Assembly: GCA_965218095.1 (NCBI GenBank)
Contig: OZ244587.1
Location: forward strand, 1,536,001-1,600,000
DNA length: 64,000 bases
Source: Candidatus Poribacteria bacterium
GTDB taxonomy: Bacteria; Poribacteria; WGA-4E; PCPOR2b
Direction: 5' to 3'
A model generated the notes under the pieces. That model saw only the letters and a program-made list of their open reading frames with translations, made no database searches and was not told the origin of the DNA. This document shows positions 1-64,000 of this stretch, piece by piece (the stretch's first letter is position 1; each line of letters begins with the position of its first letter). The position numbers and the translations under genes are program-made.

Positions 1-715
1 CATCAACGAAAATGCCGGGAATCTTCACCATCCGCGGGTCGATGCCGCGCTTACCAACCGTCCGCTTGACCTGCGCGATCACTTTTCCCCCGGAATTCCT
101 CGCTGCCTGCGCCACCGACAACATCTCGAAATACGCAACCTCATCTTCCATCGAGATGGCGCCATCGGGGTCGGCAGTAGTACCACGGACAAAGGCAATG
201 TTCACAGGAAAACTGTGATACAGGAGATATTCCTTCCCCCGTAGCGTAACCACTTCTACCAGATCTTCCGTCGTCCGTGCGTTGAGCTTGCCGCCCTCGA
301 TTCGGGGATCCGCAAAGGTGTGTAAGCCAACATGCGTCACATAGCCCGGCGTGCCGGCGGCGATGCTCCGCATGAGGCAAGACAACGCACCTTGTGGGAG
401 ATTGTACGCCTCGATCTTGTTCTCAATTGCGAGTTCTGCCATCGGCGGCGACATCCCCCAATGTCCACCGATGTCTCGCTTAATCAGGCGTGGATCGGCG
501 AGGCGCCCCAGACCGAGTTTTCCCTGATTACCCATGCCGCTGATGTGAACGACCGTGAGGTCTCGCGGCTGAAGCGTTGACCGGAAGCGCCGCCCCAACG
601 CTTCGATCAGCATTTCGGGGATGGCGTGTCCCGCGCCGCTCCCACCGATGACGAGGGTATCGCCATTTTGTACTATCTGCGCGGCTTCTTCTGCGGTGAT
701 AATCGGTTTTGCCAT
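1..715 (-). CDS. Acyl-CoA:acetate/3-ketoacid CoA-transferase (YdiF/Pct family), 3' part outside window
   Basis: Manual translation from ATG at 715 (GGAG RBS): MAKPIITAEEAAQIVQNGDTLVIGGSG...IEAYNLPQG...THVGLHTFADPRIEGGKLN...AFVRGTTADPDG...GGKVIAQVKR...VKIPGIFVD; open to the window edge, so missing from the ORF track. Confidence 0.9.
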   Translation of the reverse strand, partial: MAKPIITAEEAAQIVQNGDTLVIGGSGAGHAIPEMLIEALGRRFRSTLQPRDLTVVHISGMGNQGKLGLGRLADPRLIKRDIGGHWGMSPPMAELAIENKIEAYNLPQGALSCLMRSIAAGTPGYVTHVGLHTFADPRIEGGKLNARTTEDLVEVVTLRGKEYLLYHSFPVNIAFVRGTTADPDGAISMEDEVAYFEMLSVAQAARNSGGKVIAQVKRTVGKRGIDPRMVKIPGIFVD

Positions 716-856
716 GTAATGAACTCCGGAAAATCAAGACTCACTAACCTTCGGAAGGTTACAGGGTCGGCTGGCGAGGATTTTCGGCGTCAAATGTCCG
801 TTTTTGTGTCGATGCCATTTTTCATGAACCCTGCGAAGGTTTCTTTGACTCCTGAG

Positions 857-1855
857 CTAATCCAGTGGGCTGCAGACCACTATGCCACCTTTGTTAAGCA
901 CATGGGTATAGATCATCGTGGTACTCACAGCCTGATGACCAAGCAACTCCTGAACGGAGACTCGAAAGGTCACACCTTGTTTTGAGGATTGATGGACGAC
1001 CTTTCGAGTCTCGGATATCGTATCCACCTTCGATCAGATGCGTCGAAAACTGTGTTGGAATGTGTGACAATTGACAGGCTTGCTGATTCCAGCTAGATTC
1101 ACAGTTTTCTGCAAGCTACTCTCATTAATATGATGCCATCGCACTTCGCCGCTTCGCGGGTCTGTGGACAGGCTTTTCGCAGGAAAAACTACTGCCAGCC
1201 CCACTCTCGGTTCGCGCTCGGATACTTCCTTTCCAAAGCAAATGGCAGATAGACACAGTCATAGCCCTTTGCCAAATCGTCGTCATGGGTCAGTTTCACA
1301 CGGTTGAGGTGTTCCTGCAGGGGGGCTTTAAGGCTTCTGGTAAGGCGGTCACATGGTCTTCCATCCCCTTCGCATCACGAACAAGAATCTGGGCGCCCTC
1401 AAAATCGATGTCCTTGACGCGGAGTCGGACGCACTCGATTAACCTTAAACCATAGCCATAAAGTAACTTTGCCATCAACTGATGGGAACCGGACGTTGCA
1501 TCTAAAATCTAACGGACCTCGTCTTTCGTCAAGACCGTCGATAGATGTTTCGGATTTTTCGCTCACACCGCATCGATTGGATCATTGAGCGGCATTTTGA
1601 GCACCTCACGATACAGGAACAGCAACGCGATCAACGCTTGATTTTGTGTTGACGCAGTAACGTTTTCATTGACCGCCAGATGGGTGAGAAACGCTTCAAT
1701 TTCGTCGGGCCCCATCTCTCCCGGGTGCTGTTTATCATGAAACAGAATATATCGTCGAATCCAGTTAACGTAGGCTTCTTCGGTTCGGATTGAGTAATGC
1801 TTCAGTCGTTTTTTTGGCGGCCCCGATCAAGGAGTTTTTTGGGGCGTCGTTGCAC
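857..1855 (-). pseudogene. intI: Integron integrase, inactivated by stops, frameshifts and a 52-bp insertion
   Basis: Fragments: [52 protein letters not shown], the IntI-specific patch [21 protein letters not shown], and [31 protein letters not shown]. Confidence 0.93.
957..1012. repeat. Perfect 15-bp inverted repeat (miniature insertion) inside intI
   Basis: GAGACTCGAAAGGTC (957-971) / GACCTTTCGAGTCTC (998-1012), 26-bp spacer, lying between the GYDIR and VQELLGH codons. Confidence 0.85.
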
Positions 1856-1877
1856 TTTTTGCCTTCACAACTTTCCG

Positions 1878-1906
1878 TTGACTACGGTTTAGAAAGATTG
1901 TATAAT
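1878..1906 (+). promoter_or_regulatory. Sigma70-type promoter facing the cassette array (Pc-like)
   Basis: TTGACT-N17-TATAAT, divergent from intI and upstream of the attI-like site. Confidence 0.75.
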
Positions 1907-1961
1907 TTCGTCAACCGTTTGATTTCTATTTTATCAGGTTTTGGAAATTGATTCAAGTGGG

Positions 1962-2045
1962 AAATTCTGGATAAATTTTTTATACGGAAAAAATTCTGGC
2001 ATAAAGGATTATACGGAATTTTTTCCGTATAATCAAGAGTTAGCT
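1962..2045 (+). other. attI-like integron recombination site
   Basis: TAA-N6-GTT simple site (TAAtcaagaGTTagct, 2030-2045), the same spacing as attI1, preceded by direct repeats aaattctgg and tatacggaa; position 5' of intI is canonical. Confidence 0.7.
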
Positions 2046-2063
2046 GTCAGTTCTGGGAGGACA

Positions 2064-2624
2064 TTGAGGATAGTCACAGGGAATCAGGCAAGAGATATCC
2101 AGAAGGCGATTCAGAGGAAGTACAAGGAGGTCTCCCATACGGCAGAAGACAAGTTCACGTATCCCACCGGACAGGAAGGTGCGGAGACCTTGGGTTATGA
2201 TTAGGCTTTGATATCCAGTGTCCTAAGTGACGTGCTCAAGTCGTTCTGTGGGGTTGGCAATCCCTTTGCATTCACAGCAGTTGGGAGGGGACGGACTGTC
2301 CTGGACGTAGGATGCGGCGCAGGATTTGACGTCTTCTTTGCCAGTCAGTTGGTTGGGCCATCGGGGCGGGTATACGGGATCGACCTTACGCCGGAAATGG
2401 TGAGGTGTGCACAGAAGAATCTGGCCAAGGCAGGCGTTGCAAACGCAGAGGTTCGCCAAGCAACGTCGGAGTCAATCCCATGTGAGAGTGCCACCTTCGG
2501 CATGGTTACTTCCAACGGCGTCCTGAATCTTTCACCTCGGAAGGATACATCATTCAGGGAGATTCTACAGGTGCTTCGACTAGGAGGGCGGACAGCCCAC
2601 ACAAGACGCTTTTGTCCTTCCTGA
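2064..2624 (+). pseudogene. First integron cassette: ArsM-like SAM methyltransferase with in-frame TAG at 2202-2204 and deleted 3' end
   Basis: GGAGG RBS then TTG; SFCGVGNPF, VLDVGCGAGFD, GIDLTPEM, SNGVLNLSP, LRLGGR; the two ORF-track pieces share one frame. Confidence 0.8.
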
Positions 2625-2664
2625 GATTGTGTGTGTGGGCCGCCGTTCACCGGGGGCGTTAGGA
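2589..2664 (+). other. Partial attC site (left end deleted)
   Basis: Stem gcccacaca/tgtgtgggc followed by gttcacc-gggggc-GTTAGGA; no RYYYAAC inverse core. Confidence 0.6.
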
Positions 2665-2927
2665 AGCGAGAGAAAAAACTGATTGTCTCTCATTGTTAAT
2701 CTGTGAGCCAAAAATCCGTTAGCCCGCCGATACGCAGAATCTGCCATCGGAAGAAATCCGTGAGGATCCTCCGATAGATCGGGGCAAGCTCTGAGCTTGT
2801 CGAAGGATTGCGGCCTGCCTTCGTTGTCACTACCTGAACGATTATGGGGATGATAACCACAACTGGAAGCGCTCCACGCCGTTCTGCAAAGAACGACTAC
2901 CCAAACGTACATCAAGAAAGGAGCACC

Positions 2928-3794
2928 ATGACCATCAGTCCAATTATCTCTGGCGAACCACTCAGCGAGGAAAAAACGCAGCCGATTGTTGAACAGTTCT
3001 ATCGCGATGGTTTCGTGCACATCCCGGGGGTGCTGACCTCCGAGGAAGTCACCGCCCTACGCGACAAAACCGACGAACTATTTGCTGACCCTATCCTCGC
3101 TGAAAGAACGAATCCGGAACTCGCCGACACAAGATACATCCAATTGAGGAAACATGAAGAATCCGGGGAAGAACTCCCGTTCATTTTGAGGAATACCATC
3201 GAACTCGATCGGATCTTTCGGGATATGCTCCTTCGGGAGCCGATTCTCAGTTTGGCTGAAGCGGTTGTAGGACAAGACTGTAAATTCTGCGGTCAAAACA
3301 TCCTGCGCAATCTTCCCGGTCTGGCAATTGAGCGATGGCACGTTGATGGGCAGGTTCATTTCCCATTGCCCGAGAATGTGGCTCGCCACGACCCACAGAT
3401 TCGGATGCCAGCTTTATGGCTTACCATACAGATGGCATTGACTGACATTGAGTCAATCGAGCAGGGCCCAACGCAGTACGTTCCTGGCAGTCATTATTCC
3501 GGTCGCAATCCGAACGATCAGGTCCACCCGGAGTTTGAAGGTCGCGGTCCCACGTCGGTTCTCTGCAAAGCCGGCGACATCTACTTGCAAGACCCCCAGT
3601 GCTGGCACCGGGGTGCCCCAAATAGATCCAATCGCACACGCTATCTTTTACAATCCCAGTACGCCGCCCAATGGGCATACTGGCGGTTTAGCTTGTGCAA
3701 CCGTGTTCCCGTTCCCGAACATGCACTCGAAACCACGAGCGATCGGCTCCTGAACCTGTTGGGTCGAAGCCGTCCGGACAGCTCCCACAATTGA
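2928..3794 (+). CDS. Phytanoyl-CoA dioxygenase (PhyH) family 2OG-Fe(II) oxygenase
   Basis: FYRDGF, WHVD, GPTQYVPGSH, WHRGAPN; AAGGAG RBS before ATG 2928. Confidence 0.9.
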   Translation: MTISPIISGEPLSEEKTQPIVEQFYRDGFVHIPGVLTSEEVTALRDKTDELFADPILAERTNPELADTRYIQLRKHEESGEELPFILRNTIELDRIFRDMLLREPILSLAEAVVGQDCKFCGQNILRNLPGLAIERWHVDGQVHFPLPENVARHDPQIRMPALWLTIQMALTDIESIEQGPTQYVPGSHYSGRNPNDQVHPEFEGRGPTSVLCKAGDIYLQDPQCWHRGAPNRSNRTRYLLQSQYAAQWAYWRFSLCNRVPVPEHALETTSDRLLNLLGRSRPDSSHN

Positions 3795-4019
3795 TAGTTC
3801 AGGGGCGACAGTTTTTCCAAAATCAGACGTTAACCGCAATTGCCGCCTTGAACTATAGAAAGTTTCTCCGTGTTATGTCTTTCTGACTCATCACTTTGCT
3901 TCTTGCAACCTTCGTCGGGGGCAGCGAAACACGCGACTTCGTGTGGGGCTTGGGAATGTCCACAACTCTCTTTTCCAATCCGACTCAAAGCCTATCACCT
4001 GCCACAGCAAGTCTGCGTT

Positions 4020-4440
4020 TCACTGTGCGATGAGCACTTGCAAGCGAGTTGTCAGGTTGACAAAGCTCAGCCCGCAGCGAAGTAACGTCAATGACTCTCT
4101 GCTTGCAGATCTGAACCCAGTGTAAGCTGCGGCACATTGTCCATCAGAGATAGCTGAAGTCCCCTGCCGATTTCAATATCATTGCGATTCATTCGATTGT
4201 CATCCCAGTCCATAAATGACGCGTTGATACCAATACCCGGTTGCAGAAAGCGCTAAAATACTTTTCCTCTAGGAAGGTATGTTCCGCCGTAGGTGACGCC
4301 GGGTGCCGGTCCAAAATTGAAATCGTCAATCCCTTGGTTCTGATCCTCCCTCATCAACACCCGAGCGCCGGATGAACAGAATGGAGTCGGAGATCTGAAC
4401 TCAAAAGCCAAACGGCTTTGGCACCAACAGACGCTCAATT
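4020..4440 (-). pseudogene. Possible decayed outer-membrane protein fragment
   Basis: Stop-interrupted frame FNFGPAPGVTYGGTY...FLQPGIGINASFMDWD...IEIGRGLQLSLMDN...YFAAGLSF with amphipathic beta-strand pattern. Confidence 0.3.
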
Positions 4441-4949
4441 GACTCCTGCGTAGCGAGATTTGTCACGCGATAATACCATCATACTCGGGAGCATTGTTCG
4501 TTCTTCGGCAATCTTAGCAGATCGTGATACAGCGGTAGGGTTGAAGCCCGGGCAATGAACCAAAGTTTACCTCGTCGGTCGATTGAAAAACAGACAAAAC
4601 ATCACAAAGAACTTGAGAAAACTGCGCAATTTCCATACCGTCATGCTGAAATTCTTTCGTTCCCTCTCAAGGGTGGTATCAACCAACCCTTGCACACGGG
4701 GCCAAAGGCAACGCGGGAGACATTGACGGGTAACTTGGTACAGGCTCATGTTGCACACGCTGCGCATTCCAACGTATGCAGATAGTAACATGGGATAGAG
4801 TTTGTCTCCTTTTTAATTCTTGGACGAACCGTAATGCCTATTGGTTTGCAACGATTTTCTGTGCTACAAAATCCTTAAAGCCCGTGACATTCGATTCGGC
4901 TTCGTTCATAAACACGATTTTACACACTAACGGACATTTTTTAGATCTC

Positions 4950-6460
4950 CTATTTGACGGCGGACGATGAAGGCACCTTGGGGAGCTGGGAAAAGTCAAA
5001 TTCATTGCAACCTTCGGGGGTAGTAAAACGCCCGACTTCGTGTGGGACAGCGGCGTGCCCGCAACTCTGGAGGACTTCTCTCGCCCGCTCTTGTTTGGCA
5101 AAGTTTTCAAGCAAGGCTTCGGCAGACCATCGGGCGTGAATCTTCTGAAGACAGAATTTCACCACTTCCGCACAGTCCGGGTCATTTGCCCGGTCGTGCC
5201 GCTCGTCTGGGTCAACCTTGATGTTGAAGAGCTGACAGGATAAAAATTCGTGGTAGTAGTTCAGCTTCCATGGACCGGTGCGAATCATGCACGACGGTTG
5301 ATCGCCCCACAGACCGCAGTATTCGGCGAAGACCTCGTTAGACCAGTCTGGGATGTCCTCACCGGTAAGGAAGCCGGCGAAGCTTTTACCCGAAACGTCT
5401 GGCAAGGGAGCGGCAGAGGCGATATCCAACACAGTAGGCCCCACGTCAATGAGGCTGACGATTGAATTCTCCGTTTTGTTCTTCTGGAAATGCCCCGGCC
5501 ATGAGAAGATCAGCGGCACAGAAACTGACCCTTCGTAAAAACTGCTTTTCCACCACATACCATGTTCGCACGCCATATCGCCGTGGTCGGAGGTGTAGAT
5601 GATGACCGTGTTGTCGACTGAAGGCTGTGTTCTGATAGCCTTGATGATTCTCCCGACGTTGCGGTCCATTTCGGTGACGAGACCTGAGTAGGCTGCCAGC
5701 CCCCGGCGATTCTGTTCGGGAGTCAAATCATCCACGCCTCGACGCTGTCGCCACTTTTTCAGCGCCGGATGCAGGTTGTTGAGGTACTCCTGCGACTGCA
5801 GTTCCAACGGTGGAATCTGCTCCATGTAATACTCGAAGAGATCTTTGGCGCAAATCAGTGGGTTGTGCGGCAGTATTAATCCCACAACCAACGCATAGGG
5901 GCGGTCAGAATCACGTCGAGAGCGGATAAACTCGCATGCGGTATCCGTGACCGAATGGTCGAAAGCCTGATACCCTGTCTTCCCGTATCCCGACACCTCA
6001 ACAGCGTATTTCGTTTGCCCAGCGGTTTTGTAATAACCCGAACCAAGGATCTCGGGAGTCAGCATGTTTCCGCTCACATCTCCGTGGATGCACCGCTCGA
6101 ACCCGTGGAACGGGTCAGTCGTCCCGTCGTCCCAAAGTGCATTCTGCCGCAGAGGACCGCTTCGTATCCGGCTGCGCCGAGTGCATGGGCAAACGTCGGC
6201 GTCTGGGAACAGAAAAAGAAACTCCCAGCGTTGTCATAAACACCAATGTCGCTGGGATACTGCGCCGCCATAAACGCTGCTCTGGACGGCGCACACAGTA
6301 GGTAGGAACAGTAGGCGTTGGTGAAGCGAATGCCCCCCTCTACCAGCGCATCAAGGTGAGGCGTCTGCACGATGGAGTTGCCAGCGCAGCCCATGACAGC
6401 GGGGTTGTGCTGGTCAGACATGAGGAGGACGATGTTGGGACGTCGTGTGGATTCGCTCAT
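4950..6460 (-). pseudogene. Choline-sulfatase-like sulfatase frameshifted by an 8-bp tandem duplication
   Basis: PNIVLLMSDQH, CAPSR, GRMHF in the 5' ORF; TSDHG, WWKSSFYEGSVSVPLI in the 3' ORF; gtcgtccc x2 at 6118-6133. Confidence 0.88.
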
Positions 6461-6878
6461 GGAATTCCTTTCTAATTCGGTCTGTTTTTGGCAAAAGATG
6501 TATTGGTCGGAAAGATGGCAGACATTAAGTTTTCAACGCCTTGTGGGACGCGGCTTCTGGAGATCCTTGAATGCGAAAGGGGAAAGTGGAAACCCGCTTC
6601 CATGCTCCTCTGCCTGATATGGCTCGGATGAAAAGATCTGGGTAAAAGTAAGCGTGGGACGGGGGGATTGCCCAGCGAGTTATTCCGGTCAAGCGCTTTT
6701 TTTCTTTACGGTTGTGGGGGAGGAAGTCAGCTAGATTGAGGCGGCCCTCGCGAAACCCATGTCCCAGTTTGGAGCTTATCTCGGACAGGGGCTGGTAACA
6801 TAAGGTTGAGGGGTTTGTCGAATGACCCGAATGAGACGAAATGTGTCCACAAGGGAAAACTCTGTCATTACTGAGCGT

Positions 6879-7400
6879 TCAGGGAGCCCGTCCATAGATT
6901 CGCGTGTTTTCCACGGTGTCCGAAAATGGCCCCTGCTTATCTGTTTGTATTGTGACGGTGATAATGCCCATTTCTGTGTCTCGCTGCGGATCTTCGCTAA
7001 TCAGCGCATGTGGAATTTCTGCAAAAAGGATTCGCTTGTGGGTTCCTCCGATCACTCCCCAACTCAGATCTATGAGGCGCCCATCGTAGACTTTTGCGCT
7101 TTTGACACCTTGTCGCATCGAGTAGATTTTGGCGTTTGTGGTAAATTTGGATTCAGGGAGAAGACTTACACCGATTTGCGGGGTCAATATACTTTCGCTC
7201 AGGATCAATGGATTGCCCTTATTGTTAAGCAGAAGAATCCGGAAATCAAGACGGTTGGTCCGGAAATCTGATTCAACTTTAATCGCGGCGAAATTTTGTA
7301 TTTCACCGGTGCTACAACCCAATATCGCAATCAAGAATCCCCAGCCAAGCCAGTGAAAAAGCCTTTGTATTTTTCTGTTTCTGAAGGATGCCATGTTCAA
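6879..7400 (-). CDS. Hypothetical lipoprotein
   Basis: 173-aa ORF; basic N-terminus, hydrophobic stretch, lipobox-like ILGC. Confidence 0.7.
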   Translation of the reverse strand: MNMASFRNRKIQRLFHWLGWGFLIAILGCSTGEIQNFAAIKVESDFRTNRLDFRILLLNNKGNPLILSESILTPQIGVSLLPESKFTTNAKIYSMRQGVKSAKVYDGRLIDLSWGVIGGTHKRILFAEIPHALISEDPQRDTEMGIITVTIQTDKQGPFSDTVENTRIYGRAP

Positions 7401-7516
7401 CTCCTGGCCGAATCAACACACACAATCTATTTTCATTAGTTGGAGAAATCTAACATTTGGAATTCGTAGGCTTCTGAAGTCTGACGAAGATTAAGAAAAT
7501 AATTCGGTAATAATCA

Positions 7517-7549
7517 AACCTTGAAAGGGTTTTAAACCTTTTCAAGGTT
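7517..7549. repeat. Palindrome (REP-like or terminator) at the 3' end of the methyltransferase
   Basis: aaccttgaaagggttttaaaccttttcaaggtt. Confidence 0.55.
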
Positions 7550-8375
7550 AACGGGAGTCTAATTCGCCGCTTTTCTCAAGCACTGATTTTGGCTTGTCGA
7601 GAAACTCGTTAGCGTCTGTGAATTTTTGAACATAATACCACCTTTTCGGCCGACATCGGTATATGGCTCTGCCTTTTGTCCCGCCAAGCTGAGTCACCGC
7701 AAAATACGTTTCCAGAAGTGGGCAGATTGGTTGACCTGTTCGGTAACAGATCAGCAGCGAAGATACGTTTGCTGCTTTTGCGGCTTGTTGGAGAAACGGT
7801 TCAAGGGGACCAAAATCAGCCGATTCGAGCCCACCCATCGGGTCCCAGTGGTCGTTGTGGGCGTATGGTGGATCTGCAATGAGGGCAACCTCGCCATCAA
7901 TCGAAGTCAGGATTTCATGAATCTGGGTCGCGTCGTGCTGGAATAATTCCACTTCGAGGTGAATCTGCTGCGCATGGTTGAACATCAACCGACACCGCTC
8001 TTGATAAACCGCCTTCAGACCATCATCCTCGGTCTTGTACGCCCTAATTGCTCGCAATCGTTCTGCAAGCGCGTTTTGGTCCTTCATCCACTGAAAATTT
8101 CGCCGTGCGGTATCCAGTACAAGTGGATCGATGTCTGACCCCAGCAGCTTTTTAATTTTCTGCGAGAAAAGGAGATACGCCGTGCAGAGGATGACCCCAT
8201 GACCGCAAAACGGGTCATAGAGCGTAATCACATCTTCCCGATCCTCAAACAGTAAGTTGAGCATCATGTGGGCAACGCGAGGTGGAAATCGCGGCGTCCG
8301 CGTTGACAGGGCTTGATAGAGTGTCTTTCCAACCTCGATATATTTATAAGTAACGGGACCTTGTGAACGGTGCAT
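7548..8375 (-). CDS. AviRa-like rRNA methyltransferase
   Basis: PRFPPRVA, ITLYDPFCGHG, LLGSDID, IADPPY...HW; motif order resembles the AviRa family. Confidence 0.7.
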   Translation of the reverse strand: MHRSQGPVTYKYIEVGKTLYQALSTRTPRFPPRVAHMMLNLLFEDREDVITLYDPFCGHGVILCTAYLLFSQKIKKLLGSDIDPLVLDTARRNFQWMKDQNALAERLRAIRAYKTEDDGLKAVYQERCRLMFNHAQQIHLEVELFQHDATQIHEILTSIDGEVALIADPPYAHNDHWDPMGGLESADFGPLEPFLQQAAKAANVSSLLICYRTGQPICPLLETYFAVTQLGGTKGRAIYRCRPKRWYYVQKFTDANEFLDKPKSVLEKSGELDSR

Positions 8376-8454
8376 AATGCGTGAGAGGTGGTGCGTATTG
8401 CGTAATGCGTAGAACGTAAAGCGTAAATGCTCCCCTGAACTCCTGAACCTTGGG

Positions 8455-9198
8455 TTATCTCCAAAAATCTGCGCTGAGGATCAGATATTCGCCCCAATCA
8501 TCACCTTCGTTGATTACTTGGTGCCAATCTCCCGGCAGCAGTTGTACAATATCCCCTTCGACGAGGGTGTGTTTCTCATCGTTGTGACGCAGTGTTACCT
8601 GTCCTTTGAGCATGTAGTAGATCTGCTCCATGTCCTCATGAACATGGTAGTCAGAGTGCTTACGCCCCTGCATAGCGTGCTTCGTGAACCCTGTCAACGT
8701 GCGCATACAAGCTACCTCGCCGTGACTGGTTTGCGTGCCTCGGGAGCGGTACACCGCCCAGATACTTGCGTTGTCGTGACCAATTAAAGGGCGCTGATCT
8801 CGCCAATTGCGTATCACGGCTTCGGAGGGGTTTGTATCATTAACCATACAACTGATAATCAAGAACTGCGCCCAATCCTCCGTGTTGTTGATAAATTGGT
8901 GTTTCACAGTGGGAGGAAGATAGATCACTTCACCCTCTCGCACTTCGTGTTCGACATCATCGATCCGCATAATTCCGGCTCCAGACAGGACGTAAAACAG
9001 TTGTTCCATGTCTTCATGCGCGTGGTAGTCGGACTGTTTGCGCCCCTGGATAGATTGTTTGGCAAGGGCTTCGATAGCTTTCAAAACAGAGGGCTCACCT
9101 CGCCAGCTTTCGTCGTAGTCAGCTGTCATCAGCATCCAAACAACTGCGCTTTCATGACCGACGTGAGGCGTTTGATCTCTCCAATTTCGTTTGAGCAT
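8455..9198 (-). CDS. Tandem (bi)cupin protein
   Basis: Two homologous halves, each RNWRDQ...SDYHxHEDMEQ..Y.L.G...EG....LP....HQ.IN. Confidence 0.88.
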   Translation of the reverse strand: MLKRNWRDQTPHVGHESAVVWMLMTADYDESWRGEPSVLKAIEALAKQSIQGRKQSDYHAHEDMEQLFYVLSGAGIMRIDDVEHEVREGEVIYLPPTVKHQFINNTEDWAQFLIISCMVNDTNPSEAVIRNWRDQRPLIGHDNASIWAVYRSRGTQTSHGEVACMRTLTGFTKHAMQGRKHSDYHVHEDMEQIYYMLKGQVTLRHNDEKHTLVEGDIVQLLPGDWHQVINEGDDWGEYLILSADFWR

Positions 9199-9230
9199 GT
9201 CAGTTTCTCCTTCGTGTTAGTTTTTGTACT

Positions 9231-9608
9231 TCATTCCTGTCTTTGAATCTCGTAAACAACCTCTTCGAGAAAATCGACAAATTGCCCTGAAAATTCAGTC
9301 GGGTGGAATTAATCTTTGGGATAACGATGTTTATGGTGGGGAAACGTCTTAACGTTGGTATGATGAGGGGCGTTGTTATACTTACAGATGATAGGACTAT
9401 ACCCAACGCTGCCTCAAATTACGTTTTGCTGTGTGATTGTCATCCTGAGCGGAGCGAAGGATCTCTCGTCCTGAGATTCTTCGCTTCACTCAGAATGACG
9501 GTTATAAAGCGCAGTCATGCCGTTGCTGAGTATATAATCACAGAATTCCTCAAACGAATTGAGTGTGACGCCATTGATCGTAATCGGTTTTTCTACAAAT
9601 TTCTTCAT
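9231..9608 (-). pseudogene. DUF6516-like small protein remnant interrupted by a MITE
   Basis: KYNNAPHHTNVKTFPHHKH resembles the RYDNAPHH...PHHKH motif; N-terminal piece MKKFVEKP lies on the other side of the insertion. Confidence 0.4.
9398..9534. mobile_element. TA-flanked MITE with a GTCATCCTGAG...CTCAGAATGAC hairpin core
   Basis: Imperfect terminal inverted repeats bounded by TATA; core 9439-9499; related copies at 46565-46703 and (degenerate) 17589-17646. Confidence 0.65.
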
Positions 9609-9639
9609 CGCATCTGGCCTCCATTTTAGGGGGTTTCTA

Positions 9640-10116
9640 TTAACTATTAACGGATGAGTCAGGCCTCCAAGCGATACAGTGTGCAACAAAACGTTTGAGC
9701 GCGCCACTCTTAACAATAATTGCTTCGGGTCGTAGCACCGTTGCGTACATCATGAGCAATGAAATCGTATCAAGCAGTGACCGGTAGCCAGACAAGCCTG
9801 ATATATCGATATAAATCTTGCTGAACGGTTCACCGAGCTCAAGTGCCGCCTTGACATCGAATCCGTCCATGACTTCAAAGTGCAGACCCGGATGCATTTC
9901 TCGTGCGCGATCAATACACTTAGGGCTAATGTCAGTACCAATGACCTCCTTACAATGCGGGGCAATCAAAGTGGTTGTTGTTCCCCACTCACATCCGATC
10001 TCTAGCACAACATCATCGGCATTCACCCAAACGGGGATGGTCTCGCGGTACTCCTTAACGCCGCGTGTGCTGATAAATTCTGTTTTGGTCTCAAATAGTT
10101 GGTTCTTGCTTGCCAT
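9640..10116 (-). CDS. Class I SAM-dependent methyltransferase
   Basis: VLEIGCEWG, VIGTDIS; GGAGG RBS before ATG 10116. Confidence 0.8.
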   Translation of the reverse strand: MASKNQLFETKTEFISTRGVKEYRETIPVWVNADDVVLEIGCEWGTTTTLIAPHCKEVIGTDISPKCIDRAREMHPGLHFEVMDGFDVKAALELGEPFSKIYIDISGLSGYRSLLDTISLLMMYATVLRPEAIIVKSGALKRFVAHCIAWRPDSSVNS

Positions 10117-10300
10117 GGAACCTCCAAACCGATAGCTTGGGCACATCAATGCTTGGGAACGTTCATTCTTTATTTTCCGCTTCTGAATCCGTTGATTGAG
10201 TTGCTAACTGCTCAAGATCATTGATAAACTGCATCACGGACTGACACCACTTCTGGTATTCTGCCTCGATTGGCGTCGGTAAGGCGCGGTCATAAAAGAA

Positions 10301-10423
10301 GGGAATAAGTAGTTACTGGCTTAAATCAACCGCAGAGGCGCAGAGTTTTTTTAATTCTTCTCTGCGTTAAATAAGCGTGTTAGGACTTATTGCGAAATAT
10401 CAAGCCTTAATCTACTTATTGCG
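10301..10423. mobile_element. 123-bp MITE with 8-bp target duplication
   Basis: Ends gggaataagtag / ctacttattgcg; TAAAAGAA at 10293-10300 and 10424-10431. Confidence 0.8.
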
Positions 10424-10566
10424 TAAAAGAAATCGACATGCAAGTTATTGATGATCTGTCGGAATTGTTCTTGATACGGTTCTAGCAGTTGGTGACGGAG
10501 TTGCCCCCAACGGGTTTGATCGGTATTCAGATACGCCATCGCTGCTAAATGGCATTCGAGATTCTT

Positions 10567-10775
10567 TGACACCTACAAAATCACAGTCTGTTTGGGGGGC
10601 ATTGTACCAAAAATCGGGGGTATTGTCCATCCTTTTTTGAACTGATTGACCAGTATTGGTAAGCATTTCAGCTTATTCTCCCCACAACCAACTTCAGAGG
10701 GGCTCCTGCTGATAAAGTGTAGACAAGATTCTCAAAATCGGGGGAGATAATCCTTAGTATCACTGCATTCTGTCA
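10567..10775. mobile_element. 209-bp insertion with TGACA...TGTCA ends and 6-bp target duplication
   Basis: ATTCTT at 10561-10566 and 10776-10781. Confidence 0.6.
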
Positions 10776-10842
10776 ATTCTTGCCAATGATCAAGGTGTTA
10801 AATGCAGTACGATAATGTGCTTCACGGCGAAAATCGTGAGAC

Positions 10843-11256
10843 TCACTCCGCCAATTTGACGTAATCATCAGCAATCTTTACTTCCTGATGTGCTTCTTCG
10901 TAAGTTGGTACTAGCATCTTCTTAGTGATCCTTTCGATAGTTTTTGCATTCCCATATAATAGCTGCCCCCACGTGACCACGCTTGCAGCAAGGTAGCCTC
11001 CGAGCGGACGGTCAATTGCACGAGGCACCACATCAATCGGCACGGGAAAATCGATGATGGCGTCGTCGTAGACATCGTATGCCTTACGATGGCGAGTCAA
11101 AATCAGCAGGTCTAGATCGCGGACAGACTCCAGCGCGTAGATCGAAGCCCCAAATTGGACAATGGCGAGGATGTCCGGGCCGGCTTTGAGAAGCGATTCA
11201 CAAATTTTAGGCAGAAACGGCGTAAAGTTTGGAACTTGATTGGGGCTGATAGACAT
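10843..11256 (-). CDS. Minimal nucleotidyltransferase (MNT) domain protein
   Basis: AIVQFGAS...RDLDLLIL...PIDVV; AGGAG RBS before ATG 11256. Confidence 0.75.
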   Translation of the reverse strand: MSISPNQVPNFTPFLPKICESLLKAGPDILAIVQFGASIYALESVRDLDLLILTRHRKAYDVYDDAIIDFPVPIDVVPRAIDRPLGGYLAASVVTWGQLLYGNAKTIERITKKMLVPTYEEAHQEVKIADDYVKLAE

Positions 11257-11291
11257 GCGATCACTCCTCGTGGCCTGTCTCGTAAGTTCAT

Positions 11292-11430
11292 CAGGACTTA
11301 CGCATTTTAAGGCGCAGGTTCGCCTCAAATCCTTGCTGTCTCTTGAATCTTGAATCCAACACTGACACAAGATACATGATGCCAGATACAGAAAACACGC
11401 AAATTTCTTATCGTAACTGCGTAAGTCCTA
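11292..11430. mobile_element. MITE, CAGGACTTACGCA family, copy A
   Basis: caggacttacgca...tgcgtaagtccta; 5-bp duplication TTCAT on both sides. Confidence 0.85.
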
Positions 11431-11575
11431 TTCATATCCTACATTGAGCAACCCTTATGTCAAAGAAATCTGATATATCTGGCATATTTTTTGCCCAAAC
11501 GGGAAAATCCAGGACTTCGGTGTAAAAAACCGATATTGGACCATTGTCTAATGAGAAAAATGTAGGTCATATCAT

Positions 11576-11620
11576 AAAAAAAGGGAAATTGGGATGAAGC
11601 CGATTCTCCCAATTTCCCTT
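11576..11620 (-). terminator. Rho-independent terminator of the OmpA-family gene
   Basis: 14-bp stem aagggaaattggga/tcccaatttccctt followed by a U-tract on the minus strand. Confidence 0.8.
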
Positions 11621-11642
11621 AAAATGGATGCAATCCGAAAAG

Positions 11643-12515
11643 CTACATCATCGTGCCAGCAGGATAGATAATCACTTCAGCGCGCCGGTTTTTGGCGCGA
11701 CCCGCTGTTGTATTCACTGGAGCAATCGGTTCTGTGTGGCCAAGCGCACGAGACTCGATCATGTTCGCTACCCCTTTGTCTTTGAGATATTTTACAACCG
11801 ACTCCGCTCGGGCTTGGGAAAGATCCCAATTGCTGCGGTATCTTCCACCTAACACGGGGCTGCCATCCGCATGACCTTTAACAACTATCATTGCATCAGG
11901 CTGTTGTTGAACCGCTGTGACCGCTTTGTCCAGCTCTTCCTTTGCAGCCTGGCTCAGACCAGTTTTCCCGCCAGCGAACTGAACAGTAGCCGCTATCATT
12001 GGCTTGGCAGAGGCTGCGGCTTTTGTCGCAGTCACATCTGCTTTTGTATCCATGAGGGAAGTTTGCACCTTTGACAGGGTTTGCGCTTGACTTTGCGTCT
12101 GCTTTTCAAGTTGGTCGAGCTGGTCACGAAGTTTCTGATCGCCAGACATGGCAAAATCTTGCACTTTTTGACCAGCCATATTTGCGGTTTGAGTGAGATC
12201 TTCACGCAGTTGTGCATCTTCACTTTTAGCAAAATTTTTGGCGGTTTCGATGGTGTCGGCATCGCCTTGTTCACTCGTTGCCACGGCTTCCTCTTTCGCC
12301 GTAGAAATCCCTGTCCTCAAGGCATCACCCTGTGCATCTACTTTGCCGCTAACCTCAGAGACTTGGTTTCCCAACTTAGAGTGTTCGTTGGCACTTTCTT
12401 GAACATAACCGTCCCGCCACGTCTCGAAATCTTTTTTACCCAGTTTGCTGCAACCGCTTAGAACAATGCTGAAAACAAAAATGCTAACGATTGCCAGCCC
12501 TGCTACATTTTTCAT
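11643..12515 (-). CDS. OmpA/MotB-family lipoprotein with coiled-coil linker
   Basis: Lipobox LSGC; VKGHAD, NWDLSQARAESV, GRAKNRRAEV. Confidence 0.92.
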   Translation of the reverse strand: MKNVAGLAIVSIFVFSIVLSGCSKLGKKDFETWRDGYVQESANEHSKLGNQVSEVSGKVDAQGDALRTGISTAKEEAVATSEQGDADTIETAKNFAKSEDAQLREDLTQTANMAGQKVQDFAMSGDQKLRDQLDQLEKQTQSQAQTLSKVQTSLMDTKADVTATKAAASAKPMIAATVQFAGGKTGLSQAAKEELDKAVTAVQQQPDAMIVVKGHADGSPVLGGRYRSNWDLSQARAESVVKYLKDKGVANMIESRALGHTEPIAPVNTTAGRAKNRRAEVIIYPAGTMM

Positions 12516-12601
12516 TGTTACCTCCTAAAAAAGAGGATTCATTCATTGAAAGTGAATGAATCCGGTTTATGGGCATCTGATACTCTCTCAGATTTCAGCA
12601 T

Positions 12602-12630
12602 ATTGTAGCACAAACCGAATTTTTATACAA
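12602..12630 (-). promoter_or_regulatory. Sigma70-type promoter of the OmpA-family gene
   Basis: TTGTAT-N17-TACAAT with TG extension on the minus strand. Confidence 0.55.
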
Positions 12631-12775
12631 GAAAAATTCTCTTAGCAACCCGGTCTGCCATATCGAAATGTGTGTTTGCCGATTGGCAATTGTCCATTGT
12701 CAATTGTATAATATTGAGGAATAAAAAGCAGATAGGCGCAATCATTTTGTTCACACCGGCTATAGGGAATTAAAA

Positions 12776-13811
12776 ATGGGGAAAATTGGCATTGGTATTA
12801 TCGAGTTGGGGCTGGGTGAATTGATGTTGGGAATTCGGCAGATTTCCAATACCGATCTGGAGATTCGGGGGATTTGCGATACGAACGTGAATCGGCTTGA
12901 AAGCGTCCGCACACAATATCAACCCCCGTTTGCAACGACAGATTATCGGGAACTAATCCGGCAGGATGAAATCAACATCGTTGGCATCTACACGCCCGAT
13001 CCGTTGCATGCGCGGCACTGCCTCGACGCGCTTGACTGTGGTAAGCATGTTATCTGCACAAAAGGCTTTGTTGACAATCTCGACGATGCAATTCGTGTAT
13101 TACAACGGACGCGAGAGACCGGCTTGAAGCTGCTGGTTGGGCAGACTTGTCGCTTTGTCCCAGATTTTATGCACACCTATCGATCGACGGAATCCGGCAG
13201 GCTCGGGCACGTCGTCGCAGTCGAAGCCCATTATGTACATGATATGCGTAGTGTACTCACGGCGACGCCCTGGAGATTGGAGATACCAGATGCCTCAGAA
13301 ACTGCTCTACGGTGGACTGTGTCACCCAATAGATCTGGTCGTTTGGTTTCTCGGATTTCCCTGCGCGGTGCATGCAATCGCCCACGAAAGCGGGATCGAT
13401 GAGCGGTATCCTTCGGGCAAAGGACGTTTCAATGGCAACTGGATGGTCAATCTAATCTATGCGGATGGACGGCTTGGGGTGTATGGTCTTTGTCACCCGC
13501 CGATGCCAATGTTGGGACTGTCCGTTTACGGAACGACTGGCAGCGTTGTCAATGGGCAAGCTGTTTTCGATGACAACTATCACAAGATTATTCCTGTCAG
13601 CGAAGCCATTGGCTTGGATACCGATTACCTCGCCAACACTGGGCATGTTGGCGAGGTTGTGCGGTATATGCTCCATTTTGAAGATTGCCTCAAGCATGAT
13701 AAACAGCCACTAATCGATGCAGAGGTAGGTGCGAAAGTGATCGCTGTTTTAGATGTGTGCGAGCGATCCGCAAGGAGCGGGAAGGTCGAAAGTGTACGAT
13801 TAGAGTTGTAG
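12776..13811 (+). pseudogene. Gfo/Idh/MocA oxidoreductase frameshifted by a 7-bp tandem duplication
   Basis: IYTPDPLH, GKHVICTK, then GGLCHPID in another frame; TGGAGAT x2 at 13271-13284. Confidence 0.85.
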
Positions 13812-13891
13812 TCAAGTCGCTATTCCGTTCAAAAGTTCAAGAGTTCATTTACGCATTACGTTTCACGTCTTATCAAAGAAGGAGGGATGAG

Positions 13892-14485
13892 ATGGCAAGG
13901 CAACTGAGAATGGTTCGGCTAAATCTGGACGGATTACCAGAACTTGAAATCCCGCAAGGCTATGAGATCCGCACCTATCAGGAGGGCGACGATGTGCATT
14001 GGGCAAACGTAATCAATGCGTCGTTTGGGGGCGAGCGCACGGTTGAGGACACACACCGCGATATCATCGATCGCGACGTATTTGACCCGACAGGGCTCTA
14101 TTTTGCGACCTATCAAGGAATGCCGGTTGGCACGGCGTGCGCATGGAAAAATACGTCTGATGAGACAGCGGTTGGGATTGTCCACATGGTGGGCGTTGAT
14201 TCCGAACACACGGGACATAAGCTCGGAAAATGTGTGTCACTTTGTGTGTTGTTGCATCTACAAAAACATGGTTTCAAGTGCGTTATCCTCAATACCGACG
14301 AGTTTCGTTTGCCTGCGGTCAAGACATATCTGAATCTTGGTTTCTTACCGGTCTATGTTGATGCGGATCAACCAGAACGCTGGCGTCAGATCTTTGAGAA
14401 GTTGGGATTGCCGGTCATGCCAGATCAATCGGAGAAGATCAGGGCAGAACTCTCTGATGAAATGTGGGCGAAGGTTTGTGGATAG
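13892..14485 (+). CDS. GNAT acetyltransferase
   Basis: VHMVGVDSEHTGHKLG, PAVKTYLNLGF; GGAGG RBS. Confidence 0.88.
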   Translation: MARQLRMVRLNLDGLPELEIPQGYEIRTYQEGDDVHWANVINASFGGERTVEDTHRDIIDRDVFDPTGLYFATYQGMPVGTACAWKNTSDETAVGIVHMVGVDSEHTGHKLGKCVSLCVLLHLQKHGFKCVILNTDEFRLPAVKTYLNLGFLPVYVDADQPERWRQIFEKLGLPVMPDQSEKIRAELSDEMWAKVCG

Positions 14486-14544
14486 TCTCAGATAATAAAG
14501 GTGAGTGAATAAAAATCATAAAATTTGGAGGACACAGAATCGCC

Positions 14545-15921
14545 ATGCATATCAACGATTCAATTACCGTCGAGCAACTCAAGCCGAAACTCCAACATCT
14601 CTTTAAAGTCTCTGGAAAGAAGATCCTGGCAATCGAAGACAGATGGGACCCCTCGAAGGGCACGCCCGTTTTCACCGCTGCCGGAAAGTACACCATGCGG
14701 GGATGGACAGAGTGGACACAGGGATTCCAATTCGGTTCCGCCCTTCTGCAATTCGACGCTGCCGATGATGAACAGTTCCTCGAAATCGGGCGGAAGAACA
14801 CAGTCGAAAAGATGGCGCCCCACCTGACACATATCGGTGTCCACGACCACGGGTTCAATAACGTATCCACCTACGGTAGCCTGCGGCGTTTAATACTTGA
14901 AGGGCGGATTCCACACAACGATTGGGAACTCCATTTCTGCCAACTTGCCCTGAAAGCCTCGGCGGGGGTTCAGGCGAGTCGCTGGTCGAAGATAAAGGAC
15001 GAGAAGGGCTACATCCCCTCCTTCAATGGCCCCCACTCACTTTTTGCGGACACTATACGCTCGTTGCGTGTACTGGCGTTGGGATACCGTTTAGGGCATG
15101 TGCTGATGGGCGAGAATGATCAGCCGATTTCTTTGCTGGAACGACTGCTGCATCACTCCGAGACCACCGCAGCTTACAATGTCTACTATGGCGAAGGGCG
15201 CGATGTGTTTGACGTGCGTGGACGAGTCGCGCACGAGTCGATCTTTAACATGAACGATGGGAACTACCGATGTCCAGGCACGCAGCAGGGCTATTCACCG
15301 TTCACGACGTGGACGCGAGGGCTCGCGTGGATTATCACGGGCTACGCTGAACAGCTTGAGTTCTTTGAAACGGTGACTGATGATGACCTCGCCCCTTACG
15401 GCGGGAAAGCGGGTGCAATTGCCCATATACTGAAAGCCGCGAAAGCGACATCCGATTTTTACATCGAGAACACAGCCAGCGATGGCATTCCGTATTGGGA
15501 CACCGGCGCGCCGGGGTTGACCAAACTTGGTCGGTATCTTGAAAGACCAGCGGAACCGTTCAACGACATCGAACCTGTGGATAGCTCTGCAGCAACAATC
15601 GCCGCGCAGGGACTGATTCGATTGGGGAATTACCTCAAAGAACAAGGCGATGCGGAAAATGGAGCGCAATACTATCAGGCAGGTTTAACGGTCGCCGATG
15701 CACTCTTTTCTGAACGGTATCTTTCGGAATCGGACGAACATCAGGGCTTGATTTTGCATTCGATCTACCACTGTCCAAACGGCTGGGATTATATCCCCGA
15801 AGGCAGAGCCATCCCCTGCGGTGAATCGTCGATGTGGGGAGATTACCATGCACGAGAGCTCGGACTGCTCTTGCTGCGGGAATCGGAGAAGAAGCCGTAT
15901 CTGACTTTTTGGGGAGGGTAA
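14545..15921 (+). CDS. GH88-like unsaturated glucuronyl hydrolase
   Basis: WTQGF, HDHGF, TWTRGLAW, GIPYWD, DSSAATI, WGDYH. Confidence 0.85.
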   Translation: MHINDSITVEQLKPKLQHLFKVSGKKILAIEDRWDPSKGTPVFTAAGKYTMRGWTEWTQGFQFGSALLQFDAADDEQFLEIGRKNTVEKMAPHLTHIGVHDHGFNNVSTYGSLRRLILEGRIPHNDWELHFCQLALKASAGVQASRWSKIKDEKGYIPSFNGPHSLFADTIRSLRVLALGYRLGHVLMGENDQPISLLERLLHHSETTAAYNVYYGEGRDVFDVRGRVAHESIFNMNDGNYRCPGTQQGYSPFTTWTRGLAWIITGYAEQLEFFETVTDDDLAPYGGKAGAIAHILKAAKATSDFYIENTASDGIPYWDTGAPGLTKLGRYLERPAEPFNDIEPVDSSAATIAAQGLIRLGNYLKEQGDAENGAQYYQAGLTVADALFSERYLSESDEHQGLILHSIYHCPNGWDYIPEGRAIPCGESSMWGDYHARELGLLLLRESEKKPYLTFWGG

Positions 15922-16209
15922 TCTCAGATTGAATTGGCGCTTGGCAAAACAGCCGGATTCTGTACAATTTTACTTGTTTTCAACGGGGTCAATAGCTGCA
16001 CCGCCCAAAATGGGGTCTCAAAGCCAGTCGTAGCAAGGTCTCCGGAGGCTGCCCCTTGCAGCACCCCTCCCCGACTGAAGGGGACTGAAGCACGGGTACA
16101 AAAAACGCCCGGCAGGAAAATTTCCCACTAGGCGTTTTATCCCGAAACCGAAAAAATATTGGAACAATCCAAAATATTGAACAATCCAGAGAAAGCCCAC
16201 AACCGACAC

Positions 16210-16238
16210 TTGACAACTATCCTTATTTATCGTATTAT
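16210..16238 (+). promoter_or_regulatory. Sigma70-type promoter
   Basis: TTGACA-N17-TATTAT upstream of 16315. Confidence 0.65.
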
Positions 16239-16314
16239 AGGGATGGTTTAAGCCGATGATTATGATCAGTCATAGGCTTTTCTTCTAATCCTCACTACAG
16301 GGAGGAAACCATCC

Positions 16315-17391
16315 ATGGAACGATTGATTTTCACCACACGCTTCACTGTTATTGTTTCCATCGTTATCTTACTATTTGGGTGTGGCGGAGATGATGAAGA
16401 TGATTTTGATCGGTTGGATCGCGACATCGACTCCTTAGAGAGCGATATAGATAGTATTAAAGGGGATTTAGAGCAGATAAATTCTGCCATTACCACTTTA
16501 ACTAATAGCATCAAGAACCCAGTACTTACTGGCGATAGACCCGAAACGCCTGTAAAGACGGAAGTTGTCGCCCCCGATTTCCCTATCCGCAATCCCGTCG
16601 TTCCTGATACTGGGGGGATAGTCGGTTCTTTAATCGCTTTTTCCAAGCGAGCGGATGATGCGGAAAATCTGTTCGTTATAGACGAACATGGCGGGTTCAT
16701 TACACAAATCACATTTAGCGATCGAGACTGTATGGAGCCTGCATGGTCGCCAGTAGAGGATAAATTGGCTTACTATTCTTCTCCTGACGCGAATGCGGGT
16801 GGCATCTATACAATGAGCTTGGATGGGGTTCACCAATCACGCCTTTTCCTTGACCAGAGTATACACGATATAGGCAACCCGTCTTGGTCACCTGATGGAA
16901 GAAGGATTGTTTTCCATACCCATCACGGTATCGTCGTCATGGATAGTAACGGCAGAAATTCCATTCTCATCCGTCGCGGCGGCATGCATCCCGATTGGTC
17001 GCCAGATGGTAGGCGTATCGCTTTCGTTGGAGGGCATGGTAATGATGACGATATTATGACCATGAGTCCCAGAGGCGACGCTCAAAAGTTATTGACTGGT
17101 CATTCTATAGGTAGCGATGAAAGACCAGATTGGTCCCCTGATAGCAGGCAGATCGCTTTTCAATCTCATCGCGACGGTCAGTGGGCGGTCTGTGTTATTG
17201 ATGCTGATGGTCAGAACGATATTGTCTTGACCCCTCAATTCGATAGTCGTAAACCAACGTGGTCGTCTGACGGCACTAAAATTGCCTTTACTTCTGAGGG
17301 CGATATTTTTACCATGAACGCCGATGGCACGAATGTCGTTAACATCACAAATACCCCAGACGTGGGGGAGAATTACCCTGAATGGCGTTAA
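16315..17391 (+). CDS. TolB-like PD40-repeat beta-propeller lipoprotein
   Basis: Lipobox LFGC; repeated PxWSPDGRRIAF. Confidence 0.9.
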   Translation: MERLIFTTRFTVIVSIVILLFGCGGDDEDDFDRLDRDIDSLESDIDSIKGDLEQINSAITTLTNSIKNPVLTGDRPETPVKTEVVAPDFPIRNPVVPDTGGIVGSLIAFSKRADDAENLFVIDEHGGFITQITFSDRDCMEPAWSPVEDKLAYYSSPDANAGGIYTMSLDGVHQSRLFLDQSIHDIGNPSWSPDGRRIVFHTHHGIVVMDSNGRNSILIRRGGMHPDWSPDGRRIAFVGGHGNDDDIMTMSPRGDAQKLLTGHSIGSDERPDWSPDSRQIAFQSHRDGQWAVCVIDADGQNDIVLTPQFDSRKPTWSSDGTKIAFTSEGDIFTMNADGTNVVNITNTPDVGENYPEWR

Positions 17392-17399
17392 AGTAGGGA

Positions 17400-18493
17400 T
17401 TTCAATCAGTATTGGCGACTGACGGAGGGGATTCCCAGAGGCATAACGGCAGGTTTGGGCTATCGGCTTGGGGACTTGCAATTCGACTACGGTTTCGTCG
17501 GTGGTTACTATCACTCCCAAACATCGCTATTTTCTGTGACGCTTTATTATTGAACTTATAGCGAGTAAAACGCGCGCTTCTCCCCTTATCCTCAACGAAA
17601 TGAAGGATCTCTTGCACCTTAACGAGGAGATTCTTCGCTGTGCTCTATTAGATTTCCAAGAAACTACCTGCAATGAGTTCATTGAACGTTGAACGAGCGA
17701 TTCTTATGTTTTACGTTTGTAAGCATTCAAAGGGAAGGAAGGTCTTGGACTCTCGGAGATCCCGACCTTCGGTCCAGGCCTCGGACTCTCGGTCGAAACT
17801 CCCGATGCTGTTCGTTTCGAGAATCGAAACATTACAGCATCGTGGAAGGAAGGAAGACAAAGGAGAGTATTTTACGCAGTACGCATCACGTATCACGTTA
17901 TTCTGCTTTCAACCTTAATTGGCTCGATAGGGCTGGCAGACGAAAAAGTGAGAATTGCCGGTATGGGAGGGGTCAAAATCGGTATGAACGTGCCGGATGC
18001 GGGGCTCTTTGGGAATCCTGCTGCTCTCCTTGACGTTGAGGCAAATAATTTGTCGATTGCTTTGTCAGTCGAAAATTACCGCTATGAAGAACTTCCCGAA
18101 ACACCTGCCATCCAGTTTGCCCTCCGCGTTGACTTTAGATTCCCATCCTTCAATCTACTACTCCAGAGCCTACGGTGAGTGGGGGTTCAGCATAGGATAT
18201 GCAGCGACGATAGAAAACGTCGCCGAATTTGAAGTTGAAGCAACGCGATCCGAATACATCGTGGACTTGACTTTGCCATCGGTTGGGAATTGCGCGACGC
18301 CTGGGAACGGAGATTCACCGGTTCCGCAGCTCTGCGGGGTGGACTCAGCCGTGTTGATACCGTAGAGACATTCTCAATCGGTGTCTCATTGGCGCTCGGT
18401 AGTTCGCATTGGAAATACACCATAAGCAAACGCTTTCGAGACCAACCATTGAGTCAAGCCACTCACCTTTTTGCTTCTACTGTGCGGTTCTGA
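17400..18493 (+). pseudogene. Fragments of PorV/TraF-like outer-membrane barrel gene(s)
   Basis: GITAGLGYRLGDLQFDYGF (about 17440-17550) and RIAGMGG...LFGNPAAL (from 17948) in broken frames. Confidence 0.4.
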
Positions 18494-18575
18494 AAATAAG
18501 CAAGTCAACGACTACGCATTACGTCTTACACTTACTCAGTCATCTTTTTGTAGGGTGAGCAACGCCACCAGGGCT

Positions 18576-19397
18576 TTATTCAAGTATTTGGCACCTGGTG
18601 AGCATCTGCCTGCCTCGCTCCGAGAGTTTGTCGAATTCTGCCTGAGTCATTTCGATAGGATTGCGCATCGCGAACCAGGGCAGGGAATAGCAAATCACCA
18701 ACTCCGGTCTAGGATGGTCCGCGCGGTTGGGCGTCCCACGGTGGAGCGTGCGTGGATCCTGAATCCACAGCATTCCTTTCTTCAGGTTGAGACGACGCCT
18801 AGTGGGAAAGTCACCCTTCTCCAGAACCTCGTCGTACCGCGCCTCCAACTCCGGGTCAGCAAGGTATTGAGTGGATGGCAATACCTCGAAGCTCCCATTT
18901 TCTTCAAAGGTGTCCACCAATGGGAATTTGACGCCGAAATGCGGACAGACCTCCAAGCCGACATGCGGAACTAAGCGTGAAACCCCACCATCTCGATGCC
19001 ACCGCTGGTACTCGCTGCCGGGGTACGGAGTGTTTGAATGATAGCAGGTAATCAGATAGTCGCTCCTGCCCCAATACCGGTCGAGAAACGCCAGCAACGC
19101 GGGATTCTCGTAAATCTCGGGATCGGCAAACGGCGGCTCCCAGGGGACGTACATCGTGTAACGATTGACCTGCCCCAAACGGCCTTCTACGACAAGACGG
19201 TCATCGCTGTGCCCATGCACCTTTACGCCGCTTGCGGGATCGCTGTGAGCCCTCACCGTTTCCAAAAATGGCAGAAAAGCTTCACGTATCCGATCGATTG
19301 TCTCAACAGGTATCAAGTCTTCAAAGGTAATGTAACCGTTGATCTTCAACTCGGCAAGTTTCAGATCCAGGTCATAGTTGGATAAAGCAGATGTCAT
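18576..19397 (-). CDS. PhyH-family dioxygenase
   Basis: QRWHRD, ENGSFEVLPST, LHRGTPN; ORF-track extension runs through a MITE, so start placed at ATG 19397. Confidence 0.88.
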   Translation of the reverse strand: MTSALSNYDLDLKLAELKINGYITFEDLIPVETIDRIREAFLPFLETVRAHSDPASGVKVHGHSDDRLVVEGRLGQVNRYTMYVPWEPPFADPEIYENPALLAFLDRYWGRSDYLITCYHSNTPYPGSEYQRWHRDGGVSRLVPHVGLEVCPHFGVKFPLVDTFEENGSFEVLPSTQYLADPELEARYDEVLEKGDFPTRRRLNLKKGMLWIQDPRTLHRGTPNRADHPRPELVICYSLPWFAMRNPIEMTQAEFDKLSERGRQMLTRCQILE

Positions 19398-19431
19398 TGG
19401 TTCTTCCTTATCGGTATACAAGTATTTGATA

Positions 19432-19689
19432 TAGGGATTACGCACTTCATATTGAAAAAGTAACCCGCTACCTGAATCCCCAATGGATTGGGGCAGGTGT
19501 TTACATTCTGCGCAGCGGAGCACTGCATCTTGAATCCTGATCAAGATACAAGATACCGGATGCAGATTGGAGCGAAGTCCGATCAGATCCCGGTGAAGCA
19601 TTGAGGATTCAGAGCAATCAGACGAGCACGGAAATTCCAATCTATCAGAATGAATCGTGGACTCATTGAGACCCACTGCGTAACTTCCA
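19432..19689. mobile_element. MITE, CAGGACTTACGCA family, copy B (diverged ends)
   Basis: tagggattacgca...tgcgtaacttcca; 5-bp duplication TGATA. Confidence 0.75.
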
Positions 19690-19702
19690 TGATAATTGAA
19701 AT

Positions 19703-20485
19703 CTAATCTCCGATGAACGGTTGAGCCGTTAAGATGCCGCCATCAACAGGATAGGTGACGCCGGTCACCGCGGAGGCTCTTGAACTAGCAAGGAACAGAA
19801 TCACTTCCGCAACCTCCGCGGGTTGTTGTAACCGTCGAATCGGTATCCGGCTGCACCATTTCTCAATGGCGCCTTCCATATCACCAGTCGCCTCCGCAAA
19901 TCCACGCAGCAAGGGAGTATCGATATAGCCGGGTGCGACAGCGTTGATGCGGATATTTTTGGGGGCAAAATCCAGAGCCATGCTTCGTGTTAATGAGACG
20001 ATTCCCCCCTTCGCGGCGGCATACGCCGATGATCCGGGCATGTTAAAAAAACTCTGCATCGACGCTATATTGACGATGCAGCCGCCGCCCTGTTCGAGCA
20101 TGTAAGGAATGCAATATTTTGAACAGAGGTAGACGCTTGTGAGATTTACGTTCAGAACATGATACCATTCATCTTCGGGCAACTCAACGATATCGGCGAC
20201 CATGCCCTGAACGCCGGCTACATTGACAAGGACATTGATCTTTCCAAACGCTGCCACGGCTTGTTCCACCATATTGCGCACATCGCTGGAGTTTGACACA
20301 TCAGCCCTGACAAAACACGCTTTGCCGCCTTGACGCTGAATCTCCTGGACCGTCCCGTTGCCGCCAGTTTCTTGAATGTCCACCACAACAACAGACGCCC
20401 CTTCCCTTGAAAAACGCATGGCGGTTGCTTCGCCGATGCCTTGGCCACTCCCGGTGACGATGACGACTTGATCTTTCATTTCCAT
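19703..20485 (-). CDS. SDR-family oxidoreductase
   Basis: TGSGQGIG, YAAAK, NAVAPG. Confidence 0.93.
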   Translation of the reverse strand: MEMKDQVVIVTGSGQGIGEATAMRFSREGASVVVVDIQETGGNGTVQEIQRQGGKACFVRADVSNSSDVRNMVEQAVAAFGKINVLVNVAGVQGMVADIVELPEDEWYHVLNVNLTSVYLCSKYCIPYMLEQGGGCIVNIASMQSFFNMPGSSAYAAAKGGIVSLTRSMALDFAPKNIRINAVAPGYIDTPLLRGFAEATGDMEGAIEKWCSRIPIRRLQQPAEVAEVILFLASSRASAVTGVTYPVDGGILTAQPFIGD

Positions 20486-20601
20486 TGTTATTCGCTCCTA
20501 TCAGAGGTTGGACTCTGGACAAATCCCGATTGTGAAAACGATTTGACGATAAAAAAGGTTGAAGATTGAGGCAGTTATGCAAGCTCACATATTGCTCCTG
20601 A

Positions 20602-21831
20602 TCAAAACACGACCGGCAGTGATTGGGGGCAACGTAAGACCATGTTTTCCCACCAAACCACGTCCTCGCTTCGAAGACGAATCTCAGGCAATCGATCCAG
20701 TATGGTTTTGACAGCAGTTTGAGCTTCAATGCACGCCAGCGGCGCACCCAGGCAGAAATGAATCCCCCAGCCAAACGCGAGGTGTTTATTGTTCTGTCTG
20801 CCCACATCGAGGCGGTCCGGATCAGGGAACTGGGCCGGGTCCCGGTTGGCCGCGGCGCGAACTATCATAACCGCCTGCCCCTTGTGGATGTGCCGTCCTC
20901 TCATCTCAATATCATCATTTGGCAGGCGGGTGTCAATCTGGATCGGGCTCTCGTAACGGAGAAACTCCTCAATGGCGGTTTCCATTAACGACGGATCACG
21001 CTTGAGCCTTTCTAGTTCACTCCGATTTTGCAGCAGCAATAGCATCCCGTTGGCAATCAGGCCCACCGTGGTCTCATGGCCTGCCACGAACAGGAACACC
21101 AACAAGCCCATCAACTCCTGCTCCGTCAGCCCTTCGTCCTTACCCTCAACAGCTGCCAACGCGCTGAGTAGGTCTTGACGCGGTTCCCGGCGACGCTGCA
21201 ACGTTAGTTCGCGGAACAAGCGGGTCAGTTCCTGCCGGCTCTTTTCGGCTTGATCGGCGACCCTCACGAGAGAAGGACCGACCCCACCCACAAACATTGT
21301 TATATCTTCCGTCCATCTTCTGAACTGTTCCTGGTTCTCCCCAGGAATTCCCAGGATCTCACAAATCACCGTGGCCGGCAGGGGATAGGCAAAATCGTTG
21401 ACCAGATCCATTTGCCCCTTTCTCTCGACCTTGTCGAGCAACGTGTCGACGATCTGCTGAATACGCTCGCGCATATCCTCGGCAAGCTTGGGGGTAAAGT
21501 CCTTCATCACCAGTTTACGCATGCGCGTATGTTTGGGGGGATCGGTAAATCCCAGCCAGTTTGACACGTGTTCGCCCAGTGTGCTGAACTTCGTTCGCTG
21601 CGGCTCAGGCAGGGCACTCATGTTCACCGAAGCCCGGTCCGATGCCATACGTGGGTCGCGACTAGCGGCAAGCACGTCGTCATAGCGGGTGAGCATCCAA
21701 CTGTTGAGCCGCTCATTCCAATGGACGGGGTCCTCCCGCCGAAGCCGATGAAAAAGCGGATACGGGTCTGCCAGTCGGCCGTTGCAAAACCGCTCGTATG
21801 CTTCGAGTGTTTGAAGGTCAGTTGTTGACAT
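20602..21831 (-). CDS. Cytochrome P450
   Basis: AGHETT, EEFLR, HLAFGWGIHFCLG heme ligand motif. Confidence 0.95.
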   Translation of the reverse strand: MSTTDLQTLEAYERFCNGRLADPYPLFHRLRREDPVHWNERLNSWMLTRYDDVLAASRDPRMASDRASVNMSALPEPQRTKFSTLGEHVSNWLGFTDPPKHTRMRKLVMKDFTPKLAEDMRERIQQIVDTLLDKVERKGQMDLVNDFAYPLPATVICEILGIPGENQEQFRRWTEDITMFVGGVGPSLVRVADQAEKSRQELTRLFRELTLQRRREPRQDLLSALAAVEGKDEGLTEQELMGLLVFLFVAGHETTVGLIANGMLLLLQNRSELERLKRDPSLMETAIEEFLRYESPIQIDTRLPNDDIEMRGRHIHKGQAVMIVRAAANRDPAQFPDPDRLDVGRQNNKHLAFGWGIHFCLGAPLACIEAQTAVKTILDRLPEIRLRSEDVVWWENMVLRCPQSLPVVF

Positions 21832-21921
21832 TGGCTGTTCCTTTCTTCTTTCAATTCTTAACGATTACATCAACTAACAAATCCAAAGGCACGAAAATCA
21901 TCTCATCAAAGCAAAAGATGC

Positions 21922-22680
21922 CTATTGCTGGAGCGATAACCCGCCGTCGATCCGGAGAACGGCGCCGGTGATGTAGTCGGCTGCATCGGAGCAGAGGAAA
22001 GTGGCAGCCCGGCCGATGTCTTCTATGGTACCCAGCCGGCCCCAGGGCAGCTTATTGCCCCCTTCTCGGATTTCCTCCTCGGTAGCATATTGCCGTTCGC
22101 CGGGAGTGTCAGTCCATCCGGGTTGGATGGCATTGACGCGGATACGATCGGCAGTGAGCTCGTTAGCGATGGTGGCCGCCATGTGGTTGATGCCGGCCTT
22201 GGCTGTGTTGTAGGCGAGGGAGGTTGGAAAGGGGATGAAGGCATAGAGGGAACTGATGAAGACCATGCTGCCTCCTCGCCCTTGGGCGACCATCTGGCGG
22301 GCGGATGCCTGGGCAGCGTGGAAGGTCCCCCATAGGGTGACGTCCAAGGTGCGCTGCATCTCTTCGATGGACATCTCCAGAAATGGCTCCCGCTTGCTGT
22401 AGTAGGCATTGCAGACGAGGATGTCGAGGTGGCCGAAGCGTTCAATGGTTGCCGCCACCATCCGGTCCACGGCTGAACGATTGGAAACGTCGGCCTGGAC
22501 GACCAGAGCCTGCCGATGCAGGGCGCGAATTTCCTCTGCTACTGCCTCTGCCTCTTCTGCGTGGCTTCGGTAGTTGACGGTAATGTCTGCACCGGCACGT
22601 GCCATTTCGAGCGCACACCCCCGCCCGATACCGCGGGAGGAACCGGTGATGAGGGCCACTTTGCCTTTCAGATTGACCAT
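21922..22680 (-). CDS. SDR-family oxidoreductase
   Basis: TGSSRGIG, YNTAK, NAIQPG. Confidence 0.93.
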   Translation of the reverse strand: MVNLKGKVALITGSSRGIGRGCALEMARAGADITVNYRSHAEEAEAVAEEIRALHRQALVVQADVSNRSAVDRMVAATIERFGHLDILVCNAYYSKREPFLEMSIEEMQRTLDVTLWGTFHAAQASARQMVAQGRGGSMVFISSLYAFIPFPTSLAYNTAKAGINHMAATIANELTADRIRVNAIQPGWTDTPGERQYATEEEIREGGNKLPWGRLGTIEDIGRAATFLCSDAADYITGAVLRIDGGLSLQQ

Positions 22681-22808
22681 GATTTTCCTCGCTTTCTAAC
22701 ATATGAGCCGGTACTCCGACGGAATTAATCCGTCTAAAGGCTCAATATCCAGAGAACAATTCACACCAAGCGTTTAACTTCCCTGAAAAATAAACTATCT
22801 CTTTATTT

Positions 22809-24032
22809 TCACAGTGAGGAATTGGTATTATAGAACCACTCCAAGGGGTAGATGCGCAGAATTTGCTCCTGCTTATTCAGGTTCTGTTCCGCGACGCCCA
22901 AGAGGAGACTTCCACGGAGATACATCAGGTATACTTTATCTCCCGCAAAGCGTACGTTGGCATAGTGAAAGTAAGCCCATCCTTCGGGCAGTTGGCCCAC
23001 ATCATCACAGGCACGAACCATCTTAATCAGATACTCTGGAGGGATATACTCGACCTCTGATAGTCCCTCGCTGACCTCAATGGTCTTAAAATGTTCCCAA
23101 GTCTCCCCGTTGTTTTGGGAGATTGCCACTGAGAGTCGCCCTCGCCGGTAGCCTCGATGTATTTCTTCCTTCGACACCTGATTCCACACACACATCAAGT
23201 CGCCGGTCTTGGGGATACGTCTCAACCGGGGTGGAGAGATGGAGTTCGCCAATTCTGTGGGCAGCACCGGCGACCAACTTTCGCCCCCATCGCTACTGTA
23301 GCTGTAGACAACCCGGTTCACCAAGGGGCGACCGAAGAGCAAAACGCGTCCATCTTTGGTTTCGGCTGCAGTGACTTCACCAAAACCGGTTACTCCTCGG
23401 TGCCCATCTGGAATGCCTTCTTCGTTGAACCAACCCATGAGGGCGTTAGGACGGCCAAAATTCCCTTCAGTTAGACGCCACGTCTTCCCTTCGTTGTCGG
23501 AGATGGCGATGTAGGTGACATAAATCTCGGGCACATGGCCGTGTCCTTCTACTTCAATGCACTCGCCTTTCCAAGTACCACAGGATAAAACCTCTTTGTA
23601 CTTCAACTCAGGGTGCATTCCCGAGAAGCTGACATAAGCGGGGTAGAGTAAACGCCCACTGTTGAGTTGAATCATCTCATCACCGAAATGATAAGGGCCG
23701 CCTACCATCTTAGGAAAGACCTCCACCGCTTCGCTCCAAGTCTTCCCCTCATCTTGGGACAGGCGAATATGGGAGCCGCTCGCTAAGGCCAATGCTCCAG
23801 ACTTGAGGCGCACCAGGCCGTTACCCGACATCCCCTCGCCCAAGGACTGAGGTTCGCTCTAGGTCACACCCCCATCGGTTGAGACGCGGCCATTGTTCGC
23901 CAACAGAGAGCCATCTTTCCGCTCCACCAGGGTGTTTATACCCAAGCCTACCACCTCAATCACGCCCCCCGGAGGCGGCTTGCAGAAGATTTCACCCTGG
24001 CCCTCCTGTGGTTTGCTAATCGGTGCAGACAT
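22809..24032 (-). pseudogene. BNR/Asp-box sialidase-like protein with one nonsense codon
   Basis: GGAGG RBS, ATG 24032; STDGGVT* (TAG 23859-23861 at the Asp-box Trp); further boxes SQDEGKTW, SDNEGKTW, SSDGGESW, SQNNGETW. Confidence 0.82.
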
Positions 24033-24107
24033 ACGACTTCAACCTCCTTTTCCGTTCTACAATCTGCGAATTTGCGATTGGAAGATTCTATTGGTTTTTA
24101 TTCCATA

Positions 24108-24252
24108 CAGGACTTACGCAATTGAATCGGATGATTAGACCGCCAACTGCCTGTGCATCTTGTATCGGATTCAGAGCCTGCCCCGATCCATTGGGGATTC
24201 AAGATGCACAGACGGTCAAATCGCAGTCTGCACATCGGCTGCGTAAGTCCTA
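24108..24252. mobile_element. MITE, CAGGACTTACGCA family, copy C
   Basis: caggacttacgca...tgcgtaagtccta; 5-bp duplication CCATA. Confidence 0.88.
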
Positions 24253-24266
24253 CCATACCTATTCGC

Positions 24267-24506
24267 CTATTCGCTGTACACACTTCTTGCAATGAAACGA
24301 ACGCCCTCGGCATCGTGGAAATAGTAGCGAGGTAGAGGCATGTCCATCTTCGTCGGTTCGTGAAAAGTGTGTCCGTTATCGTCAGAGCGAGTGAAGTAAA
24401 TCCCATCCATCACCGCAAAGCCGAGGGAGGTACGGTCACGCAAGTCCAGAACACGGTGCTTCTTTTCCAACTCCCGCACTTTGGCTTCTTCAGCGGGTGG
24501 GAACAT
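24267..24506 (-). pseudogene. Fragment of another Asp-box protein
   Basis: IYFTRSDDNGHTF. Confidence 0.45.
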
Positions 24507-24553
24507 CAGCCAACAGTGTGATCGAACAATTAGAAATCATTAATGCGCGACGC

Positions 24554-25366
24554 CTACCAGTGTGGCTTGAGCAGATGCATCAGGTTGCGATAGGCAGAAA
24601 TTGCAGCCTGGTCCACCTCGGGGATGGGGGGCCAGCCCCGATCGTCGAACTCGATCTCAACGCTCAAGGGACCGCGGTAGCCCCCGTCATCCAGAATGTT
24701 TAACACTCTCTCAAAATCAATCTCGCCCATCCCTATAGGTGGAAAGTTCCATACGCCTTTCCCGTCGATCTTATCCTTTAGATGAATATGCACCATCTCG
24801 GGCACAGCAACCTGCAAGTCTTCGTAGGGCAAAGTATCGCCGAAATACACGCAGTTAGCCGTATCATAGTTGATCTTCACATTGGGATGGTTGACCTTAC
24901 GAATCGTATCCAAAATGAGTCTGCCGTTGGCGGTGTGGTCGCCATGCACCTCAAGCCCGAGCGTCACACCTGCTTGCCTGGCATGCTCCGCCACCTCATT
25001 GATATTTGCCATAAACATGGACATATCTTCTTGATGGCTGGACCCGCCGATTGTGTTAACGACGATTCGCGCACCAAGCTTCGGCGCGAGGCTGATGGCC
25101 TTTTTTGCGAGCTCAGCGCCGGTTTTCGTCATCAGACCGGTGTTTGAGTTCATACCCGAGGCCTTGAGATTGTACTGGTCAAGCTTTGCCAGTAAGTCCT
25201 CGACTCCGGTGTCATCCATGTCGAGGGAAACGTGCTCAATCATACCTGGACAGGCTGCCAGTTCAACGTACTGGAACCCAGCCCCACTGATGCCTTTCAA
25301 TGCATCCTCCAGGCTATAATGATGGTAAGACACCGTGCCCATAGCAACAATCTTCGATAAACTCAC
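24554..25366 (-). CDS. Sugar phosphate isomerase/epimerase (xylose-isomerase-like TIM barrel)
   Basis: LGLEVH, INYDTAN, HIHLKD, GEIDF, LSVEIE; GGAGG RBS before GTG. Confidence 0.9.
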   Translation of the reverse strand: MSLSKIVAMGTVSYHHYSLEDALKGISGAGFQYVELAACPGMIEHVSLDMDDTGVEDLLAKLDQYNLKASGMNSNTGLMTKTGAELAKKAISLAPKLGARIVVNTIGGSSHQEDMSMFMANINEVAEHARQAGVTLGLEVHGDHTANGRLILDTIRKVNHPNVKINYDTANCVYFGDTLPYEDLQVAVPEMVHIHLKDKIDGKGVWNFPPIGMGEIDFERVLNILDDGGYRGPLSVEIEFDDRGWPPIPEVDQAAISAYRNLMHLLKPHW

Positions 25367-25486
25367 GGTTTACCTCCTTTCCCTGCACTCAATTTTGGTA
25401 TCTTCGGTTCGCTTAATCTCTTGGATAGCTTCAACTTGCATTCTTCAAATATTTCCTCTTTTTCAATGATGATGGTTTCTTTTGGC

Positions 25487-25558
25487 GCCGAACGATCAAG
25501 CTCACCGGCGGCAATGGAGCGCAACGGAATTGCCGCCCGGTGCAGCGTTTTGTTAGCC
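25487..25558 (-). other. Complete 72-bp integron attC site
   Basis: Minus strand GGCTAAC-aaaac-GCTGCACcgggcggcaattccgttgcgctccattgccgccgGTGAGC-ttgatc-GTTCGGC: inverse core, L boxes, imperfect palindrome and GTT core, 7 bp after the TPR stop. Confidence 0.92.
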
Positions 25559-25565
25559 ATTTGTA

Positions 25566-26516
25566 TCACCGTTTTATCGCATCAATCTGAGCGGCACGCT
25601 TCTCTAGTTTTTTAGCTTTTTCGCTACGGTCCGTTGCTCTATAGAGTTCTGCAAGATTGTTGAGGCTTGTCGCCACATCGGGGTGGTCGTAGCCGAGTGC
25701 TTTTTCGTGTATTGAGAGGGAACGCTTGAGGAGTGGTTCGGCTTTGGCGTAATTGCCTTGGGTTTTATAGAGGAATGCAAGATTGTTGAGGCTTATAGCC
25801 ACATCGGGGTGGTCGGAGCCGAGTGCTTTTTCCCTTATTGAGAGGGAACGTTTGTAGAGCGGTTCGGCTTTGGCGTAATTGCCTTGGGTGTAATAGAGTG
25901 ATGCAAGATTGTTCAGGCTTGTCGCCACATTGGGATGGTCGGGACCGAGTGCTTTTTCGTGTATTGAGAGTGCACGCTTGAGGAGCGGTTCGGCTTTGGC
26001 GTAATTGCCTTGGGTTTTATAGAGTGATGCAAGATTGTTCAGGCTTGTCGCTACATCGGGGTGGTCGGAGCCGAGTGCTTTTTCCCAGATTGAGAGGGAA
26101 CGCTTGAGGAGTGGTTCGGCTTTGGTGTAATTGCCTTGGGTGTAATAGAGTAATGCAAGATTGTTCAGGCTTGTCGCCACATTGGGGTGGTTGGGACCGA
26201 GTGCTTTTTCCCTTATTGAGAGGGCACGCTTGTAGAGCGGTTCGGCTTTGGCGTAATTGCCTTGGGTTTTATAGAGTGATGCAAGAATGTTCAGGCTTGT
26301 CGCCACATCGGGGTGGTCGGGACCGACATTATTCTCAGCGACTTTGTAAGCTTCTTGAGCAACAATAACAGCACGCTCATATTTGCCTGCACGATAGAGT
26401 TTAACAGCTTCTTGGTTCAGAATATCCCATTCTATGCCAGCTCCCTGTGCAAATACATTTAATGCTCCAAGTTGTAAGAGCGAAAAAATCACTGTAACTA
26501 ATTTTACAATTTTCAT
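25566..26516 (-). CDS. Secreted TPR protein with kinesin-light-chain-type 42-aa repeats; integron cassette gene
   Basis: Signal peptide ending VFA; about six HPDVATSLNNLAxLYxTQGNYAKAEPLxKRxLSIxEKALG repeats (126-bp period). Confidence 0.93.
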   Translation of the reverse strand: MKIVKLVTVIFSLLQLGALNVFAQGAGIEWDILNQEAVKLYRAGKYERAVIVAQEAYKVAENNVGPDHPDVATSLNILASLYKTQGNYAKAEPLYKRALSIREKALGPNHPNVATSLNNLALLYYTQGNYTKAEPLLKRSLSIWEKALGSDHPDVATSLNNLASLYKTQGNYAKAEPLLKRALSIHEKALGPDHPNVATSLNNLASLYYTQGNYAKAEPLYKRSLSIREKALGSDHPDVAISLNNLAFLYKTQGNYAKAEPLLKRSLSIHEKALGYDHPDVATSLNNLAELYRATDRSEKAKKLEKRAAQIDAIKR

Positions 26517-26532
26517 ATTTATATCCTTGTAT

Positions 26533-26552
26533 GGCTAACATAATATTAGCCA
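26533..26552 (-). other. attI-like simple site at the 5' boundary of the TPR cassette
   Basis: Minus strand tggcTAAtattatGTTAGCC (TAA-N6-GTT); GTTAGCC is the complement of the attC inverse core GGCTAAC. Confidence 0.7.
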
Positions 26553-26567
26553 ACACTTCTGTGCTTA

Positions 26568-26836
26568 GAACCTGTTTTAAAAACCCAAGTTGCTACTTGA
26601 AAAACACCGTTGAGAAATGCTCGGAAGTTGCATACTTTTCATACTTTTCCGAGGAAACGGGAGAATTTGATAGAGACAAAAAAGGGTGAGAACTCACGCT
26701 AGGACTCATTTTTGGGCGGTTTGCACAGGAAGGGTACTCGGAAAAGTACTCAGAAACCCAAGTTGCCACCTTAATCAGTTTTCAATATTAAATTTACACT
26801 ACTTTCATAGGAGAAGATGACTTTTCAAACAGGCTC
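26568..26836. mobile_element. 269-bp MITE with IS5/IS1182-like ends
   Basis: gaacctgttttaaaa / ttttcaaacaggctc inverted ends; TTA duplication at 26565-26567 and 26837-26839. Confidence 0.78.
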
Positions 26837-26867
26837 TTATCGGTATACAAGTATTTATCGTTAGAGC

Positions 26868-27653
26868 CTAATCTTTCACGCGGTGCCATCGCAGCACCTG
26901 TCGGGCGTGTTCTGACAGGCTCTCCCAAAGATCTCGGGGGAAGTGCTTCTCGGTGTACTCATGCTGCCACCGGCTGAAGAGCCAGGGGCGACAAAACCCC
27001 ATACACAGTTCGTCACGCGGCTGATCTGACCGATTGGGGGTGCCGCGATGGAAGGGGCGCCCATCCTGCACCGAGAGCGAGCCTTTTTGGAGGTTGAGCC
27101 GAATGGGATAATACCGGCCGCGGCGGTTGGCCCCAGCGCCAAAGACGGTATCCAAATCAGTGAGTAAGTCCTTGTCGGCGATATATTGTGTACATGGAAT
27201 TATTTCGGTACTACCATTCTCTTCGCTCGTGTCAACCAGTGGAAATTTCACTCCTACGGCATAGGCCGGCGTTGGTACACCCGGGAACAGCGCGGCGCCG
27301 TCGTCCCGATGCCATTTCTGATAGTCCGTTCCCGGCAGTGGGATGTTTGAGTCAAAGTGTGACCAGATGTAGTCCGGTCCCAGCACTCGTTCAAAGAACT
27401 CGACCAGGGCAGGGTGCTCGAAGATCCCCGGATCGACAAACGGTTGCTCGAATGGCACCCGGACGTTATAGCGAAGACGGCCGCGGCTCGGATACTCCCC
27501 CTGCCGCTCGATGTCGCGGTCTCGAATCGGTATCCAGACCTCGCGAATCCGGTCAATCGTCTCCAACGGGATGAGGTCTTCAAAGACAACGAACCCGTTA
27601 ATCCGCCATTCCTGCATAAGTTGGTCAATGTCATACTTCGTAGCAAGACTCAT
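26868..27653 (-). CDS. PhyH-family dioxygenase (paralog of 18576-19397)
   Basis: QKWHRD, VGVKFPLVDT.EENGS, FHRGTPN. Confidence 0.9.
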   Translation of the reverse strand: MSLATKYDIDQLMQEWRINGFVVFEDLIPLETIDRIREVWIPIRDRDIERQGEYPSRGRLRYNVRVPFEQPFVDPGIFEHPALVEFFERVLGPDYIWSHFDSNIPLPGTDYQKWHRDDGAALFPGVPTPAYAVGVKFPLVDTSEENGSTEIIPCTQYIADKDLLTDLDTVFGAGANRRGRYYPIRLNLQKGSLSVQDGRPFHRGTPNRSDQPRDELCMGFCRPWLFSRWQHEYTEKHFPRDLWESLSEHARQVLRWHRVKD

Positions 27654-27734
27654 AAAGATGCTCCTTTCTTCTTATTGAACGCTTACAAATTCAGGAAACA
27701 TGCGATAGAACCCGACGAGGCGCCTGGGTCAGGT

Positions 27735-27893
27735 TCAACGCTTTTTCACCACAACAACAATCATATCGTCATATTGTTCGGCTGAACCCACAAAATCAGT
27801 GGTATCACCCAAAAGGGTTTCAAGGATTCTCTCTGCATTCATCGTTGAATCGATGTGCATTACGGCGTGTTGAAGCCGTTCGGCCCCATACAT
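27735..27893 (-). pseudogene. Orphan C-terminal fragment of a SpoIIE/RsbU (PP2C) phosphatase
   Basis: MYGAERL...AERILETLLGDTTDFVGSAEQYDDMIVVVVKKR*. Confidence 0.7.
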
Positions 27894-28435
27894 CAGGACA
27901 AAATAGATGCCAAAGTTTATAAGCTATCAAACCAAAATTTAACCATTTTTTAAGCGTGGGGAATTTCCAGATTTTTAGAAAATCTGTTGACTTCTACTGA
28001 CCTTTCGCATTATTTCGGAACAATTTTTCTAATTTTTAGATTCAGTCGTAGCAGGAGTTCCCTCCCGATTCGATGGATTGCCACATCACCGCAAAGGTCG
28101 TGTTTCTCAAGTGAAACGGCTGATTATTAGATCCGTGCTACGTGCGGGTTCGGACTCCGAAATTAAAAAAACTTCCTCGGGATTACGCGAAAGGTAAGAA
28201 CAACTTTGCTTCCTAAAATTCATGCATGCCACCAATCTATTGACTGGAGGTTTTTGACGCTGCATCAAAAACAGGGAATCGATAAAGCGACACGTCAAAT
28301 CCGTGAGCAGCTCAGGCACCACTGGAAGGGCGAGTTCCTTCACTGTTTAAGCCTTCAGAAGTTTTGCGCATGGTTTGAATCGAAACGATCCTGCGGAAAA
28401 CTTCCGAAGTCTGGATTCGCTGCAAATGGTATGAT

Positions 28436-28800
28436 TTAGACGCTCACCACCCGGTCTACACCGACTGCCAGATCGGCGAAGTCCTTGGAGGTGATAAACT
28501 TAGCGTTCTTGCCCTGCAAATCTTCGTCTGAGACCCCACGGACCCTGCTGCAGAGTCCTCAGACATAAATGAGCACACCGTGGTCAATGAGCTGAGTCAG
28601 CAGATTCTTAAGAGGTGGCAAGCCTACTACCGCGAAAACCTGCTCGGCGACAACGTCTTTCATCAGATAGGCCGCTTAGCCTAGCAGGGAATTTGTAGTT
28701 GATGACCAGCCTCTATCGCCCCCTGCGCTGCCACGAAAGAGATGGTAGCCCGAGTAGGGTCGTCAGAACCAAAGGTATCGGCGTAGAGTGTCATAGACAT
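28436..28800 (-). pseudogene. DsrE-like protein with TGA-x-x-Cys (UxxC) motif; frameshift near 28690 and a TAA
   Basis: GGAGG RBS; MSMTLYADTFGSDDPTRATISFVAAQGAIEAGH...AAYLMKD...GLPPLKNLL...GVLIYV(TGA 28559-28561)GLCSRVRGV...DRVVSV*. Confidence 0.8.
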
Positions 28801-29087
28801 GAGAAACCTCCTTAAGGCGCGAAGACAATTTACGGTTAGGATGGTAGCGATTAGCTTCATACGGCTGCGCCGACTCCATTGACCGGATTTGAATCCCGAT
28901 CGCTACCCGTTGCCCATACGACTTCTTGCGCTTACGTTCGTGTAGATAGCGATATCTGGCTTCGTGCTCTCCACAATAGCAAATAGTTCCCCTTGATGGG
29001 GGGTCACGAATTTTCTATGAAAAAAGCCTGCATCACTGAGATGCGGGCCAAATCAAAACAATCGGTGCGCGTTACAATACGCCCCGA

Positions 29088-31589
29088 CTATTTGACAATG
29101 ACCATTCGTCGGGTGGCTTGGAAAGCGCCAGCCTTAAGCGTGTAGAAATAGATGCCACTCGAAACCGCCTCTCCGAATCGGTCTTTGCCATCCCAATACG
29201 CCGCGGTTTCTCGGCTGAGATAACTGCCCGCTTGTCGCAAACCGGGCGCTAACTGACGGACAAGTTGTCCTTGCACATCGTAGATACGAATGGTCACTTT
29301 GGCATCGGCGGCTAACACATACGGCATCCATGTTTCTGGATTAAACGGATTGGGGTAGTTTGGCAACAGTGCCGTTTCTTTCGGAGCCAACGCTACGAGA
29401 AGGTGTTCAAGGAAGATAATCCCTCTTTGCGAGCGGACATCCGTGAGGTGTAGTTGCTGTGCTTGAGTGAGCCAGCCCTCTACATCGGCAGGAGTGATCA
29501 TCGCCAGTGCCTGTGGATGCGCCGAAGGCGCGGCTGCCGCGTTGCCTATTGCGCTGGCAACCTGAACCAAGTCTGCAATATCCACAACGCCATCCCGGTT
29601 GACATCCGCCTCATTTTGTCCCATCTGTCCCAAACGCAATGCAACTAGGGCTAAATCCAAGATGTTCACCGCCCCATTCCTGTTGACATCCTCAGCGAGT
29701 GTCGGCGGTTTTTCCCCGGTGTCCGGTGGCGGTGCAATATCCCACAGAAGCACCGTGCCGTCCACACTCCCACTTGCGAGGGTCCTGCCATCGGAGCTGA
29801 AAGCAACGCTCTCGACACTAGAGGTATGCCCGACGAGGGTTTTCAACGCCTCACCTGTGGTAGCATCCCACAAGCCGATCGTATTGTCCCACCCCCCACT
29901 TGCGAGGGTCTTGCTATCGCGACTGAAAGCAACGCTTTCGACACCATACGTATCCCTGTGGATGGTTGTCACCTCCTCACCGGTGGTAACATCCCACAGG
30001 CGAATGGCATTATCCCACCCCCCACTTGCGAGGGTCTTGCCATCGCGACTGAAAGTAACGCTGAGGACATGACCCCTATGGCCGTCAAGGACTTTTAGGG
30101 GGGCCCCAGTGGCGACATCCCACAGGCGAATGGTATTGTCTCGACTCCCACTTGCGAGGGTCTTGCCATCTCGACTGAAAGCGATGCTCTCGACACCGGC
30201 CGCATGTCCGACGAGGGTTCTCAGGCGTGCCCCGGTGGCGACATCCCACAAGCGGATGTCATCATCCTCACTTCCACTCGCCAGCATGCTGCCATCGGGA
30301 CTGAAAGCAACGCTTATCAGATAAGCCCTATGCCCGACGAGGGTTTTCAGGTGCGCTCCGGTGTCAGCATTCCACAAGCGGACCGTATCGTCCTGACTTC
30401 CACTGGCGATTGTGCCCCCATCCGGGCTGAAAACAACGATGTCCACATCATCCGTATGCCCGACGAGGACGTGCTGGAGCTGTCCTGTGTCGGTGTTCCA
30501 CAGGCGGATGGTTTGGTCCCAGCTCCTACCAATGAGCGTGCGGCCATCCGGACTGAACGCAACGTTCAAGACAACATCCGCGAACCCGGTGACAGTTTCG
30601 ATGTGTTCACCCGTATCAACATCCCACAGGCGGAAGGTCGCATCCCACGCACCGCTTGCGACAGTGCGGCTATCCCGACTAAACGCAACTCTGTAGACAT
30701 CAGCCGTATGTCCGGTAAGGGTTTCGATGGGCTCGCCCGTGACAGCATCCCACAAGCGGATGGTATCGTCCTCACTCGCACTCGCCAGCGTGCGGCCATC
30801 CGGAGAAAAAGCGAGTTTGTAGACAATGGATGTATGCCCGGTAAGGGTTTCGATGGGCTCGCCGGTGTCAACATCCCACAGACGGATGGCCGCGTCGTAA
30901 TCCCCACTCACGAGTGTGCCCCCATCCGGGCTGAAAGCAACCGTCTGCACAAGAGACGTATGCCCGGTGATGGTCTTGATATTCTCACCCGTCTCAACAT
31001 CCCACAGACGGACGGTTTGGTCCCAACTCCCACTAGCGACAGTTTTTCTATCCGAGCTGAAAGCCACGCTAGTGACCCGATCCCCATGTTCGGTAAGGGT
31101 ATGGATGTTCTCGCCCGTCTCAACATCCCACAATCGGACGGTTCGGTCCCAACTTCCACTGACAAGTGTGCCTCCATCCGGGCTGAAAGCAAGGCTCCGG
31201 ACACCATTCCTATGCCCGGTGATGATCTTGATATTCTCACCCGTCTCAACATCCCACAATCGGATGGTTTGGTCCCAACTCCCACTGGCAAGCGTCTTTT
31301 CATCAGGGGAATACGCCATAGCAGAAATTGTTTCCGTATGCCCGGTGAGCAGGTCCATCTCTTGAAGGGTTTCCGCATCGTAGAGCCAAATACCGATGGC
31401 ACTGGCGACTGCGAGTTGAGTACCATCAAGTGAATACTCAAGTTCACCTATCCAGCCTTTACCGAATCGCGCAATGGCATCATCGGGTAACTGCCATTGG
31501 GGGTTATCTTGGGCGAAGCTGTTTGATAGAAATAGAGCAGAGACTAATAATAAAGTAAGGCTAAAAAATATCATCTTTTTCATTGACAT
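29088..31589 (-). CDS. Secreted WD40-repeat protein with dockerin-like and FlgD/T9SS-type C-terminal domains
   Basis: About 13 GH...VAFSPDG.TLASGS.D.TIRLWD repeats; EDVNRNGAVNILDL...DVNRDGVVDIADL; LLPNYPNPFNPETW. Confidence 0.93.
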   Translation of the reverse strand: MSMKKMIFFSLTLLLVSALFLSNSFAQDNPQWQLPDDAIARFGKGWIGELEYSLDGTQLAVASAIGIWLYDAETLQEMDLLTGHTETISAMAYSPDEKTLASGSWDQTIRLWDVETGENIKIITGHRNGVRSLAFSPDGGTLVSGSWDRTVRLWDVETGENIHTLTEHGDRVTSVAFSSDRKTVASGSWDQTVRLWDVETGENIKTITGHTSLVQTVAFSPDGGTLVSGDYDAAIRLWDVDTGEPIETLTGHTSIVYKLAFSPDGRTLASASEDDTIRLWDAVTGEPIETLTGHTADVYRVAFSRDSRTVASGAWDATFRLWDVDTGEHIETVTGFADVVLNVAFSPDGRTLIGRSWDQTIRLWNTDTGQLQHVLVGHTDDVDIVVFSPDGGTIASGSQDDTVRLWNADTGAHLKTLVGHRAYLISVAFSPDGSMLASGSEDDDIRLWDVATGARLRTLVGHAAGVESIAFSRDGKTLASGSRDNTIRLWDVATGAPLKVLDGHRGHVLSVTFSRDGKTLASGGWDNAIRLWDVTTGEEVTTIHRDTYGVESVAFSRDSKTLASGGWDNTIGLWDATTGEALKTLVGHTSSVESVAFSSDGRTLASGSVDGTVLLWDIAPPPDTGEKPPTLAEDVNRNGAVNILDLALVALRLGQMGQNEADVNRDGVVDIADLVQVASAIGNAAAAPSAHPQALAMITPADVEGWLTQAQQLHLTDVRSQRGIIFLEHLLVALAPKETALLPNYPNPFNPETWMPYVLAADAKVTIRIYDVQGQLVRQLAPGLRQAGSYLSRETAAYWDGKDRFGEAVSSGIYFYTLKAGAFQATRRMVIVK

Positions 31590-31629
31590 TGATTCTCCTT
31601 TTTGAGTTGTCAGTTTTGCGGAGTTAGTG

Positions 31630-34137
31630 CTACTTGAGGATCACCATCCGTCGTAAGTCGGTATAATCCCCTGCTTGGAGTTGATAGAAATAGACTCCGC
31701 TTGCGACCGATTCCCCCCTATCGTTGCGTCCGTCCCAATAGGCTGCTTTCGTCCGGGTGGTATAGAATCCTGCGGGTTGATTCCCCAATTCTAATTGCCA
31801 CACCGGCGTCCCTTTTGTGTCGTAAACCGTGAGTGTGACATCGGCATCGTGAGCGAGTTGATAAGGAATCCACGTCTCCGGATTGAACGGATTTGGGTAG
31901 TTAGGCAACAGTGCCGTCTCTTTCGGAGCCAACGCTGCGAGAAGGTGTTCAAGGAAGATAATGCCCCTTTGCGAGCGTAGATCCGTCAGATCTAGGCCCT
32001 GTGCTTGGGTGAGCCAGCCCTCTACATCGGCAGGAGTGATCATCGCCAGTGCCTGTGGATGCGCCGAAGGTGCGGCTGCCGCGTTGCCTATTGCGCCGGC
32101 AACCTGAACCAAGTCTGCAATATCCACAACGCCATCCCGGTTGACATCCGCCTCATTTTGTCCCGTCTGTCCCAAACGCAATGCAACCAGGGCTAAATCC
32201 AAGATGTTCACCGCCCCATTCCTGTTGACATCCTCAGCAAGTGTCGGCGGTTTTTCCCCGGTGTCCGGTGGCGGTGCAATATCCCACAGAAGCACCGTGC
32301 CGTCCACACTCCCACTTGCGAGGGTTCTGCCATCGGAGCTGAAAGCAACGCTATTGACCCTAGACGTATGTCCGGTAAGGGTTTTGATGTGCTTGCCCGT
32401 GCCAACATCCCACAAGCCAATCGTATTATCCCACCCCCCACCTGCGAGGGTCTTGCCATCGCGACTGAAAGCAACGCTTTCAATAACGCTTTCGACGCCA
32501 TACTGACTCCCGTGGATGGTTCTCACTTCCTCACCGGTGGTAACATCCCACAGGCGAATGGTATTGTCCCACCCCCCACTTGCGAGGGTCTTGCCATCGC
32601 GACTGAAAGTAACGCTGAGGACATGACCTCTATGGCCGAAGAGGGGTTTCAGGACATCCCCGGTGGCAACATCCCACAGGACAACGGCAGAGTCTCGCCC
32701 CCCGCTTGCGAGGATCTTTCCATTGGGGCTGAAAGCGACATTCTCGACGCCAGCACCGTGTCCGTAGAGGGTTCCCAGGCGTGCCCCGGTGGCGACATCC
32801 CACAAGCGGATGGTATCGTCCTCACTTCCACTCGCCAACCTGCTGCCATCGGGACTGAAAGCAATGGTTATCAGATAAGCGCTATGCGCGACGAGGGTTT
32901 TCAGGTGCGCCCCGGTGTCAGCATTCCACAGGCGAACGGTATTGTCCTGACTTCCACTAGCGATTGTGCCCCCATCCGGGCTGAAAACAACGATGTCCAC
33001 ATCATCCGTGTGCCCGACGAGGACGTGCTGGAGTTGTCCTGTTTCGGTATTCCACACGCGGATGGTTTGGTCCCAGCTCCTACCGATGAGCGGGCGGTCA
33101 TCCGGACTGAAAGCAACGCTCAGGACACCACTCTCATGCCCAGTAATGGTTTCGATGGGCTCACCCGTATCAACATCCCACAGGCGGACAGTCGCATCCC
33201 CCCCCCCACTTGCGAGTGTGCGGCTATCCCGACTAAACGCAACTCTGTAGACATCAGCCGTATGTCCGGTAAGGGTTTTGACGGGCTCGCCCGTGACAGC
33301 ATCCCACAAGCGGATGGTATCGTCCTCACTCGCACTCGCCAGCGTGCGGCCATCCGGAGAAAAAGCGAGTTTGTAGACAATGGAGGTATGCCCGGTAAGG
33401 GTTTCGATGGGCTCGCCGGTGTCAACATCCCACAGACGGATGGCCGCGTCGTAATCTCCACTGGCGAGCGTGCCTCCCCGACTGAAAGCAACCGTCCGGA
33501 CAAGAGACGTATGCCCGGTAAGAGTTTTGATGGGCTCGCCGGTGTCAACATCCCACAGACGGACGGTTTGGTCCCAACTCCCACTGGCGAGCGTACCCCC
33601 ATCCGAGCTGAAAGCAACGCTAGTGACCCAATCCGCATGTCCGGTAAGAGTTTTGATGGGCTCGCCCGTGGTAGCATCCCACAGGCGAACTGTCGCGTCG
33701 TAACTCCCGCTGGCAAGCATGCCCCCATCCGAGCTGAAAGCAACGCTCCGGACACCACTCTCATGCCCGGTAAGGGTTTTGATAGTCTCGCCCGTTGTAA
33801 CATCCCACAAGCGAACAGTATCGTCCCAACTCCCACTGGCAAGTGTACCCCCATCCGGGGAATACGCCATAGCAGAAATCGTTTCCGTATGCCCAGTGAG
33901 CAAGTCAACCTCTTGAAGGGTCGCCGCATCATAGAGCCAAATACCGATGGAACTGGCGACCGCGAGCCGAGTGCCGTCCGGAGGCGAATACTGAAGCCCA
34001 GATATCCACCCTTTACCAAATCGCGCAGTGGCACCTTCGGGTAACTGCCACTGAGGGTTATCTTGGGCAAAGCTGTTTGATAGAAATAGAGCAGAGACTA
34101 ACAATAGGGTAAAGGTAAAAAACATCCTCTTTTTCAT
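31630..34137 (-). CDS. Tandem paralog: WD40-repeat, dockerin-like and FlgD/T9SS-type C-terminal domain protein
   Basis: Same architecture; long near-identical DNA blocks shared with 29088-31589. Confidence 0.93.
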   Translation of the reverse strand: MKKRMFFTFTLLLVSALFLSNSFAQDNPQWQLPEGATARFGKGWISGLQYSPPDGTRLAVASSIGIWLYDAATLQEVDLLTGHTETISAMAYSPDGGTLASGSWDDTVRLWDVTTGETIKTLTGHESGVRSVAFSSDGGMLASGSYDATVRLWDATTGEPIKTLTGHADWVTSVAFSSDGGTLASGSWDQTVRLWDVDTGEPIKTLTGHTSLVRTVAFSRGGTLASGDYDAAIRLWDVDTGEPIETLTGHTSIVYKLAFSPDGRTLASASEDDTIRLWDAVTGEPVKTLTGHTADVYRVAFSRDSRTLASGGGDATVRLWDVDTGEPIETITGHESGVLSVAFSPDDRPLIGRSWDQTIRVWNTETGQLQHVLVGHTDDVDIVVFSPDGGTIASGSQDNTVRLWNADTGAHLKTLVAHSAYLITIAFSPDGSRLASGSEDDTIRLWDVATGARLGTLYGHGAGVENVAFSPNGKILASGGRDSAVVLWDVATGDVLKPLFGHRGHVLSVTFSRDGKTLASGGWDNTIRLWDVTTGEEVRTIHGSQYGVESVIESVAFSRDGKTLAGGGWDNTIGLWDVGTGKHIKTLTGHTSRVNSVAFSSDGRTLASGSVDGTVLLWDIAPPPDTGEKPPTLAEDVNRNGAVNILDLALVALRLGQTGQNEADVNRDGVVDIADLVQVAGAIGNAAAAPSAHPQALAMITPADVEGWLTQAQGLDLTDLRSQRGIIFLEHLLAALAPKETALLPNYPNPFNPETWIPYQLAHDADVTLTVYDTKGTPVWQLELGNQPAGFYTTRTKAAYWDGRNDRGESVASGVYFYQLQAGDYTDLRRMVILK

Positions 34138-34192
34138 TGAGATTCATTCTCCGTTTTGAGTCGTTGGTTCTGAGGTATATTCTTAGGAGTCA

Positions 34193-34229
34193 GAGCAGGG
34201 AAGGAAGCAGCGCACCCGCTCCCCTGCTC
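34193..34229 (-). other. GC-rich hairpin 13 nt after the stop of the DUF5069-like gene
   Basis: mRNA GAGCAGGG-GAGCGG-GUGCG-CUGCUU-CCUU-CCCUGCUC; no U-tract follows. Confidence 0.6.
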
Positions 34230-34242
34230 GCTTTTTCGATAC

Positions 34243-34488
34243 TTATCGATTGAGTGTTTTCATCGCGGCAATCATGTCGTCGTCTGACGGGTTGCTTTTC
34301 ACCATCTCAACAAACTCGTCAGCGTCTAGCTTGTGTTCCTCCAGGAACTTTTTGTCCTGCGGTCACGGGTAGATGTATTCACCGATAGTACCGTTCAACT
34401 TGGCGCGCGCCTTATCGGTAACCCGCGCCAACCACCAGTACCCTCCAATGAGCATATCCCGATGCCGTGGTTTCCAATCGAGTCCCAT
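34243..34488 (-). CDS. DUF5069-like protein with in-frame TGA at codon 42 (candidate selenoprotein, 81 aa)
   Basis: AAGGAGGTG RBS; MGLDWKPRHRDMLIGGYWWLARVTDKARAKLNGTIGEYIYP(TGA 34363-34365)PQDKKFLEEHKLDADEFVEMVKSNPSDDDMIAAMKTLNR*. Confidence 0.8.
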
Positions 34489-34513
34489 TTAATTCACCTC
34501 CTTTATCAGGTAT

Positions 34514-34614
34514 TAAGTTCTCTCAGAAAATGGAAAAGCCTGAAAACACTGAATTTGTCGAACTGTCAAATGATTCCTTCCCCCCACTTACGATCCGACT
34601 TGCTGAGAAAGCTC
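34514..34614. mobile_element. MITE remnant related to the element between secD and secF
   Basis: Reverse complement of 34514-34549 (gtgttttcaggcttttccattttctgagagaactta) matches 49669-49704 (gtgatttcaggctttccaattttctgacagaactta). Confidence 0.55.
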
Positions 34615-34659
34615 AAGACGTTTGTAATGAGACAATTCATCGCTATCTGAGATGCGTAA

Positions 34660-35543
34660 GGTATGCACTACGGCAAACCAAGAATTTCTTCGGGGCGTTG
34701 AACTTGAGGCAGCAGCATATCGTGAAAGGCGGATGCAGATTTTACTGCATGTCCGCAAGCCGCTGTTGGATTGCCGTCTGTCGTGCGTTCCACAGGTTGA
34801 TCATCGGCTAATCGAACATCACTACAACGTGCATGCCCAAGATTAACGGATTTAAACCTTTCCCGAAAGTGGCAAGGGCTAACACGCTCGCATCTTCGGA
34901 CGTAAACCTATAGTTGCGCAACCGTCTCGCCCACCTCTTAAAGTACCGCATCGGCTGTGCGACTTGTACGCGACTGCGAAAGAGGCGAATGAGTGCAGCA
35001 TAGCGTAGAAAGTGTTCCAAACGTCGCAATAGCTTCTCCGTTTGCGGCACAACAAACAGATCAATGCCTTGAGCATTTGCGCGGCTTAATAAGTCGAATG
35101 CCAGCAACTTCGCATCAGTTTGTCAGTTTTAACAATCCTTGCAAGATGTATTACGCTGTGACTTTATCGAGCAGGCACTGCCTCCGGTGAAACCTCCACT
35201 TCCTCAAGGTCTTCGAGGTCAGTTTCTGTCCATTTCTCCCACAGTTTAGTCTGCTCAGATTCGGGAAGATCAAGATATTCCCCTAATGTCAAACCATCTA
35301 AGAACGGCTCGTCGAGACTGAGCGGTTGGCCCCAATGGCTTGCAAAACCTCCTCTTTCAGAGATTTGACGGTCCCACGAGCGTTTTCTATCGTTCTCTCC
35401 GTTTGGATTACGTCCTTCTGTAACTCCGGCGCCAGCTTGAGCAGTTGCTGTCGATCTTCGGAACTCATCTGTTTAATCAAAGCCGCAATCTGTTTGAGAC
35501 TGACGGGTAAGGCGAATACTGTCTCTGGCTCCCGCCTTATCAT
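34660..35543 (-). pseudogene. Decayed two-gene module: acidic antitoxin-like ORF and PIN-like ORF
   Basis: First ORF continues by frameshift into EPFLDGLTLGEYLDLPE...EVSPEAVPAR*; second has CLLDK...EDASVLALA...VVMFD with several stops. Confidence 0.5.
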
Positions 35544-35597
35544 TACAAGGCATTAGGGTAAAACGCCTCCTAAGTACCTAATACCTAACACCTACTT

Positions 35598-38500
35598 TTA
35601 TTGTACACTCGCCTCAAGCTGCTTCAAGGTTTTCTCCAAGAGATCTAGATAGCGTCCATATTCCGTCCAATTTCCCGCCCGTTGCGCCGCTTGGGCTCCG
35701 TCATAATGTTGTCGTGCCTGCTTCACAAGTTGGGAAATTGGCATCTGGTTCAAGAGGAGTGTTTCTCCCTGTTCACCCATCATCGCTGAAATAGTGGGAG
35801 TTTCCTCAGTCTCAAGACCATCTTGTGCTTCTGCTACTGCCAAACGTCTACCGAACATATTAATCAACGCTTCATCAAGACTTGCGCCCCATGCAACGTT
35901 TTCTTTATAACCGACGACAACACGACGCAGTTCAGGAATTGCAGATTCTTCGTTCTCTGCCTGGATGTAGATTGGCTCAACATACAGGATGGAATCATTC
36001 ATCGGGATGATCAGCAAGTTGCCACGCAGTACGCGCGATCCTTGCGTATTCCACAAACTAATCTGCTGGGAAATTTCAGGTTCCTGGGTGATGAAATTTT
36101 CGACCTGCATCGGACCGGGGGCAAGTTTCCCTTTTGCGAAGCCATAAACTAACAGTTGACCATATTGCGGCAAATCACATCTTGCCGCGATCCAAGCCCT
36201 GAGATTTGGCTTATTTTTCGGCGTGAAAGGCAACATCAGTACAAATTCCGCACGTTCCTCTCCCGGAATTTTGACGACTACATAGTAAGGGGCGACCTCT
36301 TGCACATTCGAGATGGTCCCCGGCAAGCTCTGCTGGCGCGGGGCGAATGGGCTGGTGGGTGGCGTTTGAGGACGCAGGCGTTCCGTGTTGTCGTAAAGTT
36401 CCTCGCCGATCTGCCACTGATCTTCGCTTGCGTAGAAAGTAATTGGATCCTTCATGTGATAATCTTGGTACGCCCGTGCCTGTATGAGAAACATTGTGGT
36501 GGGGTATCGGATATGCTTTTTGAGTTCTTCGGGCATCTCGTCGAACGGTTTGAATAGGGCTGGGAAGATACGGCGGTAACACTCGACAATTGGATCCTTT
36601 TCTCGTTCCATCAGGTAGAAATTCACAGTACCATCGTAGGGGTCAATTGTCACCTTGACGGCGTTTCGGATATAATTGCCCCACGGACTTTCACCCCCCA
36701 TGATACGGCCGGCAACACGTCTACCACCACGTTCAGCAATTCTCGCGCGGGTAACGTCTTGCATCGGTGCGGAATAAGGGTAACGTGCAGTCGTTGTGTA
36801 AGCATCAACCATCCAGATGAGCCTACCATTGTAAATAACAAGGTAAGGATCGTCATCGTAGCGCAGGAATGGGGCAATTTTTTCAACACGCTCTTTAATG
36901 TGCCGATGGTAGAGAACACGGCTTGTTGATTTGATTTCGCCCGGCAGGATGAACTTGAGCTCGTTTCTAAATTTCAGCATATACACGAATTTGCGTAAGA
37001 AAGAGGAAAGGCGGACGCCTCCTTTGCCTTGATACGAATATTTGGCGAAATCTTGTCCGAATGTTTCAGGGTAATCAAACTCAAGGCTCACCGGGCGGTC
37101 TGGATGGACAATGACATAATGGTTCGTGCGTTCCCCGTAGTAAATCCGAGGACCTGGATTTTCGTTAAACCGATACGACCATTCGGGCTCGTAGTTAATT
37201 GGATCAATGTCCCGTATGTACATTTTCGGCTTTCCGTCGAGAGCCTCGTTGACCGGACTCATCACCGCCCCATAGCCATGGGTGAAAACGTAAGTTCGCT
37301 TAAACCAATCGTTACGTACCTCACGCGGCAGATCATCGATATTCAGTTCACGCCCAGAAAGCATCACCTGCCGTAGTTCATTGTTTTCCATTGGATAGCG
37401 ATCGATGTCAACGCCAGAAAAATCGTATTGTGAGCGCAACTCCTGGAGTTGGCGGAAAGTACGCCGTAGCGGTCGCTCATCCCATAGCCGAATGCTATTA
37501 ATCACCGGTGCATTTTCCTGCCCCATGATACTCTCATAAGACAACTCTCCTGTCAAGGGATACTGTGTCTCCGTCACGGTGTTGTCCTCTAGATCATAAG
37601 CATGCAGTGTCGCCCTGACGTTATAGTTGATGTATTTCGCCTCAAGTTCCTGCTTGCTGGGCTCAACTTTCAGATTTTGAACAAGACGAGGATAGGCCTG
37701 CCCAATAAAAGCAACAAGCAAAAGAACGACGACGCCCCCAACCGCGAAAGAGATGCGGCGTAAAAAGATGCTGACGAAGAAAATCAGCGCGCATATAACC
37801 GAAAGCCACATTAAAATCATTAATACCGGTAACCGGGCCTGAATTGCTGCATAGCCACCCCCACCACGAACAATATCGTTCATCGTGTAGAGGAGGTCAT
37901 ACATCACAAACCGATAATTCCAGGCGCGAAACAGCAGTATTAACCCGATCAGCACAAATAGGTGTGTCTTAACACGCTGCGGCGGCTCAAAGCGATTGTT
38001 CTCACTGATCAGTAGCCCGTGAAAAAAGTAGATGACAGCCGTAAACAGGGTGATTAGCATGAACAGACCAAATAGATAACCGCAGATTAAGCGTTCCAGG
38101 GGCATTCGAAAGACATAGTAGCTGACGTCCTTATGGAAGATTGGGTCGCGCGCAGCCGCAACCAAAATCGCTTTTTGTGACGCATCGAACTTAAGGCCCT
38201 GGCTCAATTGAATTTTCGCTTGCCCATTCGTGCCAGGGACAATCGATTGAATTTCTGCCGCGTGGCGGTTATCTCCTTCTTCGATTGTGACATCATCACC
38301 TCTTTGAAGTCCTTTGGCATTGAGCTCCAACTGAGAGATGACAATTTCGGTAGTGTCCTGATTTGCTGGTGCAGCGAGCGACGTTGCTGATTGGAAGGAA
38401 AGTCCGCTGGCCTTGGAATAGCGGAGAAAGCGTTCCCAGTAGTTTGTCGCAGTATAACCGCCTAAGAGGCTGCCCCCGACAGCCAAGAGTGTGAGTACAA

Positions 38501-38813
38501 CATAGACCGCCTTCCGGAGGTCAAAATCAAGCACTCCCTCAAGTGGGATTGATTCCATAAGGGTTGGACTCAGTCGAGAGGGGGTGAAACGATGGAGGAG
38601 ATAGAGGTTGGTAAGGGTCACGACAAGCAAGAAACCAGCGACAATAATCCCCAAGCCAATTTGCGTCAATAGAATCTTCTTATAAATCGCGACATAACCG
38701 ACCATATCAAACCAGAGGAGGTCGGGATAGATTTTTACGAGGATCGTTCCCACTCCAATGATTACTGCTAAAAGCACAACAAAAATAATAAGTCGAGTCA
38801 AAGATAGTTGCAT
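35598..38813 (-). CDS. UPF0182-family membrane protein
   Basis: LWFDMVGY, DPIFHKDVSYYVF, IRLWD, DIDRY, YVFTHGYG, PRIYYGE, NYIRNAVK, LYVEPIYIQ, PELRRV. Confidence 0.93.
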   Translation of the reverse strand: MQLSLTRLIIFVVLLAVIIGVGTILVKIYPDLLWFDMVGYVAIYKKILLTQIGLGIIVAGFLLVVTLTNLYLLHRFTPSRLSPTLMESIPLEGVLDFDLRKAVYVVLTLLAVGGSLLGGYTATNYWERFLRYSKASGLSFQSATSLAAPANQDTTEIVISQLELNAKGLQRGDDVTIEEGDNRHAAEIQSIVPGTNGQAKIQLSQGLKFDASQKAILVAAARDPIFHKDVSYYVFRMPLERLICGYLFGLFMLITLFTAVIYFFHGLLISENNRFEPPQRVKTHLFVLIGLILLFRAWNYRFVMYDLLYTMNDIVRGGGGYAAIQARLPVLMILMWLSVICALIFFVSIFLRRISFAVGGVVVLLLVAFIGQAYPRLVQNLKVEPSKQELEAKYINYNVRATLHAYDLEDNTVTETQYPLTGELSYESIMGQENAPVINSIRLWDERPLRRTFRQLQELRSQYDFSGVDIDRYPMENNELRQVMLSGRELNIDDLPREVRNDWFKRTYVFTHGYGAVMSPVNEALDGKPKMYIRDIDPINYEPEWSYRFNENPGPRIYYGERTNHYVIVHPDRPVSLEFDYPETFGQDFAKYSYQGKGGVRLSSFLRKFVYMLKFRNELKFILPGEIKSTSRVLYHRHIKERVEKIAPFLRYDDDPYLVIYNGRLIWMVDAYTTTARYPYSAPMQDVTRARIAERGGRRVAGRIMGGESPWGNYIRNAVKVTIDPYDGTVNFYLMEREKDPIVECYRRIFPALFKPFDEMPEELKKHIRYPTTMFLIQARAYQDYHMKDPITFYASEDQWQIGEELYDNTERLRPQTPPTSPFAPRQQSLPGTISNVQEVAPYYVVVKIPGEERAEFVLMLPFTPKNKPNLRAWIAARCDLPQYGQLLVYGFAKGKLAPGPMQVENFITQEPEISQQISLWNTQGSRVLRGNLLIIPMNDSILYVEPIYIQAENEESAIPELRRVVVGYKENVAWGASLDEALINMFGRRLAVAEAQDGLETEETPTISAMMGEQGETLLLNQMPISQLVKQARQHYDGAQAAQRAGNWTEYGRYLDLLEKTLKQLEASVQ

Positions 38814-38979
38814 TTATTTCCTCTTTTCTTTTTATGAAGGGTACCACATGTTGACAGAATACCCATTCGGAAAACCGCTAAAAACTCAGCGCCGCAACAA
38901 TGCGACAAAACCTACCTGTTGAATCTGAAACCGCCACATGACAATGAAACTGCCACATGACAATGAAACTCCATTTAAG

Positions 38980-39538
38980 GTTGCTATCTCGATTTTGAAC
39001 AGTTCCCAGGCTTCTTCCTGGAGATTTTAACCAATATAGACAACGCGAAGAATTTGAGAAACTCTCACTTCCTCACCTAACTCGACAGCGATTCACGTCT
39101 CAAAACGGTATAAGCCTCATTGAGGACAAAATTGGTTGTAATGAATCGCGTCTGTGCTGCGCTGCGATTAAGGACTGATGGATCTGCTGGGCGACATCAA
39201 AATGACGATTGGTATTTCAATGCCACCCAACCTTGCGCGTCAATAAAGGCTCGTTGGTTCATAAGTGTTTTGTTTGCCTTTCCCATAGAGGTAGTCATCC
39301 AATCACTCGGATAAATCCGCCGGAGCATCGGTTTTGTGCGATTTGATTTGAGAAATGGAATCCTGAAATTTACATCTTCAGCTAACTCTTCCTTGAGCTA
39401 TTGCGCGGCTTCTTCAACATCAACGAAGACAGATTCCTTGGACAGTTGTTTCTCGAAAAACTCAGTTGGTACGATTACATGTGTCCGTTTGCCTGCTGCA
39501 TCAACTACATATTGTGCCTGAAATGGTATGGTTTCCAT
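38980..39538 (-). pseudogene. Decayed VapBC-like toxin-antitoxin pair
   Basis: Antitoxin METIPFQAQYVVDAAGKRTHVIVP...DLSE*LDDYLYG (ATG 39538); PIN toxin MNQRAFIDAQGWVAL...FITTNFVLNEAYTVLR...EEAWELF (ATG 39262), with stops and frameshifts. Confidence 0.7.
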
Positions 39539-39561
39539 TTTTGTTCTCCTTATTTTGTTAC

Positions 39562-42519
39562 CTAAAACGCTTGTCCCAAGCCAAAGTGGAACATTACATC
39601 CGGATCGACACGCACAAGGTCTGTGCGACGGGCTACATCGAAATCGAGCGAAAAAAGTCCAAGCTGTAATCGAAGCCCAATGCCGATTGAACCTTTGACA
39701 TCATCAAGGCGATACCGATTTCCGTCACGCTTAAAAACGTGATACGGGTTATCGGCATTAAACTCTTCCTCCGACCAAACTGTGCCGAAATCAGCGAAGA
39801 TGATGCCACGAATGCCTCCAATCGCCCATGCGAAGGGCCAACCGAAACGCAGTTCGTCAATAAATGGAATCCGGATCTCAAAGTTCAGCAGCCCCATCTG
39901 TGTACCGATGAGTTCTTCATAACGATAGCCTCGCAAAGTATCAATTCCACCGAGATAGAAGAGGGAGTGGTCTTGTCCGAAACTCCCACCCAAAAGCAGA
40001 CGGGTTGCAAATGTTGAACGTCTGCCGAGCTTAAAGTATCGACGGACGTCCAGAATAGCATTGGTCAACTCGAGATCGCTCCCTAACCCACGGAACGACT
40101 TCTCAAAGCTGAGATTATAACGTGTACCCGTGTAGGGCCCAAACTCTCTCCACATTGTCGTATCGCCAACCAGAGAAAACACCCCGAGCATCAGGAATCC
40201 CCGATCATCTTCGCGATCGGTTTCAAACCGAAAGGCGAAGGGGGTAGAGTACATCATCAGTTGTAACTCAAAGCGGCGATAACGATTGAACGGATAGTTG
40301 AGAAATCCTACCATTCCCGTTAAGCGCTGCAAGACGCGGCGACGATTGCGTGTCGTCCCTAACAGGTGATACTCATGATAGTTGAAGAGTGCCGCGCCAA
40401 AATCCGCACGACGCAAAAGATAACCGTATCGAGCCACAAAATCCGGAGCTAGAAAACCGGACTGATTCACGACACTTAACCCCAGACGATGATTTCCCAT
40501 CATATCGCTGGCGACGAGCTCCGTTGAGTTGCGCAGTAAACCATCAGCACCAAGGCTAAAGTTCGTGAAGATCGCATCTAAACCGATCTTCGTACTATAC
40601 TTCCGGCGGGCGATTCGATGTGGTGATTTCTGTGTAGATTCCATGGAAACCGGCTGGAAATCCAGAGGCAGCATGTCAATCTTTTCATTAATCGCCTTCT
40701 CTGTTTCCATGACATAAATGTCTTGCTTGCCCGATTGGTAGGCGCCAAATACGATCTGTTTCCGATCCGGCGAAAAACTGGGATTGAAACAGCCGGTTAT
40801 GATATTGGTCAGGCGGGTGAGCTCTGTCCCGTCCGGTCTCACTGTGTACAGGTCATAAACGCCATGCAGATCTGAGCAGAAAGCCAGTTGTTCACCGTCG
40901 GCAGTCCAAGTCCAATGTGGGCTGATGGCATTGTGCTCTCCATAAGTCAATTGCCGCTGCGTGCGACGGTTAACATCAATGATGATCAGCCTATACCTGC
41001 CTTCTCGCTCCGAGGCGTAAACAATTTCTTCCTCTGTCGGATGCCATGAGGGGTAGCTATCATCAAAGGTGTCATCTGTTAAACGGGTAATATCTTCTGT
41101 CGCCAGGGATATAATAAACAGATCAGTTTGTCCGTTTTTCAGCGCAGCAAAAACAATGCGTTCACCGCTTCCATCGTAGCTTGGCGAATGAGTGGCGTCA
41201 AAGTCGAGTTTGATGCGGCGTGTTAGCTTTTTGGTGATAATGTTAACCTCAAGGAGATAATCTGAGCCACGATATTTCGCAATGAAGGCGATGCAATCTC
41301 CGTCGGGGGACCAGGCCAGCCCATTACCCTCCGTCCGAATCTCTTCGTATTTACTTCGGAAAAAAGATTTGCTGATGCGATCTAATCGGTTTCCATCCTT
41401 GACAGACATGAGAACAATTTCACCAAATCCATCGTTACCCGTCACGTATGCGATGATGTCACCGCTAGGGGACCAAATGGGTTTCGCATTATGGGAGTAG
41501 CGTGACTTTTTCGTGAGATGCCTAGCAATCGAGTCAGGTATATCCTTACGCTCAATCATGGGCCAATACTTCTTCTGAACGATCAGGCGCCATTCTTTAT
41601 CAAATTGCTCAAGGCTAACTCCAAGTACATTCTGAAACGCCTCATCGAGATCTTTGGTCCGGATGTGTCGTAGTTCGTGCATGAGTTGTCCCACTTTGTC
41701 CCGGCCGTAAGCGTCAACCAGGTACCCGATTGCGGACTGACCAAGCTTATATCCCAAAAAGACCTGTGAACCCAGGATACGAAAATCCTGAAGGTGGGTC
41801 AGGGGAATAATCTGATCTGAGATACTTGCGTCTCTTAAAACCATTTCCCCGGTCGCATTATTGTCTTCGCCGAAATAATCCGCCATCCCCTCGATAAACC
41901 AGACCGGGGGACTATAGAGAAACTCACCGCTATAAATATGTCCGGCGGGTTTCTGATAGATGATGTCATACTGAAAGATATGCACAAGCTCGTGAAAGAT
42001 CACCTCACGAAACGTCTCCATCGAGCCAGTAAAAGGGATGACAATACGCCGCTTGAAAATCTCTGCAAATCCACCGATTCCCTCATGAACTTCCTGCAAA
42101 ATAATATTGGTCTCTTGAAAGTCTTTGTGGGAGCGGTATAAGATTAGCGGGGTCTGATCCTTGAGCTCGTGCTGAAAGTCCTCACTATGCTTCTCATAAG
42201 CTTCTTCAGCAATGTCTGCCATAATGGAGACAAGCCGCTCTTCACTGGGGTAATAATGGATGTCAAAATGATCCGTTTGATGGATGAGCCAATCGAACTG
42301 CTGATCGGTGACCTTATTTTTGCCGAAGCCCTGCCCCCAACTGCTTGTGACCAGAAGAAACAGGGAGACAACAAAAAAGAAGAACACGAACGGGTAAGAG
42401 AGTGAGCCGGTGGGTGAGTCAGCGGTGATATGCGACACACAATTCGAGATCTTGCTCCCTCGGATAGCAGCAGGACGCCATTGAATCCGTTTGGTCAATC
42501 CACTTTGTTGGGCTGTCAT
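39562..42519 (-). CDS. Peptidase MA-like, PD40/TolB propeller and BamA/TamA-type barrel outer-membrane protein
   Basis: FGKNKV, HELVH...EGMADY, WSPxG repeats, LGGIDTLRGY, terminal Phe; true start may be downstream. Confidence 0.88.
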   Translation of the reverse strand: MTAQQSGLTKRIQWRPAAIRGSKISNCVSHITADSPTGSLSYPFVFFFFVVSLFLLVTSSWGQGFGKNKVTDQQFDWLIHQTDHFDIHYYPSEERLVSIMADIAEEAYEKHSEDFQHELKDQTPLILYRSHKDFQETNIILQEVHEGIGGFAEIFKRRIVIPFTGSMETFREVIFHELVHIFQYDIIYQKPAGHIYSGEFLYSPPVWFIEGMADYFGEDNNATGEMVLRDASISDQIIPLTHLQDFRILGSQVFLGYKLGQSAIGYLVDAYGRDKVGQLMHELRHIRTKDLDEAFQNVLGVSLEQFDKEWRLIVQKKYWPMIERKDIPDSIARHLTKKSRYSHNAKPIWSPSGDIIAYVTGNDGFGEIVLMSVKDGNRLDRISKSFFRSKYEEIRTEGNGLAWSPDGDCIAFIAKYRGSDYLLEVNIITKKLTRRIKLDFDATHSPSYDGSGERIVFAALKNGQTDLFIISLATEDITRLTDDTFDDSYPSWHPTEEEIVYASEREGRYRLIIIDVNRRTQRQLTYGEHNAISPHWTWTADGEQLAFCSDLHGVYDLYTVRPDGTELTRLTNIITGCFNPSFSPDRKQIVFGAYQSGKQDIYVMETEKAINEKIDMLPLDFQPVSMESTQKSPHRIARRKYSTKIGLDAIFTNFSLGADGLLRNSTELVASDMMGNHRLGLSVVNQSGFLAPDFVARYGYLLRRADFGAALFNYHEYHLLGTTRNRRRVLQRLTGMVGFLNYPFNRYRRFELQLMMYSTPFAFRFETDREDDRGFLMLGVFSLVGDTTMWREFGPYTGTRYNLSFEKSFRGLGSDLELTNAILDVRRYFKLGRRSTFATRLLLGGSFGQDHSLFYLGGIDTLRGYRYEELIGTQMGLLNFEIRIPFIDELRFGWPFAWAIGGIRGIIFADFGTVWSEEEFNADNPYHVFKRDGNRYRLDDVKGSIGIGLRLQLGLFSLDFDVARRTDLVRVDPDVMFHFGLGQAF

Positions 42520-43361
42520 TATTTCGCCAAGAACCTTTCTTCTATTTCATAGTGCGGTGCAATTTGTCGCGTGAATTCCGAGATTGCTTGTTTCGCCAAA
42601 CTTTTTAAGATACCCGCATGCGGTGTGACTTCTGAGACGAGGAATGAACTGGCCGTATGTGCCTGAACAGCACGCCGTTCATACCGATCGTCCCGTATGA
42701 TTTCTCTTGCGTCTACTGCAGCAATCACGATTCTCAGCGAGAGGATGTAGACCTTCTCAAGGTAATACTGGTAGTCAGTGACATACCGTTGAAGTGTTCT
42801 CGAATAACGTTCGCCATAGTAAGGTCTCGGCTCACTCATTGAAAAGAAGGTATAACTTCCTGCAATGACGGCATCAGCTTCGAAATACTGACCAAGGTGG
42901 ACGAGACCATCCACATCCGATAACAGGTTATCATCAACGGCTTCACCAGTCAGCATCCGCATCGTTTCCTGTGTACTCACGACACCCAGGTTCTGATGTC
43001 GCCCCAATCCAATCCGCATCAAGGAAGCAATTTCCTGCCCTGTCTCTTCGGCAACTTCGATCCGGCGATGATCTGAATGTTGCTCCTCAATAAATGGCAG
43101 CACAGCGAAACCGGAATACTTCGTGACATCAACTGTAGATTCAACTTGAATTTGAATTGGTACCCGCGTGACTGAACGCCCACAACCCCAATAGACGCTT
43201 AGACAGATCATGATCATCAGAACTTTAACTGCTCGATCTCCCCTGCACTGCCATTGAGACGACAGGAGGAGGGTAAACTTTGGGGCACTTTTAGCCAACT
43301 TTCTCAAGTGGATGGGCCCGGTCTGATTAGGAAAGCGGAGAACACGCGTGCAAGTCTGCAT
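42519..43361 (-). CDS. Hypothetical lipoprotein (CsgG-like fold possible)
   Basis: Lipobox-like YWGC, FAVLPF, LGQYFEADAVIAG; start uncertain. Confidence 0.65.
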   Translation of the reverse strand: MQTCTRVLRFPNQTGPIHLRKLAKSAPKFTLLLSSQWQCRGDRAVKVLMIMICLSVYWGCGRSVTRVPIQIQVESTVDVTKYSGFAVLPFIEEQHSDHRRIEVAEETGQEIASLMRIGLGRHQNLGVVSTQETMRMLTGEAVDDNLLSDVDGLVHLGQYFEADAVIAGSYTFFSMSEPRPYYGERYSRTLQRYVTDYQYYLEKVYILSLRIVIAAVDAREIIRDDRYERRAVQAHTASSFLVSEVTPHAGILKSLAKQAISEFTRQIAPHYEIEERFLAK

Positions 43362-43544
43362 GATAAGTCACTTAGCGCCGGCGGAAGTTTCCCAACTCTT
43401 TAAAAAGTCGGATATCCGCCGAATTTTCGGAAGTACTTCACACCGTAAAACACCTAGATTGCGGAAAGATATGAAAAAACTAATAATCTCTGATTATTGA
43501 TTTTTTTCAATAGATTTATTGATTTTCCAGTGCCACTCTTACCC

Positions 43545-44618
43545 TTACCTGCCTCTCCCTCGGAAAAGTTTGTCCAGATAGCGTTGGCCTTGCTGTGCAT
43601 AACCCTCTCCCGGCAATTTCTTGATTACGAATTCGATGGGATCTGTAATCAAGTATGGCAACTCGAATTCGCGATTGGCTATGAATTTCGCGCCATCGCA
43701 GCCGAGATAACGCACATAAAAAAGTCCTTGGTTCATTGCTATAATTGGACGTGTCCCCTTAATCGTCCCCTCAATTCTCATGAGGTTGGCTTCGCGTGTA
43801 GAGCCAACCTTCGGAAACGGAAACAGATCTTGATAATTCCATGCAGGTGTGGGAAATACGTCCGATATCGCACTCCCATATTCAATAATCGCTATCCGTA
43901 ATACAGCAACTGCTTCTGCGAGTTCGGGGCATTGCGTCGTGCCGAGCTTTTGATCAATTTGCTCAATCGTACCGATAAAAACGCTCGTGTCGATACCGGC
44001 TTTAAGCAAAATGTCCACCTGCTTCTCGATGACGCCAAGCGCGACTAGCGTCTTTTCTCGACCGACCGCCTTCTTCCGCTCCCAGTTGTCGCTCTTGTCC
44101 TTTACCAACTTCGCCAAGGTCGCTTTGGTGATATTGTAATTTGCATCATTGCTCTTTTGATCGAGTTGCCAAGCATTTACAACCAACTACATTTTAACTA
44201 ATTGCAAATTGGGCATCGAATTACTTGTTACCATATTCAATCCGGATCGCACCGCCAGCGGCAACTCACTCAACTCTGCCCACAGGGCCTCTCTATCGGT
44301 CTTTAGAGCACCTTGTACCGCGAACTTCACCGCATTTTCAGACCACCTATCGAGGAGTCCTTCTTTTAGTTCAATCACCCTATCCGATGGGATTGTTCCT
44401 GCTTTTTCTTGCGCCGTCAGCCAAGCGAGTAGCCGCTCTATTTTCAGTTTAGCTTCTTCTTCGCCGGGCGTCACCCTCAGTGTCCGTTGAAAGAGTTGAA
44501 AGCGTTCCTGTTCCCGATCACTATCCGCCACCCGACTTTGGGAAAAGGCATACCAGGGCGTTACTAAAACCATTGCGGCAATTACATAAAACAGTCGTTG
44601 CTTGAAAAGCCCGTTCAT
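43545..44618 (-). pseudogene. Secreted hypothetical protein split by one in-frame TAG (44187-44189)
   Basis: GGAG RBS, ATG 44618, signal peptide; the two ORF-track pieces abut in the same frame. Confidence 0.65.
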
Positions 44619-44838
44619 AAATTTTTCTCCTAAAAGTGAGGATCTTCGCCTTTGAAACATTCCGGGCGAATTGCCAATTCTCGCTCGTACAGCATATCAG
44701 CAAACAATGGAAGGAGAAAGAGTACTGAGATTTTCGCAACCTGGTGTGACGCTAGAACTGATGAGCGATTGCGCCTCAGACGTCGATGCCAGTTATCATC
44801 TGGGCGCGTTCACCAAATAGAAAATCTCAGTCGTAGAT

Positions 44839-45243
44839 TTAAGATTCAGATTTATCTGTGGCCTCCGCTCCATCCACAGAAGGCGGCTTCATGCGATTGC
44901 GACGGACATGAAGACGACATTTTCTATAGTTGAAGCGATAGAACTTATTACTTGGATCCAGCTCTGTCGCATGCTTGTATGCTTCGATGGCTTCATCAAT
45001 TTTTCCCAATGCTTCGTAAGCGACCCCTAAATTATTGTATGCCTGAGCATTTTGTGGGTGGATTTCTAAGATGTGCTGCCAGCGGAAAATGGCTTCGTTC
45101 CAGAGCTGTAATTCGGCGGATTTAATCGCGAATTCATTGTACTGTTCAATTGTCGGCTGATTCTGTAAGGTAGCACACGCAAATACCACAAAGGGAAAAA
45201 CCAGCAGGAGTAATAAGAGACGGGTTGACAAATTTAATCCCAC
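44839..45243 (-). CDS. Small TPR (lipo)protein
   Basis: FAC lipobox-like; AYNNLGVAYEALGKIDEAIEAYKHA. Confidence 0.85.
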   Translation of the reverse strand: MGLNLSTRLLLLLLVFPFVVFACATLQNQPTIEQYNEFAIKSAELQLWNEAIFRWQHILEIHPQNAQAYNNLGVAYEALGKIDEAIEAYKHATELDPSNKFYRFNYRKCRLHVRRNRMKPPSVDGAEATDKSES

Positions 45244-45257
45244 CTTTCAATAGTAAT

Positions 45258-45286
45258 ATTCTACACAAACCTAATCAGATCGTCAA
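45258..45286 (-). promoter_or_regulatory. Sigma70-type promoter of the TPR gene
   Basis: TTGACG-N17-TAGAAT on the minus strand. Confidence 0.55.
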
Positions 45287-45505
45287 GCCAAAAAGGGAAC
45301 GTAGGATTGCAGTTGGTAGTGAACTCGGCGAAAATCCATAAACGGCAGAGACGTATACCACGTTTCTATGAGGACATCAAGCATCACATGGTCCCACATT
45401 TCGGCGTAACGAATTTTCTGAATCATTTTTCTGAATCATGTTGATAATTGATGACGTTATTTGCTTTGAACTGCTAAAACTTAATTCATTCAATCAAAGG
45501 AGAAT

Positions 45506-46129
45506 GTGATGCAAGCACGCCGTCAGCTATTAATGTGGGCCTTAGTGATTTTAGTGTTGAATTTGGTATTGTGGGATAGGTTACGTGACAACTCAGTAAA
45601 TGTGGATGCGTTCGATGGTGAAGCGCAACCGGATATGGCACAAATAGATCTCACAAGTCTTTTTGAATCGAACGCCTTCACTTCATACATGAATTTCAGT
45701 GAAGAATTGCCGTACAAAAGACGATTCAGTGAAGTTACAACAGAGAAATCCAGAGCGCAACCGGAATCTTCTTCGCTTTATCGAAGTATCTCCGACGTTT
45801 CAATGAACGTTTACTACGCACGCGAACATGACACGCTCTGGGAAATCTCACGGGCACACAACCTTGACCTGTATACTTTGTTAAGCATCAACAAACTGGA
45901 GAACCCAAACCTCATCCGTCCTGGGCAGGCGATTAAAATCCCGAGGTAACGGGGCGTCCTGTACCCAGTCCAGAGGGGGAAAACCCTGCAAGGTATCGCC
46001 TTGAAATACGATGTTCCTTTACAAAGAATAATCGATGCGAACACGATCACACATACCAATATGATTCAAGCGGGAACAGAGATCTTTATTCCTGGCGCCA
46101 AAATGTCCAAAGTATTGCGCAAATATTAG
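45506..46129 (+). pseudogene. Two-LysM protein with in-frame TAA at 45947-45949, probably a truncated LysM-M23 gene
   Basis: DTLWEISRAH...IRPGQAIKIPR*RGVLYPVQRGKTLQGIALKY...IQAGTEIFIPGAK. Confidence 0.75.
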
Positions 46130-46173
46130 GTGGCTAATTAAACACGGATATGCTATAAACCTTTGGTGCTAGT

Positions 46174-46311
46174 TGGCGCAAAATGTATAGAATCCGGCAC
46201 CCCCTTGAGCGCCTCCGCGCGAAGACTCCGCGCGAAGAAGCGTGCCATCCCGCACCGCACAAGGCTGCGCGTCCTATGATTGAGTGCCGGATTTTATACA
46301 CTTTTGGGCCA
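46174..46311. mobile_element. MITE-like inverted-repeat element
   Basis: ttggcgcaaaatgtatagaatccggcac / gtgccggattttatacacttttgggccag; internal 13-bp tandem duplication. Confidence 0.6.
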
Positions 46312-46440
46312 GCGGTGTAAGTCCATAGGTTGATTCTCTAATTTTATGTCATTCTCGAGGTATCCGACACCTTACGCTCACCATTCTACCACCCACCAAA
46401 AATGAACCATAGAATGAACTTGCCAACAACATCTTTATCA

Positions 46441-46469
46441 TTGCTCTAAACAGCGATCTCTGGTATACT
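46441..46469 (+). promoter_or_regulatory. Possible promoter of apt
   Basis: TTGCTC-N17-TATACT with TG extension. Confidence 0.5.
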
Positions 46470-46564
46470 AAATCTTGTCTGACAGCACATCTTTGGACAG
46501 AATACTCTTAACATTCGGTTTATGATGCCGGGGTACCATTTCTATCCTTTTATCGTCTTTCAAT

Positions 46565-46703
46565 TATATTCAACACTGCGTCAAGATGCGCTTTTAAGGG
46601 CATCTGTCATCCTGAACGAAGTGAAGGATCTCTGACGCTGAGATTCTTCGCAAAGCCTCAGAATGACAGCCGAAAAGCGCAGTTTCTGGCGGTGGGTAGT
46701 ATA
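46565..46703. mobile_element. TA-flanked MITE, same family as 9398-9534
   Basis: ctgtcatcctgaacgaagtgaaggatctct...gagattcttcgcaaagcctcagaatgacag core inside tgcgctttt/aaaagcgca arms. Confidence 0.65.
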
Positions 46704-46724
46704 CATATAGATCGGAGCGAATAT

Positions 46725-47240
46725 ATGACCGATTTTTCCAAATTTATTCGAGATATTCCCGGTTTCCCGAAACCAGGGGTCGTTTTCAAAGATATTACCC
46801 CACTACTCAAAGATCAACGTGTCTTCCGCGATGCGGTGGATACGATGGCGGCTTACTACGAGCCGAAAAATGTTGACACTATTGTGGGGATTGACGCACG
46901 AGGCTTTATTTTCGGCGGCGCACTTGCCTATCGCCTGGGTGTAGGTTTCGTTCCCATCCGCAAAAGCGGAAAACTCCCCTACCATACGCACGAAGCCAGT
47001 TATGACCTTGAGTACGGGACCGATACGCTGGCAATTCATCAGGATGCTTGTCCGGCAGGGAGTCGAGTCCTCATCTGCGATGATGTTATTGCGACCGGCG
47101 GTACAATCGCTGCCTCTATCGATCTCGTGGAGAAGCTCGGGAGTCAAGTTATCGGAATCGCCGTCCTCATTGAGCTAACCTTCCTGAAGGGGCGTGAAAA
47201 ATTTGCAGTTCACGATATTTTTTCTCTAATTGAATTTTAA
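46725..47240 (+). CDS. apt: Adenine phosphoribosyltransferase
   Basis: IRDIPGFPKPGVVFKDITPLL, GIDARGF, RKSGKLP, YDLEYG, DDVIATGGT. Confidence 0.97.
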   Translation: MTDFSKFIRDIPGFPKPGVVFKDITPLLKDQRVFRDAVDTMAAYYEPKNVDTIVGIDARGFIFGGALAYRLGVGFVPIRKSGKLPYHTHEASYDLEYGTDTLAIHQDACPAGSRVLICDDVIATGGTIAASIDLVEKLGSQVIGIAVLIELTFLKGREKFAVHDIFSLIEF

Positions 47241-47280
47241 CCCTTGATATGCTATACTATACCCTCGTTGTAGGATAGAT

Positions 47281-47356
47281 GCGCCTGTAGCTCAGGGGAT
47301 AGAGCAGGGGCTTCCTAAGCCTCGTGTCGGGGGTTCGAATCCTCCCAGGTGCACCA
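47281..47356 (+). tRNA. tRNA-Arg (CCT)
   Basis: Cloverleaf GCGCCTG...CAGGTGC-A-CCA; anticodon loop TTCCTAA; GTTCGAATC T-loop. Confidence 0.95.
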
Positions 47357-47373
47357 TTTACTTTTAGGAGAAA

Positions 47374-49557
47374 TTGATGTACAAAGTCAGTGTGTGGAAA
47401 CTCGTTTTAATCATCACAGTATTGGTATTCTCAGGGTTGTACCTGATCCCCACCCCCGATAGCCTCTACAATCCCTTATACGGGAACCTTCCCCTCTGGA
47501 TGCAAGAGAAACTCCCCAAATTTGAAGCGACCGATGAGAGTTCGTTAAAGATGAATCTGCAAGGGGTTGAATTTCCAGAAGGCGTCAATTTTAATGAGGC
47601 AACAACGCAGCTTCAGGAAGTCTTGAAGGCACGGCTGGATAAAAATGGTTTTGAGCTAGAAAAAGATTATGAATTTAATTCGACAGCAGACCGTGAGTTT
47701 CGCCTCAAGTTTACCCCAGAAAAGAGCAAAGCGGAACTAGAAACGGTTTTAGTAAATCTCCATCTTTACGGCAGTATCCCGACGATCGTACGTCGACTTA
47801 TACCGGATAATCGCTTGAAGCTCGGTCTCGATCTGAAAGGGGGCGTGCATCTCGTTCTTGAAGTCGATCTCGATGAGTCGAAGATCGAGTTACTGAAGGA
47901 ACGTGCGACTTCTATTCCTGAACGATTACGGACAGATAAAATTCATTGCAGAGAAGCGGAAATTGTCTTAGAGAAAAATGCGTTGAACGTTGTCGTGGGC
48001 ATCCCTAAACGGCTCTCGGCCCCAAATGAGCGGGCGGAATACCTGAAAAAGGCACAGGATAACCTTCAAGCGTTAGAGTTCTTTGATGACCCGCAAGAGG
48101 ATGAACCCGATACGTTGTTGTTTAGCACCGAATTAAAGTTTCAAACGGATTTAGACAAAGGTAATATCTCACAGGATTTACGAAAAGCCTTTGACAATCA
48201 AGCAATCTCACTCTCTCAAAATGTTATGATTTCGATTGAAAAGAGAGGGGGTAAGTGGCTGATAACTGATGAAGGCAACAATCAAACTTACGCCGTTAGG
48301 AAAGATGAGAACAAACTCAACATTTACCCCGGGACCCAAGTCACCTACCAGATTCGCCTCGACGAATCCGGACTGAAGCAGTATGGTGAACAAGCGATCG
48401 AGCAGGTCATGGTGGTCTTACGAAACCGTGTTGATGCCTTTGGCGTTGCTGAACCGTCGATTCGTCGCGAAGCCAACCGACCACGGATCATCGTCGAATT
48501 GCCCGGCGCAAAGAATTCTTCAAAACCACTCCAGATTGTCAAAACGATGGGACGGCTGGAATTTAAGCTGGTGCAAAAAAGTCCAAGCGGTGCAATTGCC
48601 TGGTCCGGATCGGCTGACACGCCGCCTCCCGATGATATTCCCGAGGGCACGGAAGTCCGAGGCCACCACGATGATGGAACACAGTTAGCAAATAGCTGGT
48701 ATGTGTTGCAGAGTCCAGTCCTGCTGAGAGGCGATCGAATCACGAATGCGCGTCCCACCCAGGGTAATACGAGTTTCGAGGTTGTCGTGTCTATGAGTTT
48801 CGACTCCCAAGGGCGTCGGAAATTCGCTGAAATTACCAGTAACCACGTCGGTGAACTTCTAGCCATCCTGCTCGATGGAAAAATCCAATCGGCGCCGAGG
48901 ATTAATGAACCCATCCTGCAAGGCAACGCGCAAATCTCCGGAGACTTTACTTTTGAGGAAGCCAATTACCTTGCGAATATCCTCAAAGCCGGCGCTTTTC
49001 CTGTCGGGGTAAAACCTGCCGAAGAACGTACTGTTGGTCCAACGCTCGGTCAGGAAGCAATTAACAACGGGATCTGGGCCGCGATTATTGGCATGGGAAT
49101 CGTCCTGGTCTTCATGATAATTTACTATAAGTATTCAGGCTTCATCGCGATTACCGCACTGTTCTTTAATATGCTCATCATTTTGGGGGCGCTTGCCGGA
49201 TTCGGTGCGGCTTTGACGCTGCCTGGACTTGCAGCGCTTGTTTTAACCATCGGCATAGCAGTTGATGCAAATGTTCTCATTTTTGAGCGAATTCGTGAGG
49301 AACTGTGTACCGGCAAAACCGTATGGTCTGCAATTGGTACCGGTTACCAAAAAGCCTTTTGGACCATCCTTGATGCGAATGTAACCACGTTAGCTGTTGC
49401 GCTGGTACTCTACCATTTTGGAACGGGGCCCATCAGGGGGTTTGCTGTCACGCTGGGAATCGGTATTGGTGCGAGTATGTTCACGGCAATTATCGTCACG
49501 CGAGAAATCTACGGCTGGATACTCGGCAATCGTGATGTTAAGACCTTGAGCATTTAA
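47374..49557 (+). CDS. secD: Protein translocase subunit SecD
   Basis: LGLDLKGG, RNRVDAFGVAEP, VGPTLG, LTLPGLA, IAVDANVLIFERIREE. Confidence 0.96.
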   Translation: MMYKVSVWKLVLIITVLVFSGLYLIPTPDSLYNPLYGNLPLWMQEKLPKFEATDESSLKMNLQGVEFPEGVNFNEATTQLQEVLKARLDKNGFELEKDYEFNSTADREFRLKFTPEKSKAELETVLVNLHLYGSIPTIVRRLIPDNRLKLGLDLKGGVHLVLEVDLDESKIELLKERATSIPERLRTDKIHCREAEIVLEKNALNVVVGIPKRLSAPNERAEYLKKAQDNLQALEFFDDPQEDEPDTLLFSTELKFQTDLDKGNISQDLRKAFDNQAISLSQNVMISIEKRGGKWLITDEGNNQTYAVRKDENKLNIYPGTQVTYQIRLDESGLKQYGEQAIEQVMVVLRNRVDAFGVAEPSIRREANRPRIIVELPGAKNSSKPLQIVKTMGRLEFKLVQKSPSGAIAWSGSADTPPPDDIPEGTEVRGHHDDGTQLANSWYVLQSPVLLRGDRITNARPTQGNTSFEVVVSMSFDSQGRRKFAEITSNHVGELLAILLDGKIQSAPRINEPILQGNAQISGDFTFEEANYLANILKAGAFPVGVKPAEERTVGPTLGQEAINNGIWAAIIGMGIVLVFMIIYYKYSGFIAITALFFNMLIILGALAGFGAALTLPGLAALVLTIGIAVDANVLIFERIREELCTGKTVWSAIGTGYQKAFWTILDANVTTLAVALVLYHFGTGPIRGFAVTLGIGIGASMFTAIIVTREIYGWILGNRDVKTLSI

Positions 49558-49580
49558 GAGGTCTCTCAGAAAGTCCATCC

Positions 49581-49627
49581 GTAGCCGAACTTGTGAGAGC
49601 TCAGGTATTTGGCCCGAATTCGGCTAC
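49581..49627. repeat. GTAG-type REP-like hairpin inside a MITE remnant (about 49558-49702)
   Basis: gtagccgaa...ttcggctac; related hairpin at 62461-62516; agaaagtccatccgtag occurs upstream of both. Confidence 0.6.
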
Positions 49628-49724
49628 GAAAATGGGGGGAAGGCGTCAACAACGACCACCGAATCCAGTGATTTCAGGCTTTCCAATTTTCTGACAGAAC
49701 TTAGAACAAAAGGGAGATAACAGG

Positions 49725-50894
49725 TTGGAATTAATCAAAAATACAAATTTCGATTTTCTCAGCAAAAGGCGGACAGGTTTTCTCTTATCCGCGATTCTCA
49801 TTATTATTGGCGGGGTTTCGCTCATTCTTCGCAATGGACCGAATTTTGGTATTGACTTTCGCGGCGGCGTTAAAATCCACGCTAAATTCAACCGCGCTGT
49901 TACGCAATCGGAGCTCAATTCTAAACTCAGACAACTTGGCTATGAACGCGCAAAAATTCAAGTAAATGCGGAGAAACAGGAAGCATCGATTGACATTGGT
50001 TACAGTAAGAGCCTTGAAAACCAGAAGGTTGTCGTTCCGCTGATTGAAGATCCGGGGGATTCAACGGCGACGAGCATTCCGGTCAGCAGCACGGCAGAAA
50101 GAGTTCATGTATTTCAACCCGGAGATGCGATTCAGTTAATCGAAGGAGAACATCGACTCAGAAATGAGATTCGCGAAATTGTACAACAAGATAACATAAT
50201 CACGTTTGCGCTCGCCAACGAGATTGGCGTTGACTTGACACAAGAAGCTGAAGTACAGATACAGGCAAGTGTCCGTCGAATCCTCTCCGACGCGCTTTTG
50301 CAAGGGGGCGGTGGCTGGCACGCGATGTCAGGAGCAGTGAATGTAGATAATGTCGGAGCGAGCGTTGGCAAAGATCTCAAATGGGATGCGCTGTGGTCAA
50401 TATTCTGGTCAATCGTTATTTTGCTTTTGTATATTTCCTGGCGGTTTGAATTTCGTTTTGCCATTGGCGCCATTGCTGCCTTGATTCACGATGTTCTAAT
50501 TACATTGGGGGTTTTTTCGGTGTTTGCAAAGGAAATTAACTTGCCGACAGTGGCGGCGTTTCTGACAATTATCGGTTATTCCTTAAACGATACGATCGTT
50601 GTGTTTGATCGCATCCGTGAAAACACCAATCTCCTTAAAGGGACAAGTTATGCCGATATTATCAACAGAAGCATCAATCGATCTCTGAGCCGCACTGTGA
50701 TCACTTCCTTGACAACCTTCTTTGTCGTCCTCACAATTTTCGCTCTGACTTTCGGGGAGATTAATACATTCGCATTTGCACTCATTGTTGGCGTCATCGT
50801 CGGAACTTATTCATCAGTTTTCATTGCCAGCCCAATTGTATATATCTGGCATCTAAAAACCCAACATCTACAAACCCAACGAGGTACCGCCTAG
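49725..50894 (+). CDS. secF: Protein translocase subunit SecF
   Basis: FGIDFRGG, VGASVG, IHDV, IIGYSLNDTIVVFDRIRE, GTYSSVFIA. Confidence 0.96.
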   Translation: MELIKNTNFDFLSKRRTGFLLSAILIIIGGVSLILRNGPNFGIDFRGGVKIHAKFNRAVTQSELNSKLRQLGYERAKIQVNAEKQEASIDIGYSKSLENQKVVVPLIEDPGDSTATSIPVSSTAERVHVFQPGDAIQLIEGEHRLRNEIREIVQQDNIITFALANEIGVDLTQEAEVQIQASVRRILSDALLQGGGGWHAMSGAVNVDNVGASVGKDLKWDALWSIFWSIVILLLYISWRFEFRFAIGAIAALIHDVLITLGVFSVFAKEINLPTVAAFLTIIGYSLNDTIVVFDRIRENTNLLKGTSYADIINRSINRSLSRTVITSLTTFFVVLTIFALTFGEINTFAFALIVGVIVGTYSSVFIASPIVYIWHLKTQHLQTQRGTA

Positions 50895-51017
50895 TACTTG
50901 CGGAAACCTAACGCGGATTGCCCCTACAAGATGTTACCTCATCAGTTGCAAATTGGTATAAGGCCACTCTCCGCCTGACGAAACCTCCTTTCCCTGAAAT
51001 TTATCCCGTCAAATCGT

Positions 51018-51800
51018 ATGAATAGCTTCTGGTGGTTTGTTCTGAGTGGATTTATTCTTATTCTTGCGGTTGGCGTTGTGATCATCGCCGCCCGAAGACA
51101 GAGGTTTGTTCATGCCGGAAAATCGAACCATGATAAGAATTTAAATCAGGTTAATGTCCTCGCCCAAGAATTAGTCCATGAGATTCGCAATCCATTAAAT
51201 AGTATTAACCTGAACCTCCAACTCCTGGAAGAAGACCTGACGGAAGGTCAGGGGAACGCGGACGATCTGCAACAGCGCGTTCGCCGTATTCGTGGGGAAG
51301 TTGAGCACTTAGATCGAATATTAACCGATTTCCGGCGCTACGCGCAATTAGCACCTGTAACGGTTGAAACCTGCGACCTCGCCATGCTCATCGAAGAAGT
51401 TTTGGACTTCAATGAGCCAGAAGCGCAAAGACAAAATATCCAGGTTATTCATGAGATTCAAGAACTTCCCTCCATTGAACTTGATCGAGAACAGTTCAAG
51501 CAGGCGCTGCTCAATTTAATTCTCAACGCGAATCAGGCAATGGAGGATGGCGGTCAATTAACAGTTCGTGCAAAACCCCTGAATGGTCAGATACAGATTG
51601 ACGTAGAGGATACAGGCCGGGGCATTCAGCCAGACCGTATTGACAAGATCTTTGATCTGTTCTTTTCCACGAAAGAAGATGGGACTGGGGTCGGACTCAC
51701 GATTGTGAAACAGGTTATCGAAGGGCACGACGGGTATGTAAGCGTAGAAAGCGTCCCTGATCAAGGCACGAAATTCTCTATCTTGCTGCCTGCCAAGTAG
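51018..51800 (+). CDS. Sensor histidine kinase (single TM, HisKA, HATPase)
   Basis: HEIRNPL, NLILNA, DTGRGI, FFSTK..GTGVGL. Confidence 0.93.
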   Translation: MNSFWWFVLSGFILILAVGVVIIAARRQRFVHAGKSNHDKNLNQVNVLAQELVHEIRNPLNSINLNLQLLEEDLTEGQGNADDLQQRVRRIRGEVEHLDRILTDFRRYAQLAPVTVETCDLAMLIEEVLDFNEPEAQRQNIQVIHEIQELPSIELDREQFKQALLNLILNANQAMEDGGQLTVRAKPLNGQIQIDVEDTGRGIQPDRIDKIFDLFFSTKEDGTGVGLTIVKQVIEGHDGYVSVESVPDQGTKFSILLPAK

Positions 51801-51917
51801 GGCGTTCAAGGGTTCAAAAGTTCAGATTGGAGCGAAGTGGAAACCCCCCGATCCGTGATCGGGACAGGCCGATCTGTCGGGGAGTTCATTTACGTTTTAC
51901 GCAAGTCAGGTGATGAG

Positions 51918-53297
51918 ATGAACCCAAAAATTCTTGTTGTGGATGATGACCCAGCAAGTGTCGAGGCGACCGTCGAAGCGCTCAAACGTGAAGGCTATGA
52001 TCTGTTTTCTGCGTCGGGTGGACGTGAAGCCCTGAAGATTTTAAACGCGGAAAATGTCGATGTGGTGATCACAGACATCAAAATGCCAGATCTGAGTGGG
52101 ATTGATCTGCTTAAGTATATCCACCACAACAATCCCTACACGCAGGTTATCATCTTAACTGGCTACGGCACGGTTGATAGCGCAGTCGAAGCCATAAGCA
52201 CCGGAGCGGTCTCTTACCTTGAGAAGCCGATAAAAATTAACATCCTGCGCCATTGGGTCAAAAACGCCCTCGAAAAGCAGTCGCTCTTCCTTCAAAACGT
52301 CAATCTCAGAGAGCAAATCGATGAGAAGTTTGGGTTTGCAAACATTATCGGCACATCAAAACCGATGCAGGAGCTTTTCCGCATGATCCGGCTTGTTGCG
52401 CCGACGAATGCAACGGTCTTGATTACCGGAGAGAGTGGGGTTGGCAAGGAATTGATTGCGAAGGCCATTCACAATCACAGTCCTCGGAGACACAAACCGT
52501 ACAAAGCTATCAATTGTGGCGCACTTTATCGAGAACTTCTCGAAAGTGAGTTGTTCGGCCATGAACGTGGTGCTTTCACGGGCGCGACTGCCCGTAAACT
52601 GGGCGTGTTTGAACAGGCAGATGGAGGCACGCTGTTTCTCGACGAGATTGGAGAAATGGGTCCGGAAACGCAGGTGAAATTCCTACGTGTTTTAGAAGAG
52701 CGTGAATTCACGCGACTCGGGGGCGATCAGACCAATCGAGTTGATGTCCGGGTCATCGCTGCATCGAATAAAGACCTCGAAGAAGCGGTACAAAACAAAG
52801 AGTTCCGAGCTGATCTTTACTACCGAATCAACCGATTTCGGCTACGGGTTCCGCCGCTAAGAGAGAGGCGAGAGGATATCCCCCTCCTTATCAGTGCGTT
52901 CATCAAAGAGTTCAGCAAAGAACATGATCGACCTGTCACGGAGATCACCCCCGAAGCGATGAATTATCTGAAAAACGCTGATTGGCCCGGCAACGTCCGT
53001 GAGCTACGCAATGTCATCGAAACCGCGGTCATTTTAGCGACAACGCTAACCATTAAGCTCAGCGATCTCTCATCTGAGTTTCAAAATGAAGTTTCCACAT
53101 CGTTGCTCATCTCCGATGAGACCGTGGGAAAAGTTGGAATGACAATGGAAGAAATCGAGAAAGAGGCTATCGGCAAAACGCTGGAGGAGACGAACGGCAA
53201 TAAGAAGCGAGCGGCGGAGATGTTGGGAATCGGTCTGCGGACGCTTTACCGTAAACTCGAATCTTATGGCTGGCTGAATAAAAGAGATCAAGAGTGA
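51918..53297 (+). CDS. NtrC/AtoC-family sigma54-dependent response regulator
   Basis: Receiver (VVDDD, DIKMP), [22 protein letters not shown], Fis-type HTH. Confidence 0.95.
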
Positions 53298-53673
53298 AGG
53301 TGATACGTGATTGTAGAAATTTGCAAATGAGCAAATGAAGCAAGACTTTTCCCGAGAAAAAAAGGTCCCACCAGAATGGATTTCAAAAGGATATTTTCCA
53401 GGGATTTGGCTGGCGATGTTTTATCCTCATAATACATACAGCCTTCATATCGGCCCGCTTTGTCTGATTCGATTTTATTTTAAGGACGGTTATCGGATTT
53501 ATGATGGACAAAATCCACATCACCAGGATTTATGGGCGCATTGGGAAAGGTGATACGGTTCTTCAGGCGGGCGATGTGGTCGAGGTTCTTGGCGCAGCGG
53601 ATGAATTGAGCGAGGCGGAGTTGTGTCTGTCGCGCTGAAAATTCTGTAAAGTGATGAAGAAAGGAGATCTAAT

Positions 53674-54603
53674 ATGTCGAAACAACACGATAGTGGGCTC
53701 ACCCAAGAGCAGGTCAACTTCTTTAAGGAGAACGGGTACCTCCATGTCAAGAATGTGATGGACTCTTGGGAACTTGAGCGCTTGGATGTGGAGACGATGC
53801 AGATAATCAAGTCCTGTAGGAAAGCTATTGTGCCAAATGAGGAGTACATGTATAGTATGGATCCGGTGACAGGCGCCATGGTCTTGCGGCGTATTAATAG
53901 TATGTTCACAAAGGGCAATGTCTTTTTCGCCTTATACGGCCACCCCCGTCTCCTGAGGATTGTCGAATCTATCCACGGTCCCAACATCGTTACCTGGCAG
54001 GACACGATGGTCGTCAAATTGCCCGAGTATGGCGTACCCGTTCCATGGCATCGCGACCCAGGAAATGCCCGTGTCCAGCCTCCTTTCGATATCGATGTCT
54101 ACCTCGATGCTGCTACACCGGAAAACGGGTGTCTCTACGTCGTGCCGGGAAGCCACCTGTGGCAGGGCTTTGACTTACAGGATATGCTCGATAATCATGG
54201 GTTTAATTTACCCGGAGCCATCCCAGTCGTCACTGAACCGGGGGATGTCCTGTTACATAGTCCTAACCTGCTCCACGGCTCACGAGTGACTCGGGGCAAG
54301 AAGGTCCGGCGGGTAATTTACTTTGCCTTCTTCACCATTGAAGAGATGCTCAGTCGAGGTGGGAAGTGGGATGCGGACTACGTGCGCTCATGGATCAGCG
54401 TCATGCTTGAGGCAATTGAGAGCCGCGCCAAGCTACCCGAAACCGCCGATGAGGTGCCCTTTGAGTACAACCCGACCCTGGAGGAATTCAAGCTAGATCC
54501 ACAGAATCTTGGTTATGTGGAGAGGCAGATCAGACGTATTCCAGATACCTTTGAGCCAGTCTACAAATATTCTCCCCTGAACCCCGTTAAGGCCAAAATC
54601 TAA
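53674..54603 (+). CDS. PhyH-family dioxygenase
   Basis: FKENGY, PWHRD, ENGCLYVVPGSH, LLHGS. Confidence 0.92.
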   Translation: MSKQHDSGLTQEQVNFFKENGYLHVKNVMDSWELERLDVETMQIIKSCRKAIVPNEEYMYSMDPVTGAMVLRRINSMFTKGNVFFALYGHPRLLRIVESIHGPNIVTWQDTMVVKLPEYGVPVPWHRDPGNARVQPPFDIDVYLDAATPENGCLYVVPGSHLWQGFDLQDMLDNHGFNLPGAIPVVTEPGDVLLHSPNLLHGSRVTRGKKVRRVIYFAFFTIEEMLSRGGKWDADYVRSWISVMLEAIESRAKLPETADEVPFEYNPTLEEFKLDPQNLGYVERQIRRIPDTFEPVYKYSPLNPVKAKI

Positions 54604-54626
54604 TTTAGCAGAGGAGGAAATAACTC

Positions 54627-55667
54627 ATGTCCACTTCAAAGTTTATTCCGTTTAAAGAGGCAAACCCTTACATAAACGATGCGCAGACCTTAGCCGCAAG
54701 GTTTTCCGATGACGGCTATCTCTTCTTCAGAAATTTGCTTGATAGGCAAAGGGTTGAGACCGTAAGGGACAGTATCATTGATGTCCTCAAGGAACATGGT
54801 TTTGTCGATCAAAACGCGATCTCAGACCCAATCTGGTCAGGCAAATGGCCCGAGACAAATGAGTTGTCACCTGACGGCGTCGTCACAAAAGACATCGTCA
54901 AGCTGGAGGTTCTGGGCGAACTGGCTGTGGCGCAAGAACTCATAGAAGTTCTGGGACGGGTGCTGGGAGGAGAGGTTTTCTGTTGGGAAGACAACAAAGG
55001 TAGACTCAGAATGATGCTCAGTGGTAAAAAGAGCATGCAAGTCGCAGATGGTCCCAAATTTTCTTTTACGACCCCACCCCATCAAGATTACTATTTTTTT
55101 CGACCGGTGCAATTCTGTACCGTCTGGATACCCCTGATGGAGATCGATGCGTCCCTCGGTGGGTTGGCGATCGGGGCTGATTCCCATAAAGAGGGTTTAC
55201 ATGAGGTTTGGTGGAAGGGCAAAGAGTATCTTGGCGTGGCTGAAAGTCTTGAACAAGCCGGGGCATGGCGAGAGGAAGAGGCTGTCGTCGTTGCCGGTAC
55301 GACAAAGCCTCTTACCGGGGATAGAGTCTGGCTGAGATCGGATTATCGGCTTGGAGATGTCCTCATCTTTCATCCGCTGATGATGCACACAGGCGTGGCA
55401 AACAATTCCGACAAAGTGAGACTTTCGACCGATTTCAGGTACCAGCGGAAAGGGACCCAAACGAATTGGGAATCCCACACACCCATGGTCGAATCGTCGA
55501 GATACTTCGGCGAAATCTTGAAAACTCTGGATGAACTCGGCGTGAAAACGGGGGTATACGAAAAAGTGTGGGAAACTATGCGTCTAGAAGGTCCGAGTCC
55601 CAAAGCGGATTGCGATATATCTAAGCGCGTGAAAGAACTGGTCGAGCAGGTGGCCGGCTCAGGTTAA
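54627..55667 (+). CDS. PhyH-family dioxygenase
   Basis: DDGYLFFR, TPPHQD, TVWIPL, GDVLIFHPLMMH, RLSTDFRYQ. Confidence 0.9.
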   Translation: MSTSKFIPFKEANPYINDAQTLAARFSDDGYLFFRNLLDRQRVETVRDSIIDVLKEHGFVDQNAISDPIWSGKWPETNELSPDGVVTKDIVKLEVLGELAVAQELIEVLGRVLGGEVFCWEDNKGRLRMMLSGKKSMQVADGPKFSFTTPPHQDYYFFRPVQFCTVWIPLMEIDASLGGLAIGADSHKEGLHEVWWKGKEYLGVAESLEQAGAWREEEAVVVAGTTKPLTGDRVWLRSDYRLGDVLIFHPLMMHTGVANNSDKVRLSTDFRYQRKGTQTNWESHTPMVESSRYFGEILKTLDELGVKTGVYEKVWETMRLEGPSPKADCDISKRVKELVEQVAGSG

Positions 55668-55937
55668 CGAGTTTAACAATAGGGGGTGTGTACTATCACT
55701 AAATCTTTGAGAAGCCACATCTGTTAAAAGTTTCAACCGGCTTTGATTCAGGGTATAGTTCCCTTGAATGGACAGTACCAAAAGCACAAGCAGACATACT
55801 GAAAAGTACCGATGCAACAACATATTTGTCTCCTTTCTTTTCCTAAACGTCCGCGTGCAATACCGCGTCACTTGTTTTCAACAGTTACCATTATACTGAA
55901 TGTTTACATCATAATCAGTAAAACTTTAAGGAAGATG

Positions 55938-55966
55938 TTGACATAAATATAGGATTGTGATATAAA
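55938..55966 (+). promoter_or_regulatory. Sigma70-type promoter
   Basis: TTGACA-N17-TATAAA with TG extension. Confidence 0.6.
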
Positions 55967-56235
55967 TGATGCTCAAGTGATGGGCAAGTAGCCTTGAATA
56001 AGTCTGACCACAAAACTTATTAGCCTTGCCTTTGTTATACCATTTTGCGTTTCAATGAGTAACATTAGTAACACATGTCTCCCGATTTGTGATCTGTGAA
56101 ATAAATTCTGATGGATGTTGTACAGCGATCAGTCCGATCGCTAAACGATTTAGCGAATCGTTTACGTTCAAAATTTATTTCACAAGGCGCCAGGATTTTA
56201 AGGGGCATAATGAAAATAAAAAAGACTGATATCAG

Positions 56236-56790
56236 ATGTTGCTTCTTGTCCTCGTGTTTCCTTGTCCTCTTGTCCTCTTGTCCTCTGCTTATGCCTCCTC
56301 CCCTATCCCAATTGGTCGCGCCAAAGTGGATCCGCGTTTGCGCTGGAAACTGAGCGTTTTTTCATCCACTTCCATCAAGGTGGAGCGTACCTCGCCCGCC
56401 AGACGGCCTTTCTCACCGAAAAAATCCATCTGCGACTGACCCATGAGATGAGTTGGCAGCCTCATGGGAAAACCCAAATCGTGATTAATGATAGCATTGA
56501 CGTTGTGAACGGGGTTGCAACCCCCTTACTCTACAACCAAATCTCAAATCTTCAACTATCCCACACAGCCCCTTTTAGGGCTTGGGCATTTTGAGGATTG
56601 GCTGGAGTAGCTGCTCATCCACGAGTACACGCACACCCTGGACATCGGGCGAGTCGATGGCTTCGCAAAAGGGATGCAGTCAGTTTTTGGAAAGATCTGG
56701 TTTCCGAAAGGATTCGTCTCTTCACTGTTCACGGAAGGATACGCAACCTACAATGAGACGCACTACACCGGTGATGGGCGAGGACCTGCC
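56236..56790 (+). pseudogene. N-terminal remnant of a peptidase MA-like outer-membrane protein gene
   Basis: ETERFFIHFH, NGVATP, LLIHEYTH, FTEGYATYNET across broken frames. Confidence 0.7.
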
Positions 56791-56954
56791 TAGTTTGGCT
56801 CAAACCTTGCCATATCATCTGAAGGTAAGTGGAAACGCTTTGGGGAAGGATGAAGTCCCCATGAAAATCATTGGAATAGTGTCCAAACTTTATTAAAACC
56901 TGCTTGAATCGCTATTCCTTAACTCTAAATCGCCTAAAAGAAGGGATACTCATT

Positions 56955-58409
56955 ATGAGACAACATCGAACGATCTACTTTAATGACGCACGCCACTACT
57001 ACCTGTTTGTCTTCGAGCCGCCGATGCGGTTGGAAGATGCCTGGCGCCCTGTCGACGAGGTAGCTGGCACAGCTGTCGATACCTTCATCTACGGGGTATC
57101 GCGCACGGATGGGCTATTCTATCCCTCCAAAATTGGTCTTCGCTTTGGGGAAGACATGCGTCCCTTTGACTTCTCAGCCTACTGGCGCGTCTGGGAGAAT
57201 ATGCAGAGTTTGATCGACCGTGGGCTCGATCCGTTGACTGTTCTGATTGACCGGGCCCACCAGAAAGGTATGGACTTTTTTGCCAGCCTGCGCATGGGCG
57301 GCTACGGCGGCATGGCCCCGCAGCACGCAATCGCTGCCGGCGGGCGGGGATTCGTGCACCCCGAAGTCCGCGACCACCAGTTTGCTGTGCTGGAGGAGCT
57401 TGCCACGCGGTACCCGGTCGAGGGTGTCGAAATGGACTTCGCCGCGGCTCCAGGTGGAAGTCCATTCTGGCTGAAACCTGAAGACGCACCGGAATATACG
57501 CCGGTGATGACCGATTTTGTCCGGAAAGTCGCTGATGTGGTGCGGAACCGACCGGGCGAGCCTGGCCAGATAGGAGCGCGTGTCTATCCGACTGAGGAAC
57601 TGAATCGGAAGACGGGATTGGATGTACACACTTGGCTTGAAGAGGGGCTGATTGATTTTGTGGTGCCTATGGTCTATGTGTTTTTTGTCCTCGACGCCAA
57701 CATGCCCATTGACTGGCTGGTGCAGGCTGCCCACGAAAACAACATCTCGGTATACGCCATGATGCAGCCTTATTATAGTGAAGAGAGCCGTCAGTTCCAT
57801 TCGGTGGAGAATGCCTCTCCGGCTATGATGCGGGCGGCAGCCACCAATTTCTGGGAACTTGGCGTCGATGGGCTTTACACGTGGTTTCTGTCCTGGCCTT
57901 TGGGCAATAGGGAACGCCGTATCCTCACGGAGTTGGGCGATCCTGAGCTGGCGAAGGAAGGGGATAAGCACTACTTTTTGCGCCGGCGTTCCGACGCGAC
58001 TAGCGGGCACGATTACGAAGCGTTCCTGCCGGTCGAAATCCCCTCGGCGGATGCGAGCAAACGCTATCAGATTCCCTTTTCCATCGCCGATGATACTGAG
58101 AATGACCGTGTGCAGGCTATCCAACTCCGGCTTATCGTGAGCAACCTGGTGACGGCGGACACATTTGAGATCCTGTTGAACGGGAAGTCGCTGGCTGGAG
58201 AAAACTGCAAGCGCAGCACTATCAGAACAATCGATCCGTATGCCGGTCAGTGGCTGGAATTGCACTTGGAACAAGTGCGTCCACAGAAGGGGCGAAACGT
58301 GCTGGAGGTCGCACTGAAAGCACGACCCGCCGGTTTTGCAGGTGGGGTGACGGTCGAAGATGTGGAAATTATCATCGAGTATAGCGCATATCCGGGCGGT
58401 CTTGCATAA
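56955..58409 (+). CDS. Putative glycoside-hydrolase-like TIM-barrel protein (GHL10-like)
   Basis: IYFND, AHQKGMDFFASLRM, YPVEGVEMDF, GVDGLYTW. Confidence 0.7.
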   Translation: MRQHRTIYFNDARHYYLFVFEPPMRLEDAWRPVDEVAGTAVDTFIYGVSRTDGLFYPSKIGLRFGEDMRPFDFSAYWRVWENMQSLIDRGLDPLTVLIDRAHQKGMDFFASLRMGGYGGMAPQHAIAAGGRGFVHPEVRDHQFAVLEELATRYPVEGVEMDFAAAPGGSPFWLKPEDAPEYTPVMTDFVRKVADVVRNRPGEPGQIGARVYPTEELNRKTGLDVHTWLEEGLIDFVVPMVYVFFVLDANMPIDWLVQAAHENNISVYAMMQPYYSEESRQFHSVENASPAMMRAAATNFWELGVDGLYTWFLSWPLGNRERRILTELGDPELAKEGDKHYFLRRRSDATSGHDYEAFLPVEIPSADASKRYQIPFSIADDTENDRVQAIQLRLIVSNLVTADTFEILLNGKSLAGENCKRSTIRTIDPYAGQWLELHLEQVRPQKGRNVLEVALKARPAGFAGGVTVEDVEIIIEYSAYPGGLA

Positions 58410-58462
58410 AACTCTCCGAAGGACAGATTGAGCAATTTAACAGAAGCGTCGGTGAAATCCCG

Positions 58463-58591
58463 CAGGACTTACGCAGTTGATTCTACGGACTCAAGCTATA
58501 TCTGCATCCTGTATCTTGCATCTTGTTCTGGATTCAGGATTCAAAATGCAGGCACAACACGGTTTGTTCAATTTGAAGTGCGTAACTCCTA
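58463..58591. mobile_element. MITE, CAGGACTTACGCA family, copy D
   Basis: caggacttacgca...tgcgtaactccta; flanks TCCCG/TCCTG (one mismatch). Confidence 0.8.
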
Positions 58592-58658
58592 TCCTGATTA
58601 AAGATAGGGTTAGAGATCTGTGAGAGGAGATTTCAGAAAGGAAATTTCTGTTGACCTG

Positions 58659-58700
58659 AAGTTGACGAATTGGTAAGATAAGTTGACGAATTGGTAAGAT
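58659..58700. repeat. 21-bp tandem duplication
   Basis: aagttgacgaattggtaagat x2. Confidence 0.85.
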
Positions 58701-58815
58701 AGCTGACGAGCTTTGAATTTCCCGTAAACAGGAACGGGATTCCACTACGCTCAACTTGCCCTCATGAACTTACGTTTCTCGCACCGCGTTTCACACAATC
58801 CTAGGGGGCGTTAAA

Positions 58816-59877
58816 GTGAACTTTGATCCAACAGATCAAGATATTGTTGTCAGTGCTGATGAATTGAGAGAATTCGCCAGCCAATTGTATCAGAAAGGCG
58901 GCGTTCCCAAAACCGATGCCGATGCGGTTGCTCAGTTGCAAGTCGAAACAGATCTGCGAGGCATTCATTCACACGGCACTCGCCACCTGCCAGGCTACAT
59001 CCGAGGCATTCTGGCTGGAAACACTAATCCAACCCCAAACCTCACGATTACCCGCGAAGGTCCAGCGTTTGCGCGGGTTGACGGCGATCGAGCGTTGGGG
59101 CATGTCGCCGGCAAGTTCTCAATGGAATTAGCGATTGAAAAGGCGAAGGTCGCTGGCATTGGTGCGGCGGGAGCATACACCACCAATCACTTTGGCGCCG
59201 CCAGCGCCACTGCCATGCTCGCCCTCGAACACGGAATGATTGGGTTCAGCACATCAACGAGTGGTCGAGGAGTTGCACCGTATGGTGGGAAAACAGGGGT
59301 CGTTGGGAATAACCCATTCGCTTATGCCATCCCTGCGAAAACCGAACCTCCCATTGTTCTTGATATGGCGTGCGGCGTTTCGGCATGGGGACGTGTTGAC
59401 ACAATGCGGTTATATGGACAAAAGCTAGGCCCCGGTTGGGTGTTGGATGAAAATGGCAAAGAAACGGATGACCCCAATAAAGCGCATGTCCTGTTGCCAA
59501 TAGGTGGCGCAAAGGGGTACGCCCTCGCATTATCGGTGGACGCATTGGCAGGTCCGTTGACGGGTATGCTCGCAACCGTCAATAAGAAAGGTGGCCTTCC
59601 CTCTGACAAACAGGGCTCGGGGCTTTTCTTCTATGCGATCAACATCGACAGCTTCGTCCCGCTCGATGAATTCACTGAGGAGATTGATCGGGAAATCCAC
59701 GAGCTTCGTTCAAGTCCGCCCGCCGAGGGGTTTGATCAGGTTTATTTCCCTGGTGAGTTGGAAGCGCTGAAGTACGAACAGTGGAGCCAAAACGGACTCC
59801 CGCTCCACCGCGATCACTTAAAGGGATTGGCGGATTTAGCAGCTAAACTGGGCATTCCCGTGTTTTGGGGAGCATAA
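58816..59877 (+). CDS. Ldh_2-family (type 2 malate/L-lactate) oxidoreductase
   Basis: DLRGIHSHG, NHFG, GNNPFA, VLDMA, GGAKGYAL, VYFPGE. Confidence 0.93.
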   Translation: MNFDPTDQDIVVSADELREFASQLYQKGGVPKTDADAVAQLQVETDLRGIHSHGTRHLPGYIRGILAGNTNPTPNLTITREGPAFARVDGDRALGHVAGKFSMELAIEKAKVAGIGAAGAYTTNHFGAASATAMLALEHGMIGFSTSTSGRGVAPYGGKTGVVGNNPFAYAIPAKTEPPIVLDMACGVSAWGRVDTMRLYGQKLGPGWVLDENGKETDDPNKAHVLLPIGGAKGYALALSVDALAGPLTGMLATVNKKGGLPSDKQGSGLFFYAINIDSFVPLDEFTEEIDREIHELRSSPPAEGFDQVYFPGELEALKYEQWSQNGLPLHRDHLKGLADLAAKLGIPVFWGA

Positions 59878-59896
59878 GTTGAAAGGAGAAAAAATC

Positions 59897-60970
59897 ATGA
59901 GCACAGTCAAATACCATGTCGCTATCATCGGCTGTGGGCGGCTGGGACAGCATTATGCCCAGGCCTACTCCACCTATCCCGACACCGAGCTCGTTGCCAT
60001 CGCGGACTACAATCCCGACCGACGCAAGGCCCTCGGTGAACGCTTCGGCGTGCGCGCGCTCTATCCGGACGCGGAAAGCCTACTGCGCGAAGTCGTCCCG
60101 GACATCGCGGCGGTGGTGACGCCCACGAAGTACATGAAAGATGCTGTAATCGCCTGCGCTGAAGCCAGTGTAAAGGGGGTGTCCACAGACAAGCCGATTG
60201 CGGGCGTCCTTGCAGACGCAGACGAAATGGTGGAAACCTGTGCTAAACGCGGTGTCGTGTTTGCCGGGGGCAACCTCCAGCGTGCGATGAACGAGGTCCA
60301 GGAAGCCACGCGGCGCATCCATGCCGGGGAGTTTGGAGAGTTGGCGGGCGCCAGTGTCCACGGGTTCGGCGGCGAGATTTCCGGCGGTGGCTGCCAGCAT
60401 ATCTCAGTTTTACGGCTGTTCACGGGCGCAGAGGTGGACGAAGTCATCACTTGGGGCACGCCGACGGAGGCACTCGCAGGTGACACGGACGAAGGCCTGA
60501 TTATCCACGGACAGTTCCACTTTACCTCTGGTATCGACTGCGCGGTCTTCGGCACGCAGACAACCTGCCGAGGGGTGGACGTGTGGAGCGAGGATACGCT
60601 CGTCCGGTGGGATTGGGCACCGCCGGAGATCTTCTGTGGCTGCGACGCAAAAGGAGCGCGTGTCCGTATAGATCCCGGATACGCTGTCTACCCGTGGAGC
60701 GAGTTCGGGTACCTGACGGGTTCCATCCGGTCCTTCCTCGCCGCTGTGGCGGGAGAGGGTGAGCCCTGGATTACGGGCCACGACCTCCGGCAGGCGCTGG
60801 AAGTCGCCATCGCTGCCAAACACTCCGCCAGTCTAGGTAGTGTGCCGGTACGGTTGCCGCTGGAGGACCGGTCGCTTGGACTGCTCCCTCGTTCCTACCG
60901 GTGGCTTGGCGGGGACGTTACCGGCAGGCCCCAGAGCGTGGAGGAAGCGGCTGGACGGGAATCAACGTGA
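59897..60970 (+). CDS. Gfo/Idh/MocA oxidoreductase
   Basis: AIIGCGRLG, DIAAVVTP, DKPIA; AAGGAG RBS. Confidence 0.9.
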   Translation: MSTVKYHVAIIGCGRLGQHYAQAYSTYPDTELVAIADYNPDRRKALGERFGVRALYPDAESLLREVVPDIAAVVTPTKYMKDAVIACAEASVKGVSTDKPIAGVLADADEMVETCAKRGVVFAGGNLQRAMNEVQEATRRIHAGEFGELAGASVHGFGGEISGGGCQHISVLRLFTGAEVDEVITWGTPTEALAGDTDEGLIIHGQFHFTSGIDCAVFGTQTTCRGVDVWSEDTLVRWDWAPPEIFCGCDAKGARVRIDPGYAVYPWSEFGYLTGSIRSFLAAVAGEGEPWITGHDLRQALEVAIAAKHSASLGSVPVRLPLEDRSLGLLPRSYRWLGGDVTGRPQSVEEAAGREST

Positions 60971-61105
60971 TGTTGCTTTGAGAGAAATGTCTGACTGTTG
61001 ATTGCCGCCATTTCACGATGCTGTTGTGCACAGTGTTACGTCTAAGCTAACGTCTGAATAGGATATAATGTTCACATTCGCATCACAATTTTAAGGAGAG
61101 TAAAA

Positions 61106-62366
61106 ATGACTCCTGGAGAAATTAATCTTGGTATAGTCGGCGCCAGTGGTATGTACGGCCAAGGAGTAATAAAACGAACATTTGTCCAGGTGGCAAATTT
61201 CGGGATTAAACCGTGGCTTGGCAATCTAGGTATGGAAAGGTATGCCACTGATCTCCCGGAGATCACATTCAACATCGTTGCAATTGGAACCCGAAATGAA
61301 AATTCTGGATTACGCATGCAAAGCGAATACGAGGCTGGAACCGGAACATCTCCCTCCTTTTTTTGGGGCGATGTGCCATGGGAGGACATGCTCGACGAGC
61401 ATCCAGAAATTGATGTGCTGGTGGTAACCACTCCAGACCATCTACATTATCAACCTACAGTCTATGCGCTTGAAAAAAACATGCATGTTATCATGCAAAA
61501 GCCCATGACGCTGAAGCCAGCCGAGGCGGATCACATCATTGCTTTAGCGAATAAAAAAGATTGTGTGGTCACCATTGATACGCACAAACACTTCGGCCCC
61601 AAACACATCCATGTCAAACATGTCAAAAACGAATTTTACCACAGATGGGTACGCCACGCTCTGGTGTCACTTTTATGGGGGCTCCCCTCAAACTCGCACA
61701 GGGATTCAACTGGCGAAAATTTCAGATCCAACCGCCTTGTTAGGATACCATTGGACAGACCTCATTCACTGGTTCTTTGGAGCAAAGCCAGTATCGCTGC
61801 ACGCTATTGGACAAAAGGGCCTTCTACAAGACACCTATGATTCAACAATCGTCACCGTGACGTATGACAACGGGATGACGATCAGCTATCATGCAAACTG
61901 GATTATGTCCGATGCCTTCGAAGCACCTGTAAAGCAAGGTATGGAGATTCTCTTTGAAAAGGGTTTCATTATCGCTGACTTACAAAGAATTGGCTTAAGC
62001 TATTGTCTTGAAGGAAGTGGAAGCCATACTGTGAATCCGCACTTTACATTGGATATCCCACGCCCAGATGGTTCATACTCACTTGCCGGTTATGGACAGA
62101 TCAGCCTCATCAACTGCTTGCTCACAATTTCTAGAAAAATGTTCTGTTCCACAACACTCGATAAACTGGCTCCGATGCATACGACACCCGAGGCATCAAG
62201 AATTTCAGTGATAATTTATGCAGCGGCTCGGCAAGTGATGGAGCTCAATACAAAGTACCTTGTGATGGGCGAAGGAACACCTGTTACCGCAAAGTTTGGA
62301 ACAAGCAGTATTACCATCAAAGATCCAATTGGTGAAGATGATAACGCCTACACTCAACCAATTTGA
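61106..62366 (+). pseudogene. Gfo/Idh/MocA oxidoreductase with frameshifts near 61640-61715
   Basis: VTTPDHLH, QKPMT in the 5' ORF; GYHWTDL...ISYHANWI in the 3' ORF. Confidence 0.8.
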
Positions 62367-62535
62367 ATCTTTCACTTCTTAGAAAGTCCATCCGTAGTAG
62401 TTCACTGTCGGATTAGTTTTGGCAAGTCTCTCACCGCGAGCAGGGTTATTTCACAGAGCAGTAGCCGAACTCGTGAGAGTTCGGACAACTCTCCAAATTC
62501 TCACGAATTCGGTTACACACAAAAAGGAGAAGATT

Positions 62536-63556
62536 GTGCGTTTCTGCGTAGCATAATGCAATGATGGTGAGATTCCATCTACAGTAGCTTACAACTGCAA
62601 GCCTAACCTTAACTGCGTTGCTGGAAACGGCAGGGTGGGAAGCAAAGGGAAATGGCGCATATCTCGTGGGGAATGCAGACCCTATAAACTGATACGTCAG
62701 GCTAAGAACGGCAAGGCTAAAACGAAAGTTGAACTGATGATTGAAACCTCGTAACCTTTGAGTAGGTGAATCTGCGGGGGAAGGATTGAGAACCCTTCTG
62801 TTACCAGCCTATAACTAAGCCAGTGCGAGCTAAGGAGTGATACCTTATTCTTATATCACTCAAAGATGGTATGTAAATCTTTCATACCATTGGTAAGCCA
62901 TACAGCTTCGGGGTATAGTCAGAGCCTAAACCGTTCAGAACGTGCATTATGTGAGAGCAGGAAAGTCCCTAAGTCGTCTTTATGAGACGATAAGGGAGAG
63001 GAGATTGGACAGGGCGTAAAAACCCAAGCACAATCAGAGTCAAGGCAAGGAAAGGTTTATGATAATGGATTTAACCACAATCGGAAGAAAGCAATACACG
63101 CCGAGTGGCACAAATATATTCACTCAGGAAAATATACAAAGATTGAGTGGAGATATTATGTGTATCTAACAAAAACTTGACCATGCGGTTGCAAGTGATG
63201 ATAGAACCAAGATGAAATGGTATAACGCCAGAGCATATTGGGATAAACGTGAATACATCAACGCACGAAACAGTATCAACGGGAGTCCAATCCTGTCGAA
63301 ACTGTTTAGAATGCAGAAGGGGTGCTGTGAGTATTGTAGTCAATCCATAACCGATACACAAGTTAGGGAGACCACAATACACAAGCACCACTTAAAGCCA
63401 CGAAGTGAGGGCGGTGACTGGAAATCAGGCAACCTACGATTACTACACACCGAATGCCACCGAACACTTCACAGCACGTATTCACGGAAAGAAATGGCAA
63501 GCCTCATCAGCAAAAGTATTGATTACCTTCGACTAATGAAGCCAGCCATGACATAA
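62536..63556 (+). mobile_element. Group II intron remnant: 5' end, domains I-III and part of IV; RT/maturase deleted; DV/DVI not found
   Basis: GTGCG 5' boundary; gcataatgca (62551-62560) pairs with tgcattatgt (62943-62952) closing DI; DII/DIII-like hairpins follow; IEP-type HNH ORF downstream. Confidence 0.78.
63212..63556 (+). CDS. HNH endonuclease domain of a group II intron-encoded protein
   Basis: YWDKRE...LFRMQKGCCEYC...HKHHLKPRSEGG....NLRLLHTECHRTLH. Confidence 0.75.
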   Translation: MKWYNARAYWDKREYINARNSINGSPILSKLFRMQKGCCEYCSQSITDTQVRETTIHKHHLKPRSEGGDWKSGNLRLLHTECHRTLHSTYSRKEMASLISKSIDYLRLMKPAMT

Positions 63557-63584
63557 TGCGATAAGTTACTTATTCCTCAAAATG

Positions 63585-63812
63585 CTAAACTTTGGGGATA
63601 CTCTCAACAATAAACGTAACATTTTCAACAAGAGATGCAAGAGTATCCTTAATAATCTGCAAATCTGCTTTGACAAAATCCATATCAGCCTTGAGGTTAT
63701 CTATAGAAGCTACAATTGGACGGCGACCAGCCTTCAACAATATAACTTCAGTCTCAAGCGCAGAAACTCGCTGTAGAATCTCTAAATCAGCAGGAACTGC
63801 ATGCTCAGGCAT
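63585..63812 (-). CDS. Small coiled-coil hypothetical protein
   Basis: GGAGG RBS, ATG 63812; heptad pattern IDNLKADMDFVKADLQIIKDTL. Confidence 0.6.
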   Translation of the reverse strand: MPEHAVPADLEILQRVSALETEVILLKAGRRPIVASIDNLKADMDFVKADLQIIKDTLASLVENVTFIVESIPKV

Positions 63813-63841
63813 AACTCCCTCCAAAAACTCTATAGGTATCT

Positions 63842-63881
63842 ATCTATGTATAACTGGTGTAATCTATGTATAACTGGTGTA
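63842..63881. repeat. 20-bp tandem duplication
   Basis: atctatgtataactggtgta x2. Confidence 0.85.
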
Positions 63882-64000
63882 ATTATGTTAGTATAACATA
63901 GCGACAATATGGAGTCAAGGGGGAGCTGCGCAAGACTGCGCAGAAAGTGCTATCCTAACGTTGAGAATCATAATGAATCTCTCTAAAACCCTCAATATGT

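Follow-up and report, generated by a model that had tools for sequence, protein, structure and literature searches.

A short DUF5069 gene with an in-frame UGA predicted to encode selenocysteine in sponge-symbiont Poribacteria

Bacterial genes with an intragenic SECIS element, of which E. coli fdhF is the prototype, carry within their coding region a stem-loop located directly 3' of an in-frame UGA (model of Zhang and Gladyshev, as presented in PMC13188914). According to the legend of Fig. 2 of that paper, the bacterial SECIS (bSECIS) model comprises a loop of 3-9 nt, a stem of 4-16 bp, a G in the first two loop positions and a distance of 16-37 nt between UGA and loop; its stability limit is an MFE of ≤ -7.5 kcal/mol. 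The inventory given there in Table 1, dated May 2026, contains 119 selenoprotein families and subfamilies. As far as the table and its accompanying passages describe them, single-Sec families such as DUF523, DUF1858, DUF3179 and GOS_B/GOS_C were predicted computationally from a conserved UGA, a SECIS-like hairpin and the existence of Cys homologues; in these small proteins, selenocysteine (Sec) takes the place of a conserved Cys, and no function is assigned to them. In the passages of Slaby et al. (2017, PMC5649159) that deal with this pathway, SelA and SelB are reported together from the majority of sponge-symbiont bins, but as absent from the majority of related reference genomes.

The locus described here, in the sponge symbiont Candidatus Poribacteria bacterium, resembles these systems in several ways. 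It has a stem-loop in the coding region directly 3' of an in-frame UGA, with a small G-bearing loop (UGGA) and a 19-nt spacing, in a genome that contains selA, selB, selD and tRNA-Sec, and Cys homologues of its product exist. The product is likewise a small protein, predicted from the same kind of evidence, with the putative Sec at a conserved-Cys position. It belongs to a separate family, DUF5069, and does not match the NF-numbered selenoprotein models of Table 1 in PMC13188914. The sole solved member of DUF5069 is PDB 3OMD, an uncharacterised protein of Leptospirillum rubarum in which a Cys aligns to the predicted Sec42 (E 7e-16 with the orthologue profile). Its structure superposes on the model of a Cys homologue with a TM score of 0.80 and an rmsd of 1.1 over 73 columns (Z 12.4). 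However, 3OMD (145 aa) and seven paralogous domains of the Poribacteria genome possess a C-terminal half, whereas the short form studied here lacks it and has Sec in place of Cys.

Gene layout, conservation and family membership

The gene lies on the minus strand of the window, that is, the whole stretch of 64,000 nucleotides that was analysed. Its features, in the order of translation, are as follows.

34495..34503, minus strand: ribosome-binding site AAGGAGGTG, 6 nt before the ATG (34488-34486), read directly
34243..34488, minus strand: complete gene of the predicted DUF5069 selenoprotein, with ATG, 40 sense codons, UGA, 39 sense codons and TAA, in the same frame in 61/61 orthologues
34363..34365, minus strand: in-frame UGA, predicted Sec42 (codon 42), in the motif Y-I-Y-P-U-P-x-D
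34335..34348, minus strand: SECIS-type hairpin GUUCC-UGGA-GGAAC, stem of 5 bp and loop of 4 nt, within codons K47-H52
34243..34245, minus strand: genuine stop codon TAA, read directly

The original prediction had described a ribosome-binding site, 41 codons, a TGA, 39 further codons and a TAA with no other lesion, and each of these elements was found at its place; indeed, neither a second stop nor a frameshift lies between the ATG and the TAA at 34243-34488. Read through its UGA, the gene specifies an 81-aa short-form DUF5069 protein. A GGAGG-type site precedes the ATG in nearly all of 61 orthologues, which were taken as the best match of each of 61 genomes from 4 families and 15 genera (65-99% identity). 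Each of these matches contains exactly one in-frame TGA, located at one and the same alignment column in 61/61 of them, and all 61 are free of further stops and of frameshifts. Far from being unique to the source genome, the gene has a match at E ≤ 1e-15 in 168/176 genomes of the phylum Candidatus Poribacteria, with one TGA in each of the 150 matches listed.

Selection was estimated separately on both sides of the UGA. Codons 1-41 gave a dN/dS ratio of 0.071 and codons 43-80 one of 0.118, the latter falling to 0.082 when codons 47-53, which cover the hairpin, were left out; synonymous sites were near saturation (pS 0.68-0.71). The downstream half is under purifying selection, as the original prediction had led us to expect. 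Codons 43-61 illustrate this, since the protein is conserved while synonymous sites vary: P43 is kept in 60/61 orthologues, D45 is encoded by GAC in 38 and by GAT in 23, and F59 by TTT in 36 and by TTC in 25. The same data bear on the explanation, mentioned along with the original prediction, that a TGC or TGT codon of a DUF5069 gene mutated to TGA and that the codons downstream are decaying in a pseudogene. One base does separate TGA from the Cys codons, and public collections contain products ending at the TGA (P0015, P0016 and further N-terminal fragments), but the TGA is retained down to 65% identity in a gene present almost throughout the phylum, the downstream ratio is low despite the saturated synonymous sites, and none of the 61 orthologues has acquired an extra stop or frameshift. 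The description of the window as pseudogene-rich comes from the original prediction alone. The 61/61 conservation of the TGA, together with the purifying selection downstream of it, refutes a nonsense mutation, to which we attach practically no probability.

The assignment to DUF5069 was confirmed with the Pfam profile (PF16798), which the read-through product matches with 61 bits for a cut-off of 27 (E 1.7e-16); in a search of the genome with the DUF5069 family, the locus 34243-34488 scored 56.6 bits. Residues 7-78 of the product align to positions 4-75 of the profile. The full domain length of 133 positions is not reached, as the protein ends at residue 81, and this short form is common to all 61 orthologues (80-98 aa) and to Cys homologues (86-102 aa). 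Among the latter, P0009, P0013 and P0014 are natural short forms with a Cys aligned to the UGA. The family signature R..DK.RA and G.Y.Y(P)C(P).D is present, the product reading ARVTDKARA and GEYIYP-U-PQD. In 68 Cys-form homologues, K26 and D45 are invariant and R22, D25, R28 and A29 are conserved at ≥90%; the invariance of the Cys itself in this set is by construction, because its members were picked for having Cys.

The column of the predicted Sec is less uniform in the family as a whole. In 172 aligned stretches from 152 database proteins, it holds Cys 116 times, Ser 27 times, a gap 14 times and another residue 15 times, the gaps corresponding to products that end at the TGA. Only one of the 7 paralogous DUF5069 domains of the same genome has a Cys there, and most have a Ser, so that DUF5069 is not always in need of a chalcogen at this position. 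The original prediction had placed the UGA on the conserved Cys of the family; this stands for the majority of the stretches (116/172), but does not extend to those with Ser or to six of the seven paralogues.

Standard annotation gives a product of 41 residues, which would suit a gene with two products, a peptide ending at the UGA and a separately translated downstream peptide. The first in-frame ATG 3' of the UGA, however, is codon 62, and codons 43-61 ahead of it are conserved as protein. Moreover, the two halves form one domain that matches DUF5069 and 3OMD across the junction, and the Cys homologues are single continuous proteins. Two separate peptides are thus scarcely credible, and continuous translation through codon 42 remains the reading that we follow below.

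The hairpin downstream of the UGA

The stem-loop claimed to start 14 nt past the UGA (34335-34348) is present. From the position of the stem it follows that the loop starts 19 nt past the UGA, and this UGGA loop carries G at loop positions 2 and 3. On geometry, the hairpin fits the bSECIS model as outlined in PMC13188914 for its loop, stem, G position and spacing, in agreement with the earlier reading of it as a bacterial SECIS with a G early in the apical loop, just 3' of the UGA. It nevertheless stands at the small and weak end of that model, with 5 bp and -4.2 kcal/mol for the hairpin alone in the source genome. When the UGA plus 45 nt was folded under the constraint of including the hairpin, the energy was -7.5 kcal/mol, exactly at the limit of the model, and this constrained fold reached ≤ -7.5 kcal/mol in 57 of 58 orthologues. 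The unconstrained fold of the source sequence favours another, non-conserved pairing, CAGGA...UCCUG; it was dropped as an alternative hairpin, relatives carrying CAAGA, GCGGA or GCTGA. Of the 58 orthologues measured, 54 have 19 nt between UGA and loop and the other 4 have 22 nt; 36 form a stem of 5 bp, 2 one of 6 bp and 20 one of 7 bp, with UGGA as the loop. The selD gene of the same genome, which itself has a Sec-UGA, shows a hairpin whose loop AGUU starts 17 nt past its UGA. A terminator scan also caught the reverse complement of the DUF5069 hairpin on the plus strand.

The codons that form the hairpin, AAG TTC CTG GAG GAA CAC, are frozen at their synonymous sites: TTC is found in 61/61 orthologues, CTG in 60/61, GAG in 61/61 and GAA in 60/61. 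Accordingly low is the synonymous divergence of codons 47-53, with a pS of 0.227 vs 0.712 elsewhere in the downstream half. Since the hairpin lies inside the coding sequence, the codons TTC CTG GAG GAA are fixed and, with them, the peptide F-L-E-E. The locus would then be a clean natural case in which a recoding signal limits the very coding sequence that carries it.

Of the genome orthologues, 59/61 carry the 12-nt core TTCCTGGAGGAA without any change. We also collected a metagenome set of 58 loci, 8 of which are of the Cys form. The core is exact in 43/46 Sec-form metagenome loci, always 15 nt past the TGA, the exceptions being L182, L191 and L193, and it is exact in 0/8 Cys-form loci. Judged by their sequences, the 8 Cys-form loci have lost the hairpin.

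Base pairing was then assessed over 52 distinct sequences. In the hairpin, 87.1% of the cells are paired, vs 78.3 ± 1.1% after shuffling, and the covariation score is 0.236 vs 0.098 ± 0.014, a value matched by 0/500 shuffles. Controls in which the hairpin was slid along the alignment were 20-62% paired. Compensatory changes were observed at three stem pairs; at pair 21-34, for instance, GC occurs 39 times, CG 9 times, AU once and GU once. Covariation is slight among the 61 close relatives alone, where 7 cells changed on both sides, and its strength over the 52 sequences is due to the addition of the metagenome clades.

Selenocysteine machinery and decoding of the UGA

All components sought for Sec insertion were detected in the source genome above their curated cut-offs, as the original prediction implied: selA with 605.7 bits (cut-off 267.9), selB with 353.7 (242.25), selD with 371.1 (125) and tRNA-Sec with 76.6 (47), the last positioned 94 nt after selB. 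In the phylum, selA is present in 163/176 genomes. One family (f5) has neither selA (0/3) nor the DUF5069 Sec gene (0/3). The gene occurs with no selA match in nine fragmented genomes that are 61-95% complete (G006, G078, G084, G087, G089, G112, G125, G068 and G075).

We consider it very probable that this gene is functional and that its UGA specifies Sec. The 81-aa selenoprotein first proposed is supported by what the data display directly, namely a conserved UGA, selection on both halves, a hairpin that is constrained as RNA and covaries, the presence of the Sec machinery and the pairing of Sec with Cys forms. From this comparative evidence and the established bacterial pathway we infer that selenium is inserted and that SelB binds, as well as the protein's chemistry. 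SelB with Sec-tRNA(Sec) would bind the GUUCC-UGGA-GGAAC hairpin, whose loop is 19 nt past the UGA, and would deliver selenocysteine at codon 42; translation would then continue for 39 codons to the TAA.

Read-through that does not involve selenium was weighed against this reading. A near-cognate tRNA could insert Trp or Cys at a leaky UGA-C, and a conserved downstream hairpin could in principle stimulate such plain read-through; alternatively, TGA could be reassigned in the manner of codes 4 or 25. A C does follow the TGA in 60/61 orthologues, but of 46 loci in other clades 25 have a G there, 19 a C and 2 an A, showing that the UGA-C context is not required. Likewise, a W stands at the site in the full-length products of gene callers, which make up 10 of the 15 proteins found, yet among the 172 aligned stretches the column has C 116 times and W once, and that W is another UGA read as W. 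Reassignment is contradicted by the TGA codons that terminate 7 of the 29 long non-overlapping ORFs of the window. In addition, the type, size and spacing of the hairpin loop are those of a bacterial SECIS and resemble the hairpin of the genome's own selD, the Sec machinery is complete, and the gene is missing from the family without selA. Read-through of this kind therefore appears highly improbable, and decoding as Sec remains the preferred reading. Metatranscriptome contigs, which came from four runs of one study and match the gene at 90-100%, were set aside as support, because contigs from RNA libraries prove neither transcription nor read-through; among the matches listed, no piece had ≥31 letters on both sides of the UGA.

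Putative role of Sec42 and place among selenoproteins

A residue at which evolution exchanges Cys for Sec is usually a reactive centre, and the Sec42 column is the likely active site of DUF5069. In the AlphaFold model of the Cys homologue P0009 (mean pLDDT 94.6), Cys42 is located directly before helix 43-51, the second helix of the fold. An additional Cys is present in 0/61 Poribacteria orthologues, and the product contains no redox motif such as UxxC or CxxU, its local motif being YP-U-P-x-D. The position of Sec42 at the signature Cys (YPCPxD), ahead of the second helix and with no other Cys, makes a single-chalcogen centre its most likely role. It might act in redox or chalcogen transfer by reacting with an outside thiol partner rather than within an internal CxxU-type pair, a proposal that we find plausible but advance with reserve.

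Structural comparisons pointed to no characterised fold in the PDB. Foldseek against the PDB returned 3OMD as sole match (next E 3.6), and a VIA-align search of 48,161 chains gave 3OMD with a Z of 12.4 and all others with Z ≤ 3.8, mostly TetR-type helical proteins, within the noise range for helical models. A search of the ESM Atlas with P0009 yielded DUF5069 clusters only (scores 0.83-0.85) and no functional lead. In a genuine selenoprotein, Sec42 could alternatively have a binding or carrier function for a metal, a metalloid or Se/S, for example as a ligand of Hg, Cu or As or as a selenide or persulfide carrier, instead of undergoing thiol-type redox turnover. The lone Sec with no partner Cys in 61/61 orthologues would suit such a role, as would the basic and acidic residues around the site (K26 and D45 invariant, R22, D25 and R28 at ≥90% in the 68 Cys-picked homologues), and many single-Sec families in Table 1 of PMC13188914 are metal-binding or metalloid-handling. 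Fusions of DUF5069 in 10 multi-domain relatives include Cupin_2 in 2, DUF2249 in 1 and the C-terminal domain of a CO-dehydrogenase flavoprotein in 1. However, neither a metal-binding motif was recognised in the protein nor metal-resistance genes seen among the neighbours, and the only redox-flavoured neighbour, a glutaredoxin-reductase fusion, fits thiol chemistry better. We regard metal or chalcogen binding as the less likely role, and reaction with an external thiol as the favoured one.

This fusion gene, which joins glutaredoxin to a pyridine-nucleotide-disulphide reductase, shares the strand of the DUF5069 gene and stops some 30 nt upstream of it in 7/7 loci of one family (f4) as well as in 10 metagenome loci of the same clade. 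As neighbours differ between clades, its presence is confined to that one family and may be mere synteny. In the nearest Poribacteria, a gene for a UPF0182 membrane protein lies upstream on the same strand in 80/81 loci, but it does so in only 1/45 metagenome loci with enough upstream sequence; it was rejected as a functional partner and attributed to lineage synteny. The pheA-like (60/81) and queG-like (45/81) genes found downstream are housekeeping genes and were discarded as clues to function.

The original prediction did not know DUF5069 as a described selenoprotein family, and our searches concur. PF16798/DUF5069 is absent from the 119 entries of Table 1 of PMC13188914, no family of NCBIfam release 20.0 matches the product at E ≤ 1, and neither DUF5069 nor PF16798 is named anywhere in the literature searched. 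The gene is not named either in the passages on Poribacteria and selenocysteine, including those of PMC5649159. GOS_A, a hypothetical protein of the 2008 GOS study, may be the same family, since the passages that mention it give it no domain or motif. With this proviso, DUF5069 would be an addition to the bacterial selenoprotein inventory as it stood in Table 1 in May 2026, and Sec42 would offer a first functional handle on a family that has a structure (3OMD) yet no known function. Given the pattern of SelA and SelB reported in the passages of PMC5649159, a gene that is near-universal in Poribacteria (168/176) is also a candidate reason for the retention of the Sec machinery by sponge symbionts.

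Taken jointly, these elements allow a broader but tentative picture, which we hold with less assurance than the role proposed for Sec42. DUF5069 might be an unrecognised chalcogen-active fold, whose short Sec form would belong to the core selenoproteins of Poribacteria living in sponges, and also of further marine lineages. This form could represent a new single-Sec type for redox or Se/S transfer, regenerated by thiol chemistry, for example through the glutaredoxin-reductase fusion adjacent to it in one family, and could partly explain the costly Sec machinery of sponge symbionts. The F-L-E-E peptide would be dictated by an RNA signal whose core has stayed identical in distant clades, and would decay once Cys replaces Sec.

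Public collections contain the product either as a truncated form of about 41 core residues or with a Trp wrongly placed at the UGA, and the selenoprotein is consequently missed by annotation pipelines and metaproteomic databases.

Conservation of an in-frame UGA in a DUF5069 gene

The DUF5069 (PF16798) gene of the window contains an internal UGA which, judging from sequence comparisons, very probably encodes selenocysteine (Sec) in a functional gene. All the elements described in the original prediction, from the ribosome-binding site to the hairpin, are present at the locus.

Elements of the DUF5069 gene
34503-34495, minus strand, ribosome-binding site AAGGAGGTG, ending 6 nt ahead of the ATG
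34488, minus strand, start codon ATG, followed by 40 more sense codons
34365-34363, minus strand, in-frame TGA (codon 42), followed by 39 sense codons
34348-34335, minus strand, hairpin GUUCC-UGGA-GGAAC, 14 nt past the UGA
34245-34243, minus strand, stop codon TAA, ending the read-through frame

With the TGA taken as U, the product has 81 residues and the local motif GEYIYP-U-PQD. It matches the Pfam DUF5069 profile with an E-value of 1.7e-16 and 61 bits (cut-off 27), confirming the proposed family membership, while an NCBIfam search of the same product returned no model at E <= 1. Residues 7-78 align to profile positions 4-75 of 133: the window protein is a short form from which the C-terminal half of the domain is absent.

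The TGA is not unique to this genome. A six-frame search of 61 genomes (our own and 60 relatives, covering 4 families and 15 genera) gave one close match per genome in all 61, with 65-99% identity and exactly one in-frame TGA each. In all 61 fetched loci this TGA occupies the identical column, within Y-[IV]-Y-P-U-[PA], and the frames close with TAA, TAG or a second TGA after 80-98 codons. Across the phylum Candidatus Poribacteria, the gene was found at E <= 1e-15 in 168 of 176 genomes, and among the matches listed 150 of 150 rows had one TGA. We calculated dN/dS by the Nei-Gojobori method over all pairs of the 61 orthologues. The ratio was 0.071 for codons 1-41, ahead of the TGA, and 0.118 for codons 43-80, past it, or 0.082 when codons 47-53 were removed from the latter. 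Synonymous differences were close to saturation (pS 0.68-0.71). Such low dN/dS values at near-saturated pS indicate that both halves of the gene are protein-coding and under purifying selection, including the part downstream of the TGA.

The hairpin and the Sec machinery

Codons 48-51 are fixed at the nucleotide level (TTC in 61/61, CTG in 60/61, GAG in 61/61 and GAA in 60/61), while synonymous sites are free at other invariant residues: F59 is TTT in 36 and TTC in 25 orthologues, and L20 uses six codons. Here pS is 0.227 in codons 47-53 versus 0.712 in the remaining downstream half, and RNAalifold returned exactly the 5-bp stem built by the frozen codons. Two orthologues whose core varies and one containing an N were set aside, and hairpin geometry was measured on the other 58. 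Of these, 36 have a 5-bp stem, 2 a 6-bp stem and 20 a 7-bp stem, and the distance from the UGA to the UGGA loop is 19 nt in 54 and 22 nt in 4, the latter belonging to one clade with a one-codon insertion.

Close relatives alone provided slight covariation, with two-sided changes in 7 cells. We enlarged the alignment to 52 rows, combining 20 Poribacteria and 32 distinct metagenome sequences. Stem pair 21-34 is then GC in 39 rows, CG in 9, AU in 1 and GU in 1; pair 20-35 is AU in 16, GU in 13 and UA in 10; pair 19-36 is AU in 16, CG in 4 and GC in 3. The covariation score was 0.236, versus 0.098 +/- 0.014 for shuffles and matched by none of 500, and pairing reached 87% in the true register versus 20-62% in slid registers. 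The bacterial SECIS model, as outlined in PMC13188914, allows loops of 3-9 nt, stems of 4-16 bp and UGA-to-loop distances of 16-37 nt, and places a G within the first two nucleotides of the loop with G or U after it; the geometry of our hairpin agrees with this outline. Its stability in our own genome is -4.2 kcal/mol alone and -7.5 kcal/mol for the constrained 48-nt fold, the latter lying exactly on the limit of <= -7.5 in that model.

The genome also encodes the Sec machinery: selB (353.7 bits, cut-off 242.25), selA (605.7, cut-off 267.9), selD (371.1, cut-off 125) and a tRNA-Sec (76.6, cut-off 47) located 94 nt past selB. Its selD (G000:C1:5447425-5448348, minus strand, locus L013) likewise codes for a selenoprotein, its single in-frame TGA lying within the motif T-C-G-U-A-A-K. 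The selD hairpin is strong (-21.3 kcal/mol over 60 nt), with a loop AGUU beginning 17 nt past the UGA, and resembles that of the DUF5069 gene in loop type and spacing. TGA is otherwise a normal stop, since it terminates 7 of 29 long non-overlapping ORFs of the window. In the phylum, selA is present in 163 of 176 genomes. In family f5 of the phylum, both selA and the DUF5069 selenoprotein gene were found in 0 of 3 genomes; five genomes, belonging to families f5, f10 and f11, gave no DUF5069 match whatever. The gene occurs without a selA match in nine genomes, all fragmented. Conservation of the UGA, selection, the hairpin and the Sec machinery together support the selenoprotein interpretation put forward in the original prediction.

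Sec, Cys and Ser forms of the family

A word-indexed protein collection yielded 15 relatives: 10 are full-length and show W at the site, the UGA being translated by code 4; 2 end in ...YIYP; and 3 are natural Cys forms (P0009, P0013 and P0014) with 53-66% identity. An exhaustive profile search gave 497 proteins at E <= 0.001. We tallied the Sec column over the best 150 of these 497 rows (149 new proteins) plus the three Cys forms, i.e. 152 proteins and 172 stretches. Of these stretches, 116 show C and 27 S; 14, from truncated products, have a gap, and the other 15 show different residues. The Ser forms in this tally are mostly tandem multi-domain proteins. Our own genome has such tandem proteins: one single open frame, of 437 aa, contains three domains and another, of 295 aa, contains two (G000:C1:2200777-2202027 and C1:4807952-4808770, plus strand, loci L025-L028 and L030). 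At the Sec column these domains have Ser in place of Cys, in the motif Y-G-x-D-S-G-x-D. Ser forms with two or three domains are frequent among database relatives.

Truncated products of a second clade, with the motif F-R-P-R-x-R, served as seeds for a metagenome scan, which found 58 loci: the site is TGA in 48 and Cys in 8, and the motif is missing from 2. The exact 12-nt hairpin core lies at a fixed 15-nt offset in 43 of the 46 Sec loci with enough sequence and in 0 of the 8 Cys loci, where F-L-E-E is loosened to F-L-E-K, F-L-E-R, F-L-Q-D and similar. One Cys form (L186:2501-2770, codon TGC) groups by similarity within a clade that otherwise has TGA, and retains a decayed core, TTCCTGGAAAAA. 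Decay of the core is expected after a Sec-to-Cys switch, and on sequence grounds this locus looks like a recent replacement of Sec by Cys followed by SECIS loss.

In public gene calls (P0002-P0016, P0017, P0021-P0024, P0040, P0044, P0064, P0081, P0113, P0128 and P0148) the product either stops at the UGA, in many cases with a spurious extension at its N-terminus, or is read through with Trp under code 4 on short contigs; none of them shows U at the site.

Discovery of further selenoprotein families is a regular occurrence. Here the predicted recoding mechanism is of the ordinary bacterial SelB/SECIS type and the novelty lies in the family. The terms DUF5069 and PF16798 were not found in the literature searched; DUF5069 is missing from Table 1 (119 families and subfamilies) of the May 2026 review PMC13188914, and no mention of it was found in the main text of either the deep-Sep or the BSepDB paper. 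Judging by these main texts and tables, DUF5069 appears new as a selenoprotein family, the hypothetical protein GOS_A (2008) being described too briefly to be told apart from it.

Structure, possible role and gene neighbourhood

Searching solved structures with the orthologue profile gave one match, 3OMD (E 7e-16), an uncharacterised 145-aa Leptospirillum rubarum protein with Cys at the Sec column. The AlphaFold model of the Cys homologue P0009 (mean pLDDT 94.6) has helices 20-31, 43-51, 56-65 and 69-84, and in this model the Cys immediately precedes helix 43-51. The model superposes on 3OMD with TM 0.80 and Z 12.4; beyond 3OMD, nothing among solved structures rose above noise. The protein, nearly universal in an important phylum of symbionts and not yet catalogued as a selenoprotein, would show where the active site of this orphan fold lies.

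No Poribacteria orthologue (0 of 61) has a Cys in addition to the Sec, and among the 48 Sec forms from metagenomes 15 do. We tentatively suggest a putative single-chalcogen reactive centre working with an outside thiol partner. Carriage of a metal, metalloid or chalcogen is the main alternative role and appears rather unlikely. A domain scan of ten multi-domain relatives found no second domain in four; in the other six, DUF5069 is combined with Cupin_2 (2), DUF2249 (1), a methyltransferase (1), a CO-dehydrogenase flavoprotein C-terminal domain (1) or a dienelactone-hydrolase-like stretch (1).

The gene neighbourhood is not the same in every clade: UPF0182 is found upstream at 80 of the 81 loci in the nearest set and at 1 of 45 metagenome loci. 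In family f4, a fusion of glutaredoxin and disulphide reductase lies directly upstream at all 7 loci, as it does at 10 metagenome loci from the f4 clade. This fusion (L086-L092, L195-L223) has 448 aa, joining glutaredoxin to a thioredoxin-reductase-like flavoprotein, and a dodecin-like gene stands ahead of it.

Neighbourhood of the gene in the window
35598-38813, minus strand, UPF0182 gene
34489-35597, gap of about 1.1 kb between the UPF0182 and selenoprotein genes
34808-35107, 35164-35292 and 35298-35543, minus strand, small ORFs within the gap
31630-34137, minus strand, directly downstream, 835-aa protein whose start resembles a signal peptide and which has 13 or more WD40 repeats

The corresponding gap is below 400 nt in most of the 81 related loci, and 1 nt in six. 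No Pfam family scored above threshold in the small gap ORFs; 34489-35597 may be an insertion, perhaps of a small toxin-antitoxin-like pair. The WD40 repeats yield long spurious antisense ORFs (e.g. 32368-34044, plus strand, 558 aa), which may be the source of the pseudogene-rich impression recorded in the original prediction.
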